Shown: positions 1-64,000 of the stretch, piece by piece
Layout: the number at the start of each line of letters is the position of its first letter
How positions within the stretch are numbered: the stretch's first letter is position 1
Assembly (NCBI GenBank): GCA_045863235.1
Contig: BTUM01000001.1
Coordinates: 1-64,000 of the forward strand
Length of the DNA: 64,000 nucleotides
Reading direction: 5' to 3'
Source: Candidatus Xenobia bacterium
Lineage (GTDB): Bacteria > Vulcanimicrobiota > Xenobia > Xenobiales > QWHO01
Position numbers and translations under genes: made by a program
The notes under the pieces: generated by a model
Told to the model about the DNA's origin: nothing
Databases searched by the model: none
What the model saw: only the letters and a program-made list of their open reading frames with translations

Positions 1-100
1 ACACCGGGTTGCTCCGATCCGACCCGGGCCCGGAGCAACCCTCAGGAACCGCTCAGGCAGCACGGGAACCAGCTAGAACCTTCAGGAGGCCGACCGATCT

Positions 101-1465
101 ATGTCCGGCAAGGACAGCCCGACAACCGACTTTTATCCAATCTGGTCCAACTGCCTGGAAGTCCTGGAGAGCACGCTGGACTCACCGGTGCAAAACTCCC
201 TGCAGGGCAGTCGACCACTTTCAGTGGATGGCAACCTCCTCAAGGTTGGCGTTCAGGGGAGTTTTTCACGCGACTTCCTGACCAAGACCCAGAATCGCGA
301 CATCGTCCGGACGGTCCTTCGAAAGGTCACCGGCGAAGATTTCCAGGTCGAGTTTGTGGCCCTGCGCAATGAAGGAGGCGAGCAAGCCTCTGAGCACCTT
401 CACGAGACTCGAGACAGCGAGCCGGAACGCAGCGATGATCTCCTTTTGAATCCTCGCTACACCTTCGATGCGTACATTCAGGGCAGTGGAAACAACCTGG
501 CCGCTGCGGCCGCCCGGGCGGTCGCTGAAAGTCCCGCCAAAGCGTACAACCCACTGTTCATCTACGGGGGAGTGGGATTGGGCAAGACGCATCTCATGCA
601 CGCCATCGGTCACGCTGTTCTGCAAAAGCGTCGGAAGGCCCGAGTGGTCTACATGTCAGCGGAGCGCTTCACCAATGAGATGATCGACTCGATCTCAGAG
701 GCGCAAATGAACAAGTTTCGACGAATCTACCGCAACGTCGATGTTTTGCTGGTCGATGACATCCAATTTCTGGCCAACAAGGAACGCACACAAGAAGAGT
801 TCTTCCATACCTTCAACGAGCTCCACGGGGCCTACAAACAGATCGTCATTTCCAGCGATCGCCCTCCAAAACAGATTCCCACCCTTGAGGACCGACTTCG
901 CTCACGTTTCGAATGGGGCATGATCGCTGACATTCAGCCGCCTGACGTGGAGACTCGCACGGCCATCTTGCGCAAGAAGGCCGAAAAGTGCGGCATCCCT
1001 ATCCCCCATGACGTAACCGCTCTCATCGCCGAAAAGATACCCTCCAACATCCGCGAGCTCGAAGGGGCTTTGACAAGGGTTGTGGCCTATAGTTCGCTGC
1101 AGCGCAAACCCGTCAACCTGACTCTGGCAATGGAGGCGCTTCAGGGCTTGCTCAGTGACTCTCCGGTCCAGATCCTGGACATCCGCTCGATTCAGGAAAT
1201 CGTGGCTGAATACTTTGGCATCACGCTGGCTGACATTCTCGGAAAGAGACGCGACCAGCGTGTTGTTCGTCCCCGACAAGTTGCCATGTATCTCTGCAAA
1301 GAGATGATCGGTGCTTCTTATCCCGAGATAGGACTTCAATTTGGCGGAAAAGACCACACCACCGTCATGCACGCCTATCGCAAGGTCGAAGAGAACCTTT
1401 CAGATACCTTCTACAAAACCAGCCTGGACAACATTACTCAGCGACTCAAGGAGCTTTCCCGTTGA
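101..1465 (+). CDS. dnaA: Chromosomal replication initiator protein DnaA
   Basis: YNPLFIYGGVGLGKTHL Walker A, LLVDDIQFL Walker B, QEEFFHTFN, RLRSRFEWG, C-terminal FGGKDHTTVMHA DNA-binding signature. Confidence 0.99.
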   Translation: MSGKDSPTTDFYPIWSNCLEVLESTLDSPVQNSLQGSRPLSVDGNLLKVGVQGSFSRDFLTKTQNRDIVRTVLRKVTGEDFQVEFVALRNEGGEQASEHLHETRDSEPERSDDLLLNPRYTFDAYIQGSGNNLAAAAARAVAESPAKAYNPLFIYGGVGLGKTHLMHAIGHAVLQKRRKARVVYMSAERFTNEMIDSISEAQMNKFRRIYRNVDVLLVDDIQFLANKERTQEEFFHTFNELHGAYKQIVISSDRPPKQIPTLEDRLRSRFEWGMIADIQPPDVETRTAILRKKAEKCGIPIPHDVTALIAEKIPSNIRELEGALTRVVAYSSLQRKPVNLTLAMEALQGLLSDSPVQILDIRSIQEIVAEYFGITLADILGKRRDQRVVRPRQVAMYLCKEMIGASYPEIGLQFGGKDHTTVMHAYRKVEENLSDTFYKTSLDNITQRLKELSR

Positions 1466-1490
1466 GCCACCCTCCATGCAGCCCTGGGTC

Positions 1491-1531
1491 AAACAACACG
1501 ACGCCGAGCAGTGCTCAGCGTCGTGTTGTTT
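1491..1531 (+). terminator. Long inverted repeat just downstream of dnaA (terminator-like or cruciform)
   Basis: AAACAACACGACGC-c-GAGCA-g-TGCTC-a-GCGTCGTGTTGTTT: 14-bp perfect outer stem plus 5-bp inner stem. Confidence 0.55.
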
Positions 1532-1539
1532 ATGGTATT

Positions 1540-1760
1540 GATTTCCTTTCAACTTTTGGGGGTAACTATGTGAATATCATTCAACATCCCTGGGGAAGGT
1601 CCGACGTGAGCTCTGAGTATATGGGCCCCATGTTCATGAACTTGAAAAAGATCCCATGCTCGTCCCCAGGACGAACCAGTACCAAACACGCTTGAAATCA
1701 AGCGTGCCGAGTTTTTCCCCAGGTACCCCAGGTACTATGATGACGGTTAATTAGATCGAT
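1540..1760. promoter_or_regulatory. Replication origin oriC (dnaA-dnaN intergenic) with degenerate DnaA boxes and DnaA-trios
   Basis: AT-richer than flanks; DnaA-box-like 9-mers at 1557-1565(-), 1569-1577(-), 1591-1599(-), 1660-1668(+), 1713-1721(+), 1722-1730(+), then TAC-TAT-GAT-GAC at 1733-1744 and GTTAATTAGAT. Confidence 0.8.
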
Positions 1761-1781
1761 CAAGGAGGTTCTTCCACTGCC

Positions 1782-2936
1782 ATGCATGTGCACATAGAAA
1801 AAGCTCAACTCGAGGAGGGTCTGCAGGTCGCTTCGCGAGCCATTCACGGTCGCAGCCCGCTGCCCATCCTCAGCCATGTCTTGCTGAAAGCCAATCAGGA
1901 GACGCTTGAGCTTACTGCCACTGATCTCGATCTGGGCTTACAGACGCGACTTCCGGCTCAGGTTGAAGAACCAGGCTCTCTGACCTGTCCGGCTCGCTTG
2001 ATGAGCGAGATCGTGGCCAAGCTTCCTGCCGGCCCGGTTGAGCTTCGGCTCGTTCAAGAAGGGCTGCTGGCGATTCGCTCGCGACGCTCCGAGTTTCACG
2101 TATCCACTCTGCCTGCCGAGGAATTCCCTTCGTTGCCTTCTGCCGACGAAGCCCAGACGATCTGCATTCGCCAGGGTCTGCTCAAGACCATGGTTCGACG
2201 AGTGGCCGTGGCCGCAGCCAGTCAAGAGGAAACCCGGGCAGTGATGACCGGTCTCCTCACGCTGCTCAAAGCCGACTCGATCACCCTGGTTGGGACGGAT
2301 GGCCGGCGCCTTGCCTGCATGCGCCGGGAACTTCCTCTCGATGAGGCCCGGGACACGTCGGCTGTGATCCCTGCCCGAGCCCTTCTGGAGCTTGTGCGAG
2401 TCTTGAGCAACGACGACGAGGACGTCAAGGTGGCTTTCACCCCGGGCCAGGTTTTCTTCCACCTCCCCACGACCTCGATGCACTGTCGGCTGCTCGAGGG
2501 CACGTTCCCGGATTTCGAGAAAGTCATCCCCCGGAATTTTCAGCGTACCTGTCGGGTTGGCAAGGACAGCCTGCTCGAAGGAATGAAGCGGATGCTGATC
2601 GTGGCCCAGGAGAAGCAATCTCCCCACCTGGTTCGGCTCGACTTCAGCTCTGATCGCCTGAGGATCTCGGCCAACACCCCTGACCTCGGCAGCGGGCGGG
2701 AGGAGATTCCTGTGGTGCTAGAGGGAGATGACTTGACCATTGCTTTCAATGGACGCTACATCGTGGATGGGTTGTCCGTACTCGAGGCTGAAGAACTCGA
2801 GTTCAGCCTCCAGGATGAGACACGCAGTGCCGTCCTGCGGCCTTACGGTGAGACTGGATTTGACTATGTGTTGATGCCTGTGCGCCTGCGCGAGCCGGTT
2901 CTCGAGGAGCAAATTCGTGCCGGCGTCGCTTCCTGA
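1782..2936 (+). CDS. dnaN: DNA polymerase III beta sliding clamp
   Basis: LPILSHVLL, ATDLD, GTDGRRLA, RLLEGTFPDFEKVIP, IAFNGRY, YVLMPVR motifs; follows dnaA; SD AAGGAGG at 1762-1768. Confidence 0.98.
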   Translation: MHVHIEKAQLEEGLQVASRAIHGRSPLPILSHVLLKANQETLELTATDLDLGLQTRLPAQVEEPGSLTCPARLMSEIVAKLPAGPVELRLVQEGLLAIRSRRSEFHVSTLPAEEFPSLPSADEAQTICIRQGLLKTMVRRVAVAAASQEETRAVMTGLLTLLKADSITLVGTDGRRLACMRRELPLDEARDTSAVIPARALLELVRVLSNDDEDVKVAFTPGQVFFHLPTTSMHCRLLEGTFPDFEKVIPRNFQRTCRVGKDSLLEGMKRMLIVAQEKQSPHLVRLDFSSDRLRISANTPDLGSGREEIPVVLEGDDLTIAFNGRYIVDGLSVLEAEELEFSLQDETRSAVLRPYGETGFDYVLMPVRLREPVLEEQIRAGVAS

Positions 2937-2944
2937 GGTTGCCT

Positions 2945-2974
2945 TGCCAAGTCTAGCAGCCTTGTGATATAGTT
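2945..2974 (+). promoter_or_regulatory. Putative sigma70 promoter of the rimP-nusA-infB operon
   Basis: TTGCCA-N18-TATAGT with TG extended -10. Confidence 0.6.
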
Positions 2975-2999
2975 TCGGTTGCTCAAATTCCGCTTGAGG

Positions 3000-3030
3000 A
3001 AAAGAGTGGGAAATCCCACTCTTTTCTTTT
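3000..3030 (+). promoter_or_regulatory. rimP leader hairpin / attenuator-like terminator
   Basis: AAAAGAGTGGGA..TCCCACTCTTTT followed by CTTTT; resembles the GAGTGGG..CCCACTC hairpin commonly found upstream of rimP. Confidence 0.7.
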
Positions 3031-3120
3031 GGAGCACAGATAGACACGAACGGGCTCCGTTGAGCGGACTGGGCCCGTTTTCAATTTTGGGGACGGTCAG
3101 TCTGAGGAAAGGAAGCAGGG

Positions 3121-3414
3121 ATGTCCAAGCTCAGCCCCAGGATCCTGGAGCAAATCGAGCGCGAGGCTCGCAAGTTGGCGCTGGAGCACCAACTTGAGCT
3201 GGTGCGTATCGACTACCAGCAACAGGATATCGGTTGGTGCTTGAGCATCATCGTGAATCGCGAAGGCGGAGTGCGGGTGCAAGACTGTGAACGACTGCAT
3301 CGACCCCTCTCGCGACGACTCGATGAACTGGACCTGATTCGCCATCGCTATTTCTTGGAGGTGTCCTCCCCTGGAGTTCCCTCCGAGCAACCCGCCAGCG
3401 AATCGACTCCCTAG
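3121..3414 (+). CDS. rimP: Ribosome maturation factor RimP, N-terminal domain only (97 aa)
   Basis: GGVRVQDCERL, LDELDLI..YFLEVSSPG motif; directly upstream of nusA. Confidence 0.9.
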   Translation: MSKLSPRILEQIEREARKLALEHQLELVRIDYQQQDIGWCLSIIVNREGGVRVQDCERLHRPLSRRLDELDLIRHRYFLEVSSPGVPSEQPASESTP

Positions 3415-3438
3415 CCACCCCGGAGGAGGAACCTGGGA

Positions 3439-4854
3439 ATGAACTCCGACTTTTTGAGTGCACTCAAGCAGATCGAGAAGGAACGAAATATTCCTCTCGA
3501 TATGTTGCTGCATGCCATTGAGGATGCACTTGTTGCAGCCTATAAGCGCAATTTTGGGCCGAATCAAAATGTGATCATAGAAATTGATCGGCATTCGGGC
3601 GAGCTGCATATCTGGCAGCGCAAACTGGTTGTTCCCGAGGTGGAGGAGCCGGGTCTTGAAATGTCGCTGGAGGAAGCTCGAAATTACTCGCCTGATTCCG
3701 ATATCGGCATGGAAATCGATCTTGAGGTTCCCAACGACACCTTCGGGCGGATCGCGGCTCAGACCGCCAAGCAGGTCATCGTGCAGCGGATTCGCGAGGC
3801 CGAACGTGAGGTCATCTACGGGGAATACATCCGTCGTGAGGGCGAGCTGGTCAGCGGCACGGTGCAACGCTATGAGCATCGCAACGTGCTCATCGATCTG
3901 GGCCGAGCTGAAGGTGTCATTCCTCCCAGTGAGCAGGCGCACAATGAGTGGTTCCGCCACGGAGACCGTATCAAGGCCTACGTCATGGAGGTCAAGAATT
4001 CGGCCCGCGGCCCCCAGGTGGTGCTGTCCAGGGCTCAGCCGGGCTTTCTCATGCGTTTGTTCGAGTTGGAGGTTCCCGAGATTCGGCAGGGCATCATTCA
4101 GGTCAAAGCGGTGGTCCGCGAAGCCGGTCTGCGCTCGAAGATCGCCGTGAAGTCCCTGGATTCGTCAGTGGACCCGGTCGGTGCCTGCGTTGGGCCCAAG
4201 GGAAGCCGGGTTCAAGCGGTGGTGGACGAGTTGCGAGGGGAAAAGATCGATGTCATTCCCTGGTCGGATGATTCGATTCTCTTCGTGGCCAACAGCCTGC
4301 AACCAGCTCGCGTTAGCCGGGTGACCCTGTATGAGAGCGATCGCTCGGCCATCGTTGTGGTACCCGATCACCAGTTGTCTCTGGCCATCGGCAAGGAGGG
4401 CCAGAATGCGCGTCTGGCAGCTCGCTTGACGGGCTGGAAAATTGATATCAAGAGCGAGACCCAGGCCCGCGAGATGGCCGAGGTGGAGGCCAAGCAGCGC
4501 GAAGAGCTTAAGAAACTCGCCGCCGAGGCTCCTCCTCCTCCGCCGCCTCCTCGCATCGAGCGCCCGGCTCCTCGTCCGGCTGCTGCCGAAGAGACAGTGG
4601 AGATGGTGGCGGTCAGTGCTCCTTCTCGCTTTACTGAGGTTGAGGCCGTGCCCGACATGGACGTGAACGAGTTCAAGGCGGAGATTGAGAAGATCCCCGA
4701 GCCGGTCATCGGGATCGACCCCAAAGAGGCCTTCTCGATGGACGAGCTTCTCGGCCGTCCTCATCTTAAGGATGAAGACCTGGCCAATCGCGCGCGTTCG
4801 TCAACAGCGGGCAAGAAGGGTCGCAGGAGAGTGGGTCGGTATGATGAAGACTAG
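3439..4854 (+). CDS. nusA: Transcription termination/antitermination factor NusA with Pro/acidic C-terminal tail
   Basis: FGRIAAQTAKQVIVQRIREAER, LFELEVPEI, DPVGACVGPKGSRV, QLSLAIGKEGQNARLAARLTGWKIDI. Confidence 0.99.
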   Translation: MNSDFLSALKQIEKERNIPLDMLLHAIEDALVAAYKRNFGPNQNVIIEIDRHSGELHIWQRKLVVPEVEEPGLEMSLEEARNYSPDSDIGMEIDLEVPNDTFGRIAAQTAKQVIVQRIREAEREVIYGEYIRREGELVSGTVQRYEHRNVLIDLGRAEGVIPPSEQAHNEWFRHGDRIKAYVMEVKNSARGPQVVLSRAQPGFLMRLFELEVPEIRQGIIQVKAVVREAGLRSKIAVKSLDSSVDPVGACVGPKGSRVQAVVDELRGEKIDVIPWSDDSILFVANSLQPARVSRVTLYESDRSAIVVVPDHQLSLAIGKEGQNARLAARLTGWKIDIKSETQAREMAEVEAKQREELKKLAAEAPPPPPPPRIERPAPRPAAAEETVEMVAVSAPSRFTEVEAVPDMDVNEFKAEIEKIPEPVIGIDPKEAFSMDELLGRPHLKDEDLANRARSSTAGKKGRRRVGRYDED

Positions 4855-4905
4855 TGCCCGTTTGGTTTTATCCTCGCGGAGAGGCTGCGAGGCCTTATCC
4901 AGCGG

Positions 4906-5208
4906 TTGAGCGAAAGGCCGGAGCACATCCCTTTGCGAATGTGCGTGGTGTGCAGGGCTCTACGCCCTAAGGCCGCGCTATTTCGCTTTGTTCGGGAGGG
5001 CCCTGGCCCGAAGCTTGCCCTGGATCGCGAGGCACGACCGAGGGCAGGTCGCGGTTTGTATCTGTGCAAGACGCTCGAGTGTCTCGAGCGTCTGCAGAAG
5101 GAGCGGCGCCTGCGCAAGTTGTTTTTGGATCGGTTCAGTGGGGAGGATCTTGCGTGGATGCGGTGCTGTTTGGAGCAGCCCGCAGGCATTAAGGACGTGG
5201 TTGGATGA
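4906..5208 (+). CDS. ylxR: YlxR (DUF448) RNA-binding protein
   Basis: HIPLRMCVVCR, GRGLYLC motifs; canonical position between nusA and infB. Confidence 0.9.
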   Translation: MSERPEHIPLRMCVVCRALRPKAALFRFVREGPGPKLALDREARPRAGRGLYLCKTLECLERLQKERRLRKLFLDRFSGEDLAWMRCCLEQPAGIKDVVG

Positions 5209-7859
5209 GCGGAAAAATTCGAGTTTACGAACTGGCCCGAGAGCTCGGGATGAACGACAGCAAGCCCTTGATCAAGTTGCTCAAAGATATGGGCATCACG
5301 GTCAAGACGGCTTCGAGCAGTCTTCCTGATGACGCGGTCGCCAAGATCCGCGAGGTCGTGGCTCCTCTCGTAGAGCGTGAGCAAGTGCGACGGGAGGCTG
5401 AGGCTGCCGCTGCCAAGGCGCGCGAAGAAGCTGCTGAGAAAGCAAAGACCCAGGCGCCCCAGGCGCCGGCCAAGCCCGCCCAGCCTGTAAGGGTGATGCG
5501 GATCGTCCGCCACGCCACCGCCGAAGAGAAGGCTGCTCTGCTCGACCGGCAAGAGCGCAAGATGCGCGGAGAAGAGCTTGTGTCCAGCGCGACCGAAACC
5601 AAGAAGTTGACAGCTGAGGCAATGATGGCCCGCGAGGAGGTCCCTCCGCCTCCGCCAGCGCCTGTAGAGGTAGCATCCCCGCCGCCGGTGGAGGAGCCCG
5701 TGAAGGTAGCGGTCGCCGTGGCCGAAGCTGCCGAACCGGAAGGAGTGCCTGCGCTTTCTCAGGAGGATGCCTTGCGCCGACTCCCGCCCGACCAGATGAT
5801 TGCGGCCGAGTATCGGGAGAAGCGTCCGGTTTCCCAGCCTGTAGCCAGTGCCGCTCCCACGGCGGTCATGGAAGCCCGTCGGCCTCCGACGGGCCCCCCG
5901 AGCAGCCCGCCCGGTCGTGGGCCAGCCGGGGCACCAGGCCCGGGCCGACCTGGCGGTCAGGTCACGCGGGACATCTTGCCCAGTCGTCCCCGCCGGCCCG
6001 GCCAGCCTCCCAACCGGCCCGGTCCGCAGGGTGGACCGCGGGGTGGTGGACGTCCCAAGAGCAAAGGGTTTTATAAGAATCGACCCAGTCCGGTGCAGAC
6101 CAACCAGCGCAAGTCGGTTGAAATCCCGGAGATGATCGCTGTGGGCGAGCTGGCCAGCCGGCTCGAGGTGCCCGCCAGCGAGCTGATCAAGTACCTGATC
6201 AAGCAGGGCCAGATGGTGACTATCAATCAGGCCCTGGAGTATGAGCAGGCCTCCCAGATTGCCCAGGTTTACGGCTTCGAAGTGGGTCAGGCCCAGGACG
6301 AGGAAGTGGATGTCGCACTGCTCGGAGACGAAGATCAGGACCTGCTCGAGATTCGTCCCCCGGTGGTAACTGTGCTCGGGCACGTGGACCATGGCAAGAC
6401 TTCATTGCTCGACGCCATTCGCGAAACCGAGGTTACGGCCACCGAGGCGGGTGGCATCACCCAGAAGATCGGTGCCTACACGGTTCACCATCGCGACCGA
6501 CTGATCACCTTTATCGACACGCCTGGTCATGAGGCCTTCACCCAGATGCGGGCGCGGGGCGCCAAGGTCACCGACATCGCCATTCTGGTGGTGGCGGCTG
6601 ACGATGGCATCATGCCCCAGACGGTGGAAGCCATCAATCACGCCCGGGCCGCCAAGGTGCCGATCATCGTGGCTTTGAACAAGATTGACAAGCCGCAGGC
6701 CAATCCTGACAAAGTGATGCAGCAGCTGACCGAGTACGGTCTCTTGACCGAGGCCTGGGGTGGCGACACGATCTGTATTCCTGTATCGGCCAAGAAAAGG
6801 ACCGGCCTGAGCGAACTGCTCGAGATGGTCTTGCTGGTGGCCGACATGGGTGAGCTGAAGGCCAACCCGAGCCGCAAAGGTCAGGGAACCATCATCGAAG
6901 CCTGGCTTGACAAAGGTCTGGGTCCGGTGGCGACAGTTCTGGTTCAGAATGGAACCCTGCGGGTGGGAGATACCGTCGTTGTCGGCAACACCTGGGGAAG
7001 AGTTCGCAGTCTGCTCAATGAGAATGGTGAGAAGATCCGCCGTGCCGGCCCCGCCATTCCGGCTGAGATCATCGGCCTGACGGATGTTCCCGACGCGGGC
7101 GACTTCTTGCAGGTTGTCGACGACGAGAAGATGGCCAAGCAAGTCAGTGAGGCTCGCACCCAGAAGAGTCGCCACGCGCGCATCCATTCGGGCTCTCGCA
7201 CAACGCTCGACGATCTGTTCGCAGGGATCTCGGCGGGCGAAGTCAAGGACCTCAAACTCCTCTTGAAGGCCGAAGGCCACGGCAGCGTCGAGGCTTTGCG
7301 GGCTTCCCTCGAGAAACTCTCCACCGACGAGGTGCGGTTGACCATCGTCCACTCGGCGGTGGGGGCCATCAGCGAATCGGATATCATGCTGGCCAGTGCT
7401 TCCGACGCTATCGTGATCGGTTTTAACGTCCGGCCGGATACCTCGGTCAAGCGTCTGGCCGATCAGGAAGGCGTGGACATTCGCCTCTATCGAGTCATTT
7501 ACCACGTCATCGAAGACATCAAGAAGGCCATGACGGGCCTGCTCTCGCCAGACGTCTCCGAAGTCGAGCTGGGCAAGGTGGAAGTGCGCCAGATCTTCAA
7601 GATCACCAAGGTGGGCCGGGTGGCTGGCTGCTATGTCACTGAAGGGAAGATCACGCGCGATGCCGAGGTACGCGTCGTTCGTGAAGGCGTGATCGCATAC
7701 GTCGGCAAGCTGGAATCGCTCAAACGCTTCAAGGACGACGTGAAGGAAGTCACCGAAGGGTACGAGTGCGGTCTCTCCGTGCTGAACTACCCCGACCTGC
7801 AGGAGGGCGACATCATTGAAGCCTTCAAGAAGGAGTACAAGGAGCGCGAGAGCCTCTAG
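5205..7859 (+). CDS. infB: Translation initiation factor IF-2
   Basis: [13 protein letters not shown]-terminus, [45 protein letters not shown]. Confidence 0.99.
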
Positions 7860-7866
7860 AAGCGCA

Positions 7867-8132
7867 GAAGTCGGCCGCGAAGAACTTGTTCTGAGCGGGC
7901 CGCACGGATGAAGGCGCGCAGCGATCATCAGGATAAGGGTAATGGGAAGACTTTGCGCGCTGCTCCAAACCTCGCAGCCCCTGGTCCCAGGAGCGCGGCC
8001 AAAACCGGTTTCCCGGCTGCGCGACTCCCAACAGATTGTGCTATCAGGCCGCCTACAACATCCTGTGTGGCGGAGGGACCCCCGAGAGCGGTAGCTCCTC
8101 CGACATCACAAAGGGGTTTGCGGCCGGACTTC
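7867..8132. other. Structured non-coding element (candidate ncRNA or MITE) between infB and rbfA
   Basis: Ends are imperfect inverted repeats GAAGTCGGCCGCGAA (7867-7881) and TTTGCGGCCGGACTTC (8117-8132); several internal GC stems; no recognisable protein. Confidence 0.4.
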
Positions 8133-8144
8133 CAGGGAGGCAAC

Positions 8145-8558
8145 ATGAGCAAACGCCGCATGGAGCGGGTCAGCGATCTCTTGCGCGAGGTGGCTGCCGA
8201 TGTCTTGCGCAGGGTCAAGGACCCCGGTCTGGGTGACGATCTGGTCAGCATTACCGAGGTCAAGGTCTCGCCCGACTTGAGCTCAGCCAAGTTTCTGGTG
8301 AGCACCCTGGCCGCACCGGAGCGACGTCCGCAGATTCTCGAAGGGCTGAACCGCGCCTCAGGCTTCATTCGTCACGAGATCAACCGCCAGGTCAGCTTGA
8401 AACGGATTCCTCAAGTGAGCTTTGCTTATGACCCCTCGCTCGAGCAAGGCGCCCGTCTGCTCAGTTTGATCAACGAGGCGGCTCGGGGGTTGCCAGCTCT
8501 AGACGAACAGGGCGACTCCGGCCCCGACAATGCCTCCGACGAGGCCTCCAGCCAATAG
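8145..8558 (+). CDS. rbfA: 30S ribosome-binding factor RbfA
   Basis: MSKRRMERV..VKDP..VSITEVKVSPDLSSAK..GLNRASGFIR..IPQVSFAYD; SD GGAGG before ATG 8145 (the ORF-track start at 7908 is too long). Confidence 0.96.
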   Translation: MSKRRMERVSDLLREVAADVLRRVKDPGLGDDLVSITEVKVSPDLSSAKFLVSTLAAPERRPQILEGLNRASGFIRHEINRQVSLKRIPQVSFAYDPSLEQGARLLSLINEAARGLPALDEQGDSGPDNASDEASSQ

Positions 8559-8891
8559 CCCGGTGACTCCTCCGATCGTCGTGCCGACGTGCAGGTAGCG
8601 CTCTTCGACCAGGCTGACCGCCAGGCCCAATCCTCCTCCGATCACCGCGCCTGCTGGTCCGAAGCTCGAGCCAAGGTTGGCGCCCAGAAGAGTGGCCCCT
8701 GCCACCACCCCCCCGAATCCGGCCACCGAGCCCAGAAGTGTGCCGAATCCGCCGCCGATGGCTGCCCCGGTGACGAAGCCTTCCTTGATAGTCAACTGGT
8801 CTTCTTTTTCAGTCCTGGAAGTACTCGGGGAAGGGGCCGAAATGGCCGCCTGGCTTCGAGTATAGCTGGGTAGTTGGCTGTGGATCATCAT
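8499..8891 (-). CDS. Glycine-zipper membrane protein, hypothetical
   Basis: Repeated GxxxG hydrophobic helices (GAAIGGGFGTLLGSVAGFGG, GAVIGGGLG); start uncertain; 60-bp convergent overlap with the rbfA tail. Confidence 0.6.
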   Translation of the reverse strand: MMIHSQLPSYTRSQAAISAPSPSTSRTEKEDQLTIKEGFVTGAAIGGGFGTLLGSVAGFGGVVAGATLLGANLGSSFGPAGAVIGGGLGLAVSLVEERYLHVGTTIGGVTGLLAGGLVGGIVGAGVALFV

Positions 8892-8940
8892 GGCTTTTGC
8901 AGTATAGCTTTGCTGGGCCCCTTTACAGGATAGACCAGAT

Positions 8941-10032
8941 GTGTACAATTCGACGCAGCCCATGATGGTTCAAGCCGCTTATGATTCTCGCCTCGTCCCC
9001 GGCGCACGCAACGCGATCGAGGTCTGTCTTGCGGTCCAATCCCACCAACGAGTGTACATCCTGGCCGACCGAGTCTCGCAGACCATCGCTCAGGCGCTGG
9101 CTGATGTCTGCCGGCGCCTGGGGTCTCCCATTCGGCTCGAGATTCTCGAGGACCACGTGGAGCGGCCGGCAACCTCGCTGTGCGAGGCGCTCATGGGACC
9201 TCTCGAGCACTCGGATGTTGTGCTCTACTGTGTGCGACCGATGGCCAATGAGCTGAGCCATCGCCAGCAGTTTGTCGGGACGGTGGAACGCATGGGGCTG
9301 CGGTATGCCCACATGGTTGGGATTACCGAGTCCATCATGTGCCAGGGTATGCGGGCCGACTTTCGCAAGGTGGATGAGGTCAGCAAGCGTTTGCTCGAGC
9401 ATGCCCGTCGAGCCAGCACGATTACTGTGCGGAGCCGTTTTGGCACCGATCTGGTGGCCACCTTCGACCCCAACCGTATCTGGCGTAAGACCAGCGGTAT
9501 CATCGAGGAGGTGTGGTCCAACCTGCCCGGGGGTGAGATCTTCACCGCTCCTCACTCGGTGGACGGCGTGTTCGTGGTGGACGGCACCATCGGAGACCAT
9601 TTCGGTCCCAAGTACGGATTGATCAGTCACACTCCGATGGTGCTCCACATCCAGGGCGGCTACCTGGAAGCTGCGACCTGCGCCAACAAAGAGCTCGAGC
9701 GTGAATTCTGGGCATACTGTCACCGACACCGCTACTCGAACCGAGTAGGGGAGTTCGCAATTGGCACCAACCTGGCGGTGTTCGAGTTTACGGGCAACTT
9801 GCTCCAGGACGAGAAGATGCCTGGCGTGCACATCGCCTTCGGAGATCCTTACGGGAGCCAGACCGGGGCGGACTGGAGCTGTGGTACGCACGTGGATGTC
9901 ATTACCGGCTCTTGCGACATCTGGATCGACTCCCTCCAGGTCATGGAGAACGGAATCTTCCTGGCCGATCAACTCGGCTTTGACTACAACTACCTGTTTG
10001 AAGATCCCTCGGTCATCCTGGACATCGAGTAG
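8941..10032 (+). CDS. M29 family (thermophilic) aminopeptidase
   Basis: NLPGGEIFTAP, GEFAIGTN, DEKMPGVHIAFG, HVDVI motifs. Confidence 0.9.
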   Translation: MYNSTQPMMVQAAYDSRLVPGARNAIEVCLAVQSHQRVYILADRVSQTIAQALADVCRRLGSPIRLEILEDHVERPATSLCEALMGPLEHSDVVLYCVRPMANELSHRQQFVGTVERMGLRYAHMVGITESIMCQGMRADFRKVDEVSKRLLEHARRASTITVRSRFGTDLVATFDPNRIWRKTSGIIEEVWSNLPGGEIFTAPHSVDGVFVVDGTIGDHFGPKYGLISHTPMVLHIQGGYLEAATCANKELEREFWAYCHRHRYSNRVGEFAIGTNLAVFEFTGNLLQDEKMPGVHIAFGDPYGSQTGADWSCGTHVDVITGSCDIWIDSLQVMENGIFLADQLGFDYNYLFEDPSVILDIE

Positions 10033-10094
10033 TCATCCTCAAAATCCCATTACGAAGCCATTTCTTTTGAGTCAACAAGACTCTCTATGTTGAG

Positions 10095-10180
10095 ATATCC
10101 ACAAGACTTGTGTGAATAAGTGGAAAGTATGGCTGAGTTAAAACACAAAATGTGGGGGAAAGTGGGGGAGAGTGGTGGGG
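10095..10180. promoter_or_regulatory. DnaA-box pair plus three 10-bp-period GTGG repeats between convergent genes
   Basis: ATATCCACA 10095-10103, TGTGAATAA 10111-10119; tGTGGgggaa/aGTGGgggag/aGTGGtgggg at 10151-10180. Confidence 0.55.
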
Positions 10181-10189
10181 CTGGACAGG

Positions 10190-13108
10190 TTAGAAGCGGA
10201 CAGCCATGACGGAGAAATCGTCGGACAGTCGGCTGTTGGAGAAGCGGCGGACCTCATCATAGATCCGGTTGACCAGACGCTGGGGAGAGTTTCCGGTGTG
10301 GCTCTGAAGAAGCTCCAGGACTCGTTGCAGTCCGAAGAATTCCCCTGCCTCATTGCGGGCCTCGGTGAGGCCATCGGTGTAAAGGATGAGCCAGGACCCC
10401 TCGGGAAGCTCAACGGAGCAGTCTTCATAAGTCGCTTCAGGAATCGCCCCTATCAGGATCCCCTCGGCGTAGAGAAGGCGCGGGCGCTCTTGATGGGGGC
10501 TCCAGAAAATCGGCGGCTCGTGCCCGGCTGAGGCAAAGCGCAGTCGTCGAGTCTTCAGGTCGGCCTCGGCGTAGAAAACAGTCACCTGACGGCTGGTGAC
10601 CGGATCCTGGCCCACCTGGTGATTGAGCAGGCTGAGGATCTTGCGCGGAGAGTAGCCAGCCAGGGCATAACTCTTCAAGATGTGTTTGGCCCGAACGGTC
10701 TGGATGGCGGCATCGGGGCCCTTGCCCGAGACGTCGGCCATGACCAGCCCGCACTTGTGCCTACCCAGGGGGATCAGGTCATAGTAGTCGCCGGACAGGT
10801 CCATGGAAGGGATGAATCGATGTCCCACCGCCAGGCCGGGAAATTCCAGCCGCTCACGGGGAATCAGCACGTCGCGCAATAGCTCGGCCACCCGTTCCTT
10901 CTCGGCATAGAGGCGGGCGTTCTCGATCGCCACGGCGGCCTGGCTACCCAGGGTACCCAACAAGTTGACCTGAGCTGGAGCCAGGCTGGTCACCTCGCGA
11001 TAGTAGACGTTGATCAGGCCCACGACTCTCCCCCGGGTTTCCACCGGAACCGAGAGGACGGTGGCCATCCCCTCGGCTCGCACGGCGGCAGGGAACTCCT
11101 CGCGATGGGGCTCGCGGTCGAGCAGCAGCATGGGACGCCGGTTCTTGGCAGCCAGGCCCAGCGGACCGCTGCCCAGTCGCACGGGCTCGCGCTGAACGTC
11201 AGGGTCCATTCCCTCGGCCGTCTTGTGGACCAGTCTTTCGCCTTCCAAGAGCATGAGCGAGCAGGCATCGGCTCGCAAAATCTCGCGCACGTGGCGGACA
11301 ATCTCCTGAAGCACCCGATCGAGCTGGAGGGTGCTGGTGACGGCCTTGCTGACCTCGAAGAGGGTCCCCAGCTCGCCCATTTTGAAACGCACCAATCCGT
11401 GCAGACGCGCGTTCTCGACTGCCACCGCGGCCTGATTGGCAAATCCCCTCAAAAGTCGAACTTCTTGTTGGCGGAAACGGATTCCGGGGGGGGTGAAGCA
11501 GTTCAGCACTCCCACCATCTTCTTGCGGGCGATCAAGGGCACGGAGAGCACTCCACCGAATCCAGCCGAGTTCAGGGCCCGGTCGAACTCCTGGCCGTGC
11601 TCGCCGTCCTGGTCTTTGCCTGGATAGTAGGAGTGAGCGCGCTTGCGTTCCACCGCGTGACGAGCCATACGGGCCTGCAAAGCCGGGTCGAGCAGTCCTG
11701 AGGGCAGTCCCACGCTGGTTTCTAGCCGAAAGCTCTCGCCCATTTCGTCGAGCACCAGAAGCCCACAGGCTGACTGCTCGAGCAACTCGACTGCCTGGTC
11801 CACGATCAGGCGAATCACCTTGGTCAGGCTCAGAGTGCCAGTAATGGCCGTGGAGACCTGGTAGAGGGCCTTGAGAGGGCCCAGGTTGGCCTGCAACTGG
11901 TCGATCAGGCTGGCCCTCTGGATGGCGTTGGCAACCTGCAGCGCCAGTGTCATGACCTGGCGGATGCTGGACGGCGAGAAATGGTGGTTGCCCCGCGAAT
12001 CATCCAGGAAGACCAGCCCCAACAGGCCATCTTTACTGGGGAGTGGCACGACCAGGGCGTTGGCACTGGGCAGGAGAGCGAACAGGCGAGCAAGGCCCTG
12101 GCATTCACCAGGGTTGGCCTCGGAGAGGATCGGCTTTCCCTCGGCCAGTCGCAAACGGTTTCCTTCGGAGAGCTGGTTGACGGGAAGCCGGAAAGCGGAG
12201 AAGAACTCCTGCTGATCGTCGGACAGGCCGATGGAGGCTTCCAATGTGAAGAAGGGACGGCCCGGATGCTTGATGAGAATCAGGCACCGATTGACCTCGG
12301 CAAGCCGCGCCAGGGCCTCGCAGGAGCGCTGCAGGACATCCCACAGCTCATGGGCTTGCTCGACCACTCGAGCCGCCTGGTAGAGAGCGGTAGCCTCGCG
12401 CGAGCGTTGTTGCTCTTGCACCAGAGCCTGGGCATTCTCGATGGCAAGTCCAGCCTGGTGTGCCAGGGCATCCAGGCCGTCGATGGGTGGCTCACCTCTG
12501 AATTCCAGGGTGAGCAGACCGCGAACCCGGTCTGGCCGTCCGATTGGCATGAAGACACGACTTCCCCGAGCACTGAAACGACCTCGAGTCTGGTCGACCG
12601 GTAGGAGTTGGGGGCCGTCCAGCAGCTGGATGCTGGCACCGACCGCCCCCAGACGAGCCGCCTGATCCAGTGTGGCTGTCAGCAGGTCATTGAGCGGGGC
12701 GCTGGAGCAGAGCCGGTCCTCCTCCAGAAGCTGTCCAGCTCTCCTGGCCACAGCCTCCAATCTGGCCAGGCTGACCATTGGAAGCTCGGCATGCTCGGTT
12801 ACCGAGGCGTGACCTCCGGCGATCTCCAGGCTTTCTGAGCTCCAGCCGAAACAGGCCACGCCCAGGGGGCAGATCTCCAGACAAGGCTGACCAGGTTGCC
12901 CCTGGGCTCGCTGGCGGAGCTTGTCGTGGAAGCTCAGGCAGCGCTCGCGCTCGGAAGAGCGCAAGGCCCGGTGGCAGTAGTCCGGCAGGCTGCAGACCTC
13001 GTCGATGGGAGAGCCGTTGAGAAGGTAAATGGGAACGCCTGCCAGCTCGGAACAGGCTAATAGGCGCTCAGCCAGCCTCAGATTCGGTTGGGACAGGGGG
13101 CCGGACAA
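10190..13108 (-). CDS. Multi-GAF SpoIIE/RsbU-type PP2C serine phosphatase with PocR-like N-terminus
   Basis: Repeated QAAVAIENARL GAF ends; SGDYYD, ADVSGKG, ASAGHEPP, LYTDGLTEARN, DDFS PP2C motifs; Cys-containing YC..C..CPLG N-terminus; TTG start with SD GAGGTGAGG. Confidence 0.92.
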   Translation of the reverse strand: MSGPLSQPNLRLAERLLACSELAGVPIYLLNGSPIDEVCSLPDYCHRALRSSERERCLSFHDKLRQRAQGQPGQPCLEICPLGVACFGWSSESLEIAGGHASVTEHAELPMVSLARLEAVARRAGQLLEEDRLCSSAPLNDLLTATLDQAARLGAVGASIQLLDGPQLLPVDQTRGRFSARGSRVFMPIGRPDRVRGLLTLEFRGEPPIDGLDALAHQAGLAIENAQALVQEQQRSREATALYQAARVVEQAHELWDVLQRSCEALARLAEVNRCLILIKHPGRPFFTLEASIGLSDDQQEFFSAFRLPVNQLSEGNRLRLAEGKPILSEANPGECQGLARLFALLPSANALVVPLPSKDGLLGLVFLDDSRGNHHFSPSSIRQVMTLALQVANAIQRASLIDQLQANLGPLKALYQVSTAITGTLSLTKVIRLIVDQAVELLEQSACGLLVLDEMGESFRLETSVGLPSGLLDPALQARMARHAVERKRAHSYYPGKDQDGEHGQEFDRALNSAGFGGVLSVPLIARKKMVGVLNCFTPPGIRFRQQEVRLLRGFANQAAVAVENARLHGLVRFKMGELGTLFEVSKAVTSTLQLDRVLQEIVRHVREILRADACSLMLLEGERLVHKTAEGMDPDVQREPVRLGSGPLGLAAKNRRPMLLLDREPHREEFPAAVRAEGMATVLSVPVETRGRVVGLINVYYREVTSLAPAQVNLLGTLGSQAAVAIENARLYAEKERVAELLRDVLIPRERLEFPGLAVGHRFIPSMDLSGDYYDLIPLGRHKCGLVMADVSGKGPDAAIQTVRAKHILKSYALAGYSPRKILSLLNHQVGQDPVTSRQVTVFYAEADLKTRRLRFASAGHEPPIFWSPHQERPRLLYAEGILIGAIPEATYEDCSVELPEGSWLILYTDGLTEARNEAGEFFGLQRVLELLQSHTGNSPQRLVNRIYDEVRRFSNSRLSDDFSVMAVRF

Positions 13109-13194
13109 GCCTCACCTCTCGCGCACTGGTGTGCCCCCTCGCGCATTCTACGGCCAGCCTTTCCTGTACGTTGGGACTGGGGCTCTGCTTGCAT

Positions 13195-13229
13195 GAAAAA
13201 AGAGGCCGGTCAAAGACCAGAACCCCTTT
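13195..13229 (-). terminator. Intrinsic terminator after the 25-aa ORF
   Basis: Minus strand AAAGGGGttcTGGTC-ttt-GACCGgCCTCTTTTTT. Confidence 0.65.
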
Positions 13230-13232
13230 GTG

Positions 13233-13310
13233 CTAGTTGATGACTCCCTTGTATCGCAGCAAGATCTCGATGAACTCACAGTTATCCATGACCACGATCT
13301 CTTTCTTCAT
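13233..13310 (-). CDS. Small protein MKKEIVVMDNCEFIEILLRYKGVIN (25 aa), unannotated
   Basis: ATG at 13310, TAG at 13233-13235, SD GAGG 5 nt upstream, dedicated promoter and terminator. Confidence 0.6.
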   Translation of the reverse strand: MKKEIVVMDNCEFIEILLRYKGVIN

Positions 13311-13355
13311 GAAAACCTCAAAACGGGGAAAAGATTGCTACGCGGAATCGGTAGA

Positions 13356-13385
13356 ATTATACCATGACCGGTGAGCTCGCGTCAA
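13356..13385 (-). promoter_or_regulatory. Strong sigma70 promoter for the 25-aa ORF
   Basis: TTGACG (13385-13380)-N18-TATAAT (13361-13356), TG extended -10. Confidence 0.8.
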
Positions 13386-13690
13386 CGGGGGTTCTGAAAG
13401 CAAAGGCTCCAGTATCGTTCCTTGTCCACCACGGAGGGGTAGTGGATCAGGGCCATGTTTACCAGTACTTCATATTCTAGAAGGATCTTGGTCAGCTTGG
13501 CGTGCTGCTCGTCATTCAGGCTGTCTTCGATCTGCTTGAGCATATGGGTGATGCGGGCCTCTTGCTCGAGAATCTCTCCAGCAGTGATTTGTCCATCCTC
13601 CATGTACCGCTTCCATCCAGCGTGGGTTTCCAGGAAGTCGTCTCGATGAAGATCGATGCCCTTGCCGTCGAACCATCCGTCTCTCGCCAT
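13382..13690 (-). CDS. Hypothetical protein (102 aa, helical)
   Basis: Clean ORF with protein-like composition, co-directional with the upstream ligase gene. Confidence 0.7.
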   Translation of the reverse strand: MARDGWFDGKGIDLHRDDFLETHAGWKRYMEDGQITAGEILEQEARITHMLKQIEDSLNDEQHAKLTKILLEYEVLVNMALIHYPSVVDKERYWSLCFQNPR

Positions 13691-13713
13691 GGCCCGACTG
13701 TTCTCGCTGGGAC

Positions 13714-15552
13714 TCAGCGATCCTTTCCCGAGGAATTCAGCTCCTGTGCCCGTCGCAGGGCGGCCTCCCCCTCCGCCCGTCGTCCTAGCTCGATCAGAAC
13801 CTCGCCGTAGCTGGTCAGAGTGGGACTGTGGTCGGGATAGAGCTGGAGGCTCTGGCGGTAACTCTCGGCTGCCTGCTCGAAATGCTTCCCCTGGCGCTGG
13901 TCGTCGCCTAGATGAGCCCAGAAGGCTGGATTGTAAGGGTCGAGGCGGATTGCCCGACGAAAGTGTTCTTCTCCTGAGCCCGTCAGACGACGGGCGACGA
14001 ACCCCTGATTGTCAGGGTAGTAGGGGTTGCCCGGGTCGAGGGCCTCCGCTCTTTGGAGAGCACGCAGCGCCTCCAGGTCGAGCTCTCGATTACCCCCCAC
14101 ACGCTCGGACAGCTCCAGGTACAAAAAGCCCTGCAGAGCCTCGATTTCCGGTCGGCGTTGAGCTTGGACCAGGGGCAACGCCTCTTGATAGCGGCTCACC
14201 GCCGTCGTAAGGAGCACTCGCGCATCCTGGCCCTGTTGGAGGGCGCCAAAGCCCTGAATTCGGGCCTCATCAGCCCACCAGACGCGCGATTCCCCAACGA
14301 TCCAGCCAGCAGCCAGCCAGCAGCCGGCGAGCCAGACCAGCCCGGCGAGTCCGACCAGTACCCGAGCAGGGCGCATACTGGCTGCGGGTGAGAACTGTCC
14401 CGGCCAGCTCAGGGCGGCCAGCCAAAGGGCCTCGGTGGGTAAGGCCAGGTTCAGGGCCAGAAGATGAACCGAAAGGCCCAGGCCCGCGAGGAGCAGAGCC
14501 AGTTCCGTCGAGCTCTGGCGGCACCGGGCCAACCGACCCCTGAAGAAGGTCAGAAGACCGCCCACCAGCAGGATGATCCCTGGCCAGCCGCAGTCGGCTC
14601 CCACGCTGAGGAGCTGGTTGTGGGGGTTCTCGGGCAGGCGCTGGAGAGGCCGCGACTCCATGGGCTCCCACATCCGGTAGGCCAGGGCGAGCGGAGTGAA
14701 AGCACCCGGACCGGCCCCCAGGGGATGGGCCAGCAGGATGGCGAAGGCAGCTTTCCACAGGTAGACCCGGGCGGTAACGTCCTTGTTTCCGAGACTCTCC
14801 ACCTGAGCTCGCTCGCGCAACAGATCAGCCCCGCTGGAAACAACCAGCACGAAACCCAGGGCCATTGCCAGGGCCACCCCCAGAACCGCCCGATTGCGCA
14901 AGATGACGACCGCGGCGATCAAGCTGACCAGGCAGCCGATCCAGGCCCCTCGCGTGCCGGTTTGGACCAGGGCCATCCAGGTCATCAACCAGGGAATCCA
15001 GAGCCAGCGTCGTCCCGAGGCCAGGATGGAGGGCAGCGAGAGAGCCAGCCAGGCGACCATGTAGAGGGCCAGGTAGTTGGAGTTGCCCATGGTTGAGATG
15101 GTGCGGATGCGCGAGATCTCCGGGTGCGACCAGAGCATCGGGTCAAGCCCAAACCGCTGCATCCAGGCGTAAATCGTCACCACCAATCCGGCGGCCAGGA
15201 TCATCCCCCACCAGAGGCGCCATCGATCAGGAGTTCCTGTGGCGGTCCAGGACAGCAGAACCAGCACCCCGACCAGATGCTCCAGGGTGGGTACCTGGCC
15301 AGCCAGACCTCCCAGGCCCCACAGACTGCTCGTCGCCCACCAACCGTACAGGGCGACCCACCAGGCTGTCAGGGGATTGGGCCGAAACCAGGGCCAGCTG
15401 CCTCGAGCGGCCCCCCACATCCAGGCGAGTGCCAGGGTCAGCCCGCCGGCCAGGTAAACTGCGGACTTGGGAACCTCGACCGAGTCCGCCAACCGGGTGG
15501 AGCAGGCCAGCGGTAGCCCCAGCAAGACCAGGAGCGAGCCGAGGTGCAGCAA
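13714..15552 (-). CDS. O-antigen ligase (Wzy_C) family membrane protein with C-terminal TPR repeats
   Basis: Many TM helices, STMGNSNYLA, TGTRGAW, R.YLW..A, HPLGAGPG, PHNQLL; TPR tail; likely TTG start at 15552 after AGGAGG. Confidence 0.88.
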   Translation of the reverse strand: MLHLGSLLVLLGLPLACSTRLADSVEVPKSAVYLAGGLTLALAWMWGAARGSWPWFRPNPLTAWWVALYGWWATSSLWGLGGLAGQVPTLEHLVGVLVLLSWTATGTPDRWRLWWGMILAAGLVVTIYAWMQRFGLDPMLWSHPEISRIRTISTMGNSNYLALYMVAWLALSLPSILASGRRWLWIPWLMTWMALVQTGTRGAWIGCLVSLIAAVVILRNRAVLGVALAMALGFVLVVSSGADLLRERAQVESLGNKDVTARVYLWKAAFAILLAHPLGAGPGAFTPLALAYRMWEPMESRPLQRLPENPHNQLLSVGADCGWPGIILLVGGLLTFFRGRLARCRQSSTELALLLAGLGLSVHLLALNLALPTEALWLAALSWPGQFSPAASMRPARVLVGLAGLVWLAGCWLAAGWIVGESRVWWADEARIQGFGALQQGQDARVLLTTAVSRYQEALPLVQAQRRPEIEALQGFLYLELSERVGGNRELDLEALRALQRAEALDPGNPYYPDNQGFVARRLTGSGEEHFRRAIRLDPYNPAFWAHLGDDQRQGKHFEQAAESYRQSLQLYPDHSPTLTSYGEVLIELGRRAEGEAALRRAQELNSSGKDR

Positions 15553-15589
15553 TCGTTCCTCCTGTCTCACAAGAGCCTGTTGGCCATGC

Positions 15590-16168
15590 TTGGAGAGGAA
15601 CCCTACTGCGACCGCGGAAGCTGCCCGGGTGTCGGCACGCAACCTGACCTGGGCCGCGATGTTCGTGGCCCTGACCCTGGTGTTCGATCAACTGCCCGCT
15701 CCCCCCGGGAAGTTTGGAAATCTCTTTCGTTTCATTGGCTTCCCGGTGATCTTGTCGGGTCTCGTTCTCGGACCGACCGTTGGTTTTCTGGTGGGAGCGG
15801 TATCGGACGTGCTCGGTTACCTGATCGGGCCCCCGCCAGGACCTTACTTCCCCGGCTTCACGCTCACGCAGGCCACCACGGGGGCGCTTCCCGCCTTCCT
15901 TTTCTCCTGGATGAACCGTAGCCGGCCGACGGAGGAGTCTCGCTGGACCACATTGCTGAAGCTAACCCTGGCCATCCTGGTCACCAAGCTGCTGTGCTCG
16001 GTGGTGCTGGTGAGCTTCTTTTTGTCCAAGCTCTACGGGATCGACCCCTTGCTGCACGCTGGGCCGGCCCTTCTGGTCGCCCTGGTGCATTGCCCCCTCT
16101 ACGCCTGGCTCAGTCTTCCGTTAATGCGGAGCCTGCGTCGCCTGCGCCCAGGGGTGGGGTGGTCGTGA
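15590..16168 (+). CDS. Folate-family ECF transporter S component (FolT-like)
   Basis: AAMFVAL, G.VLGP..G..VGAVSDVLG, GPYFPGFTLT signature; start uncertain (TTG 15590 or GTG 15629). Confidence 0.8.
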   Translation: MERNPTATAEAARVSARNLTWAAMFVALTLVFDQLPAPPGKFGNLFRFIGFPVILSGLVLGPTVGFLVGAVSDVLGYLIGPPPGPYFPGFTLTQATTGALPAFLFSWMNRSRPTEESRWTTLLKLTLAILVTKLLCSVVLVSFFLSKLYGIDPLLHAGPALLVALVHCPLYAWLSLPLMRSLRRLRPGVGWS

Positions 16169-17198
16169 GGCGGGATCTCCCCGTGGTGCGGGGAGTCGGA
16201 TAGGAGGTTGGCTCGGGACGGGGCTCGCGAGCCTTGCGCGGTTTAGGAGTGGGCTTCTCGCGCGTTTCCTGAGTCAGGGCCAGCACCGCCTGGCGCAACT
16301 CGTCAATGCGGCGGGGGTCGGTCTCGGCCGGTAGCGGCCCTCCTGGGGCCAGGATCAGGCCCGGGGCGGTCCATTCCTCGGCAGAGCGGGCCAGAATATC
16401 CGGGTAGTGCTCGGGGTGTAGCTCGTCCAGGCCGCCCAGCACCGCCCCCGGAAAGTTGGCTCGTCCCCGCACCAGTCCCGGACCGGCGTGAACCTGAGAC
16501 CAGCCAAGCAAGCGGCAGGGAAGGGCTTTGAGCGGTTCGAGGAAGAGCCGGGTCCCAACTGCGTAGACCGCATTGCATCGAGCCTCCGAGGCAGCTCGCA
16601 AAACTCGTTCGTCATAGGGAGCGATGTGCTCGGAGTATTCCTCAGGACTCATGTGCTGGTGGGAAGCAGCCGATACCAGGAGGAACAACCCCTGAGCTCC
16701 GGCCTCCAGGGCGCGACTGGCGTAGCGCTCCAGGGTTCGGGTGACAGCTTCCAGCGCGCTCTTGAAGAAGCCAGGATGCTCGCGCATGGCCTGCAGGCAG
16801 AGTTCGTGCCCGGCCAGCCGGGCCAGCGTGGTGAAAGGGCTGGTGACCGTGTCCAGCAGGTATCGAGTCCCCTTCAATCCGGTATGGACCTTCTTCAGGC
16901 AGGAGAGCGAATGGTCGAAACTGGCCTGTTTGCCTTCCAGTGGCTCCAGCGCGGCAAAGTCCTTACTGCGCTCGAGGCGCTGGCCCTTGGCCAGGGGGTA
17001 CGGGTAGTTGCAGGAGATGCGCACCAGATCCACTCCGTAGCGCTCGGCGAAGGCAAGGTGGACGGACGCCTGCGCCTCGCCCGACATGTGCTGAAGTCCA
17101 AAGGGGTAGTAGCAGGTCCAGGGAGGGCGGTCGAGCGGCTGGCAAGCCAGAGCCAGCTCGACTCGCTCGGCCGGGCTCAAACTTCCGAGCCGTGGCAT
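16110..17198 (-). CDS. Uroporphyrinogen decarboxylase / MtaA-CmuA family protein
   Basis: [44 protein letters not shown]; divergent, function uncertain. Confidence 0.7.
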
Positions 17199-18433
17199 TT
17201 TTTGAACTTCTTGCCGCTTCCACAGGGGCACGGGTCATTGCGACCAGCCTTGGCCGACAGGTAGGGGTTCACCATCTCGAGCACCCTGCGATAATGCTCG
17301 TTGTTGGGCTCCATGCCCACCGCCTTGCGGAAGCAGCGGGTGGCTTCAGCGTTGTCCTTGCCCTGCAGGTGCAACCAGCCCATCACCAGCAGTGGATAGG
17401 GTTGCTCGCGATCCATCTCCAGGGCTTTCTGGCCCTCCGCCAGGGCCTCGGAGAGCTGTCCGCGCTGGAAGAGCAGGGTTGCCAGGTTGAGGTGGGTCAC
17501 AGCCCGCTTGTGACCATCCTCGGCCACCAGGAAGCGCTCGAAGCCCTTGTCTTCGTAGCCGTGACAGGGGATCAGCAGCACTTCCACGGCTCGGCCCGGA
17601 ATGATGCTCTCAAAGCGCCTGGCTGCATCGCGCAGCAGGCTGTCGGCCTTGTCGAGGTTGTTGGTCAGGGCCTCGAGATTGCCCAGGTTGAGCACCGTAA
17701 GGGCTAGATTGTCGTCCTCCACTCCCAGCTTCTCCAGGCTGGCCAGCGCCCGCTCGAGGTAGCCCTTGGCCTCCTCGAACTGGCTGTCGAGAGTGAGCAA
17801 GAAACCAAGGTTGTTGTAAACCAGGTAGTGATCGACGCCGTCTTCCTCGATGGCTCGTCGGTACTCGGCGATGGCGGCCGGACGACCAGGATTGCGGTAG
17901 AGCAGCAGAGCCGAATTGGTGACGCAACTGGCCATGCCTTCCTGGTCCCCAGCCTCTTTGAACAGGACCCGGGCTTGCTGATAGGCCGCCTGGGCAGCCT
18001 GATGATTGTTCAGGTCGATCTGCACTCCGCCCAGGTTGCGCAGGTTGCGGGCCTGACCGGGGCCATCGGCAGCCTTCTCGAACAGTCGGATGGCCCGCTG
18101 AAAGCTCTGCCCGGCCTGGCTGAACTCGTGACGCTGGTGGTAGGCGGTGCCCAGTTGCTCGAGGGCGTTGGCCTGCCCGAGCGGATCCCTGGCTTCCTCG
18201 CACAACTCGGAGCTGCGTTTGAAGTGAGCCAGTGCCTCCGCGCCGCGATCGCAAGCCACCAGGCAGTTTCCGGTCAAAAGGTGGAGCCGCCCTCGCTCGC
18301 TCAGAGGGGCCTGGTCGCCCTGCTCGCGACGGGCCTGGCTCAAGAGCTCGAGGGCCTCGCGATGGCGTGACTCGTCCATCAGGCGCTGGGCCTGATTGAG
18401 GGTTTCCGGCAAGGGTTGCGTGGTCGTCGACAT
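17177..18433 (-). CDS. TPR-repeat protein with C-terminal SEC-C motif
   Basis: Multiple TPRs; [19 protein letters not shown]. Confidence 0.9.
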
Positions 18434-18575
18434 GAATGGCTCCTTGGAGAAGTGAAGCCCTATGGTTAGTGCCCTCCTGGCCTGTCTCCTGCACAGGAAG
18501 GTTCCCCAGCGCGGGGGAAGAAGTTCCCAGCCGCCCGCCGGGCAAGATTCCTTATGATTTAACGGACGTGCCGCT

Positions 18576-20672
18576 ATGTCGACCCAAACCAGGCCTTTGA
18601 GGGCCGGCCTTTCTCCCCAGCAACTTCTGGACGCCTATCGTTGGATGGTGACCTCTCGCCGACTCGATGACCGCGAGATCCAGATGAAACGACAGAACAA
18701 GATCTTCTTTCAGATCAGCGGCGCGGGTCATGAAGCCCCGTTGGTGGCGGCCGGGATGGCGCTCAGGGCAGGTTATGACTGGTTTTACCCCTACTATCGC
18801 GATCGGGCTCTCTGTCTGGCGCTGGGGATGACCCCGCTGGAGATGTTGCTCTCAGCCGTCGGAGCGGGAGACGATCCCAATTCGGGCGGGCGGCAGATGC
18901 CTTCGCACTGGGGCCACGCAGCTCTCAACATCGTGACTTCCTCGAGTCCCACCGGCACGCAGTTCCTTCAGGCGGTCGGGGCGGCCGAAGCGGGCCGTTA
19001 CGCTCAAGCTCACGAGCTGGCGCTGTCGTTCAAGTCCGATGAGGTCATCTACGTCTCCACCGGAGATGGCACGACCTCCGAGGGCGAGTTCTATGAATCT
19101 CTCAACACGGCCTGTAACCTGAAACTACCTGTGCTTTACCTGGTAGAGGACAATGGCTACGCCATCTCGGTGCCGGTCGAAGTGCAGACGGCCGGGGGCA
19201 GTATCTCGCGGCTGGTTGGGGACTGGCCGGACCTGTTCCACCGCCTGGCTGACGGCAGCAACTTCCTGGACTGCTACGAAGCGCTGCTCGAGGCCACCAA
19301 CTACTGCCGTCAGCGCCGGGGTCCGGCCCTGGTCCACGTCAAGGTGACGCGTCCATACTCTCATTCCCTTTCCGATGACGAAAGCTTCTACAAGACCGCC
19401 GCCGAGCGCGAGCAAGAGGCCAGTCGCGATCCACTCGTTTGCATGCGGGCCTACCTCTTGACGCAAGGGCTGGCCAGCGAAGAGGATCTCGCTCGCCTTG
19501 AGTCCGAGTGCGAGCAAGCGGTCACCAGCGCGGCGGAGGAGGCGGAGCGCCACCCCGCCGCCGGTCCCGAGACTATCTCACATCACATTTATTCGATGGA
19601 GGTGGATCCCACCACCGAGGCCTTCTCCCATCCCCCCACCTTCGAAGGCGAGCCCACCACCATGGTGGACCTGATCAATGCCTGCCTGCGCGATGAGATG
19701 GAGCGGGACGCACGGATCGTCGTCTTCGGAGAGGACGTGGCCGACGCCAGCCGCCCCGAGGTCCTGTCCGAGTGCAAGGGCAAGGGGGGCGTGTTCAAGG
19801 TCACCTACGGCCTGCAGGCTCGCTTTGGAGCCGAGCGGGTGTTCAACTCGCCCCTGGCCGAGGCCAATATCGTGGGCCGAGCCATCGGGATGGCCCAACG
19901 CGGGCTCAAGCCGGTTCCCGAGATCCAGTTCTTCGACTACATCTGGCCGGCCATGCAGCAACTCCGCAATGAGCTGGCCACAGTACGCTGGCGCTCCAAC
20001 GGAGCCTTCAAGTGTCCACTGGTGTTGCGCGTGCCCATCGGGGGTTACCTCAAGGGTGGCGCTCCCTATCACTCGCAGTGCGGTGAGGTGTTGTTCACCC
20101 ACACGCCGGGAGTGCGGGTGGTCTTCCCCTCCACCGCCGAGGACGCCAACGGTCTGCTGCGCACCGCGATCCGCTGCGACGACCCGGTGATGTTCCTGGA
20201 GCACAAGCATCTCTACCGGCAGACTTACAACAAAGGTCGCTATCCCGGCCCCGATTACATGATTCCCTTCGGGCAGGCCAACCGCGTGCGGGAGGGCAGC
20301 GACCTGACCGTGGTCACCTATGGTGCCCTGGTGCAGAAGAGCCTGGTGGCAGCCAGGGAGTTGGCCCAGGAGGGGATCGAGGTGGAGATTCTTGATCTGC
20401 GGACGCTGGCCCCCTATGACTGGGAAGCCATCAAGCGCTCGGTGCAGAAGACCAGCAAGGCGTTGGTGGCCCATGAGGATTGCCTTAGCTTCGGCTTTGG
20501 CGCGGAGATCGCGGCTCGTATCAGCGATGAGCTGTTCGAGTACCTGGACGGCCCGGTTCGCCGGGTGGGCGCCTACGACAGTTTCGTGTCCTATGCCCCC
20601 AGCCTGGAAGACGTGATCCTTCCCCAGGTGGAGGGGCTGCAGCAGGCCATGAAGGACCTCGCTCGCTACTGA
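18576..20672 (+). CDS. 2-oxoacid (probably branched-chain) dehydrogenase E1, fused alpha/beta subunit
   Basis: [31 protein letters not shown] motif, [33 protein letters not shown]. Confidence 0.95.
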
Positions 20673-20687
20673 GCAAAAGGGCCGGCT

Positions 20688-21032
20688 ATGAAAGTCAAAA
20701 CTCAGGGCCAGCTGTTCGACCACCGCTGCCAGCTCAAGGATATGAAGCTCTCGGGCTTCGGTCCCAAGGGTCTGCGCTACCATTGCATGGAGTGTGGTGG
20801 GGTTCTGGTCTTGAAGCTCGATCGCAGCCAGTGGGACGAAGCTTTTGGCGAGAAGCCCACCTTCAAGCTCAGCAAGAAGGTTTTGCAGCAGCTCGAGGCG
20901 GCCGGCGCCGAAGCGATCCTGGACGAGACCGAGGTCGAGGACGTCTCGGCCGAGCTCGAGGCGATCCACGTCACCGATACCCACAAATTCGTCTGGACGC
21001 CTTCGGATGACGACGAGGATGAGGAAGACTGA
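20688..21032 (+). CDS. Hypothetical protein, possible Zn site (HxC..CxxC), acidic tail
   Basis: HRC, HCMEC; co-directional in the operon. Confidence 0.7.
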   Translation: MKVKTQGQLFDHRCQLKDMKLSGFGPKGLRYHCMECGGVLVLKLDRSQWDEAFGEKPTFKLSKKVLQQLEAAGAEAILDETEVEDVSAELEAIHVTDTHKFVWTPSDDDEDEED

Positions 21033-22339
21033 CCTCAGATCGAGCTGAGAAGGTCTTTCGAGACCCGGTCCACGGCGACGTTCGTCTGTCGCAGCCTCTG
21101 GTGGAGCTGCTGGACACGCGGGAGGTGCAGCGCCTGCGCGGCGTGCGCCAGCTGGGAACGGCTTACCTGGTCTACCCCGGGGCCGTTCACACCCGATTCG
21201 AGCATAGCCTGGGCACAGCCTGGTTGTGTCGCCGTCTGCTGGCCGCCGTGGAGGAGTTTCAGGGCCCGGTCCTGGCCCCCCATCAGCGCCTGGCTGTCGA
21301 GGCAGCCGCGCTGTTACATGATTTTACCCACATCCCTTTTGGCCATACCCTGGAAGACGAGCGCCGCGTCTTTCCCCGTCACGATACCCCGGAGCGCATT
21401 CGCGCCCAGCTGCCTCGAGGAGAGCTGGGCAAAGCCCTGAAGAAGTTGGACCTGCTCGAGCCAGTCAGGGAGATTCTGGTGGGACAGGCCGAGCCTTTCC
21501 TCTGCGAGCTGGTAAGCGGCACGGTGGGAGCCGATCTGCTCGACTATCTGGCCCGGGACGCCTATTTTTGCGGACTGACCCAGCGTTACGACGAACGGAT
21601 CTTTCGCAGCTTTCGCGTTGATGAGCGCGGCCTTTACCTGGATGCCCAAAAGAGCGGGCTGATCCGCCAGGACGTGCTCAGCGAAGTAGTGCATCTCCTG
21701 CGTTTGCGCTACTTTCTTTCCGAGCGGGTCTACTTTCATCATACCAAGGTGGCCTCCGGAGCCATGATCTGCCGGGCGGTGGAGGCGGCCGTGGGGGAAG
21801 GCCTGACTCTGGAGGAGCTGTCGCGGCTGACCGACGAGCGCCTGCTGGCCCTGCTCGAGACGCGCTACGCCTCCGTGCCCGAAGTGGCCCGGTTGCTGGC
21901 CCACCTGGCTTCCCGCCGTCTCTACAAGCGGGTCTACGTGCTGACGCGGCGGATCGGGGAAGAGCGGGTGAAGTGGTTTGTGGATCAGTATCACTATCTG
22001 GCCTCCGCCCGACGGGCCGCCGAGGAGCACCTGGCGCGCAAGCTGCGGCTGGCTCCGGGCGAGCTGATCGTCTACTGCCCGGCCCTGAAGATGCAGCTCA
22101 AGGAGGCCGAGCTGCGGGTCCAGGTGGGCGAGGGCAGGCCCCGACCGCTGAGCGAGCTCAAGCTCTCCGACATTGAAGTGCTGCGCGAGAAACATCCTGA
22201 CCTTTGGAAGTTCTACGTATTTCTGGCGCCTGATAAGAAGGATCGGGCCAGCCGCGTTGCGGCTGCTTGCGAGGAGCACTTTCAGCAGGCCAACCACCTG
22301 CCGGCCCTGCAGAGCGGGCAGATGTACCTGGGACTCTAG
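21029..22339 (+). CDS. HD-domain phosphohydrolase (SAMHD1/dNTP triphosphohydrolase-like)
   Basis: FRDPVHG (in frame upstream of the ORF-track start), QRLR.VRQLG..YLVYPGA.HTRFEHSLG, LLHD, D.LDYL.RD, VYFH; likely CTG start at 21029. Confidence 0.9.
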   Translation: MTSDRAEKVFRDPVHGDVRLSQPLVELLDTREVQRLRGVRQLGTAYLVYPGAVHTRFEHSLGTAWLCRRLLAAVEEFQGPVLAPHQRLAVEAAALLHDFTHIPFGHTLEDERRVFPRHDTPERIRAQLPRGELGKALKKLDLLEPVREILVGQAEPFLCELVSGTVGADLLDYLARDAYFCGLTQRYDERIFRSFRVDERGLYLDAQKSGLIRQDVLSEVVHLLRLRYFLSERVYFHHTKVASGAMICRAVEAAVGEGLTLEELSRLTDERLLALLETRYASVPEVARLLAHLASRRLYKRVYVLTRRIGEERVKWFVDQYHYLASARRAAEEHLARKLRLAPGELIVYCPALKMQLKEAELRVQVGEGRPRPLSELKLSDIEVLREKHPDLWKFYVFLAPDKKDRASRVAAACEEHFQQANHLPALQSGQMYLGL

Positions 22340-22348
22340 CAGAGTGCA

Positions 22349-22720
22349 TCACTCTGCTAGCTCTTCGAGTCCTCCCGCAAGCAGGCCGAAGAGCTCGTAG
22401 ACGTCTACGCCCGGCCCGATCAGGGCCAGCGGATACATGGTGAAGCCTGTTCCTCGCTTGTGCAGAGCAAACTCTCCGTGCATCTTGACCCACTCGAGCT
22501 CGAAGGTGGTGATGAACGCGTCTCCAAAGACGGCTCCCATGCCGCGCAGGGTCTCCGGGTCGTGGACTCCGTTCTCGAGCAGCGTTTTGAGGATGGTCAG
22601 CTTGTAGCCGATCTGGCCGTAGCGCAGGACATCCTCTTCGCGCATGAAGCGCACCACCCTCGAGCGAAGCTCGTAGAGCTCCTCTTCGTCCTCAGGGGTC
22701 AGCGGCTCGGGCAGGCTCAA
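22349..22720 (-). CDS. Hypothetical protein
   Basis: 123-aa ORF, TTGA overlap with yggX. Confidence 0.65.
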   Translation of the reverse strand: MSLPEPLTPEDEEELYELRSRVVRFMREEDVLRYGQIGYKLTILKTLLENGVHDPETLRGMGAVFGDAFITTFELEWVKMHGEFALHKRGTGFTMYPLALIGPGVDVYELFGLLAGGLEELAE

Positions 22721-22983
22721 GTTTTGGGAACGTAGCCCTCGGGCGGCTTGGCGGTATCGGTGAAAAGGAAGGCCTCGACCTGCTGAAAGAAGATCTCGTC
22801 GGTGTTCTCGTCGATCATATCCAGCCGGTTCTCGTTGATCACCATCAAAAAGTACTCCTCGAACATCTTCCAGGCCTGGGCCGAGACGTTCTCAAAGACC
22901 TTCTCTCCCAGCGGGCCGGGGATGGGCGGGGAGGTTAACCCCGGCAACTCCTCTTTCAGCTTGACGCATTGTACCATCCGCAT
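22717..22983 (-). CDS. yggX: Fe(II)-trafficking / oxidative damage protection protein YggX family
   Basis: RMVQCVKL, PP.PGPLG..V.ENVS..AW, INE.RL, FLF..PEGYVP. Confidence 0.9.
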   Translation of the reverse strand: MRMVQCVKLKEELPGLTSPPIPGPLGEKVFENVSAQAWKMFEEYFLMVINENRLDMIDENTDEIFFQQVEAFLFTDTAKPPEGYVPKT

Positions 22984-23527
22984 TGGCGGCTCGTCCTCCC
23001 GTTGCTCGTGTGATGCCCATCTGACTCAGAAGTCGATTTTGACGCCGTCTTCGACCCAAAAGGCGCGTGGTCCAGTGGTCTTCACCCAGCGGATCGACCA
23101 GTACCGTGAAAAGACCCAGGCGGTTTCCCCCCAGAATGTCCGTGTAGAGCTGGTCGCCCACCATGGCCGTGGAACAGGGCTGCGAGCCCATGCGCGCAAG
23201 GGCCCAGCGAAACGCACGCGGTCCGGGTTTTCGGTCCCAAAAGTGAGCTCCGTAAACGTGCTCGATCCCCAGCAGACGGCCTAAATGGCGCAATCGCGCC
23301 AGTCGTCGCGGACCGAAGATCACGTTGGAGATCAGACAGGCATCCCGCAGGTGGCCCTGGCGGCGGGCTTGTCCGAGGTGCTCCAGCACACCCGGATAGG
23401 GGTTCCAGTCATCTTGTCGGGCCAGGGTGTTGTCCACGTCAAGGCAATAGTAGGCGATGCCGCGCGCAGCCAGCGCTTCGAAGTCGAGCTGACAAAAACT
23501 GGAAACCCAGAGACGGGGCTCGAGCAT
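22892..23527 (-). CDS. YqeG family HAD subfamily IIIA phosphatase
   Basis: DVDNTL, ISN, KP, MVGDQLYTDILGGNRLGLFTVLV; the 3' end overlaps yggX by 92 nt. Confidence 0.88.
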   Translation of the reverse strand: MLEPRLWVSSFCQLDFEALAARGIAYYCLDVDNTLARQDDWNPYPGVLEHLGQARRQGHLRDACLISNVIFGPRRLARLRHLGRLLGIEHVYGAHFWDRKPGPRAFRWALARMGSQPCSTAMVGDQLYTDILGGNRLGLFTVLVDPLGEDHWTTRLLGRRRRQNRLLSQMGITRATGGRAANADGTMRQAERGVAGVNLPAHPRPAGREGL

Positions 23528-23572
23528 GCTCTTGGCGCTTCACGTCCCTCGGCCAACCTCCTCCCCATGCAG

Positions 23573-23600
23573 AAAGGGTCCGCCAGCAGGCAGACCCTTT
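23573..23600 (-). terminator. Hairpin terminator after the 279-aa low-complexity gene
   Basis: AAAGGGTC-N12-GACCCTTT. Confidence 0.5.
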
Positions 23601-23625
23601 CCTTGGTAGCCAGGGGCAGTCGGGT

Positions 23626-24465
23626 TTAAACGCCCAGGCCGCCAAACTGCTGAGGAGGCTGGGCTCCCCCCAACGGCTGGGCCCCGAAAGGCTGCTGCTG
23701 TTGAGCTCCACCCGCCTGCTGGATGCCGAGCTCCTGCAACACCATCTGCTCGATCTCCGGGCGCAACTGGGCCTGGCTCTGCTTGGCCTGGGTGTAATCC
23801 TGCATCAGCTTGGCCTTGGCTCCACCCGGAACGCCCTGGCCCTGGCCTGGCTTTCCGCCGGCCAGCGGATTGGGAGCGCCCTTGCCGCCCAGTCCGGGAA
23901 CCTGCTGGGCGCCGCCCTTGGGCTGCCCACCGCCAGGCGGCTGGCCCTGACCCTGCTGGGGATTGCCGAGATTCTGGGCCATTCCGCCCAGTTTCTCAGC
24001 TTTCACCTGCATCAAGTCCTGGGTCAGGATATCGTTCCAATCGCCCTGGCCTTTCTGGCCATCCTGGGGACCGCCTGCTTCCTTGCCGCCGCCGCAGCAA
24101 CCGCCGGAGGGCTGCTCGCCTTCCTTGGGCTTCTGCTCTTCGCCCGGCTTCTTCTTGCCCATCTCTTCGAGCAGCTTCTTGAGGTCTTCCACCTCGCCGC
24201 GCATCTTATCGATCTCGCCGCTCTTGTCGCCTTCGCCCGGCTTTTCCTCGCCTGGCTTCTTGCCCTTGTCTGCCTTGTCGCCGGGCTCGGTCTTCTTGCC
24301 CTCTCCGGGCTTGGAAACGTCGACCTTGTCGGTTTCGTTGATGCCCTTGCTCTTGTTGGTCTCAGTGGACTTGGGCGTTTCCGGCTTCTTGGGGGCCGGG
24401 GTGGTGGATTTGGATTTGGAGGGGGCACTGGTGGTGGTCTTCGGCTTGACGGTGTTGGAACTCAT
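23626..24465 (-). CDS. Hypothetical low-complexity Lys/Gly/Gln/Pro-rich protein
   Basis: 279 aa, SD GGAGG before ATG, own terminator; contains GGCCGGG. Confidence 0.75.
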   Translation of the reverse strand: MSSNTVKPKTTTSAPSKSKSTTPAPKKPETPKSTETNKSKGINETDKVDVSKPGEGKKTEPGDKADKGKKPGEEKPGEGDKSGEIDKMRGEVEDLKKLLEEMGKKKPGEEQKPKEGEQPSGGCCGGGKEAGGPQDGQKGQGDWNDILTQDLMQVKAEKLGGMAQNLGNPQQGQGQPPGGGQPKGGAQQVPGLGGKGAPNPLAGGKPGQGQGVPGGAKAKLMQDYTQAKQSQAQLRPEIEQMVLQELGIQQAGGAQQQQPFGAQPLGGAQPPQQFGGLGV

Positions 24466-24603
24466 GACTGGAGCCTCCAGATGATCAATGTCTTACTCAA
24501 GACCTTAGCACCAGGTTTGGTGTTTGACCGTTCGGAGTTGTTAAGATTTTGTGACTCTGGTGAACGGTTGATGAACACTGTTAAGCTTTGCTCTTGCGCG
24601 AGT

Positions 24604-26097
24604 TCATCCGAAAGGATGGGGCAGCATCGGGCTCTCCCCGTGGGGCCATTCATCGTGACATGGCGGTGGGTAAAGCAACTGCGGAGCGACGACTCGCACC
24701 ACCCGTAGTCCGATGGCGGCCACGTCCGGAGGTGTCAGCTCGCGCCAATAGAACGAGCAGCTGGGCTGCGGGGCAGGGGCTCTCAGGGAGGGCAGGCGCA
24801 ACCGTTCGGGGTTGTGCCAGTAATAGGCCAGGTGCTCGTGGTAGCTCCGGGGCATTTCACCGGGCGGAGAGAGGCTAAAGCGCTGAAGCCAGGCCAGGTT
24901 ATGCAGGGCCTCGCAGCGCGCCCGTTTCAATGCCCGAGGGCCGGCGGCCGAGCCGAAAGCCGGCCGTCCCTGTTGGTCGCGCACCAGGGCCACCACCGTC
25001 TCGTGGATCGCCCACAATTCGGGTCCGAGCGCCTGGGCTTCGCCGCGGAGCCAGAATCGGGCCACGGCATCGCGCTCGCGCAGTTCCAGAATGGCGCGGC
25101 GCAGGGCTCGCTTGAGGCTGGTACCGGCCGCCAGGCCGTGCGAGAGGCAGGGGTAGAGCCGGGGTGCAGGGGGACAAGGAGTGAGGAGCACGCGAGCCAG
25201 GGGAGCCAGGACTCGCTGGCGGGTGCCTATCTCCCGCACCGTCAGGGCCAGCTGGGGCTCGGATATGGGCCGGGGGTATCCGAACCCGGGCCTGTCCAAC
25301 TGCTCGCTCGAAAAGGGGGAGCTCCAAAGCTCATGATCTTGGGCCAGAGCCAGCTCGACGTCAGGGGGCAAGTAAGCGGCCGAGTAGCGCTCCAGGGCTT
25401 CCGCCAGGGCGCAGCGACGTGCCTGGCGGGGCTCGCTCGCGCATCCGGACCCGGCCGCAAAGGGCAGAAGACCGGTTAGAGCTCCCGGGTGGAGGTGGGC
25501 CACATAGACGGGGGGCCGGCTCCCTCCCCAGCGCCGCACGGATTTGATGATGGCCAGGCGATGCCCCAGCCAGCTGCGCCTGGGCGGAGACTTCACCGGT
25601 TGGCAACGTTGACAACCGGGCACAGGGAGAAAAGCCAGGCTGCGGTGGCGCCCGCCTTCGTGAAGCTGGATCTCCCCAGGGCGGCTCACAGCCGCCGCGG
25701 CCAGTTGCTTGAGGCTCTCCTCGGCCAGCGGCTCGAAGGCCAGGGGCAGGTGGGACCAGACCTGGAGATGCCCCAGACCCTGTCGCCACCGCCCCAACAG
25801 GCATTCCAGGCAGGGATCGTGCTCGCGAGGTTGATAGAACCAGGCCTGGCGAGCATCCCCCACCCAGCCGACCAGCCCCTGGCCTCGGGCCAGGGTCTCC
25901 AGATCCACCTGCTCGCACAGCGTGCCCCGCTCCGCCAGCTCCCGCAACCAGGGCAGACGGTCAGGGGCCGCCAGCCAGCCTCCCGACCACTCTTCGATGC
26001 GGGGGCCCCGGATCGGATGGGTCAGGAGGTAGCCCTGCTCGAGCAGCAACTCCACGAGGGGATGGCCCGGTTTCAGCTCCAAAAGAGAACCGAGCAC
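24604..26097 (-). CDS. YcaO-family protein with TOMM cyclodehydratase-like (CxxC) N-terminal region
   Basis: PCLECL and PVPGCQRC; ALAEALERYS, SHGLAAG..AILELRERDA YcaO motifs; GLRVVRVVAP; C-terminal PMLPHPFG; frame open to CTG at 26205. Confidence 0.88.
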   Translation of the reverse strand: MLGSLLELKPGHPLVELLLEQGYLLTHPIRGPRIEEWSGGWLAAPDRLPWLRELAERGTLCEQVDLETLARGQGLVGWVGDARQAWFYQPREHDPCLECLLGRWRQGLGHLQVWSHLPLAFEPLAEESLKQLAAAAVSRPGEIQLHEGGRHRSLAFLPVPGCQRCQPVKSPPRRSWLGHRLAIIKSVRRWGGSRPPVYVAHLHPGALTGLLPFAAGSGCASEPRQARRCALAEALERYSAAYLPPDVELALAQDHELWSSPFSSEQLDRPGFGYPRPISEPQLALTVREIGTRQRVLAPLARVLLTPCPPAPRLYPCLSHGLAAGTSLKRALRRAILELRERDAVARFWLRGEAQALGPELWAIHETVVALVRDQQGRPAFGSAAGPRALKRARCEALHNLAWLQRFSLSPPGEMPRSYHEHLAYYWHNPERLRLPSLRAPAPQPSCSFYWRELTPPDVAAIGLRVVRVVAPQLLYPPPCHDEWPHGESPMLPHPFG

Positions 26098-26201
26098 CTT
26101 GTGGATGCTCGGTGCATGGCTGACGGCCTCGAAGCCAAGGCCGTCAGTCCAGAGAATCCGCTCACCGCTGAGCGGAATGATGTGCCGGAAAGGGTGACGG
26201 G

Positions 26202-26573
26202 TCAGGCTTTGACCGCGCTCTCCAGGCCCTTGCGGGCCATGTCCGCGAAGCGGGCAAAGGCCTGCTGATCCTGCACGGCCAGCTCAGCGAGGATCTTGCG
26301 GTTGACGGCCACGCCGGCCTGCTTCAACCCGTTCATCATTCGACTGTAGGACAGGCCGTTTGAGCGCGCAGCCGCATTGATACGCGCGATCCACAGCTTA
26401 CGGAAGTCGCGCTTCTTGGTCCGGCGGTCCCGATAGGCGTAGGACATAGCGTGCAGGATGGCTTCCTGAGCGCAACTGATGCGGCGGCTGCGGGCTCCCC
26501 GCATCCCTTTGACCGCCTTCATCAGGGTGCGACGCTTTTTGAGGGAGTTGACCCCTCGCTTGACTCTGGGCAT
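26202..26573 (-). CDS. rplT: 50S ribosomal protein L20
   Basis: MPRVKRG, YAYRDRR.KKRDFRKLWIARINAAAR, NRKILAELAV. Confidence 0.99.
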   Translation of the reverse strand: MPRVKRGVNSLKKRRTLMKAVKGMRGARSRRISCAQEAILHAMSYAYRDRRTKKRDFRKLWIARINAAARSNGLSYSRMMNGLKQAGVAVNRKILAELAVQDQQAFARFADMARKGLESAVKA

Positions 26574-26594
26574 GGTGACTCTCCTGTTCTCGAA

Positions 26595-26801
26595 CTAGAA
26601 GGCGTAAGGGACCTGGACCATCAGACGCTTGACGTCCGAAGGGCTGGCCAGGGTGGTTTTGCGGAACTTGCGGGTCCGCTTGGGCGATTTCTTCTCACGG
26701 ATGTGGTGACACCCTGAGAACTCGCGCATACGTTTGATTTTTCCGCTGCCAGTCACGCGGATGCGCTTGGCGACCGACTTGCGGGTACGGATTTTGGGCA
26801 T
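26595..26801 (-). CDS. rpmI: 50S ribosomal protein L35
   Basis: MPKIRTRKSVAKRIRVTGSGKIKR; SD AAAGGAG. Confidence 0.97.
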   Translation of the reverse strand: MPKIRTRKSVAKRIRVTGSGKIKRMREFSGCHHIREKKSPKRTRKFRKTTLASPSDVKRLMVQVPYAF

Positions 26802-26858
26802 AGCGACTCCTTTCCTCAATCGGGACTTGAACTGTTCAGGGAGGGGGGAGGGTGTCCG

Positions 26859-27374
26859 TCAGTTGTCCGTCTTGGGAGCCAGGATCATCGTCATGTTACG
26901 GCCTTCCAGAGTTGGCTTCTTCTCGATCACGGCCAGTTCGATCGCGTCGTTGAAGACCTTTTCCAGAAGCTTGAGCGCGATGTGAGCGTGAACCACCTCG
27001 CGACCGCGAAACATCATTGTGACCTTGACCTTGTCGCCTTCTTCCAGGAGGCGCTGCACCATTCTGCTCTTGACCATGTAATCATGTTCGTCGATCTTGG
27101 GGCGCAGCTTGACCTCGCGCAGCTCGGCGCCTTTGCGCTTGGCCTTGGACTCTCGACCCTTCTTGGCGTTCTCATACTTCCAGCGACCATAGTCGAGAAA
27201 GCGGCACACCGGTGGGTTCGAGTGGGGAGAAACCTCCACCAGGTCAAGTTCCTTTTCCTTGGCTATCCGCATCGCCTCACGGGGAGACATGATGCCGAGC
27301 TGGTTGCCCGCCTCGTCGATGAGTCGGACCTCTCGGGCGCGGATCTGTTCGTTGACCCTCAGTTCTTTGGTAAT
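26859..27374 (-). CDS. infC: Translation initiation factor IF-3, ATT start
   Basis: In-frame upstream extension ATT-TKELRVNEQIRAREVRLIDEAGNQLGIM; SD GAGGTG; LDLVEVSP..PPVCR..DYG, KIDEHD, GDKVKV..FRGRE. Confidence 0.97.
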   Translation of the reverse strand: MTKELRVNEQIRAREVRLIDEAGNQLGIMSPREAMRIAKEKELDLVEVSPHSNPPVCRFLDYGRWKYENAKKGRESKAKRKGAELREVKLRPKIDEHDYMVKSRMVQRLLEEGDKVKVTMMFRGREVVHAHIALKLLEKVFNDAIELAVIEKKPTLEGRNMTMILAPKTDN

Positions 27375-27397
27375 ACGATCACCTCAGCCCTTTCCAA

Positions 27398-27530
27398 AAT
27401 GAAAAGCGAGCGGCTGCAAAAGTCCGCTCGCACCAAATCACCGACCACCGGCTGAGCCGTCGTCGGGTCAGGGCCTTAAACCTCTGTCGCTCGGTCGCTT
27501 CAGGGTGAGAAGAGCGGTGTCTCCTGCTTG
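27398..27530 (-). promoter_or_regulatory. L20-leader-like attenuator upstream of infC
   Basis: AAGCAGGAG..CTTCTCACC motif and terminator GCGAGCGG-N10-CCGCTCGC-TTTTCATTTT ahead of infC-rpmI-rplT. Confidence 0.7.
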
Positions 27531-27624
27531 GCTGGCCAATGATTCTGTTTTCGAAGTCAGCTGGCTTTGGACACGGCTCCTTGATGAAGCCTCTAACAGC
27601 ATCCTGCCTGCAAAATTCGTCCAA

Positions 27625-27653
27625 AGTATAGCGTACCCCCCGAGGTACGTCAA
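27625..27653 (-). promoter_or_regulatory. sigma70 promoter of the infC operon
   Basis: TTGACG-N17-TATACT. Confidence 0.8.
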
Positions 27654-27704
27654 TCAAGCTGCAGGAGCGTTGCCGCAGGGCTCAAACCCTCCACACAATC
27701 AGGC

Positions 27705-28988
27705 ATGAGCAGCAACGAGTCGCAGGTTCCCTTTGCCACCCTGGCTTCGGATGTCGTTCGGGCTGTGTTGCCTAACGGAGTTCGGCTCCTGGTCAAGGAG
27801 GTCTACCCCACTCGGGTGGTAAGCGTTGGCCTCTGGGTCGGGGTCGGGTCAGTAGACGACCCCGTCGAACAGCTTGGGATCTCTCACTTCGTGGAGCACC
27901 TGCTCTTCAAATCCTCCGGTGATCAAGGCGAGGGCGCCCTGGCTCGCTCTCTGCACGAGCTCGGGGGTTACCTCAACGGTTTCACGACCCACGAGTGCAC
28001 TTGCTACTGGGCCGTCTTACCCAGCCGGCACTTTCAGGCCGGACTCACCCTGCTGGCCCGGGCCATCGGTTCGCCTCGTTTCCTGGAGGCGGAGTGCCGG
28101 CGCGAGGAAGAAGTCATTCGCCAGGAGCTGCGGATGTATCAGGACCGCCCCGACGCGTTCTGTTTCGAGAATTTGCTGGCGCTTGCTTTTCCCGACCATC
28201 CGTACGGTCGTCCCGTGCTTGGCCGCGAAAGCACCCTGCAGGGGCTCAGCCCCGAGCGTCTCCGAGATCACTACGAGCGACACTATGGAGCCTCCAACCT
28301 GGCCGTGGTGATTGTCGGCGAGGTCGAGTCCGAGCTGGTCATCGAGTCGGTCGGCCGCGTCATGGGCAACTGGGCTGCCGGCCCGGCTACCCCCAGACGC
28401 TCACGAGCCCGTCGCGGCGGGACGGGCTTTCGGGCTCTTGATCTGGAGGGTCCAATCAATACCGGACATCTCCAGCTCGGCTTCTCGATACCCGGGTTGG
28501 CCGACCCGGACGTGTATGCCTGCGATCTGTTGTCTTCGGTGCTGGGACGCGGGCGCGCTTCCAGGTTGGGGCGGTCGCTGCGCGAGCGCCGGGGCCTGGT
28601 CAGCCAGGTCAAGGCCGGCACGATGATTGAGCGGGACCCGGGTTTGCTGGTGGTCGAGGCGGTCCTGGCAGCAGAACGATTCGAGGAAGTCGAGGAGGCC
28701 CTTTGGGGAGAGCTGGAGCTGTTGGCCCAGGCGGGGGTGAGCGAGCGCGAGCTGGTTCGGGCCAAGAATCAAGCCGAGGCCAGTTTTGTGATGGCTCAGG
28801 AAACCGTCGAGGGTCAGGGTCGCAAGCTGGGATACTACGAAATGATGGGCGACTTCAGCCTGGCCGATCAGTATGTGGCCCACCTGGCAGAGGTCGACCA
28901 GGAGGCTTTGCTGACGGCTTCTCGTCGCTATCTGACTCGAGAGAACGTCTGCCTGGTGCGTTACCGGCCGGCCGGTAGCTCACCGTGA
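27705..28988 (+). CDS. M16 family (pitrilysin) zinc peptidase, catalytic subunit
   Basis: LPNG, GS.DD..GISHFVEHLLFK (HXXEH), NGFT, HPYGRPVLG. Confidence 0.93.
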   Translation: MSSNESQVPFATLASDVVRAVLPNGVRLLVKEVYPTRVVSVGLWVGVGSVDDPVEQLGISHFVEHLLFKSSGDQGEGALARSLHELGGYLNGFTTHECTCYWAVLPSRHFQAGLTLLARAIGSPRFLEAECRREEEVIRQELRMYQDRPDAFCFENLLALAFPDHPYGRPVLGRESTLQGLSPERLRDHYERHYGASNLAVVIVGEVESELVIESVGRVMGNWAAGPATPRRSRARRGGTGFRALDLEGPINTGHLQLGFSIPGLADPDVYACDLLSSVLGRGRASRLGRSLRERRGLVSQVKAGTMIERDPGLLVVEAVLAAERFEEVEEALWGELELLAQAGVSERELVRAKNQAEASFVMAQETVEGQGRKLGYYEMMGDFSLADQYVAHLAEVDQEALLTASRRYLTRENVCLVRYRPAGSSP

Positions 28989-30277
28989 GCGGCGAACGTC
29001 GCCCGCGCCAGCGGGCCGCCCCCCCTCCGCTCTGTTGGGTTGGGCCCGGGGGTCTGAGGTTGATCCTGCGTGAGGATCATGCATCGCCCGTCACGGCCAT
29101 CACGGCCAGTTTTCTGGGAGGAACCCGGTTTGAGACGCCTTCCCGTCAGGGTCTTTCCTACTTTACCCAGCGTCTGTCAGCCCGCGGCACCCTCTCGCGC
29201 AGCTCGGAGGAGGTGGCCGAGGCCTTCGAGTTTGTGGGCGCGGCATTCTCGCCGTTCGCGGCCAAGGACCTGTTCGGCGCCAGCCTGACCCTTTTATCGC
29301 GTCATTTCGAGACCGGCTTGCGGCTTCTGGTCGAGTGCCTCCGCTGGCCGGCGTTCGAGCCGGACGAGCTCGAGCGCGAGCGGCGCAACCTCCTGCTCGA
29401 GTTGAGCCGGCGGCCCGAGGACACGCTGGCCTGGTCGATGGAGCTGGCCGAGGCTTTACTTTATCGTCGTCATCCGTACCGTTTTCCGGTTCGGGGCGGC
29501 CGCTCTAGCGCGGAGCGTTGGACTCGGGCTGATCTGGTGGCCTGGCATCGGCGGACCTTCACTCCTGACCGGTTGGTCATCTCTGTCGTGGGGGATCAGC
29601 GGCCCGAGCGGGTGCGCCAGCTGGTGGACGAGGTCTTCGCCGGCTTCGAGCCTTCGGGCTGGTGTCCCTCGAGCGGCGTGCTGGAGGCTCCCCCCTTGAC
29701 GCGTCGCGTGCGAACCGAGCGACGCGAGAAGCGGCAGGCGGCGGTCGTGCTGGCCTTCCTGGCTCCGCGCTTCGGGACCGAGGAGGCGGACGCCTTCGAA
29801 GTTCTGCATCACATCCTGGCCGGGATGGGTTCGCGCCTCTTCGTTGAGCTGCGCGACCGCCAGGGCCTGGGCTACGTGGTCAACTGCAACCTGGATGCGC
29901 GCTTTGACTCGGGCTGCTTCAAGGTCTACGCACTGGTTCCATCGGCGCAGGCCTCAAGGGCACGCCAGGCACTGCTCGAGCAGTTGGAGCGGCTGCGCCA
30001 TGAGCCGGTTTCCTCTGCAGAGCTGCTGCGCGCCAAGAAGTACATGCTGGGTCTGTTTGAGATTTCCCAACAACGGAAGTCGACCCAGGCCTTCCGGTTG
30101 GCCATGTGCGAACTCTTGGGGGCGGGTTTTGCGGCTGTGGAAGACTATCCGCGCCGCATCCGCTCGGTGACTGCCGAGCGGGTCATGCTCGTAGCTCAAC
30201 GCTACCTGGATACTCAGAACTATTGTTGCGCTCAGGTGCTAGGTGCCCGGGAAACGGCGCGGGTTCTCACGCCCTGA
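28985..30277 (+). CDS. M16 family peptidase, non-catalytic partner subunit
   Basis: M16 fold motifs (GLSYFTQRL replacing HXXEH, SRLFVELRDRQGLGY); GTGA overlap with the partner gene. Confidence 0.88.
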   Translation: MSGERRPRQRAAPPPLCWVGPGGLRLILREDHASPVTAITASFLGGTRFETPSRQGLSYFTQRLSARGTLSRSSEEVAEAFEFVGAAFSPFAAKDLFGASLTLLSRHFETGLRLLVECLRWPAFEPDELERERRNLLLELSRRPEDTLAWSMELAEALLYRRHPYRFPVRGGRSSAERWTRADLVAWHRRTFTPDRLVISVVGDQRPERVRQLVDEVFAGFEPSGWCPSSGVLEAPPLTRRVRTERREKRQAAVVLAFLAPRFGTEEADAFEVLHHILAGMGSRLFVELRDRQGLGYVVNCNLDARFDSGCFKVYALVPSAQASRARQALLEQLERLRHEPVSSAELLRAKKYMLGLFEISQQRKSTQAFRLAMCELLGAGFAAVEDYPRRIRSVTAERVMLVAQRYLDTQNYCCAQVLGARETARVLTP

Positions 30278-31042
30278 TTCCTTCACGGTGATCTGGTTGC
30301 CGCGTCGTTCCAGCCATTGGACGCGCTCGCCAACCGCCGTTTCGATCATGGTGTGTTGCTCGGCCCATTCCAGCCGCTGGTAGCCGGTGCGGCCTTGCTG
30401 CCAGACGAAGCTCAGTCCCGTTCGTGTGGGGGACTCCACCCAGCCTTCCTCAACAGGCAGCGCTGGGACGGCACCGGCCAGTCGCGGGTCGCTTAGCCCG
30501 ATCAGCGGGGCGGTCAGGCCGAGCTCGCGCAAACCTTCGATCAACTCGGGTTTGACCCGGGCCTCGGCAGCCAGGATCTCCTGGGAGACTTGCTCGGCCT
30601 TGCGGTCAGAGCGCGACTTGTCCGGTTTGCCCAGTGAGGTGGCCTGCAGGCCTGCGGGTGTGCTCAACACCGATAGGCCGAGAATCGGCTGAGGGCCTCG
30701 CCATCCAGCGCCGGATTTTTCGGCTTCGTCCTTCTCCTTGTCCTTGATCTGGGATTGCACGTCGCGCTTCTCGGCTTCGGTGGTCTGGGCCAGTGAGGCC
30801 GCCAGGGCCTCGCTGGCGGTGCGTTCGAAGCTCTGGGCCTGCTCTTGCTCCAAGAGCTCATCGTAGCACTGCTCTTCGTCCTTATTCACCTGTTTGGCCA
30901 GCAGGTTGCGAAAGCCTTCGGGGTCGGTCTCACGAGAGGCCTTGCTGCCCGTTCGGCCGGCATCGCCGATGAACTGGGAACGGTCGACCAGAGCGCGCAG
31001 CTGGTGGGAAGGCGGCGGATTCCCGGCCTGCGGATCGTTCAT
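30239..31042 (-). CDS. Hypothetical protein
   Basis: 267-aa ORF, ATGA-coupled to the upstream permease gene. Confidence 0.65.
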   Translation of the reverse strand: MNDPQAGNPPPSHQLRALVDRSQFIGDAGRTGSKASRETDPEGFRNLLAKQVNKDEEQCYDELLEQEQAQSFERTASEALAASLAQTTEAEKRDVQSQIKDKEKDEAEKSGAGWRGPQPILGLSVLSTPAGLQATSLGKPDKSRSDRKAEQVSQEILAAEARVKPELIEGLRELGLTAPLIGLSDPRLAGAVPALPVEEGWVESPTRTGLSFVWQQGRTGYQRLEWAEQHTMIETAVGERVQWLERRGNQITVKESGRENPRRFPGT

Positions 31043-32064
31043 CCGTGGAGCTGGCGCAGTCTCCCCAGCGTCAGCCGGAACAAAAGAATGGCCAGGCCCA
31101 GGTAGACCAAACTGGCGGGCAGCAAGTGATGGCGCGCCCGTCGATGGGTTTCCTCGCCGTCGAAGTTGGCTTTGAGCTGTTGCAGGTTGGTGTCGAGACC
31201 ACCTTCCCGCACGCGCGCCTCGTCTACCAGATCGGGAACCAGATGGTTGGCGGGCACGTCAGCCCCCAGACTGTAGACGCAGCGCAGCGGGTTGAAAGCC
31301 CCCAACTCGAAGTTGTAGAGGGCGCCCTGAGAGAGGCTCAACAGCAGAGGGAGCGAGACCACGACCACCAGGGCGTAGATCAGCCCTCGATAGGACTGCT
31401 GGCCGGGACGCGAGGGAGACATCAGGAACATCCACACCACAGAGCCCACCAGTAGGAAGGGCCAGGTGAGCAAGCTTTCGAGCAAAAGCGTGCCCACCAA
31501 CAGCATCATGACGACGAGCTTGGCGTTATTGGCGGCTCGCTCGGGCTCGGGTAACTGGCTGCCCAACCACAGGCCGAGGCAACCGAAGAGGAGCGACACG
31601 GCCACCAGGAAGCCATCCACGGCCAGCACCGTCCAGAGCGAAATGCCTTCGGCCCAGACGTAGAATCCGAAGAAGAGAGGTTGAACCGCCAGAATTTCCA
31701 CCCAGAGGGGTAGCAAGCAGGCCACAAGCTTGGCGCTGAGAGCTCGGGTCAAGGACAAAGGGGTGGACAAAAGCACGGGAACCGTGCCCTCGCGCATCTC
31801 GCAGGCCATGGAAACGGCCGGGTAAAGCGAGGAGCGCAGAGCAACCAGCCAGGTCTGCAAGAGAACCGAGAAGGAAAAGAAGGCGCGAACGTCCAGCCCA
31901 CTTTCCTGGCCACCTGCCCGCCAAAAAATAATTGGCGGCAGGTGAGTGAAGAGGAAGAACCACATGAGTCCGGGATAGGTCAAACCCCGCTTGAGGCGAC
32001 GACGGGCCTGGGCGGCCATTTCTTTCAAAAACAGGGGGTCGGACCAGAGCGCCCGCGATTTCAC
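31039..32064 (-). CDS. ABC-2-type permease-like membrane protein
   Basis: About 6-7 TM helices, E.REGT..LLSTPLS..SAKL motif; probable GTG start at 32064 downstream of TATAAT (32095-32090). Confidence 0.75.
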   Translation of the reverse strand: MKSRALWSDPLFLKEMAAQARRRLKRGLTYPGLMWFFLFTHLPPIIFWRAGGQESGLDVRAFFSFSVLLQTWLVALRSSLYPAVSMACEMREGTVPVLLSTPLSLTRALSAKLVACLLPLWVEILAVQPLFFGFYVWAEGISLWTVLAVDGFLVAVSLLFGCLGLWLGSQLPEPERAANNAKLVVMMLLVGTLLLESLLTWPFLLVGSVVWMFLMSPSRPGQQSYRGLIYALVVVVSLPLLLSLSQGALYNFELGAFNPLRCVYSLGADVPANHLVPDLVDEARVREGGLDTNLQQLKANFDGEETHRRARHHLLPASLVYLGLAILLFRLTLGRLRQLHG

Positions 32065-32129
32065 CAGACTCGATTCACCTCCACGCTTCATTATACCTAC
32101 TCGGGGGCTGTTTGTAAGTAGTTGTGGTA

Positions 32130-33155
32130 TCAAGAATTCTTTTCGCCTGCGCTGGGAAGCTCCCCTGGAGGAAAATCTTCAATTCTGGGAATGTAGAGCT
32201 CGCGGGTGGGAGCAGCGCGGGGCAGGGGCTCGGCTGGCTCATCCTCGGGACGAGACTGCCCGTCCCGGCCCTGGAGCAGCCATTCCTTAAAGCTGTCCTC
32301 GGGAACGTCGAGCAGACCATGGAAGTCTGGAGCACCAGCTGGCCGGATGTTGCCTGCCTTGAGCATGCCCAGCATGTCGGCCGTGGCTGGAAACCAGCGC
32401 TGCTTTCCCAGCCAGACGGCGGGAAACCGGACCAGGGCGTACGGCAGCGGAAAGAGGATGGCCTTATGTCCTCCGAGATCGCGCACCAGGCGCAGCAGCT
32501 CTTTGTAGCTGTAGACTTCGGCTCCGCACAGGTGGAAGGTCTTTCCAGCCACATCGGGATGAACCAGGCAGGCTCCGATGGCCAGGGCCACCTCACGGGC
32601 TGAAACCGGAGCCAGCTCGAAACCCGGGCCGGAGAAGTAAGGCACGGCTGGAGCCCAGCGGAAGAGGTTCTCAAGCGTTCCCAGGAAGCTTGGACGGTCG
32701 CTGGGGCCGCCGTAGATGACCGAGGGCCTCAGGATCACCGTTTCAAGCTCGCTGGCCCGCACGGCCACCTCGGCCTTTGCTTTGGAGACGAAATAGGCAT
32801 AGGGCAGACCCCGCTCGGCTCCGTTTGCGCTCATCTGCACGAAGCGGCGTACTTCGGCTTGCTGGCACGCGGTCAGCAGGTTGCGGGTGGCCTGGTAGTG
32901 GAGCTTGTCGAAGGTGACGCCTCGTTCGGGGTCTTCCCGCAGGACGCCCACCAGGTTGACGCAGGCCTGACAACCCTGGCTGGCAGGAAGCAAGGTGGCC
33001 GGGTCGAGCGCGTCCCCCTGGAACGGCTCAACGCCGGCCACCCGCAGTCGGCTCGGGTCGCGCACCAGTGCGCGAACCTCATGGCCCTGCTCGAGCAGGG
33101 TCTTGAGAACCGGCTCACCGACATAACCGGTTCCCCCTGTTACGAGAACTCGCAC
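32130..33155 (-). CDS. NAD(P)-dependent epimerase/dehydratase (NDUFA9-like SDR)
   Basis: VLVTGGTGYVG, NLVG, RFVQMSA, YFVSK, ILRPSVIYG. Confidence 0.9.
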   Translation of the reverse strand: MRVLVTGGTGYVGEPVLKTLLEQGHEVRALVRDPSRLRVAGVEPFQGDALDPATLLPASQGCQACVNLVGVLREDPERGVTFDKLHYQATRNLLTACQQAEVRRFVQMSANGAERGLPYAYFVSKAKAEVAVRASELETVILRPSVIYGGPSDRPSFLGTLENLFRWAPAVPYFSGPGFELAPVSAREVALAIGACLVHPDVAGKTFHLCGAEVYSYKELLRLVRDLGGHKAILFPLPYALVRFPAVWLGKQRWFPATADMLGMLKAGNIRPAGAPDFHGLLDVPEDSFKEWLLQGRDGQSRPEDEPAEPLPRAAPTRELYIPRIEDFPPGELPSAGEKNS

Positions 33156-33482
33156 TTAGAGGATGCGAATTCCATCCGAGGGCAATTGGTCCTGACCCTG
33201 CCCCTCGGTTTTCTCGGTCGGTTTCATTCGATGGCCCAGTCGCTCGAGCCCGCCCCTGACCTCGTGAGCCAGGCCAGAGGCCCGGTCGTGGAGGCGGCGG
33301 GCCTGGTCGCCGAGCTGCTCGCGTGTTTCGCTGCCGGCCTGGGGGGTCAGCAGGATGGCGGTGGCGGCCCCGACCAGTGTTCCCACCAGAAGGCCAAAGG
33401 TAAAGGCGCCCAGGGCATGACCCTGCGGCTGCTCCTCGGTCTGAGGTTCGATTTCAACCTGGGTTTCGGGTGTCTCTTGCAC
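33156..33482 (-). CDS. YtxH domain-containing protein
   Basis: FTFGLLVGTLVGAATAILLTPQAGSETR; SD AAAGGAG. Confidence 0.85.
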   Translation of the reverse strand: MQETPETQVEIEPQTEEQPQGHALGAFTFGLLVGTLVGAATAILLTPQAGSETREQLGDQARRLHDRASGLAHEVRGGLERLGHRMKPTEKTEGQGQDQLPSDGIRIL

Positions 33483-33615
33483 AGGAAACACACTCCTTTG
33501 TTTGACGAATCGGTCCAGTTTCACTTTACCAGCGGTGGCCTCCCCCCTTCAAGGTCCTCCGGAGGGATCGTTGCGAATGGCGCGAACGCGGGCCAAAAAC
33601 GCGCTCGAGGTTCGC

Positions 33616-35433
33616 ATGAGAAAGTCTTACGCCGGAATGGATCTGTCCGACAAGGAGGCCGATCCGCTTTACAAGCGTCGCCATTCGCTGGCCCACGTGC
33701 TGGCTCAGGCCATTCAGAATCTGGTCGAGGGCACTCATCTTGGATTTGGTCCTCCCGTCGAGAATGGTTTCTACTATGACTTTCAGTTGCCCCGCCCGGT
33801 CACGGTCGAGGATCTTCCGGCCATCGAGAAGGAAATGCGTCGCATTCTGGCTCAGGACCAGAAGTTTGAGCTGTTGGAGAAGGATCTGGAGACCGCCCTG
33901 GCTGATTTCGAGAAGCAGGGCGAGCACCTCAAGGCTGAGTATGCCCGCGAGCTGGTCTCAGGGGGAGAAACGCTGACCTTCTATCGCAACGGCCCCTTCG
34001 AGGACATGTGTGCCGGCCCTCATGTCGATTCGACCCGGTTCATCCCCACTGACTGCTTCTGTTTGGACTCGGTGGCCGGGGCCTATTGGCGAGGAGACGA
34101 GAAGCGCGAGATGCTGACCCGCATCTACGGGCTGTGCTTCAATACCAAGAAGGATCTCGAAGAGTTCAAGCGAGAGCGCGAGGAAGCCAAGAAATTCGAT
34201 CACCGCAAGCTGGGCAAGGAGCTCGAGCTGTTCATGATCGCTGACGAAGTGGGCGCCGGTTTGCCTCTGTGGCTACCGAACGGCACGGTGCTGCGCGACG
34301 AGTTGGAGGCCCTGGCTCGCGAGAAGGAGCACGACGGGGGTTACGTTCGGGTAGCCACCCCTCACGTCACCGATGGCAAGTTGTTCGAGACCTCAGGTCA
34401 CCTCGAGCACTACAAGGAGGCCATGTTCCCGGCCATGCCGGTGGAGGAGCGTGACTTCTATCTCAAGCCCATGAACTGCCCATTCCATCATCTCATCTTC
34501 GGTGTGAGGCCGCGCTCGTACCGCGAGCTTCCTTTGCGATTGGCCGAATATGGCCAGGTCTATCGCTATGAGCCCTCGGGGGCGCTGGCTGGACTCTTGC
34601 GGGTGCGCGGCATGTGCATGAACGACGCCCACATCTACTGCACTCCCGAGCAGCTCGAAGACGAGTTCCGGGCCGTGCTCGAGCTGCATCGGGACTACTA
34701 CGAGATGTTCCGCATCACCAAGTACTGGATGCGCCTGTCGGTGCACGACCCGGCCAACACCGAGAAGTACGTTGACAATCCCGAAGCCTGGAAGAGCTCC
34801 GAGCAAATCATCCAGCGCATTCTGGACAACCTGGGCATCGAGTATCAGGTGGGCTTTGGGGAGGCTGCCTTCTACGGACCCAAGGTTGATTTTCAGATCC
34901 GCAACGTGGTCGGTCGCGAGGAGACCGCCTCAACCAATCAGCTCGATTTTGCCGTACCCGAGCGGTTCAAGTTGACTTACATCGGTCCCGATGGTGCTCA
35001 GCACACTCCCTACTGCATCCATCGTGCTCCGCTCGGCACTCACGAGCGCTTCCTGGCCTTCCTGATGGAGCATTTCAAGGGCGCCTTCCCCACCTGGATG
35101 GCTCCCCTGCAGGTACGCGTGATCCCGGTGCAGATGGAGAAATTCGGGGAGTACGGATCCCGGGTCGTGGCCGAATTGAAGAAACTGCGATTCCGGGTTG
35201 AGCTCGATGAGGGCTCAGACAGCTTCAACAAGAAGATCCGCACTGCCGCCACCGAGAAGATCCCCAACGTGCTGGTCGTTGGCGAGCGCGAGCAGGAGGC
35301 TACCGAAGTGACCTGGCGTCGCTACGCCGTCAAGGAGCAAAGAACCGTCCCGCTCAAAGAGTTCCTGGCCACCCTCGAGCGCATGCGCAGTCTGCGCCTG
35401 ATGGATAACTTTCCCGATGTCGAGTTGACGTGA
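33616..35433 (+). CDS. thrS: Threonine--tRNA ligase (short form lacking the TGS domain)
   Basis: RHSLAHVLAQA, GFYYDF, DMCAGPHV, GAYWRG, DHRKLG, LKPMNCPFH, GLLRVR, EAAFYGPK, IHRAPLGTHERF. Confidence 0.98.
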   Translation: MRKSYAGMDLSDKEADPLYKRRHSLAHVLAQAIQNLVEGTHLGFGPPVENGFYYDFQLPRPVTVEDLPAIEKEMRRILAQDQKFELLEKDLETALADFEKQGEHLKAEYARELVSGGETLTFYRNGPFEDMCAGPHVDSTRFIPTDCFCLDSVAGAYWRGDEKREMLTRIYGLCFNTKKDLEEFKREREEAKKFDHRKLGKELELFMIADEVGAGLPLWLPNGTVLRDELEALAREKEHDGGYVRVATPHVTDGKLFETSGHLEHYKEAMFPAMPVEERDFYLKPMNCPFHHLIFGVRPRSYRELPLRLAEYGQVYRYEPSGALAGLLRVRGMCMNDAHIYCTPEQLEDEFRAVLELHRDYYEMFRITKYWMRLSVHDPANTEKYVDNPEAWKSSEQIIQRILDNLGIEYQVGFGEAAFYGPKVDFQIRNVVGREETASTNQLDFAVPERFKLTYIGPDGAQHTPYCIHRAPLGTHERFLAFLMEHFKGAFPTWMAPLQVRVIPVQMEKFGEYGSRVVAELKKLRFRVELDEGSDSFNKKIRTAATEKIPNVLVVGEREQEATEVTWRRYAVKEQRTVPLKEFLATLERMRSLRLMDNFPDVELT

Positions 35434-38400
35434 CCGATTTTCTCGGGAGCCTGGTGCGCAAGCTGCGTGGCAAGAGCGCGCCCGAGACGCACGCCGAGCA
35501 ACCCGAGACGGTCTGGACCCGCGAATCGGTCTCCAAGGAGGCCCGCCTGCGGGTGGTCCCAGGCACGGAGCGAGTGGAGTTCTTCAGCCTGATCACGGGA
35601 GAGCGCCTGTTTGGCCTCCCAGCTCGCCTCACCGGGCCGCCGGTGAAGTCCACCGAGTCGGCCGACCGGGGCCAGAAACAAGTGGTCTTGAGTGTGCCCC
35701 TGCCCGGCAACCGGTCGGTTCGGGTCACCTTCCAGAGCCCCCCCGAGGTCGAGCCGGAGGAGGTGGAGACGGCTCGGGCCAGCCAGGCGCGCGTTCCGCC
35801 CGACTCGAGCATGGTGGAATTTCTGCTCACTCGCGAAGAGCACGAGTTCCGGTACGTGTTCGAGTTCCCCGACGGGCTGTCGGTGCAAGACTTCGAGCCG
35901 GTCCCCGACCGTCGACCGGTCTTCCGTACCGTGCCCCCCGTGGCTCAGATGGCTGCATTTCTGAGGGCCATGACCCAGCATCGTCGCAGTGCCCTGGCCT
36001 GTCTGGAGGACGTGGCCCGCACCTCGGGCTCTCCTCGGACCCGCGACCAGGTTGTCGTGCTGGCCGGACTCTATCCGCGCAGCCACGAGTTCAGCTGCGA
36101 GCGTCTCCGGGCTCTGGAGAAGCTGCTGCGCCGGAGCGGACGCATTGTTCATCCGGCCGTGCTGGCCGCCCTGGCTATCTTCGTCGAGCTCGAGCAAGAG
36201 CGCCTGAGCCCCGATAGCCTCGAGCCCGGAGGGCCGCTGGAGGTGTCGGCCCGATCCTGCTACCTGGTCGCTCGCCACTTCAACGTGGAGCCGAGCTCGA
36301 CGCTCTGGGAGGAGCTCTTCGGCGAGCCCCCCGAGGACGCGCCTGCTGAGGAGCTGCGCGAGGCGCTCAGAAAGAGCACCACCTCGCGCACTCATCTGGA
36401 CATCCTCAGCGACCTGGCCCGCGAGAGCAAGTCGCAGCGCGTGGCCGCCTTCGTCGACGCGGTGCGACGGCGCCTTCCCCTGGGCCAGTTTCAGGTCAAT
36501 GACGAGCAGGTGGCCCTGGGTGCCCTGCTGGCCTCCAGCGGCATTCCCGTGCACGGCAACACGCTGACGGCTCTCTGCTTGTTCGTGGACATCGAAGTGG
36601 GGGTACTGAGCCAGCTGGCTTTCGACCGACTGATCGAGAGCGGGGACCGGGTGGATACGTCGATGTACGCGATGGTGGCCGTGGCCGGCGCCTTTGATCT
36701 GGGCTTGCGGGGTTTCTCCCTCGAGCAGGCCACCGAGGACGGTCTCAAGAGTCTGTTGCAGCTGGCCGGAGGCCGATTGATGGCCCGCTTCGTGAAGGCC
36801 GGGCAGGAGGGATTCTGGTGGGAGTATCTCGGGTCGGCCGCAGAAGTGACCCGCCCGGCCCGCGAGGGTCTGACCTTTACCGGTCACGTGCTGGGGCGCT
36901 TTGCGGTCATCGATCAGCTCAACGAGCGCGATCTCGAGGTTTTTAACCGGGCCGGCCGTCCCATGATGGCCTGCTTCTCGGCGGACTATGATCGCACCAT
37001 CTTGTGGAAGAAGCTGGGGGACGAGGAGCCGTCCGAGCAGGGGAAGTTTACCTTCATCAAGGGCTTCACCGCCTTTAGCTTCAACCGAATGGTGATGGCC
37101 GGGCTGGAGAGCGGCCGCCCCCGCGGCCCGGTTGTGATCGGCGAGCTGGATGCCCGGGGAAACTACAGCTACCGGTTTCTCGAGGATCCAGCCGAGCTGC
37201 CCGAGGGCTGGAATGGGAAACTGGTCGCCTTTCCCGAGGTGGATCGACTGCCCGAGCTGATGTATGAGCTGGGTCAGGATCCATTGCTGGGCCGCAGCGA
37301 GGCTCTGCTCGAGGAGGCCCGTACGTTGGAGCAGGTCCACTCGTCCGTGGGCCGGATTCTGTCGGCGCGGCCAGCTTATCTTTCGCTCATCGAGCAGCCT
37401 GAGCTGCTGGCCAGTCTGCAGCAGCTGGCTCGTTCGCCGGCTCTGGCCAGCGCGACCTCGGTGGTGCTCGACGGACCCACCCGCGAGGGTCTGGTGGATC
37501 TTTTGAGCCGTCCTCAGGGACTCAAGCTGGAAGTCTATGAGCCGCTGGCGCGAGCGGTGGACACTCCCGAGGAGCTGGAGTTCCTGACGCTGCACGTTCT
37601 GTTTGCCCTGGCAGTCTCCGAGGAGGTGCAACTGGAGCGGCGCTTCAAGCAATATGATGAGGCGCGCTTTCGACAGCTCCTGCGCACCCGGCTGCACGGT
37701 CTACTGGATTCGCCCCAGTCCCACACCCGAGCGCTGGCGGTTCGCTTGATGGCGACCGCTGAGGAGATTCGCGACCGAAATGATCGGCTCATCGCGCAGT
37801 ACGAACTCAGTCGCGCTCGTCAGGACAGCGATCCCGAGGTCGTGCTGGGCGCCTCCGAGGCTCTGGGTCGGTTGGCCCTGGAGCAGGTCATGCCCCTGCC
37901 CGAGATCGCCAGCGTGTCTTTGAGCAAGGCGACGCCCGCAGAGCCTGTGGAGACCGTGGAGCCACCCTCCGACCAGGAATTGCACGAGATGAAGTCGGAA
38001 ATCCGGGCCTGGCTGGTGGAGCGCGCTGGCCTCTCCGAACAGGACAAACGCCGCTCCCAGCGCGAGCTGGCGCGCAAGTCCCTGGGCTCGGACGGGCAGC
38101 CGGAAGAGGAGGCGGTGGAGCGCCTGGCTGAGTTCCTGGTGGCCCTCAATCGGGCGGTGGGCACCGAGGGCCACTGCTATTTCTGCATGCTCAGGGCCAA
38201 CCGGGTGGGTCCCATTCGGGCCGCGGTCTTCGACAGCTGGCGGGTGTTCGCGCTCTCCAAAGGCTCTCGCCTCAGTGAACTGGTCTTCAGCACGCCAGCC
38301 CTGGAGCTGCGCATGGAGTATCAGGACTTCTTGGAGGTTCACGGGGCTGAGCTGTCCGAGAAGTTTGGCGGGGAAGCGCCCTTTCTGGGAGGGCCTGCAG

Positions 38401-38972
38401 GACCCATCACAGTCTATCATCTCAATCCCGGAGAGCGTTTCGGAACGTGGAGGCGGCGTGAGTCTTCCTTCGTGGAAGAGCGCCGCGAGGAGTCACCCTT
38501 CTTTCTCAGCCTGCTCGAGCGACTCGAGGAGATGCCCAGGATTTTGCAGGTGGAGCGCGCGGGCGGGGTGCCCTTGAGCGAGCTCGAGAGCCACCTCGCC
38601 TCCTTTACCACCGAGCGGATCATCGAGCCGTGGGAAGCTCGAATCCTGCAGCCTGGCCGCTTTCGCTTCGCCCCCTTTCTGCATCGCACCAGCCTGCGGC
38701 GAGATAAGTTGACCGACGAGGAGGACCTGGAAGACTTCGAGGCTCTGCTCCATCTCTTGCACGGTCACAGCCCTCGCCCTGCGGCCCCGGCTACCCCGGT
38801 CGAGGCCGCCTCCCCCTCCCGGGAGGCCCCTGCCGAGGAGTCTCCAGCCGCTCCCAGCTTCAAAGACCTGGCGGCATCGCTGGCGCAATACTTTGACCTG
38901 CCAAAGCCTTATCAAAAACAGGTGATCAACATCTTGCTCGATGTCGGGAGTCAGTCGATCTACGACCTTTAG
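35430..38972 (+). CDS. Large hypothetical protein (1180 aa) with HEAT-like repeats
   Basis: Uninterrupted ORF, GTGA-coupled to thrS; DSDPEVV..ASEALGRL HEAT-like segment. Confidence 0.75.
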   Translation: MTDFLGSLVRKLRGKSAPETHAEQPETVWTRESVSKEARLRVVPGTERVEFFSLITGERLFGLPARLTGPPVKSTESADRGQKQVVLSVPLPGNRSVRVTFQSPPEVEPEEVETARASQARVPPDSSMVEFLLTREEHEFRYVFEFPDGLSVQDFEPVPDRRPVFRTVPPVAQMAAFLRAMTQHRRSALACLEDVARTSGSPRTRDQVVVLAGLYPRSHEFSCERLRALEKLLRRSGRIVHPAVLAALAIFVELEQERLSPDSLEPGGPLEVSARSCYLVARHFNVEPSSTLWEELFGEPPEDAPAEELREALRKSTTSRTHLDILSDLARESKSQRVAAFVDAVRRRLPLGQFQVNDEQVALGALLASSGIPVHGNTLTALCLFVDIEVGVLSQLAFDRLIESGDRVDTSMYAMVAVAGAFDLGLRGFSLEQATEDGLKSLLQLAGGRLMARFVKAGQEGFWWEYLGSAAEVTRPAREGLTFTGHVLGRFAVIDQLNERDLEVFNRAGRPMMACFSADYDRTILWKKLGDEEPSEQGKFTFIKGFTAFSFNRMVMAGLESGRPRGPVVIGELDARGNYSYRFLEDPAELPEGWNGKLVAFPEVDRLPELMYELGQDPLLGRSEALLEEARTLEQVHSSVGRILSARPAYLSLIEQPELLASLQQLARSPALASATSVVLDGPTREGLVDLLSRPQGLKLEVYEPLARAVDTPEELEFLTLHVLFALAVSEEVQLERRFKQYDEARFRQLLRTRLHGLLDSPQSHTRALAVRLMATAEEIRDRNDRLIAQYELSRARQDSDPEVVLGASEALGRLALEQVMPLPEIASVSLSKATPAEPVETVEPPSDQELHEMKSEIRAWLVERAGLSEQDKRRSQRELARKSLGSDGQPEEEAVERLAEFLVALNRAVGTEGHCYFCMLRANRVGPIRAAVFDSWRVFALSKGSRLSELVFSTPALELRMEYQDFLEVHGAELSEKFGGEAPFLGGPAGPITVYHLNPGERFGTWRRRESSFVEERREESPFFLSLLERLEEMPRILQVERAGGVPLSELESHLASFTTERIIEPWEARILQPGRFRFAPFLHRTSLRRDKLTDEEDLEDFEALLHLLHGHSPRPAAPATPVEAASPSREAPAEESPAAPSFKDLAASLAQYFDLPKPYQKQVINILLDVGSQSIYDL

Positions 38973-39083
38973 GCTGACTGTCGAAGAAGTGGATTGCTCG
39001 GTCAGAAGGGCCCGGCCCCCCTCCCGAGGAAGGATTTTCTAACGACCCGGGCCGCGCCCGTGGAGTGAACAGGAGCTTCGGTT

Positions 39084-39785
39084 ATGCCGCATCTGGCCGC
39101 GATGATCAATTCCTCGGTGGGGAAGAAGTTTCTTCAGGCACTCACGGGCCTGGGGCTGTTTGCCTTCGTCATTGTGCACCTGATCGGCAATCTGACCCTG
39201 CTGCTCGGCCCCAGCGCCTTCAACGGCTATGCCTACTTTCTGGAAGAGCTGGGGCACGGCATGGTGGTTCCTCTGGCCGATTGCGGCCTGCTCCTCTTCT
39301 TTGGAGTGCACATCGTGACGGGCATTCGGGTGGCGCTGCTCGACAAGGGCAAGGCCCGCCCTCAGGGGTATCAAGTCGACGGCAACGCCGGCGGGAAGAG
39401 CCGCAAGTCGTTCTCGTCGATGAGCATGATCGTGACCGGGATTTTGCTGGCGATCTTTCTCCCCATCCACCTGTGGAACTTCAAGTACGCCGCCACCACC
39501 GGCTACGGTCCCCCCGAGCACCAGATGCGAGATCTCTATCTGGTGGTTGAGAATCTCTTCTCCCAACCGGTCTGGGTGGTCTTCTATGTGGTGGTGATGG
39601 TCGCCCTCGGCTTTCATCTCTGGCACGGGGTGTGGAGTGCTTTCCAGTCGCTGGGTCTCACCCATCCTCGCTGGCTGCCCTTCCTGAATCTGATCGGGTG
39701 GGGATTTGCGTTCTTGCTCGCGGTCGGGTTCATCTACCTGCCCGTGGCCATGTACTTCAACTACGTGCCCCTGACTGGAGGATAA
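39084..39785 (+). CDS. sdhC: Succinate dehydrogenase cytochrome b subunit
   Basis: SSVGKK..ALTGL..F..VHL.GNL, HL.HG.WSAFQSLG; 5 TM helices. Confidence 0.93.
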   Translation: MPHLAAMINSSVGKKFLQALTGLGLFAFVIVHLIGNLTLLLGPSAFNGYAYFLEELGHGMVVPLADCGLLLFFGVHIVTGIRVALLDKGKARPQGYQVDGNAGGKSRKSFSSMSMIVTGILLAIFLPIHLWNFKYAATTGYGPPEHQMRDLYLVVENLFSQPVWVVFYVVVMVALGFHLWHGVWSAFQSLGLTHPRWLPFLNLIGWGFAFLLAVGFIYLPVAMYFNYVPLTGG

Positions 39786-39788
39786 CGC

Positions 39789-41726
39789 TTGAGCCCCGTC
39801 GCTGAACCCACCGTCCGTCTCGATTCCCGCACCCCCCCAGGGCCTATGGCCGAGAAGTGGACGCACTTCAAGTCCCACGCTCGACTTGTGTCACCGGCCA
39901 ACAAGCGCAAGTATCACATCATCGTGGTGGGCACGGGCCTGGCCGGTGGGGCGGCCGCCGCCTCGCTGGCCGAGCTTGGCTACAACGTCAAGTCGTTCTG
40001 CATTCAAGACTCCGCCCGACGGGCCCACAGCGTGGCCGCTCAAGGCGGCATCAATGCCGCCAAGAACTACCAGAACGACGGCGACAGCGTTTTCCGGCTC
40101 TTCTACGATACCGTCAAAGGTGGAGACTTCCGCTCCCGCGAGTCCAACGTCCACCGTCTGGCCGAGCTGTCGGTCAACATCATCGACCAGTGCGTGGCCC
40201 AGGGCGTTCCTTTCGCACGCGAGTACGGCGGCCACCTGGCCAACCGCTCCTTCGGTGGGGCCCAGGTCTCGCGCACTTTTTACGCTCGTGGTCAGACCGG
40301 CCAGCAGCTGCTGTTGGGGGCCTACGGCGCCTTGATGCGCCAGGTTCACGCCGGTGGGGTCGAGATGTTCACCCGGCACGAGTTCCTCGACCTGGTGATC
40401 GTGGACGGGCGGGCCCGGGGCATCATCTGCCGCGATCTGGTCACAGGCAAGATTGAGCGCCATGTAGCCGACGCCGTGCTGCTCTGCACGGGTGGCTATT
40501 CGACCGTCTTTTATCTCTCCACCAACGCGGTCAACTGCAATGCGACCGCCATCTGGCGCTGTCACAAGCGAGGAGCGCTGTTTGCCAACCCCTGTTTCAC
40601 CCAGATCCACCCGACCTGCATCCCTCAAGTGGGCGATTCACAGTCCAAGCTCACCTTGATGAGCGAATCCCTGCGCAACGATGGGCGGGTCTGGGTGCCC
40701 CTGGCGGCTGGAGATAACCGGCCCGCCAACCAGATTCCAGAGCCAGAGCGCGACTACTTCCTCGAGCGCCGCTATCCGGCATTCGGCAACCTGGTACCGC
40801 GCGATATCGCTTCGCGGGCCGCTAAGGCGGTCTGCGACGAGGGACGCGGCGTGGGGTCCAGCAAGCGAGCCGTCTACCTCGATTTCGCCGAGGCCATCGA
40901 GAAACATGGCAAGCCGGTGGTCAAGGAGCGTTACGGAAACCTGTTCGCGATGTACGAGGAGATCACCGGGGAGGATCCGTACGAGCTGCCGATGCGCATC
41001 TACCCCGCTCCCCACTACACGATGGGGGGCTTGTGGGTAGATTACCACTTGATGAGCACCATTCCCGGGCTGTTCGTGCTGGGAGAGGCGAACTTCTCCG
41101 ACCACGGGGCCAATCGATTGGGCGCCAGCGCGCTGATGCAGGGGTTAGCCGACGGTTACTTCGTCATCCCTTACACGCTGGGTGATTACCTGGCCGGCCA
41201 CAAGGCCGGGGGGGTAACTGTCGACCACGAGGCCTTCTCGGAAGCCCAGCACGGGGTGGAGAACCAGGTCAAGCGCCTGCTCGAGATCAAGGGCTCAGCC
41301 ACAGTGCGCAAGCTGCACTGGGATTTGGGTCGAGTGATGTGGGACAGAGTCGGCATGTCGCGCGACGAGGCGGGCCTCAAGACCGCCATCGACGAGATCT
41401 CCGCCCTGCGCGAGGAGTTCTGGAAGAATGTCAAGGTATCGGGCAAGGGGGAGGATTTCAACAAGGATCTCGAGTTCGCCGGCCGGTTGGCAGACTATCT
41501 CGAGCTAGGTGAGCTGATGGCCCAGGACGCCCTGGTGCGCGAGGAGTCCTGCGGCGGCCACTTCCGGGTGGAGTACCAGACCGAGGAGGGTGAGGCTCGC
41601 CGCCAGGACGACAAGTTCATGTGCGCGCAGGCCTGGGAATGGACTGGAGACCCCAAGAAGTCGGTGCTGCACCGCGAGGAGCTGACCTTCGAGGAAGTCT
41701 CGCCCGGGCAGCGGAGCTACAAGTGA
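39789..41726 (+). CDS. sdhA: Succinate dehydrogenase / fumarate reductase flavoprotein subunit
   Basis: [21 protein letters not shown] (covalent FAD His), QIHPT, HYTMGGL, HGANRLG. Confidence 0.97.
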
Positions 41727-41736
41727 GGTACGCGGC

Positions 41737-42489
41737 ATGAGCATGAAAATCACCCTTCGCATCTGGCGCCAGGCCGGTCCGAACGCCCCCGGCAAGCTGG
41801 TGACCTACCCGATGGAGAGCGTGTCGCCGGAAATTTCCTTTCTGGAGATGCTCGATCAGCTCAACGAGCAGCTGATTGCCAAGGGACAAGACCCGGTGGC
41901 ATTTGATTCCGACTGCCGGGAAGGGATCTGCGGCACGTGCGGGCTGGTGATCGACGGGGTGGCCCACGGCCCGCGCCGCGGCTGCACCACTTGCGAATTG
42001 CGGATGCGCCACTACAAGAGCGGCGACAGTATCACCATCGAGCCCTTCCGGGCAGCCGGTTTTCCCATCGTGAAAGACCTGGTGGTGGACCGCTCCGCCT
42101 TCGACCGTATCATCCAGGCGGGCGGCTACGTGGCCGCCAACGCCGGCTCGGCGCCAGATGGCAACGCCATTCCGGTCGGCAAGGAGATCGCCGAGCAGGC
42201 CATGGACGTGGCTGCCTGCATCGGCTGCGGGGCCTGCGTGGCCGCCTGTCCCAACGCCTCGGCCAGCCTGTTTACTTCGGCCAAGGTCTCCCAGATGGCG
42301 CTCTTGCCTCAGGGTCACGCCGAGCGAAAGAGGCGGGTCTTGTCGATGGTGACCCAGATGGATGACGAGGGCTTTGGCGACTGCTCCAACCACGCCGAGT
42401 GCGAAGCCGTCTGTCCCAAGTCGATCTCCATCTTGAGCATCGCCCGGATGCGCCGCGAGTACGTGCTGGCGGCGCTCTTGTCTCACTAG
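41737..42489 (+). CDS. sdhB: Succinate dehydrogenase / fumarate reductase iron-sulfur subunit
   Basis: [35 protein letters not shown]. Confidence 0.97.
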
Positions 42490-42500
42490 CTTCGTCCCCA

Positions 42501-42557
42501 TCCCTTTTGAACCGCGGAGCCGCTGATTCTGTCACGGTCTCGGCGGTTTGAAGGGAC
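42501..42557. terminator. Long hairpin between convergent sdhB and the CHAT gene
   Basis: TCCCTTTTGAACCGC..GCGGTTTGAAGGGA imperfect stem. Confidence 0.5.
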
Positions 42558-42613
42558 GGATTTACCTGATCTGAGCCAGCGTCAAGGCGACCAGAACCTC
42601 CAGTCCTGTTCAG

Positions 42614-45600
42614 TTAACGCCAGTCCCCAATCAGGATGAACGGTGCCCAGTAGAACGGGTGGCTGTAGCGCTCTTGCTTCAGGAGGGACACCTGGGCCGC
42701 CTGCAAAGCGGCCGCTTTGGACTTCCCGGCCTTCAAGTTCTGGTAGAACACCACCATCAGGTCGCGGGTGGAGTTGTCCTCCACCTTCCACAGGCTGGCC
42801 ACCATGCTGCGACAGCCGGCGAAGCTAAAGGCGTCCGCCAGGCTGCGCAGGTCTGAGCCGTCCTGGCTGCCGCCTCGTTCGGCCAGGGCGGTCTGGCAGG
42901 CCGACAGGGTGACCAGGTTCAGGTCGCCGCCTTCCGAGTCGAGTCGGGAGTTGGTGATGTCGGTGACGCTCAGCTTGCCGCCTTTGGCCAGGGTCAGGTA
43001 GCTCGCGCGCGGGTCCTGTGGGTTGAGGTTCCCGTGGGTAGCCAGATGCAGGTAGCTGACCCTGGGCGCCTGGACCCCGTCGAGCTTATCCGAGGTGGCT
43101 TGCCCTTCCACGTAGATGGCCGAGCCGGGAAAGATGTCGGCCAGCGCCTTCACTTCCTGGGTGGCTGCCGCCAGACTGCCATCGGGGTTCCCGAAGGCGA
43201 CGAGGGAGCCGTTTTTGTTCGAAGGAGGGCCGAAAATCTGATCCAGGTCGGCGGCCTTGGAGAGCACCACCACCTGCATCTTCTCTACCAGGAAGGTGGG
43301 GCTGCCGTCCGGCCCCTCGGCCATGAGGGCCTGGAAGGGAAGGTAGACCAGGCTGCCATAAGGCACGAAAGCCACCGCCTCCTTGCCGGCCAGATCGGGC
43401 TCGATGGGCTTGACGATGCTCTGATAGAGCCCACCCAGTGACTGCTTGAGGACAGCCGCCTCGGGTCCCTTCCAGCTGAAGGCGCCCGGGTTGCGAGAGT
43501 GGGCCGTGACCTGGCTGCGAAAGGTAGCTGTCAGCTGGTCGAGCTCGCTCTTTTTGACCGCGACCTTGCGTACCAGCAGGTTGTCCTTCGTGGCTTCCAG
43601 CAAGTAGAGCTCGTCCTCGGTGGGGAAGAGCAGCACCACCAGTGTGTTGGCGGGAATGGCTCGTTGCAGCTTGGAGAAGTTGATGGGCTTGATGTCCAGC
43701 TTCTGGAAAGCGGGATACTTCTTCTCCAGGTCCGTCACCGTTTGATAGTAACTCTGCCGACTCTGGGCCAGAAGTTGCGAGACCTTCTGGATCTGGTCGG
43801 TCGAGGCGTTCTTGCTCTTGAGGTTGGCCAGCTCTTTCTCTTGAGCCTGAATGGCCAGCTTCTGCTCGTTGGCCCGGGTGACCAGGGACTGGTCCTCCGA
43901 GCGCATCTTGCCCCGCAGGTCGTCCATGCTGAAGGTGCCGGCCGTCTCGAGCTGCTGGAGACGGCCGATGGTTCCGAAGGCGTCGCTGCCCTTACCCTGC
44001 TCGAGCTGGGCCTTGGCCATGGACTCGTAGAGGTCGCTGGCGAACAATCGGATGTAGTCTGCCGATTCAGAGCCGCCGCCGATGTCGCGGATGTACTCCT
44101 CCACGACGTCGATGGCCTTCTGGTAGTCGGCCACCGCCTCGGCGTGGCGACCTTGCGTTGAGCGCAGCTTGCCGCGACGGTAGTACATGCCGGCCTTGAC
44201 TCCGCGCATCTCGTTGACTGCAGGTTCCTGCAAAAAGCCGTTGATCAAGTCTTCCGAGCTTTTCTCCCAGTTCGCCGGCCGGGCTTTTTCAAAGTAGTCC
44301 AGCTGAGCCACGGTAATGTACTGAATCAACTCGAAGCTGTAGGCGCCAGCAGCCGACTCGGCCGCCTTGGCGAGTCGATCCTTGATGGTGGCGGCATCGG
44401 TCGCAGACAGCGAGCGTTCTTCGTTCTCGGCCAGGAGCTGCTCTGCTTGCAGAAGGTACATAGCGGCCAGCAGGGCGTTCGAGTCTCCGTGGTCGGCCGA
44501 GAGCTGGACGCCAGTCTCCTGCAGCAGGCCCGCATACATTCCTTGCACCTGGGTGTAGGCTTGTTGGCTGTCGCTGTGCAGCTTGAGGAGGTGTTTCTCA
44601 ACGTCCACGAGCTCCTGGCGGGCCTGAGCCAGGAGCTCTCCGCCACTCTCCTGATAGGCCGAGACGATCTTGAGCAGGGCGCGTATGACGGCCAGGCGAG
44701 ACTCGGGGTGGCTATCCATACTCTGAGCCATCTGGTAGAGAACCTGCAGGTCGCTCTGGACCAACTGCTGGATGCGTACATCCTCGGAATCGCGCGCGGC
44801 GACCTGCTCGAGCCAGATGTCCCAGAAGGCTTCGCCCACCCAGAAAAGCTCGGTGGTGAGGGTGGGAGAAGGCTGCAGATTGTGCAGGTGGGCCCAGGTC
44901 TGATCGTGGCGCTGCTTGAGGACCTCGAACGACATCTTGGGGTTTTGTTGCAGCTCCAGCGAGAAGTTCCAGGAGCCGAGTAAGAATTGGGCCACCTGGC
45001 CGTACGTGCCGGGCACCTTGGAAACCAGCGCGCTGGCCGCCTGGATGTGGGGTCGGGCTTTGAGGGGGAGTCCGGCACCGATGGCGGCTCGAGCTGCCAG
45101 AAGCTCAGCAGCCAGCTGATTGGTGGGATCGCCTGCGCCGAACGCGATGAGCTCTTCGGCGAGGGGTAGCGCCTGGTTGGGTACGCCCATCCCGATCATT
45201 GCGGCGATGCTATAGCGCATCTGGCGGTGGAGTTTCTCGGGGGTGGGGTTGCGGGTGGCCAGCTTCTGGAGCAGCGAAACCGCATCCAGGTAATTGCCCA
45301 TACGCAGCAGGAAGACGACCAGCTCTTCCCCATCTCCGGGAGGCCCACCGGTCGTGGAGGGCGGGCCTCCCGTCTGGGGACTCCCGGGTCCTCGAGCCAG
45401 GGGGGTGCCCTGCCAGTGCTCATCGCCGAAGAGCAGGTCGAACTTGGCCAGGTACTGGGACAGGCTGGGGTCGTTCAAGCGAATCTCGAAGACCCGGGCG
45501 ATGATGTTGGCCAGTGCAGCACTGAAAGCTTGCTGCTCCTGGTTCATGCTCGAGTAGGTCATGGCCAGCTGTTGGAAGGTCTGGCCAGCCAGCTCGCGAT

Positions 45601-45754
45601 TCTGCTCGATGAGCGCTATCAGGTCGTCGATTCGCTCTTGCTCGATCAGCGCAACCATTTGCTTGACGAAGCCCAGGGTCGGCGTTTCCTGAGAGCGAGC
45701 GTGGGGCGCCAGGGCGGCCAGGAAGAGCATCAGGACCAGGAACCGTCGGGCCAT
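42614..45754 (-). CDS. Secreted TPR-CHAT domain protein (caspase-like protease)
   Basis: Signal peptide MARRFLVLMLFLAALAPHARS after SD GGAGG; LPFQAL, LHLATHG and LVTLSACQT dyad, SLWKVED, HPFYWAPFILIG. Confidence 0.92.
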   Translation of the reverse strand: MARRFLVLMLFLAALAPHARSQETPTLGFVKQMVALIEQERIDDLIALIEQNRELAGQTFQQLAMTYSSMNQEQQAFSAALANIIARVFEIRLNDPSLSQYLAKFDLLFGDEHWQGTPLARGPGSPQTGGPPSTTGGPPGDGEELVVFLLRMGNYLDAVSLLQKLATRNPTPEKLHRQMRYSIAAMIGMGVPNQALPLAEELIAFGAGDPTNQLAAELLAARAAIGAGLPLKARPHIQAASALVSKVPGTYGQVAQFLLGSWNFSLELQQNPKMSFEVLKQRHDQTWAHLHNLQPSPTLTTELFWVGEAFWDIWLEQVAARDSEDVRIQQLVQSDLQVLYQMAQSMDSHPESRLAVIRALLKIVSAYQESGGELLAQARQELVDVEKHLLKLHSDSQQAYTQVQGMYAGLLQETGVQLSADHGDSNALLAAMYLLQAEQLLAENEERSLSATDAATIKDRLAKAAESAAGAYSFELIQYITVAQLDYFEKARPANWEKSSEDLINGFLQEPAVNEMRGVKAGMYYRRGKLRSTQGRHAEAVADYQKAIDVVEEYIRDIGGGSESADYIRLFASDLYESMAKAQLEQGKGSDAFGTIGRLQQLETAGTFSMDDLRGKMRSEDQSLVTRANEQKLAIQAQEKELANLKSKNASTDQIQKVSQLLAQSRQSYYQTVTDLEKKYPAFQKLDIKPINFSKLQRAIPANTLVVLLFPTEDELYLLEATKDNLLVRKVAVKKSELDQLTATFRSQVTAHSRNPGAFSWKGPEAAVLKQSLGGLYQSIVKPIEPDLAGKEAVAFVPYGSLVYLPFQALMAEGPDGSPTFLVEKMQVVVLSKAADLDQIFGPPSNKNGSLVAFGNPDGSLAAATQEVKALADIFPGSAIYVEGQATSDKLDGVQAPRVSYLHLATHGNLNPQDPRASYLTLAKGGKLSVTDITNSRLDSEGGDLNLVTLSACQTALAERGGSQDGSDLRSLADAFSFAGCRSMVASLWKVEDNSTRDLMVVFYQNLKAGKSKAAALQAAQVSLLKQERYSHPFYWAPFILIGDWR

Positions 45755-45835
45755 CAGTGCCGACCTCCGCAAAAGGACAGATTGCTGGGTCAGCTTCGTG
45801 CGCCTCGCCTCGCCTCCTGTGCCGATGATGAAAGA

Positions 45836-45857
45836 GGCCACCCGGTCAAGGGTGGCC
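45836..45857 (-). terminator. Intrinsic terminator downstream of the Gly/Gln-rich gene
   Basis: GGCCACCC-ttgacc-GGGTGGCC-TCTTTC. Confidence 0.55.
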
Positions 45858-45968
45858 GACCTGGAACCTGGACCAGAGGACCTGACGAGAATGTGCTTCT
45901 TGGCGCAAAGCCTGTCGATGCGCTTGATCTGGGGGTCTCTGCAAAGTTACGGGCCCAGACAGCCCCGT

Positions 45969-46418
45969 TTAGCGGCCGAGGAAGTTGCCAACCGTCCCCA
46001 GGAACATCGGGGCTCCGCCGCCCGGCCCGGCACCCGCCGTGGCGAATTGGCCGAAGTTGCCACCGAAAGCGTTGCCGAACATCGGGTTTTGCTGGCAGCC
46101 GCACATCTGGCCTTGCTGCCCACCCATCTGGCCACTGAGCAACTTGCCGACCATGTTCCCGAGCATGAAGCCCTTCAAGAAGTTGATCAAGGTCTTCATC
46201 TGCTGGCCCATCCGGCCCCCCTGCTGGAGGGGATTCTGGCCCTGCAGACCGTTTTGGCCGTTAACTCCGGCGCCGGCGATAGCTCCGGCTCCGGGGGCCC
46301 CGGCGCCAGCTGCGGCGACTGCCTGGGCGCCACCCGCTCCGGCAGCGGCGAATGCCTGGGCCGGCGGAGCGCCGTGGCCCGAAGAGCTCGACCACGAGGC
46401 CGACATCGCGAAAGACAT
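45969..46418 (-). CDS. Hypothetical Gly/Ala/Gln-rich protein (149 aa)
   Basis: ATG 46418 after GAGAGG; MSFAMSASW..QMCGCQQNPM; TACAAT -10 at 46479-46474. Confidence 0.65.
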   Translation of the reverse strand: MSFAMSASWSSSSGHGAPPAQAFAAAGAGGAQAVAAAGAGAPGAGAIAGAGVNGQNGLQGQNPLQQGGRMGQQMKTLINFLKGFMLGNMVGKLLSGQMGGQQGQMCGCQQNPMFGNAFGGNFGQFATAGAGPGGGAPMFLGTVGNFLGR

Positions 46419-46608
46419 GGAGACCTCTCTGTGACTCATTGCTTCCACCCTTTCATCGTTCTTTATTGACCTCATTGTAGCCAGTCGGAAGGGAGGGATA
46501 AAAGGTGAGGTCTTTAACGAGATGTAAACTTTGTGAACAGGTGATGTCTGTTTGTTAAATTCGTCCGCACCGGTTGGTTCCAGGCCGGGCAAACCAGTCC
46601 CCGGGCTC

Positions 46609-47694
46609 GTGGTGCTGGTCCTGCTGACGGCGCTCTGGTTGGCGATGGTGAGCACGGTCACGGCCCATCGAGGCGAGCGCTCCACAGGTTCAGCTGTGCA
46701 CGACCAGGTGGGCCGAGCGCTTTTGACAAGGCTGGCGCGCATTGCCATCTTCGCGGGCTCCTTGACCGAGGAGCAGCGTCAACGCTGGCGCGAGCAGGTA
46801 TCCGGGCTGATGCCGGAGGGCCCAGAAAGGTCTTTGATCCAGGGGGTGAGACTGGCCCCCGAGGCCGTTCCAGAAGGCTGGTTCCGCGAGCTGGCTCGAG
46901 GCTTGGAGCCGTCCACCCAGAAGCCGGCAGCCGACCGCGACCTGTGGCTGCTGGCTGCCGGCTCGGCCTGGATTGCTGTCGGATTGGCGGGCGGCCTGAC
47001 GGTGGTGGGCTGGTGGCTGATCCGGGGTCGGCTTCGTCAATTACAGGACAGTTCTCCACCGCCACTCCAGCGGGCCTGGTTCCTCTTCGTCTCCTGGCAA
47101 CTGATGGCCATGCTCGTGACGCCGGCTCTGGTCGGGCTGGCCGGTCCGAGTGCAGGTATCAGAACCGGGGTTGCCGTTCAGTTAGCGCTCTACGCGCTGG
47201 GCTGGGCCATGATCCGATTCTTCACGGGCCCCCTTCACCCGACTCTGCGGGGGTTCGGGCAGGGTCTGGCCGCGTACTGGGTGGCCAGTCTGGGGGTGTG
47301 GACATCGGCACGTTTGATCGAGATGCTGACCGGCGAGCCTCTGGTTTCCGGTAACCCGGCCCTGGATATGTTCCGTGACCCGCAGCCGGGAGCACTGATC
47401 TGGCTGGGAGTCCTGGTCGTGCTGGCCGGGCCCTGGTTCGAGGAGCTGCTCTTTCGAGGCCTCGTCTATCGAGCCTTGCGCCCGGCGGCCGGGAGGTGGG
47501 GCGCGGCCGTGATCAGCGCGGCTCTGTTTGCCGTCGCCCACGGTGATCCGAGCGGGTTGTTGCCCTACCTGGTTCTCGGCATCATCTTTGCCCAAACCGT
47601 CGAGCTCACGGGTTCAGTTTTTCCAGCCTTTGTTGCTCACGGGCTCTTCAACGGACAGACGTACCTCTTGCTTTGCCTCCTGTCTGCAGGTTGA
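46609..47694 (+). CDS. CPBP (Abi/CAAX) family intramembrane metalloprotease
   Basis: EELLFRG, FAVAH, HGLFN motifs; multiple TM helices; start uncertain. Confidence 0.88.
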   Translation: MVLVLLTALWLAMVSTVTAHRGERSTGSAVHDQVGRALLTRLARIAIFAGSLTEEQRQRWREQVSGLMPEGPERSLIQGVRLAPEAVPEGWFRELARGLEPSTQKPAADRDLWLLAAGSAWIAVGLAGGLTVVGWWLIRGRLRQLQDSSPPPLQRAWFLFVSWQLMAMLVTPALVGLAGPSAGIRTGVAVQLALYALGWAMIRFFTGPLHPTLRGFGQGLAAYWVASLGVWTSARLIEMLTGEPLVSGNPALDMFRDPQPGALIWLGVLVVLAGPWFEELLFRGLVYRALRPAAGRWGAAVISAALFAVAHGDPSGLLPYLVLGIIFAQTVELTGSVFPAFVAHGLFNGQTYLLLCLLSAG

Positions 47695-47748
47695 AGAAAG
47701 CTCCTTCGTCGAAAGGCCAATCCGAATCGAGAGGGTGGAGGTTGGTTC

Positions 47749-48099
47749 TTGTCTTTCGCGTTCGTGGCGCGAACCATCCCGCTTCGCGGCCAGGAGACAC
47801 CGTTTCAGCGCATGGTCGGCAGTTTGAGTGTTGACGGCCTGGTTGTGCTCGACGAGCGGTTTTATATCACGCGTCAGCTGGTTGGGAACCTGCTCAGCCT
47901 GACTCTGCTGGGGCAGGTGCTCTACCCCACGCTCAAGCCGTCCCTGGCTCTGCACCTGGGTGCATTCGCCGGAGCCGGGAGACAGCACCCCCGAGTAGGT
48001 GCCGGCGAGGGCTATGTGCTGGAGGGCTCGGCGATCGCTCGGGGTTTTGCACATGGGATTGACGGGCTTCTGGGCCGCCCAAAGGACCCACAAAGCTGA
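47749..48099 (+). CDS. Hypothetical protein
   Basis: TTG start with SD GGAGG; fills the gap between flanking genes. Confidence 0.5.
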   Translation: MSFAFVARTIPLRGQETPFQRMVGSLSVDGLVVLDERFYITRQLVGNLLSLTLLGQVLYPTLKPSLALHLGAFAGAGRQHPRVGAGEGYVLEGSAIARGFAHGIDGLLGRPKDPQS

Positions 48100-48169
48100 G
48101 ACCGAACTTCGCCATGGGGGCGGAGCATTTGCCGGGAACGGCGAGAGAGCGGTTTTGGCGCGCGAGCAC

Positions 48170-49876
48170 TTGAAGACCGTCATTGTGGCGGCGGGCCCTC
48201 GCCAGCGCGGGGCCTTTGAGCGACTGCTGGACAACGGGCACGTCGAGGTGACGGACAGTTTTGCCAAAGTCCGTCGACGGCTCTCGCAGGGCGTGGACCT
48301 GGTGCTCTGGCCCGCATCCCGGGGCACGGAGCTGGTCAGCGAGTGTCGAGAAGCGGGTCTGACCGTCAGCTATCTCTACCAGCCTAGCTCGGAGGCCAGG
48401 GCCACGCTGTATCTGGGCCAGGCCAGAGTTGGCTCGCACAAGGAAGCCAATCGCTTTCTGGCCGATACCGGCCACTGGTGGGAGTTACGCGAGTCAGAAA
48501 CGGTTCTACACGAGCGCTATCGCAAGTTGCTCAACCGGCTGTCTGACGGCTATCTCGAGGTCGACGCACAGGATGTCATCCGCTGGGCCAATGCGGCTTT
48601 CCGAAGGGCGGTCGGACAGGAAATCGTGGAGGGCACGCCTCTGGAACAGGCGCTCGACCCCGACGATGCTCGCCGTTTGCGTACGCTTCGCCAGCAGCAT
48701 CATCAAGGCGTGGTCATTACCTTTCCCTTGCGGCTCTGCAACGGTCTGACGGTTGAAGTCGATCCCAGCCCGCGCTTTGACAGCGTCGGGACTTACCTGG
48801 GAGCGTCGCTGGTCTTGCGCGGACTCCAGGGCCAGGCCTCGGACCTGGAGCGGGGAAGGGATCTGTTCACGCTTTACTCGGTTGCCTCGGTTCTCACCGA
48901 GGCAAACAAGCTCTACGACGCTTTACAGGCGGTGGTACTGCGCATCCTGGAGTTGATGGGCCTGAGCGGAGGGGGGGTTTTTCTGGCCAGTCCGGGTGGA
49001 CTCGAGCTTCGCGTTCTGGCAGGCCTGGAGTTGGATCGGGTCGCCCTGGCGGCTCTGGCTGAGCTGGCTGCCGGAGTGAGCCAGAAGGCCCGAGTGCTGC
49101 GAGAGTTGCCGCCCGATGAGATGGTCGGAATGACGTTGGGTCGGGCCGGGCTGAAATCGGTCGCTCTTGTCCCACTGGTTCACTCGGGTGAGCAGATCGG
49201 AGTTCTCTGGGTGGTGGCCAGGGAGTCGCGTCGCTTGACTCGTGAGGTGGTCTCGCTGTTGATCTCGATTGCAGCTCAAACGGCGACCAGTATTGTCAAC
49301 CACCGCCACGTCGAGGCTCGGCTCGAGGAAGAGGCGAATCGGCGAAAGTTCTATCGCAACGCCCTGCAGGCAGTGACGAAGGGCAAGCTGATCGTCTGTG
49401 AGCGCCCGGAGGCCGAGGCCACCTGGAGGTCCGCCGGGGAGGATGCCGGCGAAATTGTCGTGGATACAACGGCGGACGTGCCCCGGGCTCGGGACCTGGT
49501 GGAAGCGGTTCTCAAGGCGGAGGGCTTCGCCGAGGACCGATGCTATGACCTGGCTCTGTGCACCTGCGAGGCGGCCGCCAATGTCATCAAGCACGCTAAC
49601 GGGGGCAGGGTCAGCATCCGGCAGGGTCCCGAGGCAGCCTTCGTGCGCATCGAGGACCAGGGACCGGGGATTGACTTTGCCCACCTGCCCGACGCCGTGC
49701 TGACCCCCGGGTTCTCCACCGCGCCTTCCCTGGGAATGGGGTACTCCATGCTGCTCGAACTGGCCGATCGGGTCCACCTGTCGACCGGCGAGGGAGGTAC
49801 CTGCTTGCTTCTGGAGGTGAGTCGCCAACAGGCCGACCCGCTCGACGCTTTCAGCGCCCTGCTCGAAGGGCTCTAG
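48170..49876 (+). CDS. PAS-GAF sensor with C-terminal RsbW/RsbT-like HATPase (anti-sigma/Ser kinase)
   Basis: PAS (DG.LEVD..IRWANAAF), GAF, CEAAANVIKHA, EDQGPGI, GFST..LGMG; start uncertain. Confidence 0.85.
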   Translation: MKTVIVAAGPRQRGAFERLLDNGHVEVTDSFAKVRRRLSQGVDLVLWPASRGTELVSECREAGLTVSYLYQPSSEARATLYLGQARVGSHKEANRFLADTGHWWELRESETVLHERYRKLLNRLSDGYLEVDAQDVIRWANAAFRRAVGQEIVEGTPLEQALDPDDARRLRTLRQQHHQGVVITFPLRLCNGLTVEVDPSPRFDSVGTYLGASLVLRGLQGQASDLERGRDLFTLYSVASVLTEANKLYDALQAVVLRILELMGLSGGGVFLASPGGLELRVLAGLELDRVALAALAELAAGVSQKARVLRELPPDEMVGMTLGRAGLKSVALVPLVHSGEQIGVLWVVARESRRLTREVVSLLISIAAQTATSIVNHRHVEARLEEEANRRKFYRNALQAVTKGKLIVCERPEAEATWRSAGEDAGEIVVDTTADVPRARDLVEAVLKAEGFAEDRCYDLALCTCEAAANVIKHANGGRVSIRQGPEAAFVRIEDQGPGIDFAHLPDAVLTPGFSTAPSLGMGYSMLLELADRVHLSTGEGGTCLLLEVSRQQADPLDAFSALLEGL

Positions 49877-50045
49877 CGCAAAATGTTGTGCGTCGCGCAG
49901 CTCAAGGGGGTATCAGCTGCGTTCTCAGGGAGGCGCGGCTGGAAAGGCCGTGCCCTCAAGCGCGCCAGAAAGGTTCTGTTCCCGCCAGGGCGAAGCACCG
50001 AAACGGTGCGGCGCGACCGTACGACTTCAGCAGCGGGTGACTTTG

Positions 50046-51113
50046 ATGGAAGAAAGCATGTTCTTGGAGAGCCTGGTGTCCGCCTGGGGCGGCGAGGATG
50101 TTTCCGAGGAAAAGCTTTACCCCGACGAGTCCGATTCACCTAATCTCAACGTCCTGATCCGCACGGCTCGCAAGTATCTCGACGACAAGGTCACTCCTAC
50201 CCAGTTTCTGGAGGAGGTCAAGGGCATGATGGCCCGCCTCGATCAGGCTCTTACCGAGCACAGGGCCCTCTACCAGATTCCTGGGATCACCGATGAAGTG
50301 CGTGAGGTGGCCGATCGGGCCGAGGCCGCCTTCGACGAGTTTCGGCGAGGTCTGTCCGATTTTCTGCGTTACTTTGACCAGCAAGATCCGGTGGTGCTCG
50401 AGGAAGGCATCAACACTTGCAAGGTTGCCTCCAAGAAGCTTCGTGATTCCTACCAGAAGTTCGAGGAAATCCAACGTCGCGACCAGATGTCGCGCTGCTT
50501 GATGTGCGGCCACCTCAATCAGTCGAATGTGCGCAACTGCCTGAAGTGCGGAGCCGTTCTGCCCGATGAGATGGAGCGGACGGCTGCCAGCAAGACCGAG
50601 ACTTCCAGTGACCTGGTCATGGTGCCACCCGAATACATGCAACTTTATCAAGCCTGCGACCTGGTGGCCGGGCAGAAAATTCCCACCGAGCAGTGGCGGG
50701 CGGTGGTGGATACCTTTCTGGTCTCCTTTACTCAGTCGAGAGCTTTTGTGGAAGAGCAACTTGCCGCCCAGGCGGAGGCGTTGGGAGAGATCTCCGAGCT
50801 AGAGGGCATCGCCAGTCTGCTTGTGCGCGGGCTGACCGAGGCCGAGAAATCGCTCGATTTGATGCTGCAGTATGAGGAAGATGGGGAGGTCGATCACCTC
50901 AATCAAGGCTGGATGGACCTCCTGAAGGCCACCCGCAAGGTCCAAGAGGCCGGGGTCGGCTTCTACCAGACCCTGGAGGCTCTCCAGCGCGCGGAGGATG
51001 AGGCTATGGAGGCAGTGGGCGAAGAGGAACTGGTCGAAGAGGAGGAGGCCGTCGAGGAAGACTACGGTGGACCGGAGCCGGCCGGGGATCAGATCGAGTT
51101 CGAGGAGGAGTAA
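50046..51113 (+). CDS. Hypothetical helical protein with central zinc ribbon
   Basis: CLMCGHLN..NCLKCGA; acidic C-terminal tail. Confidence 0.8.
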   Translation: MEESMFLESLVSAWGGEDVSEEKLYPDESDSPNLNVLIRTARKYLDDKVTPTQFLEEVKGMMARLDQALTEHRALYQIPGITDEVREVADRAEAAFDEFRRGLSDFLRYFDQQDPVVLEEGINTCKVASKKLRDSYQKFEEIQRRDQMSRCLMCGHLNQSNVRNCLKCGAVLPDEMERTAASKTETSSDLVMVPPEYMQLYQACDLVAGQKIPTEQWRAVVDTFLVSFTQSRAFVEEQLAAQAEALGEISELEGIASLLVRGLTEAEKSLDLMLQYEEDGEVDHLNQGWMDLLKATRKVQEAGVGFYQTLEALQRAEDEAMEAVGEEELVEEEEAVEEDYGGPEPAGDQIEFEEE

Positions 51114-51116
51114 GCT

Positions 51117-53396
51117 TTGCCCGTCGTTCCCCCGCTGGGCACCGAGCGCTACCTCAACTATCACGAGTTAGCCGAATACATGCGCAGCGTTGAGGCGGCC
51201 GCTCCGCACCTGGTCCGGCTCTATTCGATCGGGACCTCCCCGGAGGGCCGGGCCTTGCTCCTGGCCGAGGTCACCAATCGCGGGTCCGGTGAGGGCCCCG
51301 AGAAGCCCGCCATCTGGCTGGATGGCAACTTGAACGCATCCGAGCTGGTTGGCTCGATGGCTTGCCTGGAAGTTCTGTACCAGCTGGCTGCAGGCCACGG
51401 ACGGGACGAGTTTGTGACCCACCTGCTGGACACTCGGACATTTTACATCGCCCCCCGCCTGGCGGTGGACGGGGCCGAGTACTGCTTGAACACCCAGGAT
51501 GTCGTGCGCTCTGGCATTCGCCTCGATCCGTTTGAGGAGGATCGACCCGGCCTGACCCCGGCTGACATCAACTCGGATGGGCGCATCCTGCAGATGCGGG
51601 TGGAAGACCCTCTGGGGGAGTGGCGTCCGTCACGGCGCGATCCCCGGCTGCTCGTTCCGCGCGGGCCGGGCGACCGTCAGGGCCCCTTCTATCGAGTCTT
51701 CCGCGAGGGTTACTTCGATCTGGAGCATCTGCGAGTCGGTCCCCGTCGTCAGGGCGTCGAGTTCGATCGCAACTTCCCGCACGAGTTCGGGCCCGGGGCC
51801 GGGGCCGGGCCCTACCCCCTTTCCGAGCCGGAGACCCGTTGCGTGGCAGAATTCGTCCGCCATCACCCCAATTTGTGTGTGGCGCTCTCGTGTCATACGG
51901 GCGGAGGTCTGGTGCAGCACCCGCAGACCGATCACATGGCCGAGCGCGATCGTGAGCTGTATGACGCCATGGGCCGGCAGGTCAGTGAGTTGACCGGTTT
52001 CCCTGTGCAGGCTGCTCCTCCCGGCCAGGGTGGGCGCATGGACCAGTGGCTCTATCATGATCGTGGCATTCTGGCCTTTCGCAGCCGTCTGTGGTCGATT
52101 GCCCGGGCCGCGGGCCTGGAGTCCACTCAGCCCTCCCGCACCGAGGTGGACAATTACACCCTGCTGCGTTGGCTGGATCGCGAGCTTCCAGGGCAGGGTT
52201 TCACCCCCTGGACCGCCTGGGAGCACCCCCAACTCGGGCGCGTCGAAGTCGGGGGCTGGCACCTGCTCACCACCTGGGTGAATCCTCCTCCCGGCCTGTA
52301 CCTGCGCGAGGAGATTCAAAAGCACGTTCGGGTGGCTATGCTACTGGCTTCGGCTCTGCCTCGTCTGGGAGCCAGTCGCCTGCGCGAGGAGACGGTAGGG
52401 TGGTCGGACCGACGCAAGGTTCCACGAGGTTCTGGCTCTCAGCCCGAGCCGGCTACGCCGGGCGAGTCCCCCGTCCCGTTGCGCAAAGTTACGCTCGAAC
52501 TGGAGAATCAGGGTTATCTGTCCACCTCTGTCACCCAGCGGATGGCCGAGATCGGTCAGCGCTGCCCTGTTCACGTTGTGCTCGAGCTGCCCGAGGGAGC
52601 CGAGGTGATGCTCGGTCGGGTGCGCCACGAGCTCGATGGGCTCAGCGGAACCGGTTCGGTCCATCACCAGTCCAATGTGGACGTGGTCTGGTTCTCGGGG
52701 GGCGAGGAGCGCCCCCGCGAGCTCCTGGAATGGCTCATTCGCGGGACTGGCGACGTGCGCGTGGTGGCTCGCTGCGAGCGCGCGGGACAGATCAAGTTGC
52801 TGAGCCGGATGGCCAGCGTCGAGCCGCCCGCGATGCCGGTGCCTCCCCCTGCGCCTCCGGTTCGGCCCCCGGCTCCACCAACTCGCGCTCCTCGACCGGC
52901 CATTCCAGAGGTGCCAGTGCCCGGCTTCGGCCCGGCACCCGCGGCTGTGCCAGCGGTGGCTCGATTTGGCGAAAATCCTCCCTTGCAGCCGTCCGCCCCG
53001 GCGCCGGCGGCAGTTGCCCCTCCGACTCCCCCTCCTGCTCGGCCGGCCCCGCCGCCGGTTGCGGAGCCTGTAGCGCCCGCCAGTTCAGGTCGAGTCCTGG
53101 GAACCCCCCCTTCGAAGGCAGGCTCGGCACCACGTCCCATGCCGTCGAACGAGCTGCAGACTCCAGCGACTTCGCAAGATAGTGGAGGTTTTGAGCTACA
53201 ACCTCTTTCGGTGACCCGTGAGTCGCCTTCTCGGCCTCCCCTGGGCTCGCGTCCGCCCGCAACCTCGGGTCAACGGCCAGCCGAGCCCCCATTGAGCTCG
53301 CAACCTCCGGCTCCGGAGGCTCCCGAAGCACCTCCGGCCGCTTCCAAGATCCCGACGCCTCTCTTGTTGCGCCGTTTGCGCGAGAAGAACAAGTAA
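51117..53396 (+). CDS. M14 family carboxypeptidase-like protein with Pro-rich tail (possibly inactive)
   Basis: SIGTSPEGR, KPAIWLDGN..ASE, DRNFP, PLSEPETR, HPQLGRVEVGG. Confidence 0.85.
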   Translation: MPVVPPLGTERYLNYHELAEYMRSVEAAAPHLVRLYSIGTSPEGRALLLAEVTNRGSGEGPEKPAIWLDGNLNASELVGSMACLEVLYQLAAGHGRDEFVTHLLDTRTFYIAPRLAVDGAEYCLNTQDVVRSGIRLDPFEEDRPGLTPADINSDGRILQMRVEDPLGEWRPSRRDPRLLVPRGPGDRQGPFYRVFREGYFDLEHLRVGPRRQGVEFDRNFPHEFGPGAGAGPYPLSEPETRCVAEFVRHHPNLCVALSCHTGGGLVQHPQTDHMAERDRELYDAMGRQVSELTGFPVQAAPPGQGGRMDQWLYHDRGILAFRSRLWSIARAAGLESTQPSRTEVDNYTLLRWLDRELPGQGFTPWTAWEHPQLGRVEVGGWHLLTTWVNPPPGLYLREEIQKHVRVAMLLASALPRLGASRLREETVGWSDRRKVPRGSGSQPEPATPGESPVPLRKVTLELENQGYLSTSVTQRMAEIGQRCPVHVVLELPEGAEVMLGRVRHELDGLSGTGSVHHQSNVDVVWFSGGEERPRELLEWLIRGTGDVRVVARCERAGQIKLLSRMASVEPPAMPVPPPAPPVRPPAPPTRAPRPAIPEVPVPGFGPAPAAVPAVARFGENPPLQPSAPAPAAVAPPTPPPARPAPPPVAEPVAPASSGRVLGTPPSKAGSAPRPMPSNELQTPATSQDSGGFELQPLSVTRESPSRPPLGSRPPATSGQRPAEPPLSSQPPAPEAPEAPPAASKIPTPLLLRRLREKNK

Positions 53397-53518
53397 AAAA
53401 AGAACGCCCCCGGGGTAGGAGGCGGATCAAGGAGGAACCAGTTCAAACGATTCGCCCGGCTTACTTGGGAAAGCTTCGGAAGGGGACCGAGCGAAGAGTG
53501 CAACCTGCTTGAACTGGT
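53395..53518 (-). ncRNA. Candidate small regulatory RNA (~120 nt)
   Basis: Own promoter; long 5' hairpin whose G-U wobbles work only on the minus strand; single-stranded CCUCCUUGAUC linker; intrinsic terminator CGCCTCC-tacccc-GGGGGCG-TTCTTTTTTT. Confidence 0.7.
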
Positions 53519-53521
53519 AAC

Positions 53522-53551
53522 AGTCTAACACCTTCTTCGTAACTTTGTCAA
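53522..53551 (-). promoter_or_regulatory. sigma70 promoter of the candidate sRNA
   Basis: TTGACA (53551-53546)-N18-TAGACT (53527-53522), TG extended -10. Confidence 0.75.
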
Positions 53552-53563
53552 CCCTCGATGTAG

Positions 53564-53596
53564 TTATTCACACAAGAATTGTGGGAATGTGGATAA
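53564..53596. promoter_or_regulatory. DnaA box pair
   Basis: TTATTCACA 53564-53572(+) and TGTGGATAA 53588-53596 (perfect TTATCCACA on the minus strand). Confidence 0.7.
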
Positions 53597-53639
53597 AGTT
53601 TGTGGTGGAAAGAGGGATCGTGTGTTCGTTTTGTAGAAC

Positions 53640-54200
53640 ATGATCCCAGTGCTGAAGCGGATTACGGCAGAGAGACAGTTCGAGCTTTTTCCCGGAGCCA
53701 TGCCATACGTTTCGCAGGGAGATGCGGCTCGCGCACTTGGTCAGGATGATGCAGGCAAAGACATCACCCCTCGCATCATTCAATATTGGGAGAGCCAGGG
53801 TCTCCTTCATCCAGAGCTCCCCGTGGAGGGTCGTAGCCGACGCTATACGCAGCAAGACCTGGTGGAGCTCAAGTTTATCAAAACGCTGGTAGTGGATCAG
53901 GGTTACACGGTGCCTTCGCTAAAGGCCAAGCTGGCCAGTTTGGAGGCGCCCTACTACTACGACCCGGCCGATTGTTTCTGGGACCTACCGTCCCAGAGCT
54001 GGAAGAGTCGCAGCGACCTGGCGGTGGAGCGTCTTTCGCAAGTCCGCGAGCAATTGGAGAGTCGCACCATCCAGGCCCTGGAGCGGCTCCTACCAGGGGA
54101 CTTGAAGAGAGCTGTTCGCGCCCTGCTCGACCTGGTACGCGATGCTCTGGAAGGGAAGGCGCTGGCTCCCGCCCGTCGTGCTCCTCGTCGCAAGGGTTAG
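53640..54200 (+). CDS. MerR-family HTH transcriptional regulator
   Basis: ITPRIIQYWESQGLLHP..RRYTQQDL..LKFIK. Confidence 0.85.
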   Translation: MIPVLKRITAERQFELFPGAMPYVSQGDAARALGQDDAGKDITPRIIQYWESQGLLHPELPVEGRSRRYTQQDLVELKFIKTLVVDQGYTVPSLKAKLASLEAPYYYDPADCFWDLPSQSWKSRSDLAVERLSQVREQLESRTIQALERLLPGDLKRAVRALLDLVRDALEGKALAPARRAPRRKG

Positions 54201-54268
54201 CAGGGGGTGATGCATTTCTTTCCGGAGCGCATTCGCATTTTCTTGCCCTTAACTGGCTGCATCCGAGC

Positions 54269-54919
54269 TCAGTCGAAGTCGCTTTCGCCGGTCAGAAGAA
54301 TCTTGCCTGGCATCAGCTCCACCGGCTCTCCCTGGCTGCAACTGGGATCCTGGCAGGCTCTGGTCAGGTGCAGGACCAGTGCCTCGGGGTCAGTTGCGTC
54401 GGGGTGTTGACTCTGGACGCGGTCGGCGTAGACGTGTAGCCATTTCTGGATCGCCCGGCCGGGGCCGTCCTCGTTCCGCCCAACGACCTTGAGCCGGTCC
54501 ACTTCTCTTGGGCCCCACAGATCGACGAAGTTTTCCAGGGCACGCACGGCCCGAGCGCGATCAAGGCCCCGCAGATCGACCCCTGGAATGCCTGCCGGAG
54601 CTGGCAAACTCGGCGCCTTGTGACGGGCCAGGGGGGCGAAAGCCGTATCCTCGATGCGAGTTTTCTGGGCACGGACCTCGTCTGGCCCGGGGTCGTAGTC
54701 CACCAACCGTACGCCGGAGATCTCCGGATAGTAACGCCGGAACGTTCCTTCGATGGCCTTGAGCATGAAGGCGATGGGCGCTCCCGGACCGCTGCGACGA
54801 GCCTTCAGCTCGATCACGGCATCCTCGTCAACTCGGCTGAGCTGCAGAGTCAGCCCCTCGCGCTCGGCAGCAGGGCCAAGGCGGTCGAGAATCGACCCTA
54901 CTCGCTCCAAATCGATCAA
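54269..54919 (-). CDS. Hypothetical protein: NifU-C-like domain lacking CxxC plus Smr-like domain
   Basis: ERV..ILD.L.P..EG..LQL..VD / L.AIE..P.I..V pattern; VDLRGL..A..L..F..KVVG; TTGA-coupled to the upstream oxidoreductase. Confidence 0.6.
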   Translation of the reverse strand: MIDLERVGSILDRLGPAAEREGLTLQLSRVDEDAVIELKARRSGPGAPIAFMLKAIEGTFRRYYPEISGVRLVDYDPGPDEVRAQKTRIEDTAFAPLARHKAPSLPAPAGIPGVDLRGLDRARAVRALENFVDLWGPREVDRLKVVGRNEDGPGRAIQKWLHVYADRVQSQHPDATDPEALVLHLTRACQDPSCSQGEPVELMPGKILLTGESDFD

Positions 54920-57015
54920 GGGGCTACCTGAACTCCCGACTTACTCGCTCCCACTTCCGCCTTCTCCTTGTGCACCAGCCCGAGATTCATTCGGCCGTGG
55001 GTGAGGTAGGTCTCGTGCTTTTCTTGCACCGACATCTCGAAGTTGGAGGTGAAGGCCAGCGACTTGGTGGGACAGGCCTCGGTGCACAATCCGCAGTAGC
55101 AGCAGCGAGACAGGTCGATGGAGTAGATCTCGGGATACTCAAATCCTTCCTTGTTGACTGGAGACTCGAGATAGATACAGGCGTCCGGACATGCGTCCAC
55201 GCAGACTCCGCAACCCACGCACATCTCGGCCGCGCATCCGTAGCAGCGTTTTCCCTCGCGCTGAGCCATCTCCAGCGAAAAGCCGATCTCGACCTCGTCG
55301 AACGTCTTGATTCTTACCTCGCCCGGGATCTTGGGCTGAGGAACCTGATAGTTCATCGCCCGGAAAGGCTTCTCTTGAGGTTCCACATTCCACGGCTCGT
55401 GATGGTCGAAGTTGACAGCAGGAGGATCCTTGACCATCGACAGGCCGTGGAACTCGCGCTGTACGACCCCCGAGGACTCAGTCGGCATGGTGCCGTCCAC
55501 ATAGGGCGTCAATCCTACAACCGTGTCGTTCACCTTGTCCTTGAGCTGATAGGGGTAGAGGAACGGGAAGTTGCCCGGTTTCACCCCGTGCTTCTCGGCG
55601 ATGGCCAGGCAGCAGCGGTCGGACTGACCGATGGCATTGATGATGGTGGAGACGGTCACGATGTCCCCACAGGCCCACACCTTGCCGTTTGCGCGGGTTG
55701 TCTTGCCGCTTTTTTCGTCCACCACGATGGTTCCGTTGCGCCGGCGCTTGACATCGGAGGGAACCCAGGGCACGTCCACCTCGCGGCCCAGCGCGGTGAT
55801 GATCATGCCGCACTCCAGCACCTGCTCCGAGCCGGGGATCGGTACCGGTTTGCGTCGTCCCGAGCTGTCCTTGTCCCCGAGACGATTCAGGACCACCTTC
55901 ATACCCTTGAGCTGGCCATTCTCGATGACGATCTCATCGGGGGCGGTCAGCCACATGATGTGGACGCCCTCCTCCTCGCCGTCTTCAATCTCCTCTTCTT
56001 CGGAAGGCATCTCCTTGCGGGTGCGGCGGTAGATCATGGTGACTTCGGCCCCCATGCGTCGGCAGGTGCGGGCGCAGTCGAAGCCAGTGTTGCCTCCCCC
56101 AACCACCACCACCTTGTCGGGAACCTTGGTGAGCCGGCCCATCAGCTGCTCTTCAAGAAAGTCCTCGCCGTACCAGACCCAGGGCTTCTCCTCGTTGGGG
56201 AGTCCTAGATGGTAAGGTTTCCAGGCACCGGCCGCGATGATGACCTCGTCGTGGCGTTCTTCGAGCTCCTCAAACATCAGGTCCTGACCGATCTCGGTAT
56301 TGACCTGCAGGGTAATGCCGTCGAGGAAGTGGATGCGCTCCATCTCGCCATGGACCACGTGGCGGGGAAGCCGGTAAAGGGGGATACCCAGCGTCAGGAA
56401 GCCACCGGGCACGGATTTGGCCTCGTAGATGTGGCAGGCAAAACCCCACGAGCGGAGCAACATGGCGCACTGGTAGCCAGCCGGACCCCCGCCGATGATG
56501 CCCACCGACTTTCCATTGAGGGGGGCCCTGGTGCAATAATCCTCGTAACTGAAGCGCTCCTCGGGACTCAGGGTCATCTCCCAGTCTGAATAGACGCGCT
56601 TGAGCTTGCGGATGGCGATGGGCTGAGGCCCGGTGAAGCCGCGCGAGCAACGCTTCTCGCAGGGGGCGGGGCAGACTCGACCCAGCGTGGCCACGAACGG
56701 ATAGGTCTTGCGCAGCATCTCCAGGCCCTCACGCCAGCGGGCTTCGCCCGCCAGGGAGACATAACCGCGAGCGTCGGTATGGGCGGGACACCCTTCGGTG
56801 CAGGGCGCCCAACGGGTGCCGTGGTACCAGTCTGCTTTCTCGGAGATGGTTTGCTCGGTGTGAAAGTCGACCATGCGGAGCATACCACGTGAATTTGCGG
56901 GAATCTTGTCATGCTGCCAGGGGTACTGCACGGTTTCGGTGGGCCGGCGGAAGTTTCGCAGCGTGACCTTCATTCCCGTGAGGATGGCTTTCATGTTGTC
57001 GAGAAGGGTTGGCAT
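54916..57015 (-). CDS. FAD/NAD(P)H-dependent Fe-S oxidoreductase (GltD/DsrL-like) with NuoI-like N- and C-termini
   Basis: GMKVTL..TVQYP..RG; APC..CP, GRVCPAPCE..C, IIGGGPAG, GIP.YRLP, VVGGGNTGFDCAR, YRRT; CVGCGVCVDACP, IDLSRCCYCGLCTEACP. Confidence 0.88.
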   Translation of the reverse strand: MPTLLDNMKAILTGMKVTLRNFRRPTETVQYPWQHDKIPANSRGMLRMVDFHTEQTISEKADWYHGTRWAPCTEGCPAHTDARGYVSLAGEARWREGLEMLRKTYPFVATLGRVCPAPCEKRCSRGFTGPQPIAIRKLKRVYSDWEMTLSPEERFSYEDYCTRAPLNGKSVGIIGGGPAGYQCAMLLRSWGFACHIYEAKSVPGGFLTLGIPLYRLPRHVVHGEMERIHFLDGITLQVNTEIGQDLMFEELEERHDEVIIAAGAWKPYHLGLPNEEKPWVWYGEDFLEEQLMGRLTKVPDKVVVVGGGNTGFDCARTCRRMGAEVTMIYRRTRKEMPSEEEEIEDGEEEGVHIMWLTAPDEIVIENGQLKGMKVVLNRLGDKDSSGRRKPVPIPGSEQVLECGMIITALGREVDVPWVPSDVKRRRNGTIVVDEKSGKTTRANGKVWACGDIVTVSTIINAIGQSDRCCLAIAEKHGVKPGNFPFLYPYQLKDKVNDTVVGLTPYVDGTMPTESSGVVQREFHGLSMVKDPPAVNFDHHEPWNVEPQEKPFRAMNYQVPQPKIPGEVRIKTFDEVEIGFSLEMAQREGKRCYGCAAEMCVGCGVCVDACPDACIYLESPVNKEGFEYPEIYSIDLSRCCYCGLCTEACPTKSLAFTSNFEMSVQEKHETYLTHGRMNLGLVHKEKAEVGASKSGVQVAP

Positions 57016-57034
57016 GTGAATTGCTTCCTGAAGC

Positions 57035-57880
57035 TCAACCGCTTTCCTGCGCCATCTGGCGCAGCAACGACAGGTTGACCGCGTGCATGGTTTCGTGTTC
57101 AGGAGTCTCCAGGATCATCGGGATCGCCGCGAGTCGGTGGTCAGTCACCAGGCGGCGGAAGCCCTCTCGGCCAATCTCGCCCTGCCCGATGTGGGCGTGG
57201 CGATCCAGGCGGCTGCCGAGCGGTTTCTGAGAATCGTTCAGGTGCAGAGCCCAGAGGCGTTCAAGGCCGATCAGGCGGTCGAACTCTTTGAAGGTGCGCC
57301 GATAGCCCATCGAGGTCCTCAGGTCGTAGCCAGCTGCATAAACGTGGCAGGTGTCCAGGCAGACCCCCAACCGCGCGCTCCCGGTTCGGCTCAGCACCTC
57401 GGCGAGGTGCTCGAACCGGTGCCCCAGGCAGTGGCCCTGCCCGGCCGTGGTCTCCAGGAGGAGAGGGAGCGGTGGGGTGGCTCGCAGCACTTGCTTGAGT
57501 CCGCGGACGAAGCAGGTCAGGCCGCTCTTTTCTCCACGACCCAGGTGCGAGCCCATGTGCAGTACCAGACCGTCCAGACCCAGTTGATAGCAGCGCTCGA
57601 CCTCGTCAGTCAGAGATTCGATCGAGCGTGCGTAAACAGTCGGATCCTGGGCAGCCAGGTTGGTGAGATACATGTCGTGGGCCAGCACGGCGGGCCGTCC
57701 GGATGACTCGCGCTCGGCTCGGAAGGCCTGTACTGCGGCCATGGTAAGGGTCTTCCCCTGCCAACGGGCCGGAGCTCGAGTAAAGATCTGCAGGCAGTCG
57801 GCACCGATGGCTCTGGCGCGCTTGAAGGCTCGGGCAAGTCCGCCGGCAGCCGAGACATGGGCACCGAGCGGGGGGCTCAC
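57035..57880 (-). CDS. nfo: Endonuclease IV (AP endonuclease)
   Basis: LGAHVSAAGG, QIFT, HMG, LLETTAGQG, VCLDTCH.YAAGYD, HLNDS, DRHAHIG.G, ILETP. Confidence 0.96.
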   Translation of the reverse strand: MSPPLGAHVSAAGGLARAFKRARAIGADCLQIFTRAPARWQGKTLTMAAVQAFRAERESSGRPAVLAHDMYLTNLAAQDPTVYARSIESLTDEVERCYQLGLDGLVLHMGSHLGRGEKSGLTCFVRGLKQVLRATPPLPLLLETTAGQGHCLGHRFEHLAEVLSRTGSARLGVCLDTCHVYAAGYDLRTSMGYRRTFKEFDRLIGLERLWALHLNDSQKPLGSRLDRHAHIGQGEIGREGFRRLVTDHRLAAIPMILETPEHETMHAVNLSLLRQMAQESG

Positions 57881-58389
57881 TCCAGCAGCCACAGGATCTT
57901 TTGAAGGCCAACCTGGGGATTGCCCCCGTTCGAGTCGGCCAGGCCGATACTCAGCTCAAAGGCATCGATCGGGTCGGCTGGCAGAATCATGGGATGCAAA
58001 GGTGGGGCTGGCCTGAACGCCAGCTGAACGGGCCCAAATCCGCGCACGGTGGCTTCTGGAAGCCGGAAGTTGGTGCCCGCCAGGGTCACGGCGATCAGAC
58101 CGTCGGTGCCCCCGGGTTGAGTGGCCAGAAGGCAACTCAAAGTCAACTCCTTCAGGCGAAAGGTCCTGCCATCAGCGCTTTTGAAGCGCAGTTTGAAGGC
58201 CGCCAGGCCGCCACCTGCCTGAGGAACGAGGTAGAGAACGCCTTCTGCTCCGTCCTTGGGGTCGGAGTGAAGCCAGGCATTGCGATACATCGGCTCACTC
58301 AGGTTCTGGTGCACCTGGAAGCCGGTCATGCTCTGAGCACCTGGCATGACCGGGATGATTCCGATCATACCGGCAAAGGCATCGCTCAT
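57877..58389 (-). CDS. Hypothetical protein
   Basis: 170-aa ORF, GTGA-coupled to nfo. Confidence 0.6.
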   Translation of the reverse strand: MSDAFAGMIGIIPVMPGAQSMTGFQVHQNLSEPMYRNAWLHSDPKDGAEGVLYLVPQAGGGLAAFKLRFKSADGRTFRLKELTLSCLLATQPGGTDGLIAVTLAGTNFRLPEATVRGFGPVQLAFRPAPPLHPMILPADPIDAFELSIGLADSNGGNPQVGLQKILWLLE

Positions 58390-58512
58390 CGGGGCGGCGT
58401 TCGCCTCTGAGCCAGAGGTTCCTGGCTTGGTGTCTGGCTTCGGCAGTCACGCGGAGGGGAGGCTTGGAGCCTCGTTTACAGGGAAACGGGCCCGAGGAGG
58501 GAACCCCCATGG

Positions 58513-59151
58513 GTGATCCTTTCATGCCATACTGTCGGCCCGTTCGCGATGAATTGCTACATTGTGGCAGATGCAGATTCGAAAAGAGGCTTCGTGGTCG
58601 ACCCCGGCGATGAGATCGACCGCATTCTGGCTGACATTCGAAAGCACGACCTTAAGATCGAGCGCATTCTGTTGACCCACGGTCATATCGACCATGTGGC
58701 TTACGCTCAGGATTTGAAGGATGCACTGCAAGTCCCAATGTCGATTCATCGGGATGATCTGCCACTCCTGGAGCAAGTTCAGGGTCAGGCCATGATGTTT
58801 GGCCTGCCTCCTGGTCCCAAGCCCTTTGCTGATGGCAGATTGCAGGAGGGAGACGAGTTTTTTGCCGGCCGTCACAGGTTTCGAGTCCTCCACACGCCGG
58901 GACACTCGCCTGGCCACGTGATTCTGGCCGGAGACAAGGTCGCCTTTGTCGGTGACACCCTGTTTGCCGGGAGTATCGGCCGCACCGACTTGCCGGGTGG
59001 AAACTACGAAGTTTTGATGCGGTCCATTCGCGAGAAGATACTCCCCCTGGGAGACCAGCTCACGATCTATCCCGGGCATGGCCCGGAGTCTACGATTGGA
59101 GAGGAACGTCGCAGCAATCCCTTTTTGCAGAAGAGCTTTCATCCCGGCTAG
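58513..59151 (+). CDS. MBL-fold metallo-hydrolase (glyoxalase II-like)
   Basis: THGHIDH, HTPGHSPG, GDTLFAGSIGRTDLPGG, PGHG. Confidence 0.95.
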   Translation: MILSCHTVGPFAMNCYIVADADSKRGFVVDPGDEIDRILADIRKHDLKIERILLTHGHIDHVAYAQDLKDALQVPMSIHRDDLPLLEQVQGQAMMFGLPPGPKPFADGRLQEGDEFFAGRHRFRVLHTPGHSPGHVILAGDKVAFVGDTLFAGSIGRTDLPGGNYEVLMRSIREKILPLGDQLTIYPGHGPESTIGEERRSNPFLQKSFHPG

Positions 59152-59340
59152 CAGGCTTAGGCAAAAGCGCTTGTGGTGGCGGAGCCCGGCTTCGACACCA
59201 CAGGATATTGTGTAGAGCCTGCTGCCGTTGAGCACGGGATGATGCAAAAGCTCTCTTCGAGGACTTTTGCGTCACTCTGCCAGGTCTTGCGGCCGGCGGC
59301 TCTTCTGCTATACTGGGCCAAGTCTTTCCTCGAGGTGAGG

Positions 59341-59961
59341 GTGCTGGGAACAAAGCGTCTGGCGGGTTTGATCCTGATGGGCCAGATACTTCTGGCGGTC
59401 ACGGTCGGGTGCGGTTCCGGGAGTGGCGGAGGGGAAGCCACCCCCACCGCCACTCCAGCCACTGCTACTTCTCCATCCCCGGAGCCGGCTGCATCCCCTG
59501 CCGCTTCGTCTTCTCCCTCCAGCCATCGGTCGGGCCTCAAGTCGGCCACTTTGCAGTCCTCGAGAGGACTTCCCTGGCAGCTGGTGGCCGAGGAGGTGGA
59601 ATGGAGCGATCCGACCCGCCGGGCGCGAGCCCTGAAGGTTGAGTTCACACTGTGGGACAAGGCCAAGCAGAAGAAGACTCTGGTAGCTGCTTCAGGAGCC
59701 GATGTGGATGTCGATTCCGAGCGGGTCGAGTTCCAGGGGCGGGTGACCGCAATCGGCCCCGAGGGAGAGTCGTTGACTGTGAATCGACTGGTGTGGGATG
59801 GGAAGGAACGTCAGTTCCTTGGTGATCGGGGAGTGCGTGTCGAGCGGGCGGGCTCCGTGGTCGAAGGCGAGCGGCTGATTGCTTCTCCAGATCTGCGCCA
59901 TTTCGAGATTCTGGGCGGGGTGCGGGGGGTCATGCAGGTCGAGGAAGGTCCCGAGTCTTGA
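59341..59961 (+). CDS. LptC-like LPS export protein, probable lipoprotein
   Basis: GTG start after GAGGTGAGG; hydrophobic stretch ending TVGC; beta-jellyroll-like W.L.A..L.W pattern; directly upstream of lptB. Confidence 0.7.
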   Translation: MLGTKRLAGLILMGQILLAVTVGCGSGSGGGEATPTATPATATSPSPEPAASPAASSSPSSHRSGLKSATLQSSRGLPWQLVAEEVEWSDPTRRARALKVEFTLWDKAKQKKTLVAASGADVDVDSERVEFQGRVTAIGPEGESLTVNRLVWDGKERQFLGDRGVRVERAGSVVEGERLIASPDLRHFEILGGVRGVMQVEEGPES

Positions 59962-60767
59962 ACATCAGGCTCGAGCAACTGGTCAAGGCTTACCGCCGCC
60001 GCCGCGTCGTGGATGGCGTCAGCTTGACCGTTGAGAAGGGCGAGGTGGTCGGGCTGCTCGGTTCGAACGGGGCTGGCAAGACGACCACCTTCTCGATGGT
60101 CGTGGGCCTGGTCAAGCCCACCGCCGGCCAGATCTTTCTGGGTGCCCGGGAGGTGACCGGGCTGCCGATGGCCACCCGAGCTCGGCTCGGCATCGGGTAT
60201 CTGGCCCAGGAACCCTCCATCTTCAGGCACCTGTCGGTTGAGGAGAATCTCCGCTTGATCTGGGAGGTGCGCGGTGTACCGGCCGCTCTCCAGGCCGAGA
60301 AATTGGAAGCTCTGCTGGGAGAGTTCTCGCTCAAGCGAGTGCGCAAGAGTGCCGCTTATGTCTTGTCCGGGGGCGAGCGTAGACGGGTCGAGATCGCCCG
60401 TTCGCTGGCCATGAACCCCGACTTTTTGCTACTCGACGAGCCCTTCACCGGGGTCGATCCCATCGCCGTGAACGAGATCCAGGAGATCATCGTGCGTTTG
60501 CGCGAGCGAGGGATCGGGATCCTGATTACCGACCACAACGTGCGTGAGACTCTGGCCATAACCGATCGCGCCTACATCATTCGGGACGGCCGCATCCTGG
60601 TGGCCGGAAATGCCCGCGAGATCGGGAATAGCGAGCTGGCTCGGCAGTTCTATCTGGGCGAGAACTTCCGCATGCCCGATGAGCCCGAGGTCGGCATGGT
60701 GGCCGTGGGAGCGGGTGCAGAGCCCAGGGAGAAGCCGGGGGCGAACGGCGGCGCCAACGGGCACTGA
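59958..60767 (+). CDS. lptB: LPS export ABC transporter ATP-binding protein
   Basis: GEVVGLLGSNGAGKTT, GIGYLAQEPSIFR, LSGGERRRVEIAR, LLDEPFTGVDP, ITDHNVRETL, YLGENF. Confidence 0.95.
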   Translation: MNIRLEQLVKAYRRRRVVDGVSLTVEKGEVVGLLGSNGAGKTTTFSMVVGLVKPTAGQIFLGAREVTGLPMATRARLGIGYLAQEPSIFRHLSVEENLRLIWEVRGVPAALQAEKLEALLGEFSLKRVRKSAAYVLSGGERRRVEIARSLAMNPDFLLLDEPFTGVDPIAVNEIQEIIVRLRERGIGILITDHNVRETLAITDRAYIIRDGRILVAGNAREIGNSELARQFYLGENFRMPDEPEVGMVAVGAGAEPREKPGANGGANGH

Positions 60768-60773
60768 ACCGAC

Positions 60774-61907
60774 ATGGTCAAGATCCTCGATCGTTATATT
60801 ATGCAGGAGATGCTCGGCCCGTTTTTCTTTGGACTGGCGGCATTCAGTATCCTGTTCTTTTCGGTTGAGTCCCTGATGGGGGTCGTACGGATGGTGCTCG
60901 ATGGCCACGCGGGAGTTTCCGTCGTGGCTGAGTACATCTGGAACAGGCTGCCCATGGTACTGGTCTACACCTTTCCGATGGCGGTGCTATTGGCTTCCTT
61001 GTTGACCTTTGGCCGACTCTCCGGCGAGTCGGAGCTGGTGGCGATGAAGGCTGGTGGGATTGGATTCCTGCGCGTGGCCTTTCCCGGACTGGTTTTTGCC
61101 TTGCTGATGACGGGCGTGGCCGCATGGATGAATGAGTACGTCGTGCCTCCCACCATGAAGCGGGCGATGAACCTTTTCATGCTTCACCGCCAGCCAGATG
61201 AGATGGAGCAGTCGCTGTTCACCACGCCCCGGAAGTTGGCCAATGGCCAGGAGCAGGTGGTCTACGCCCACAGCCTCAATACCAAGCAGCGCGAGATGCG
61301 CGGCGTGTTTATCCACTTTTTTTACGAGGGACAACGACGCCGCGAGATCTACGCCGAGGTGGCTCAATGGAACGGGCAGGTATGGCTGCTGAAGAACCTG
61401 CGCGAGGTCGAGTTTGGTAGTCAGCAAGAGGCCATCTTCGAAGTGCGTGGTGACGAGGGCTGGACCCCAATGAGTTTGGCCGAGGCGCCCCCCGGGCCCG
61501 AGGAGCTTTCTCGACGTAAGTTTCGGCCCGAGGAGATGAGTCGAGCTGAGATTCTACGCCGGTTGGCCGAGTTTCCCAAACCCGTCACAGGTCCTGAGGG
61601 GGACACTCAGACCGAGAAGGTCAAGAATCGGCTCTGGGTGGCTTACCATCAGAAGCTTTCCATCGCCTGGTGTTGTCTGGTGTTCGGTGCCTTCGCCATT
61701 CCCCTCGGGGTGCGGCCTCATCGGACCAGCACCTCCATGGGCATGGGCTTGTCGGTCTTTTTCATTCTGGTCTATCATGTGATGATGACGCTAGGAATGG
61801 TGATGGGCGAGTCGGGGGCGATCTCTCCCCTGCTCGGTGCCTGGTTCCCGAATCTGATTTTTGGTGTTCTGGGAATCTTTTTTCTCGTCGACGCGTCACG
61901 TAAGTAG
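60774..61907 (+). CDS. LptF/LptG family permease
   Basis: ILDRYI, PMAVLLASLLTFGRLS.ESELVAMKAGG, GAWFPN. Confidence 0.93.
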   Translation: MVKILDRYIMQEMLGPFFFGLAAFSILFFSVESLMGVVRMVLDGHAGVSVVAEYIWNRLPMVLVYTFPMAVLLASLLTFGRLSGESELVAMKAGGIGFLRVAFPGLVFALLMTGVAAWMNEYVVPPTMKRAMNLFMLHRQPDEMEQSLFTTPRKLANGQEQVVYAHSLNTKQREMRGVFIHFFYEGQRRREIYAEVAQWNGQVWLLKNLREVEFGSQQEAIFEVRGDEGWTPMSLAEAPPGPEELSRRKFRPEEMSRAEILRRLAEFPKPVTGPEGDTQTEKVKNRLWVAYHQKLSIAWCCLVFGAFAIPLGVRPHRTSTSMGMGLSVFFILVYHVMMTLGMVMGESGAISPLLGAWFPNLIFGVLGIFFLVDASRK

Positions 61908-61940
61908 AGTCTTCTCGGAACGCGTTCTTGGAGTAGTCAG

Positions 61941-62927
61941 GTGACAACGATCCTGAGGGTAATGCTGGTTTACCTTGTCGTGGCGGCCCTCTCGGGAGGG
62001 ATCGCCTACCTTGGCAACCAGCTTGGGCGCCATGTGGGGCGCAAGAAAATGAGCGTCTTCGGGATGCGCCCACGCCACACGTCCATTTTTGTGACCACCA
62101 TTACTGGAATGATGATCGCTCTTGGAACTTTGACGCTCGCAGCCGTGCTTGCCAAGGATGTGCGCCAGTTGCTGGCCGGCACCGAGGAGCTCGAGCGTCG
62201 TCAGCGCGAGCTCTCCGAGCAGGTTTCCCGTTTGACCGATACGCTGGAGAGCGGCAACCTGATCTGGGGAATCGATCAGCCGATTTTCTTGGGCACACTA
62301 CCCCCTGGCATCCCGGCCGAGAATATCGAAGACCAGCTGCGCAACGCGGTGGCTCGGGCCAATCTGGGGACCATCCTCAAGTACAATGAAATGGCTCGAT
62401 TGAAGGGCAAGTCTGGAGTTCCTGTCGACGAGGTACTGTTGTCTTTTGATTCCCGGCTTCTGCGAGAGTTGGCTGATCGGGTCCGCAATAGCCCCGAGGT
62501 GTTCGGCTTGCGTGTCGTGGCCGGACGCAACTACCTGCTTGGCGATACCGAGCCTCTGGCGGTCCATTTCAGCCTGTTTCCGGTCAAGCGGGTGTTTCGA
62601 GCTGGCGAGGTGGTGGCCAGCAAGATCGTCGACCCTCATAATCCAACCTTCCTCATCGAGTGGTATCAGTTTCTTGAGGAGATCAAGCAAGCAGCTCTTA
62701 AAGCTGGCATGATGAACGGTCCTGATGGGGGACTCGGATTTGAGCTCGACTCGGAGACAATGAATTCCTTGATCCAGAGTATCGAAGAGGAGCCGGGACT
62801 GGCGACGCTTGAGGCTGTCGCCCAGAAGGATCTGTATCAGTCGAGCAGCCTGGAATTGAAGATCGTCGTCCGACCGGCGGGGGACGCCGCACGCAACGGT
62901 CGGACGGCCAGGGTTGAAGTCCGATGA
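61941..62927 (+). CDS. DUF3084-like protein
   Basis: GGIAYLG..LGR.VGRKK.SVFG.RPRHTSIFVT..TG N-terminal motif. Confidence 0.8.
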   Translation: MTTILRVMLVYLVVAALSGGIAYLGNQLGRHVGRKKMSVFGMRPRHTSIFVTTITGMMIALGTLTLAAVLAKDVRQLLAGTEELERRQRELSEQVSRLTDTLESGNLIWGIDQPIFLGTLPPGIPAENIEDQLRNAVARANLGTILKYNEMARLKGKSGVPVDEVLLSFDSRLLRELADRVRNSPEVFGLRVVAGRNYLLGDTEPLAVHFSLFPVKRVFRAGEVVASKIVDPHNPTFLIEWYQFLEEIKQAALKAGMMNGPDGGLGFELDSETMNSLIQSIEEEPGLATLEAVAQKDLYQSSSLELKIVVRPAGDAARNGRTARVEVR

Positions 62928-63358
62928 TCGTGTTGGCTGTCGATCCTGGTCGACGCAAGTGTGGCCTGGCGGTCGTTTCTCTCACTGGAGTGATGGAGCG
63001 GAGCATCGTTCCAACCGAGCAGCTCGAGGTCGTCATCGAACAGATGTATGGTCGGCATTCTCCGGGGGCCCTGGTGGTAGGAGGCAGCACCGGCTCCAAA
63101 GAAGTCATCAAGCGTCTCAAACGTGTTCTCTCTCTGAGTCCGCGGGTGGTGGACGAGCGTTACACCACCGAGCGAGCTCGCAAACGTTACTTTATCGACC
63201 ATCCGCCCCGCGGTATTTGGAAACTGGTTCCGCTGGGCCTGCAAGTGCCGCCTGAGCCCTACGATGATTATGCCGCGGTCGTGATGGCCGAGGAGTTCCT
63301 GGCCGCCGAAGCGGGGAAGAAAGCCGACTCGATTGCGTCGGAGGATGTAGATGCGTAG
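62924..63358 (+). CDS. YqgF/RuvX-like RNase H-fold nuclease
   Basis: LAVDPGRRKCGLAVV, VDERYTT..AR, DDYAAVV. Confidence 0.85.
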   Translation: MIVLAVDPGRRKCGLAVVSLTGVMERSIVPTEQLEVVIEQMYGRHSPGALVVGGSTGSKEVIKRLKRVLSLSPRVVDERYTTERARKRYFIDHPPRGIWKLVPLGLQVPPEPYDDYAAVVMAEEFLAAEAGKKADSIASEDVDA

Positions 63359-64000
63359 ATTGCTGGTCATTTTACTGTTGCTGGCCCTCACCCCGGCCCT
63401 TCCGGCCAAGGAGAAGAAGGATAAGAAGCAGTCCAAGATGCCGTCTCTGGCCGGCATCGTCATGAAGGGCACCGGCGGCAACAGTCCCCTTGGCTACGAG
63501 CCGGTTGCTGGAGCCGAAGTTTCCCTCCAGGGCACCGATCGCAAGACGGTCACCAACGAGGGTGGCTATTACGAGTTCTATGAGCTCGAGGGGGGGGACT
63601 ACACGGTCAACGTGATGGCCGCCCACTATGCGCCCGTCCAGAAGACCGTGCGGGTCACCAACGGGCCGACGCCGACTCTGGCTAACGTGAGCATGCTTCC
63701 CGAGGGAACCATGCTGATCAGCAATACTCCCGTCGGCCCGGGTACTGCCTACGTGGCCTTCGCGGCCCGCCAGATCAATCAGGCCACGACCATGACGGGG
63801 GTTATGAGCCAGGGCTTCCCGCTTCAAACCCAGGAAGCATATCGCGGTGCCATCGCAGCCGGTGCCGATCCGCTGGGCCTGAGCGGCAATCCGGTGGTTT
63901 CCCCCAGCATAGGTCCTGGATTTGCTGATCAGCATGCCATCGACGTCAATCCGAATTCTCTGATGATGATTCCCAGTGGAAACTTGAGCCAGACCGGCTA
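63351..64000 (+). CDS. Secreted protein with carboxypeptidase-regulatory-like domain (runs off the window)
   Basis: MRRLLVILLLLALTPALPA signal peptide after GGAGG; PVAGAEV..TNEGGYYEF..L.GG.YTV.V; no stop codon seen before 64000. Confidence 0.75.
   Translation, partial: MRRLLVILLLLALTPALPAKEKKDKKQSKMPSLAGIVMKGTGGNSPLGYEPVAGAEVSLQGTDRKTVTNEGGYYEFYELEGGDYTVNVMAAHYAPVQKTVRVTNGPTPTLANVSMLPEGTMLISNTPVGPGTAYVAFAARQINQATTMTGVMSQGFPLQTQEAYRGAIAAGADPLGLSGNPVVSPSIGPGFADQHAIDVNPNSLMMIPSGNLSQTG

Follow-up and report, generated by a model that had tools for sequence, protein, structure and literature searches.

A small RNA gene with an exposed anti-Shine-Dalgarno seed beside conserved DnaA-type boxes in Candidatus Xenobia

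Several groups of bacterial small RNAs (sRNAs) offer close comparisons for the locus reported here. As set out in two reports (PMC10746234; PMC4615179), the alpha-r14/NfeR1/cuckoo RNAs of Alphaproteobacteria carry an ultraconserved, unpaired, C-rich anti-Shine-Dalgarno (anti-SD) motif among variable stems, act on multiple mRNA targets and are tied to a transcription factor; the motif, CCUCCUCCC, is placed in the loops of two to four hairpins. C-rich single-stranded seeds and many targets are likewise described for RsaE/RoxS and for the mycobacterial 6C sRNA, whose targets include the replication gene dnaB (PMC6486639). There are also RNAs that act on the replication genes dnaA and dnaN. ArrA of Bacillus subtilis is a SigA-type RNA that is controlled (repressed) by DnaA, is cis-antisense to the dnaA leader and lowers both DnaA and DnaN (PMC12112137). 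The phage-encoded lambda RNA LPR1/PreS acts in trans, pairs upstream of the dnaN start codon and activates dnaN by exposing its ribosome-binding site (bioRxiv 10.1101/2024.10.31.621285). With respect to DnaA binding, E. coli DnaA is described in one study as preferring box pairs 2-3 bp apart (PMC11317965), and the DARS1/DARS2 core of E. coli is described in another as two opposite DnaA boxes, I and II, with a 5-bp gap, to which the DARS definition adds a tandem box III (PMC6868365). DnaA-controlled trans-acting sRNAs are scarcely described; the DnaA-controlled RNA found in print, ArrA, is cis-antisense, and a review on transcriptional regulation by DnaA contains no sRNA terms (PMC8203912). In this study we analysed the first 64,000 nucleotides (the window) of contig BTUM01000001.1 from a Candidatus Xenobia bacterium, and the results support the presence of a gene for a non-coding RNA whose anti-SD seed is exposed and which lies beside conserved DnaA-type boxes. 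The features of the locus are collected in Table 1.

Table 1. Coordinates of the features of the sRNA locus and of the candidate target region in the window
Feature	Position	Strand	Basis or remark
Small RNA gene, ~121 nt	53395..53515	-	fold, promoter, terminator, covariation, layout in order loci; start inferred
Sigma-70-type promoter TTGACA(53551)-18-TAGACT(53522), extended -10 TG	53522..53551	-	promoter scan
5' scaffold hairpin	53440..53515	-	outer stem 53515-53507 with 53448-53440; inner 53495-53487 with 53459-53451
Invariant seed GUUCCUCC (complement GGAGGAAC), mostly unpaired	53431..53438	-	37/37 order loci
Genus-specific 3' extension UUGAUC	53425..53430	-	second half of the 11-mer of the initial annotation
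Intrinsic terminator hairpin and U-tract	53395..53424	-	stem 53424-53405
DnaA-box cluster	53564..53596		TTATCCACA 53596-53588; pair ATTCCCACA-N5-TGTGTGAAT 53588-53566; TTATTCACA 53564-53572
Possible LexA-type site GAAC-N4-GATC	53615..53628		overlaps the RBS of the MerR-like gene; tentative
Lineage-restricted MerR-like regulator (winged helix, 186 aa), divergent	53640..54200	+	Pfam MerR_1 E=3e-13
Convergent M14 zinc carboxypeptidase gene	51117..53396	+	ends at the sRNA U-tract
dnaN ribosome-binding region	1758..1768	+	candidate target in host genus

The minus-strand promoter that had been described as near-consensus in the initial annotation is indeed there; it gives 10 of 12 matches and is the sole promoter-like site in 53000-54000 (shuffle mean 0.3). 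The RNA start that had been placed at about 53518 did not hold up as well as its promoter. In the host-genus alignment, conservation of the sRNA starts at CAGUUC, while the two preceding bases are variable. Because conservation begins at 53515, and because GGUUCCUCC then falls outside the outer stem, we consider a 5' end at 53515 more likely than one at 53518. Our analysis agrees with the earlier proposal of a long hairpin with G-U wobbles that suit this strand only, since a 126-nt stretch of the minus strand folds with z=-3.80, with 0 of 200 shuffles as good, compared with z=-1.31 for the plus strand of the same stretch, and the U-tailed terminator proposed to follow the linker is also present. 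The G-U-dependent fold, the promoter and the U-tract are all minus-strand features, and the plus-strand GGAGG at the locus has no start codon downstream. Covariation, which had been suggested as a check, is seen as compensatory changes on both sides of 3 of the 39 consensus pairs in the host genus (5 sequences) and as covariation of 10 of 39 pairs in genus g2 (8 sequences), and the terminator stem covaries in a genus other than the host's. One- and two-base, frame-breaking indels occur in the sRNA within the host genus, which argues against a coding role. With its own promoter, an intrinsic terminator, no conserved ORF and a conserved exposed seed, the gene has the sequence features expected of a trans-acting base-pairing sRNA. 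Contigs from RNA libraries (four RNA runs) lie over the locus at a depth of ~2, are unstranded and cross both predicted ends; at that depth they speak neither for nor against a discrete transcript.

The possibility that this RNA is a known housekeeping RNA was not borne out. Rfam 15 gave no match in the window, the best of five hits, all far below threshold, reaching E=0.28, and none in 10 homologous loci; a tRNA/tmRNA search of the window found none. Neither is it 6S RNA or SRP RNA, as the genome's 6S-like match (E=5e-5, below the cut-off) sits at C34 and its SRP RNA at C13. A search of mostly freely available literature found no published description of the sRNA, which a catalogue in supplementary material could still list. 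We regard the RNA family as real and apparently undescribed.

Similarity searches at the DNA level find the sRNA in only the four same-genus genomes, and homologues beyond the host genus were reached via the neighbouring MerR-like gene, which was detected in 36 of 39 further genomes from the order (Vulcanimicrobiota, Ca. Xenobia). Counting the source genome but neither a paralogue nor a genome from outside the class, this gave 37 order loci. Upstream of the MerR-like gene, every one of them has a promoter pointing away from it, then a hairpin of variable sequence, the invariant GUUCCUCC and a terminator; the invariant block at this place can be given as GTTCCTCC (37/37 loci), and a TTGAC...TAnnnT match with a variable spacer lies ahead of the seed in all 37. 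The scaffold hairpin sequences are unrelated between genera and not alignable by eye, and the layout and the seed are kept despite differing downstream neighbours. Metagenomes added 17 loci, 15 of them with upstream DNA, and the seed is present in all 15, 7 as new sequences. In genome G006, which is 96% complete and in which the MerR-like gene was not found, the promoter, hairpins and seed are still there. Two genomes outside the class have the MerR-like gene, the box pair, the promoter and a short terminated RNA, one carrying GCCUCCUU and the other (G052) being without the seed. Absent from Rfam, the sRNA persists in three families of a barely studied lineage, gut genomes of 2.2-2.9 Mb among them, and so probably does something basic.

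Within the RNA, the seed is the exposed part. Its mean unpaired probability is 0.79 in the source genome, and in most of the homologue folds shown it is more exposed than the remainder of the RNA, although it is predicted to be paired in some homologues (0.32-0.33 in G039 and G013). Extra seed-like copies, GAGUCCUC, AGUUCCUC and GGUUCCC, are found in several genera. The initial annotation had taken as seed an 11-nt linker that is complementary to the dnaN Shine-Dalgarno region. That match is confirmed, the 11-mer GATCAAGGAGG being found at 53425-53435 on the plus strand and again at 1758-1768 ahead of dnaN. The 11-mer is not a conserved seed, however, because its UUGAUC half follows the seed in 5 of the 37 sRNAs, all from the host genus. 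The 11-mer has 8 copies in the genome, 3 of which have an ATG 3-15 nt downstream, and 2 of these 3 lie before called genes. The shorter GGAGGAA lies upstream of 165 of the 7139 called genes of the source genome. Hfq was found in 4 of the 5 genomes tested; none was detected in G010, a gut genome that keeps the seed.

Both DnaA boxes previously noted upstream of the -35, TTATCCACA and TTATTCACA, are present; the 8.36-Mb genome has no other perfect copy of the former, and the latter is one of 3. The conserved unit, however, is the inverted pair ATTCCCACA-N5-TGTGTGAAT, which overlaps both. An inverted DnaA-box-like pair 5 bp apart (CACA-N5-TGT) precedes the -35 in 36 of the 37 loci, and over 30 loci the 5-bp gap scores a mean of 15.5/18 against the DnaA consensus, compared with 12.2-14.4 for the other gaps from 0 to 12. 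The best-kept part of the pair is its palindromic core, ACA-N5-TGT. The pair is perfect against the DnaA consensus in G013, its flanks are nearly so in G025, G021, G038 and G014, and the boxes of genus g4 are degenerate (13-15/18). Outside genus g3, the distances between pair and promoter cluster at 19-21, 40-42 and 62-64 bp, a spacing that would fit a phased regulator. The same inverted pair is also found upstream of dnaA in G011, and in G006, where no MerR-like gene was detected, a degenerate pair core persists; these two observations favour DnaA as the protein that binds the pair. Against DnaA stand the weak boxes of g4, the lack of any favoured gap among inverted pairs near dnaA as a whole, and the preference of E. 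coli DnaA for pairs 2-3 bp apart (PMC11317965). The pair occurs a second time at 10095-10118, between convergent genes, with no promoter match noted. In the 8 genomes that have both on one contig, 31-106 kb separate the sRNA locus from dnaN. The locus thus carries conserved DnaA boxes at its promoter, as a member of the DnaA regulon should, and the sRNA is probably DnaA-controlled.

The divergently transcribed MerR-like protein passes no named-family cut-off in NCBIfam (FtsR, HspR, SoxR, CueR, ZntR), scoring 20-27 bits against 105-168. Its nearest folds are GlnR, BmrR and CueR, none at E<=0.001, and it has few close relatives (13 representatives at E<=1e-30). The GAAC-N4-GATC site in front of this gene, which is possibly of LexA type, is matched with one mismatch in 11 of 30 loci. 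Of the 108 copies of GAAC-N4-GTTC in the source genome, 73 fall between genes; a one-mismatch site precedes lexA at 3 of its 4 top loci, and the site is absent before recA in 5 of 5 genomes.

The claim that dnaN is the target fails across much of the order. Among the 32 genomes that have both parts, the longest Watson-Crick helix between dnaN and the sRNA of the same genome spans 8-11 bp in 13 (all of g1, g4 and g5) and just 4-7 bp in the other 19 (g2, g3, g6-g9), so that seed and dnaN ribosome-binding site are not co-conserved in 6 of 9 genera. A full 11-bp match is found in 4 of the 32, all belonging to the host genus (4/5 of its genomes), and G004, of the same genus and with an identical seed, has a 9-bp match. 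All 6 genomes of g4 and both of g5 form 8-9 bp helices with differing flanking bases. In 3 of 9 genera dnaN pairs best with its cognate linker, so it may be a lineage-restricted target there. Ranking of dnaN among 5' regions was another check that had been proposed. When the whole linker is used in the source genome, dnaN ranks 71 of 7139 called genes (gene starts are from a simple in-house caller and some are wrong), and with accessibility it ranks 151 of the 6278 scored, those with the weakest raw duplex energies being omitted. Ranked by the earlier 11-mer it comes in the top 2, whereas 2258 of 7139 genes equal or better it with the invariant 9-nt core alone, and it mismatches the invariant GUU of the seed. 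In other genomes dnaN ranks 6/191 (G013), 14/122 (G007) and 80/133 (G010). In the combined ranking, which includes the genome used to pick dnaN, it comes second of 83 orthologue sets with p=0.008, a value expected among 83 tests. In the cognate test without the host genus, p is 0.057-0.065 and dnaN is third of 16 genes, with 2 of the 15 others better. Given these values, the short helices in 19 of 32 genomes and the low rank in G010, we conclude that dnaN is not a conserved order-wide target.

No order-wide target was found among dnaN, dnaA, pheT, nusA, sepF, rplV and mraZ, and none of the 83 orthologue sets was significant as such. Strong pairing of pheT and nusA is limited to the host genus, sepF pairs well in 1 genome, rplV does so in g1 and g3 and partly in g9, and dnaA has its best pairing in G030 only, of 19. 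The mraZ leader gives percentiles of 1-58%, and mraZ was not found with the query in 12 of 19 f3 genomes. The sequence screened in three relatives came to ~400 kb, so that a conserved target could have escaped notice. Six 16S rRNA sequences of the class could be recovered from 44 genomes, the source genome's 16S region being unassembled; in 5 of the 6 a stretch, GGAGGAAC, is exactly complementary to the seed, and the sixth pairs with it via G-U. This complementarity is probably due to chance.

The explanation that we favour, with a probability of about 0.55, is that the locus encodes a multi-target, trans-acting anti-SD sRNA whose level is set by DnaA and for which dnaN is perhaps one target in three genera. 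The sRNA would be transcribed away from the gene of the lineage-restricted MerR-like regulator, its variable 5' hairpin would protect the 5' end, and hairpin and terminator would hold GUUCCUCC unpaired. By pairing with ribosome-binding sites of the GGAGGAA(C/U) type, the seed could then block initiation on several mRNAs, while the genus-specific bases after it could retune the target set. The U-tail could load Hfq, which is likely involved where present. Through the inverted pair that precedes the -35, DnaA would set transcription of the sRNA, of the MerR-like gene or of both, with either sign, and the sRNA would thereby be tied to the replication state. In favour of this reading are the conserved layout on unrelated scaffolds, the seed in all 15 metagenome loci, the compensatory pairs, the box pair and the precedent of multi-target C-rich anti-SD seeds (PMC10746234; PMC6486639). 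Counting against it are the lack of an order-wide target among those tried, the degenerate boxes of some genera, the 2-3 bp preference of E. coli DnaA, the seeds predicted to be paired in G039 and G013, the failure to find Hfq in G010 and the seedless RNA of G052.

A narrower model, put forward in the initial annotation, sees in the RNA a repressor under DnaA control that is dedicated to dnaN translation and would form a feedback loop on replication. The 11-bp match in 4 of 5 host-genus genomes, the 8-9 bp in all g4 and g5 genomes, the top partnership of the cognate linker in 3 of 9 genera and the place of dnaN as 2/83 combined are all in its favour, as are the sRNAs already known to act on dnaN or dnaA. 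We nevertheless regard it as unlikely in view of the 4-7 bp helices in 19 of 32 genomes, the rank of 80/133 in G010 and the p of 0.057-0.065 without the host genus, where 2 of 15 other genes beat dnaN, and in view of the 70 genes that outrank dnaN in the source genome (150 with accessibility) and its mismatch to the seed GUU. It is also improbable, in our opinion, that the sRNA is real and the box pair is not its regulator, the pair being instead an operator for the MerR-like protein or a site that titrates or reactivates DnaA and is placed here because the locus is near the origin. MerR-family dimers bind palindromes, and the core ACA-N5-TGT is palindromic; the copy at 10095-10118 between convergent genes and the 31-106 kb separation from dnaN would suit such a role. 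Opposite boxes 5 bp apart are moreover the core geometry of DARS (PMC6868365). These points are countered by the box flanks, whose agreement with the DnaA consensus is complete in G013 and almost complete in G025, G021, G038 and G014, by the pair upstream of dnaA in G011 and the core that survives in G006, and by the clustering of pair-to-promoter distances, which would be expected of a phased regulator.

That the seed binds a protein or another RNA, in the boldest form the 16S rRNA at GGAGGAAC so as to act on 30S subunits, is suggested by eight invariant bases for which no conserved mRNA target was found, by the seed-like extra copies in several genera and by the 16S complement in 5 of 6 sequences. 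An 8-mer match in ~4.4 kb of rRNA, however, has a prior chance of ~7% and was sought post hoc, and the seed is followed by variable bases, in contrast to the unvarying 16S flank. The complementary 16S stretch is structured in mature ribosomes, and multi-target anti-SD sRNAs account for the invariance of the seed without 16S, so we give this explanation little weight. We find it hard to credit that there is no functional RNA at all and that the locus combines the terminator of the peptidase gene with promoter sequence of the MerR-like gene. The shallow RNA-library contigs that cross both predicted ends would agree with this; yet it is the minus strand that holds U-tract, promoter and G-U-dependent fold alike, and all 37 loci keep layout and seed although their downstream neighbours differ and their scaffolds are unrelated.

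We also speculate, as a doubtful extension of the multi-target reading, that the locus represents an ancient module of Vulcanimicrobiota: a DARS-like pair near the origin would bind DnaA head-to-head and so gate the trans-acting sRNA with its invariant seed, dnaN being included among the targets in three genera via co-changing bases that adjoin the seed. If this were true, the state of DnaA would directly set the translation of a group of genes, and a trans-acting RNA loop would run from DnaA to the sliding clamp. The defined seed, promoter and putative operator are open to testing in a heterologous host.

In comparison with the known systems, the sRNA shares with the cuckoo RNAs the general design outlined above and differs from them in having a single GUUCCUCC in a linker before the terminator, in belonging to Vulcanimicrobiota and in having no Rfam match; without CCUCCUCCC in the loops of adjacent hairpins, it is not a member of the cuckoo/alpha-r14 group. 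From 6C and RsaE/RoxS it differs in seed and architecture, with no sequence or model match to either, and we know of no DnaA-box pair for these RNAs. Unlike ArrA, it is ~52 kb away from dnaA, would act in trans, and has a dnaN pairing that is not conserved. In contrast to LPR1/PreS, it is chromosomal and would cover the Shine-Dalgarno sequence of dnaN instead of exposing it. Compared by description only, the box pair resembles DARS in its opposite boxes 5 bp apart and in the further boxes that lie alongside it in several genomes, a likeness that we treat as a lead, and it differs from DARS in sitting in a divergent promoter region, between the sRNA and the MerR-like gene.

The inverted pair of DnaA-box-like sequences found upstream of the sRNA, ATATCCACA-N5-TGTGTGAATAA, has a second copy in the window, which lies between convergent genes and is kept in three of four genomes of the same genus. 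This copy is followed by GTGG repeats with a 10-bp period, which are similar to the array upstream of mraZ in the same genome. The region, 8 kb from dnaN, is possibly a joint site for DnaA and MraZ, where the mraZ promoter is the basis for inferring the MraZ label. At the end of contig C1 are an rpmH-like gene, recognized by eye, and TTTTCCACA boxes, whereas dnaA follows shortly after the contig start. The two termini of C1 thus seem to be chromosomal neighbours, which could reflect a circular permutation of the contig or a mis-join in it. The dnaN leaders of the window and its relatives have in common a run of TACTAC/GACGAC-type trinucleotides, which we take to be DnaA-trio-like, and then an AT-rich stretch, together probably the origin unwinding region. 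The genome also carries a second dnaN-like gene, with 39% identity to that of the window.

Positions of the features discussed
Feature	Location
rpmH-like gene and boxes at contig end	G000:C1 396600-397105
Contig start	window 1-101
dnaN leader with trinucleotide run and AT-rich stretch	window 1700-1760
Second box pair and GTGG repeats	window 10095-10180
Second dnaN-like gene	G000:C1:186625-187695
GAAC-N4-GATC	window 53615-53628
sRNA terminators concerned	L047, L048, L050, L057-L060, L065
Paralogue of MerR-like gene	L071 (G005:C21)

The sRNAs may carry second seeds, namely GACUCAC in the terminator loop, common to family f3, and an internal GAGUCCUC, common to genera g2 and g5. Upstream of the paralogue of the MerR-like gene, neither box pair, promoter nor seed is present. 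In genus g2, a palindrome TGT-N11-ACA spans the sRNA -35 (promoter regions L036, L038 and L043), and CATG is repeatedly present in the promoter spacer in several genera; the operator of the MerR-like protein could lie in these elements. The ribosome-binding site of the MerR-like gene is overlain by GAAC-N4-GATC, whose half-sites are fixed and whose spacer is variable within the genus. Genome-wide, GAAC-N4-GTTC is strongly intergenic (73/108), which suggests a LexA-type regulon. By comparison with known systems, the GAAC-N4-GATC site is possibly of the LexA type, and the spacing of the g2 palindrome is presumably of the GlnR/TnrA type.

Follow-up and report, generated by a model that had tools for sequence, protein, structure and literature searches.

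A NuoI-like protein with an inserted FAD/NADP(H) module, a candidate electron input for a second complex I in a Candidatus Xenobia bacterium

How electrons enter complex I enzymes that lack NuoEFG is a long-standing question. Headless complex I types are served by docked inputs, such as ferredoxin, flavodoxin and FpoF. In Nuo-Bfu, a complex I core is combined with a BfuABC input module (PMC9304861). In mbx-like operons of Thermotoga and proteobacteria, a gltD-like protein is found at the NuoI slot (PMC4758237); judging from profile layout, this protein is probably NCBIfam PRK13984. The available part of PMC10482914 describes StnC as having a Lys ligand (K170) on the FAD-proximal [4Fe-4S] cluster and a non-bifurcating FAD, and places a glutamate ligand at the K170 position in bifurcating NfnB. 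In the available part of PMC7596348, YRR is given as a mark of NADP use in DsrL-2 and NfnB, and DsrL is characterized by its occurrence with dsrAB.

We analyzed a window of 64,000 nucleotides (the whole stretch of DNA under study) from a Candidatus Xenobia bacterium, whose genome suggests one concrete answer to this question: a NuoI that carries its own flavin module. No description of this inserted, quinone-type NuoI form was found in the literature searched (subscription journals and the nuo clusters in Fig. S2 of PMC4758237 lay outside its scope), and the parts of PMC4453560, PMC8165549, PMC6085437 and PMC11484240 that were available contained nothing on it.

Gene layout and identity of the two ends

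Sequence comparisons confirmed that a 699-aa ORF of the window corresponds to a NuoI that is interrupted after residue ~48 by a GltD/StnC-type FAD/NADP(H) module (Table 1). The motifs quoted in the first-pass annotation were all located in the ORF: SRGMLRM (residues 42–48), GRVCPAPCE (112–120), GGGPAG (175–180), GGGNTG (306–311), YRRT, EGKRCYGC (587–594) and NFEMS (658–662); CVGCGVCVDACP and CCYCGLCTEACP occupy residues 599–610 and 638–649, respectively.

Table 1. Coordinates of the fused gene, its predicted parts and the downstream gene (window positions)
Feature	Position	Strand	Protein residues	Remarks
Whole gene, NuoI(N)-GltD/StnC-type module-NuoI(C)	54916..57015	minus	699 aa	read from 57015 to 54916; start codon ATG
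NuoI N-terminal half	56872..57015	minus	1–48	amphipathic helix, T-x-x-YP, RG strand
Inserted GltD/StnC-type core	55594..56814	minus	68–474	Pfam Fer4_20 + Pyr_redox_2
K139	56599..56601	minus	139	aligns with StnC K170 (alignment to 8oh5)
YRRT, NADP 2'-phosphate motif	56020..56031	minus	329–332	invariant in 28/28 close members
Displaced Fer4_20 start, RCxxC (C591, C594)	55231..55350	minus	~556–595	
NuoI C-terminal half	54976..55230	minus	596–680	both CxxCxxCxxxCP motifs + FE(M/L)S segment
Downstream gene, overlaps fused gene	54269..54919	minus	216 aa	possible accessory

The earlier assignment of both termini to NuoI held. The first 62 aa matched NuoI models only (6/6 NCBIfam matches, weak, E 0.002–0.008) and the last 109 aa matched NuoI models best (E 9e-22, NCBIfam), so that the termini score as NuoI rather than as generic ferredoxin or DsrL. 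The NuoI-type N-terminal helix and YP...RG segment are present. When family profiles of the N-half and C-half were run against all 73,495 six-frame segments of the genome, the best non-self match of both was the ordinary NuoI of this organism, with E values of 4.6e-12 (next best, 0.12) and 3.3e-18 (next best, 4.4e-8), respectively. BLASTP against this ordinary NuoI aligned residues 1–44 with its residues 1–44 (36%) and residues 597–679 with 56–151 (39%). The N6a/N6b ligands (C599, C602, C605, C609, C638, C641, C644 and C648) were invariant in 28/28 sequences. The whole-protein score against TIGR01971 was 75.5 bits, under the cut-off of 113.05, because NuoI, ordinarily one contiguous chain of ~160 aa, is split by the ~550-aa insert.

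The inserted module, described earlier as complete, contains both Rossmann motifs and ligands for two [4Fe-4S] clusters according to Pfam matches, alignment and fold. The predicted cluster ligands of the core (C72, C76, C115, C119, C123 and K139), its FAD site (GGGPAG) and its NAD(P) site (GGGNTG) were invariant in all 28 aligned members. EGKRCYGC had been viewed as displaced in the manner of DsrL. The displacement is real, as seen from the order of Fer4_20 matches (positions 16–110 match the N-terminal part of the protein and positions 1–41 match near the C-terminus, at 55195–55314), but StnC/NfnA is a better model than DsrL. The displaced RCxxC, also present in solved StnC/NfnA chains, is expected to supply the remaining ligands of the module's distal cluster. 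Dozens of full-length homologs from independent sources argue against an assembly artefact, and the module/NuoI junction was spanned by a contig of another run (X2 record 13, 54975–56019).

The gene downstream of the ORF may encode an accessory protein. It followed the homolog in six (L025, L028, L031, L032, L034 and L035) of 14 full-length loci (L025–L038). Its product had no Pfam or NCBIfam match and gave weak hints of a Cys-less NifU-like and an Smr-like fold (atlas TM 0.33–0.44, under the bar). A promoter scan at the fused gene returned 0 sigma-70-like sites; the stretch was present in RNA runs, as contigs only, with neighbours covered alike. Another Fer4_20 protein is encoded elsewhere in the genome (C106).

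Two complex I sets and distribution of the fused gene

The genome has two membrane arms. Set A, composed of nuoA-H (C31) and nuoI-N (C71), encodes all 14 complex I subunits, including the only full-length NuoI in the genome; its NuoF, NuoG and NuoI exceed the TIGR cut-offs. Set B (nuoABCDH-JKLMN, C1:350615–361029) is an operon without both nuoI and nuoEFG, such as the first-pass annotation had proposed to look for, and its nuoH stop overlaps the nuoJ start. Set B genes are intact ORFs matching the expected Nuo models, with NuoL/M/N over TIGR cut-offs. Its NuoD keeps the His38/Tyr87 equivalents (H26 and Y75) and has no Ni-binding CxxC pairs, its NuoB has retained the tandem CC of cluster N2, and MqnA/MqnD family menaquinone genes are present in the genome. 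Since the nuoI slot of set B is empty and NADH-input genes are absent from it, the 699-aa protein likely completes this set. Its gene lies away from the nuo operons, as noted before, ~293 kb from set B and among unrelated neighbours.

Four deeper-branching relatives (G002, G005, G013 and G035) have a homolog exactly between nuoH and nuoJ, and in G004 it directly precedes nuoJ. The G002 homolog is one ORF, whereas the other in-slot relatives have two, NuoI(N)+module and RCxxC+NuoI(C); G008 and G015 have a scattered operon, with the two half-genes separated by another gene. No nuoE/F neighbour was found at any in-operon locus of the homolog, and no NuoF match at E<=1e-20 in G002, G004, G008 or G015 (96–98% complete). 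Among 30 set-B-type nuoH loci, nuoH abuts nuoJ in 27 (0–201 nt between matches) and is followed directly by the homolog in three.

Across 121 genomes of the phylum, whose kin are not independent, 37 had both the gene and set-B nuoH, 81 had neither and three were discordant: two with the gene only (62% and 65% complete) and one with a nuoH fragment only (78% complete). Both were absent from genus g2 (0/10). In eight genomes with one nuoH each (G030, G070, G076, G080, G084, G086, G098 and G040), the best NuoI-like match was this gene and no match exceeded the NuoI cut-off; G108 carried one further ordinary NuoI, encoded in a third cluster. The suggestion that the protein may swap with the regular NuoI received no support: its gene follows the distribution of the nuoI-less operon, and none was detected in the 45 genomes of family f15, whose nuoH is solely of the other type.

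Among distant members of this layout, CLE replaces YRR, suggesting that the family is not uniformly NADP-type. A metagenome scan for the context of such distant proteins found nuo genes in 0/80 loci and the NuoI N-half in none, and thus returned generic GltD relatives. In a quick tree (52 rows, SH-aLRT), the G002 fused copy fell outside the family clade and the protein studied here was on a branch separate from the Chlorobi loci.

A complex model of the protein with set B NuoB scored 0.61, compared to 0.00 for the best of three controls; the docking mark is one reached by 116 of 157 solved pairs and two of 215 mismatched pairs. Runs agreed 100% and partner pLDDT was at least 84. Only the two NuoI halves form the modelled interface, through residues 27–36 and 44 of the N-half and 610–613, 634–640 and 659–669 of the C-half, and these contact residues are conserved among aligned members. 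Because the NuoI-NuoB pair is a textbook one with a solved structure, passing the docking mark indicates likeness, not binding; in the single-chain model, residues 1–42 had low confidence (pLDDT 36–49). The in-slot homologs, co-occurrence and docking model together support the prediction that the fused protein is the NuoI of the set B complex.

Predicted electron path and rival explanations

We consider it likely (probability roughly 0.7) that the NuoI with the inserted FAD/[4Fe-4S] module completes set B to form a proton-pumping NADPH:menaquinone oxidoreductase. The two NuoI halves are predicted to refold into one NuoI docking on NuoB/C/D/H, with the module projecting at the place that NuoG would occupy. 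NADPH, whose use is suggested by the YRR motif, would donate a hydride to a non-bifurcating FAD, from which electrons may pass singly via the 3Cys+Lys cluster, then the 4Cys cluster that C591/C594 would complete, to N6a, N6b, N2 and finally menaquinone at NuoD/B/H, while NuoL/M/N/H would do the pumping. One 699-aa chain would thereby replace NuoE, F, G and I. The span from NADPH to menaquinone is ~296 mV (~57 kJ/mol per 2 electrons), versus 206 mV from NADH (potentials from PMC9304861 and the available part of PMC10482914). The NADPH span suffices for 4 H+ against up to ~150 mV, suggesting that the enzyme works near equilibrium and may be reversible.

The same assembly may also run in reverse, with pmf driving electrons from menaquinol to NADP+ to supply biosynthetic NADPH. 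We regard this direction as unlikely. It would fit the near-equilibrium energetics, the reversibility of this module type in DsrL and Stn (available parts of PMC7596348 and PMC10482914), the presence of canonical NADH complex set A, which already covers forward flow, and the proposal that NAD(P)+ is reduced at the gltD-like subunit of mbx-like operons (PMC4758237). However, a forward respiratory role agrees better with the several relatives in which set B is the sole complex I found, and PntB, by itself compatible with either electron direction, already offers this genome a cheaper route to NADPH. Still less probable is a set B NuoI that mainly accepts electrons from NADH, or from ferredoxin or another docking partner, such as a separately encoded NuoF homolog of the HydB/BfuB type in a confurcating head. 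The closest solved relatives, StnC/NfnA, do operate within three-subunit bifurcating complexes, NuoF-like genes scoring below the cut-off occur elsewhere in many carrier genomes, the Limnocylindria design includes NuoE/NuoF-like genes, and the CLE of distant members points in the same direction. Against such a donor stand the invariance of YRRT in close members, the absence from the protein of the [2Fe-2S]/NuoG-like domain through which StnC is joined to StnAB, and the lack of both nuoE/F at in-operon loci and a NuoF match in four near-complete carriers.

The least probable reading, which we consider very improbable, is that the relocated fused copy is a soluble NAD(P)H:ferredoxin-type oxidoreductase similar to DsrL/PRK12771, in which the NuoI-like ends survive as relics, and that set B is decaying or relies on the ordinary NuoI. 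The best whole-protein NCBIfam match is indeed PRK12771 (384 bits, under its cut-off of 516), the gene is distant from the set B operon and an ordinary NuoI is encoded in the genome. On the other hand, set B shows intact genes, relatives without another NuoI retain both the gene and set B, the two were lost jointly in genus g2, the NuoB contacts made in the docking model involve conserved residues, and this 97.6% complete genome has no dsrA match.

If the NADPH:menaquinone reading is correct, a respiratory proton pump is wired to the NADPH pool instead of the NADH pool, by a four-cluster, one-flavin input about one-third the size of NuoEFG plus NuoI. Annotations would also be corrected, as the gene's existing label is glutamate synthase beta subunit or formate dehydrogenase and the set B operon appears incomplete without it. 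A broader proposal, to which we give even odds, is that this 11-polypeptide, NADPH-driven, proton-pumping complex I, with one chain for NuoE/F/G/I, represents the ancestral complex I of Xenobia-like Vulcanimicrobiota and the sole one in several lineages, selected for the ability of NADPH, which NADH lacks, to drive four protons against menaquinone. NuoI would then be a reusable socket, entered at two different sites by GltD-type modules, NADP-type (YRR) and probably NAD-type (CLE), in more than one phylum.

Comparison with known systems

With NuoI/Nqo9/TYKY (NDUFS8) the fused protein shares the N-terminal helix, the YP/RG segment, two CxxCxxCxxxCP motifs, the FE(L/M)S segment, the nuoH-nuoJ gene position in relatives and the predicted NuoB interface. 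It differs in that ~550 residues replace NuoI residues ~45–55, providing its own predicted flavin and two extra clusters.

The best solved relatives by sequence and fold were 9bov_A, 9n5u_A and 8oh5_C, which are StnC/NfnA chains of the StnABC/NfnABC transhydrogenases. Common features include a permuted Fer4_20 with late RCxxC, the Lys ligand (K139 = K170), an Arg (R215 = R239) and YRR. In contrast, the fused protein lacks the N-terminal [2Fe-2S], the FdhF/NuoG-like domain and a StnAB partner, and its electron path would terminate at N6a/N6b of NuoI. Bifurcating NfnB/NfnL was rejected, as Lys139 replaces the Glu ligand and RCxxC is displaced instead of forming an unpermuted N-terminal CxxC; no nfnA-like neighbour was found among the flanking genes scanned in the window. 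DsrL-2/PRK12771-type flavoproteins have the same order of GltD core, linker and C-terminal 2x[4Fe-4S], as well as the YRR motif, but not the NuoI N-terminal half and NuoI-type C-terminal ferredoxin; identity as DsrL was rejected given the missing dsrA. GltD (TIGR01317/01318) was also rejected, with scores of 169 (cut-off 448) and 222 (cut-off 483).

Like the gltD-like protein of mbx-like operons, the fused protein combines a GltD-type NAD(P)H module with the NuoI position in an enzyme without NuoEFG. The PRK13984 profile is arranged end-to-end, with the NuoI ferredoxin (50–142) ahead of the GltD core (193–598), whereas here the module is inserted and permuted; membership in PRK13984 was rejected based on this reversed domain order and a score of 275 (cut-off 946). 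The host also differs, since set B, whose NuoD retains His/Tyr, belongs to the quinone-type NuoA-N arms and not to the Mrp-containing Mbx type. Finally, set B resembles 11-subunit headless complex I, Fpo, NDH-1 and Nuo-Bfu in its NuoABCDHIJKLMN core and non-NuoEFG input, but its predicted input is built into NuoI rather than docked.

Architecture of the NuoI protein with its inserted module

All motifs quoted in the first-pass annotation were found in the 699-aa ORF, and its reading of both termini as NuoI-like agrees with model searches and with genome-wide profiles of the two halves. The N-terminal 62 residues matched only NuoI models, and weakly (6/6 matches, E 0.002-0.008), and the top-scoring models for the C-terminal 109 residues were NuoI. 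In a stricter test, a profile for each NuoI half, derived from family alignments, was run against all 73,495 six-frame genome segments; ordinary NuoI was the top non-self match of both (E 4.6e-12 and 3.3e-18). Residues 1-44 aligned with residues 1-44 of the genome's ordinary NuoI and residues 597-679 with 56-151; thus, NuoI residues ~45-55 are replaced by about 550 residues. The permutation proposed earlier was also recovered, with Fer4_20 positions 1-41 aligning near the C-terminus. A single-chain model had pLDDT 81 and pTM 0.80; its N-terminus was poorly placed. We regard NuoI with an inserted module as real and well supported.

Coordinates of the features discussed
Feature	Location	Strand	Remark
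NuoI gene with inserted module	window 57015 to 54916	minus	699 aa
Fer4_20	60-148 of 699-aa protein		Pfam
Pyr_redox_2	170-464 of 699-aa protein		Pfam
Fer4_7	599-651 of 699-aa protein		Pfam
Overlapping downstream gene	window 54269-54919	minus	adjoins split nuoI in several relatives too
Set B operon	C1:350615-361029		window's own contig
hemL-like and polyprenyl synthetase genes	L019:5329-7615 (G000:C1 ~348328-350614)		directly before set B nuoA
YgjP/SprT-like metallopeptidase gene	L019:12212-12715	minus	between set B nuoK and nuoL
ORF between half-genes	L120:10296-10955		same place in L118 (G008, G015)
Hydrogenase-4/Ehr-like cluster	G000:C69 ~31000-37800		fused NuoI-like+NuoB-like gene
Chloroflexota nuo operon	L064:7539-12163		NuoI cut between its two cysteine motifs

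The best solved relatives of the module, by sequence and fold, were A/C subunits of NfnABC/StnABC (9bov_A, 9n5u_A and 8oh5_C), which also have the late RCxxC piece. K139 and R215 aligned with StnC K170 and R239, respectively. As described for StnC, K170 ligates the FAD-proximal cluster, the FAD is non-bifurcating, and NfnB has a glutamate at the K170 position (PMC10482914). YRRT was invariant in 28/28 aligned members, and YRR is described as a mark of NADP use in DsrL-2 and NfnB (PMC7596348). From its ligand set, the protein is predicted to carry one FAD and four [4Fe-4S] clusters. The downstream gene gave weak hints of a NifU-like fold lacking CxxC and of an Smr-like fold; its H172, H184 and C194 were invariant in 6/6 aligned sequences.

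A second complex I operon and its missing nuoI

The source genome (97.6% complete) contained two complex I-type nuoH and two nuoD genes, plus a hydrogenase-like cluster. Set A is canonical (nuoA-H on contig C31, nuoI-N on C71), and its NuoF, NuoG and NuoI all scored above TIGR cut-offs. The first-pass annotation had raised the possibility of a nuo cluster without nuoI or nuoEFG, and the set B operon is such a cluster, lacking both. It runs nuoA B C D H J K and, beyond a YgjP-like gene in reverse orientation, continues with L M N; the stop codon of nuoH overlaps the start codon of nuoJ. Set B NuoB retains the tandem cysteines; in NuoD, residues equivalent to Thermus His38 and Tyr87 are retained and Ni-binding CxxC pairs are absent. 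MqnA/MqnD-family genes and pntB were present in this genome, and dsrA had no match in it. The hemL-like/polyprenyl synthetase pair, which may serve quinone tail supply, also precedes nuoA at L116, L276, L278 and L279. The reverse gene at nuoK/nuoL recurs in the window's family and in some genomes of family f3.

Close homologs carried Vulcanimicrobiota/Xenobia source labels. Among 121 genomes of the phylum, 39 had a homolog (counted where the match began in the NuoI half or a contig end truncated it; twelve further genomes with a GltD-core-only match were left out) and 38 had set-B-type nuoH (E<=1.2e-94, clearly separated from the next value of 6e-81; one fragment of 65% identity is also counted). 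Both occurred in 37 genomes and neither in 81, kin among them not being independent; the 3 discordant genomes were 62, 65 and 78% complete. At 30 set-B nuoH loci, nuoH abuts nuoJ in 27 (source genome included) and is directly followed by the homolog in 3. In G002, G005, G013 (whose contig ends after nuoK) and G035, nuoH and nuoJ flank the homolog in a nuoABCDH-JKLMN operon that is otherwise complete; in G004 the homolog directly precedes nuoJ. The homolog is a single ORF in G002 and two ORFs, NuoI(N)+module and RCxxC+NuoI(C), in the other four. Two genomes, G008 and G015, have scattered nuo genes and another gene separating the half-genes; the ORF located there is highly acidic, then lysine-rich.

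In a quick module tree, the nine relocated fused rows grouped together (SH-aLRT 99) and were nested within the two-gene forms (96), with G002 placed elsewhere. This nesting suggests that two genes in the operon came first, followed by fusion and relocation. Among 28 chosen genomes, the homolog was the best NuoI-like match in eight single-nuoH genomes, and NuoF had no match in four near-complete carriers; G108 departs from this pattern in part: a third cluster there contains one more ordinary NuoI.

Proposed role and direction of electron flow

When the full-length protein was modelled together with set-B NuoB, the complex scored 0.61 versus 0.00 for the best control (the docking mark was reached by 116/157 solved and 2/215 mismatched pairs), with 100% agreement between runs and partner pLDDT of at least 84. 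The modelled interface comprised residues 27-36, 44 and 610-669; these belong to the two NuoI halves, and the insert contributes nothing. As modelled, the split halves are still NuoI-like and the insert is compatible with NuoB docking. Since NuoI-NuoB is a solved pair, this result speaks for NuoI likeness, not binding. Of the earlier docking proposal, the placement of both halves on NuoB held in the model, and binding itself is a prediction.

The analyses demonstrate the architecture, the empty nuoI slot, the ancestral position and the co-inheritance, and we assign a probability of about 0.93 to the protein being the NuoI of set B. In this role, NADPH would reduce the FAD, electrons would pass through the two module clusters to N6a, N6b, N2 and menaquinone, and the membrane arm would pump protons. 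With reported in vivo potentials of -370 mV for NADPH and -280 mV for NADH (PMC10482914) and -74 mV for menaquinone (PMC9304861), the computed span to menaquinone is 296 mV from NADPH versus 206 mV from NADH, making four protons affordable up to about 148 versus 103 mV. A menaquinone user would therefore gain from NADPH input. Because of the same energetics, electron flow through the set B complex in the reverse direction is a real rival.

Wider family and known systems

A search of 1.84 billion representatives with the NuoI(N)-module junction profile identified the same layout, at low identity, in clusters P0065, P0129, P0130, P0133, P0137 and P0138, and further in P0141, P0142, P0171, P0176 and P0185. 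One same-layout cluster was labelled Actinomycetota, and a two-gene type had a Planctomycetota label. Several distant clusters have CLE where the window's protein has YRR; P0130, P0137, P0141, P0142 and P0176, with CLE/MLE and often His for the Lys ligand, are possibly NAD-type versions. P0135 has the same layout with the NAD(P) domain mostly missing. P0143 (46 members), a single-chain NuoI with a GltD module between the two CxxCxxCxxxCP motifs and CLE for YRR, represents a second insertion site. In L064, NuoE-like, NuoF-like and [2Fe-2S]+GltD (StnC-like) genes lie between, and are fused to, the NuoI halves; similar loci are L066, L069, L071, L073, L075, L080, L082, L086, L090, L091, L093 and L095-L101.

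For Thermotoga and proteobacteria, mbx-like operons are described in which a gltD-related flavoprotein takes the place of NuoI (PMC4758237), and thus a GltD module at the NuoI position is already in print. Nuo-Bfu is another published alternative head (PMC9304861). We found no description in the open-access literature of a quinone-type complex whose NuoI contains an insertion. The PRK13984 profile represents an end-to-end fusion, whose order is reversed relative to the window's protein. Limnocylindria operons have their insertion between the two NuoI cysteine motifs, as in P0143, with NuoE-like, NuoF-like and StnC-like genes between the NuoI halves.
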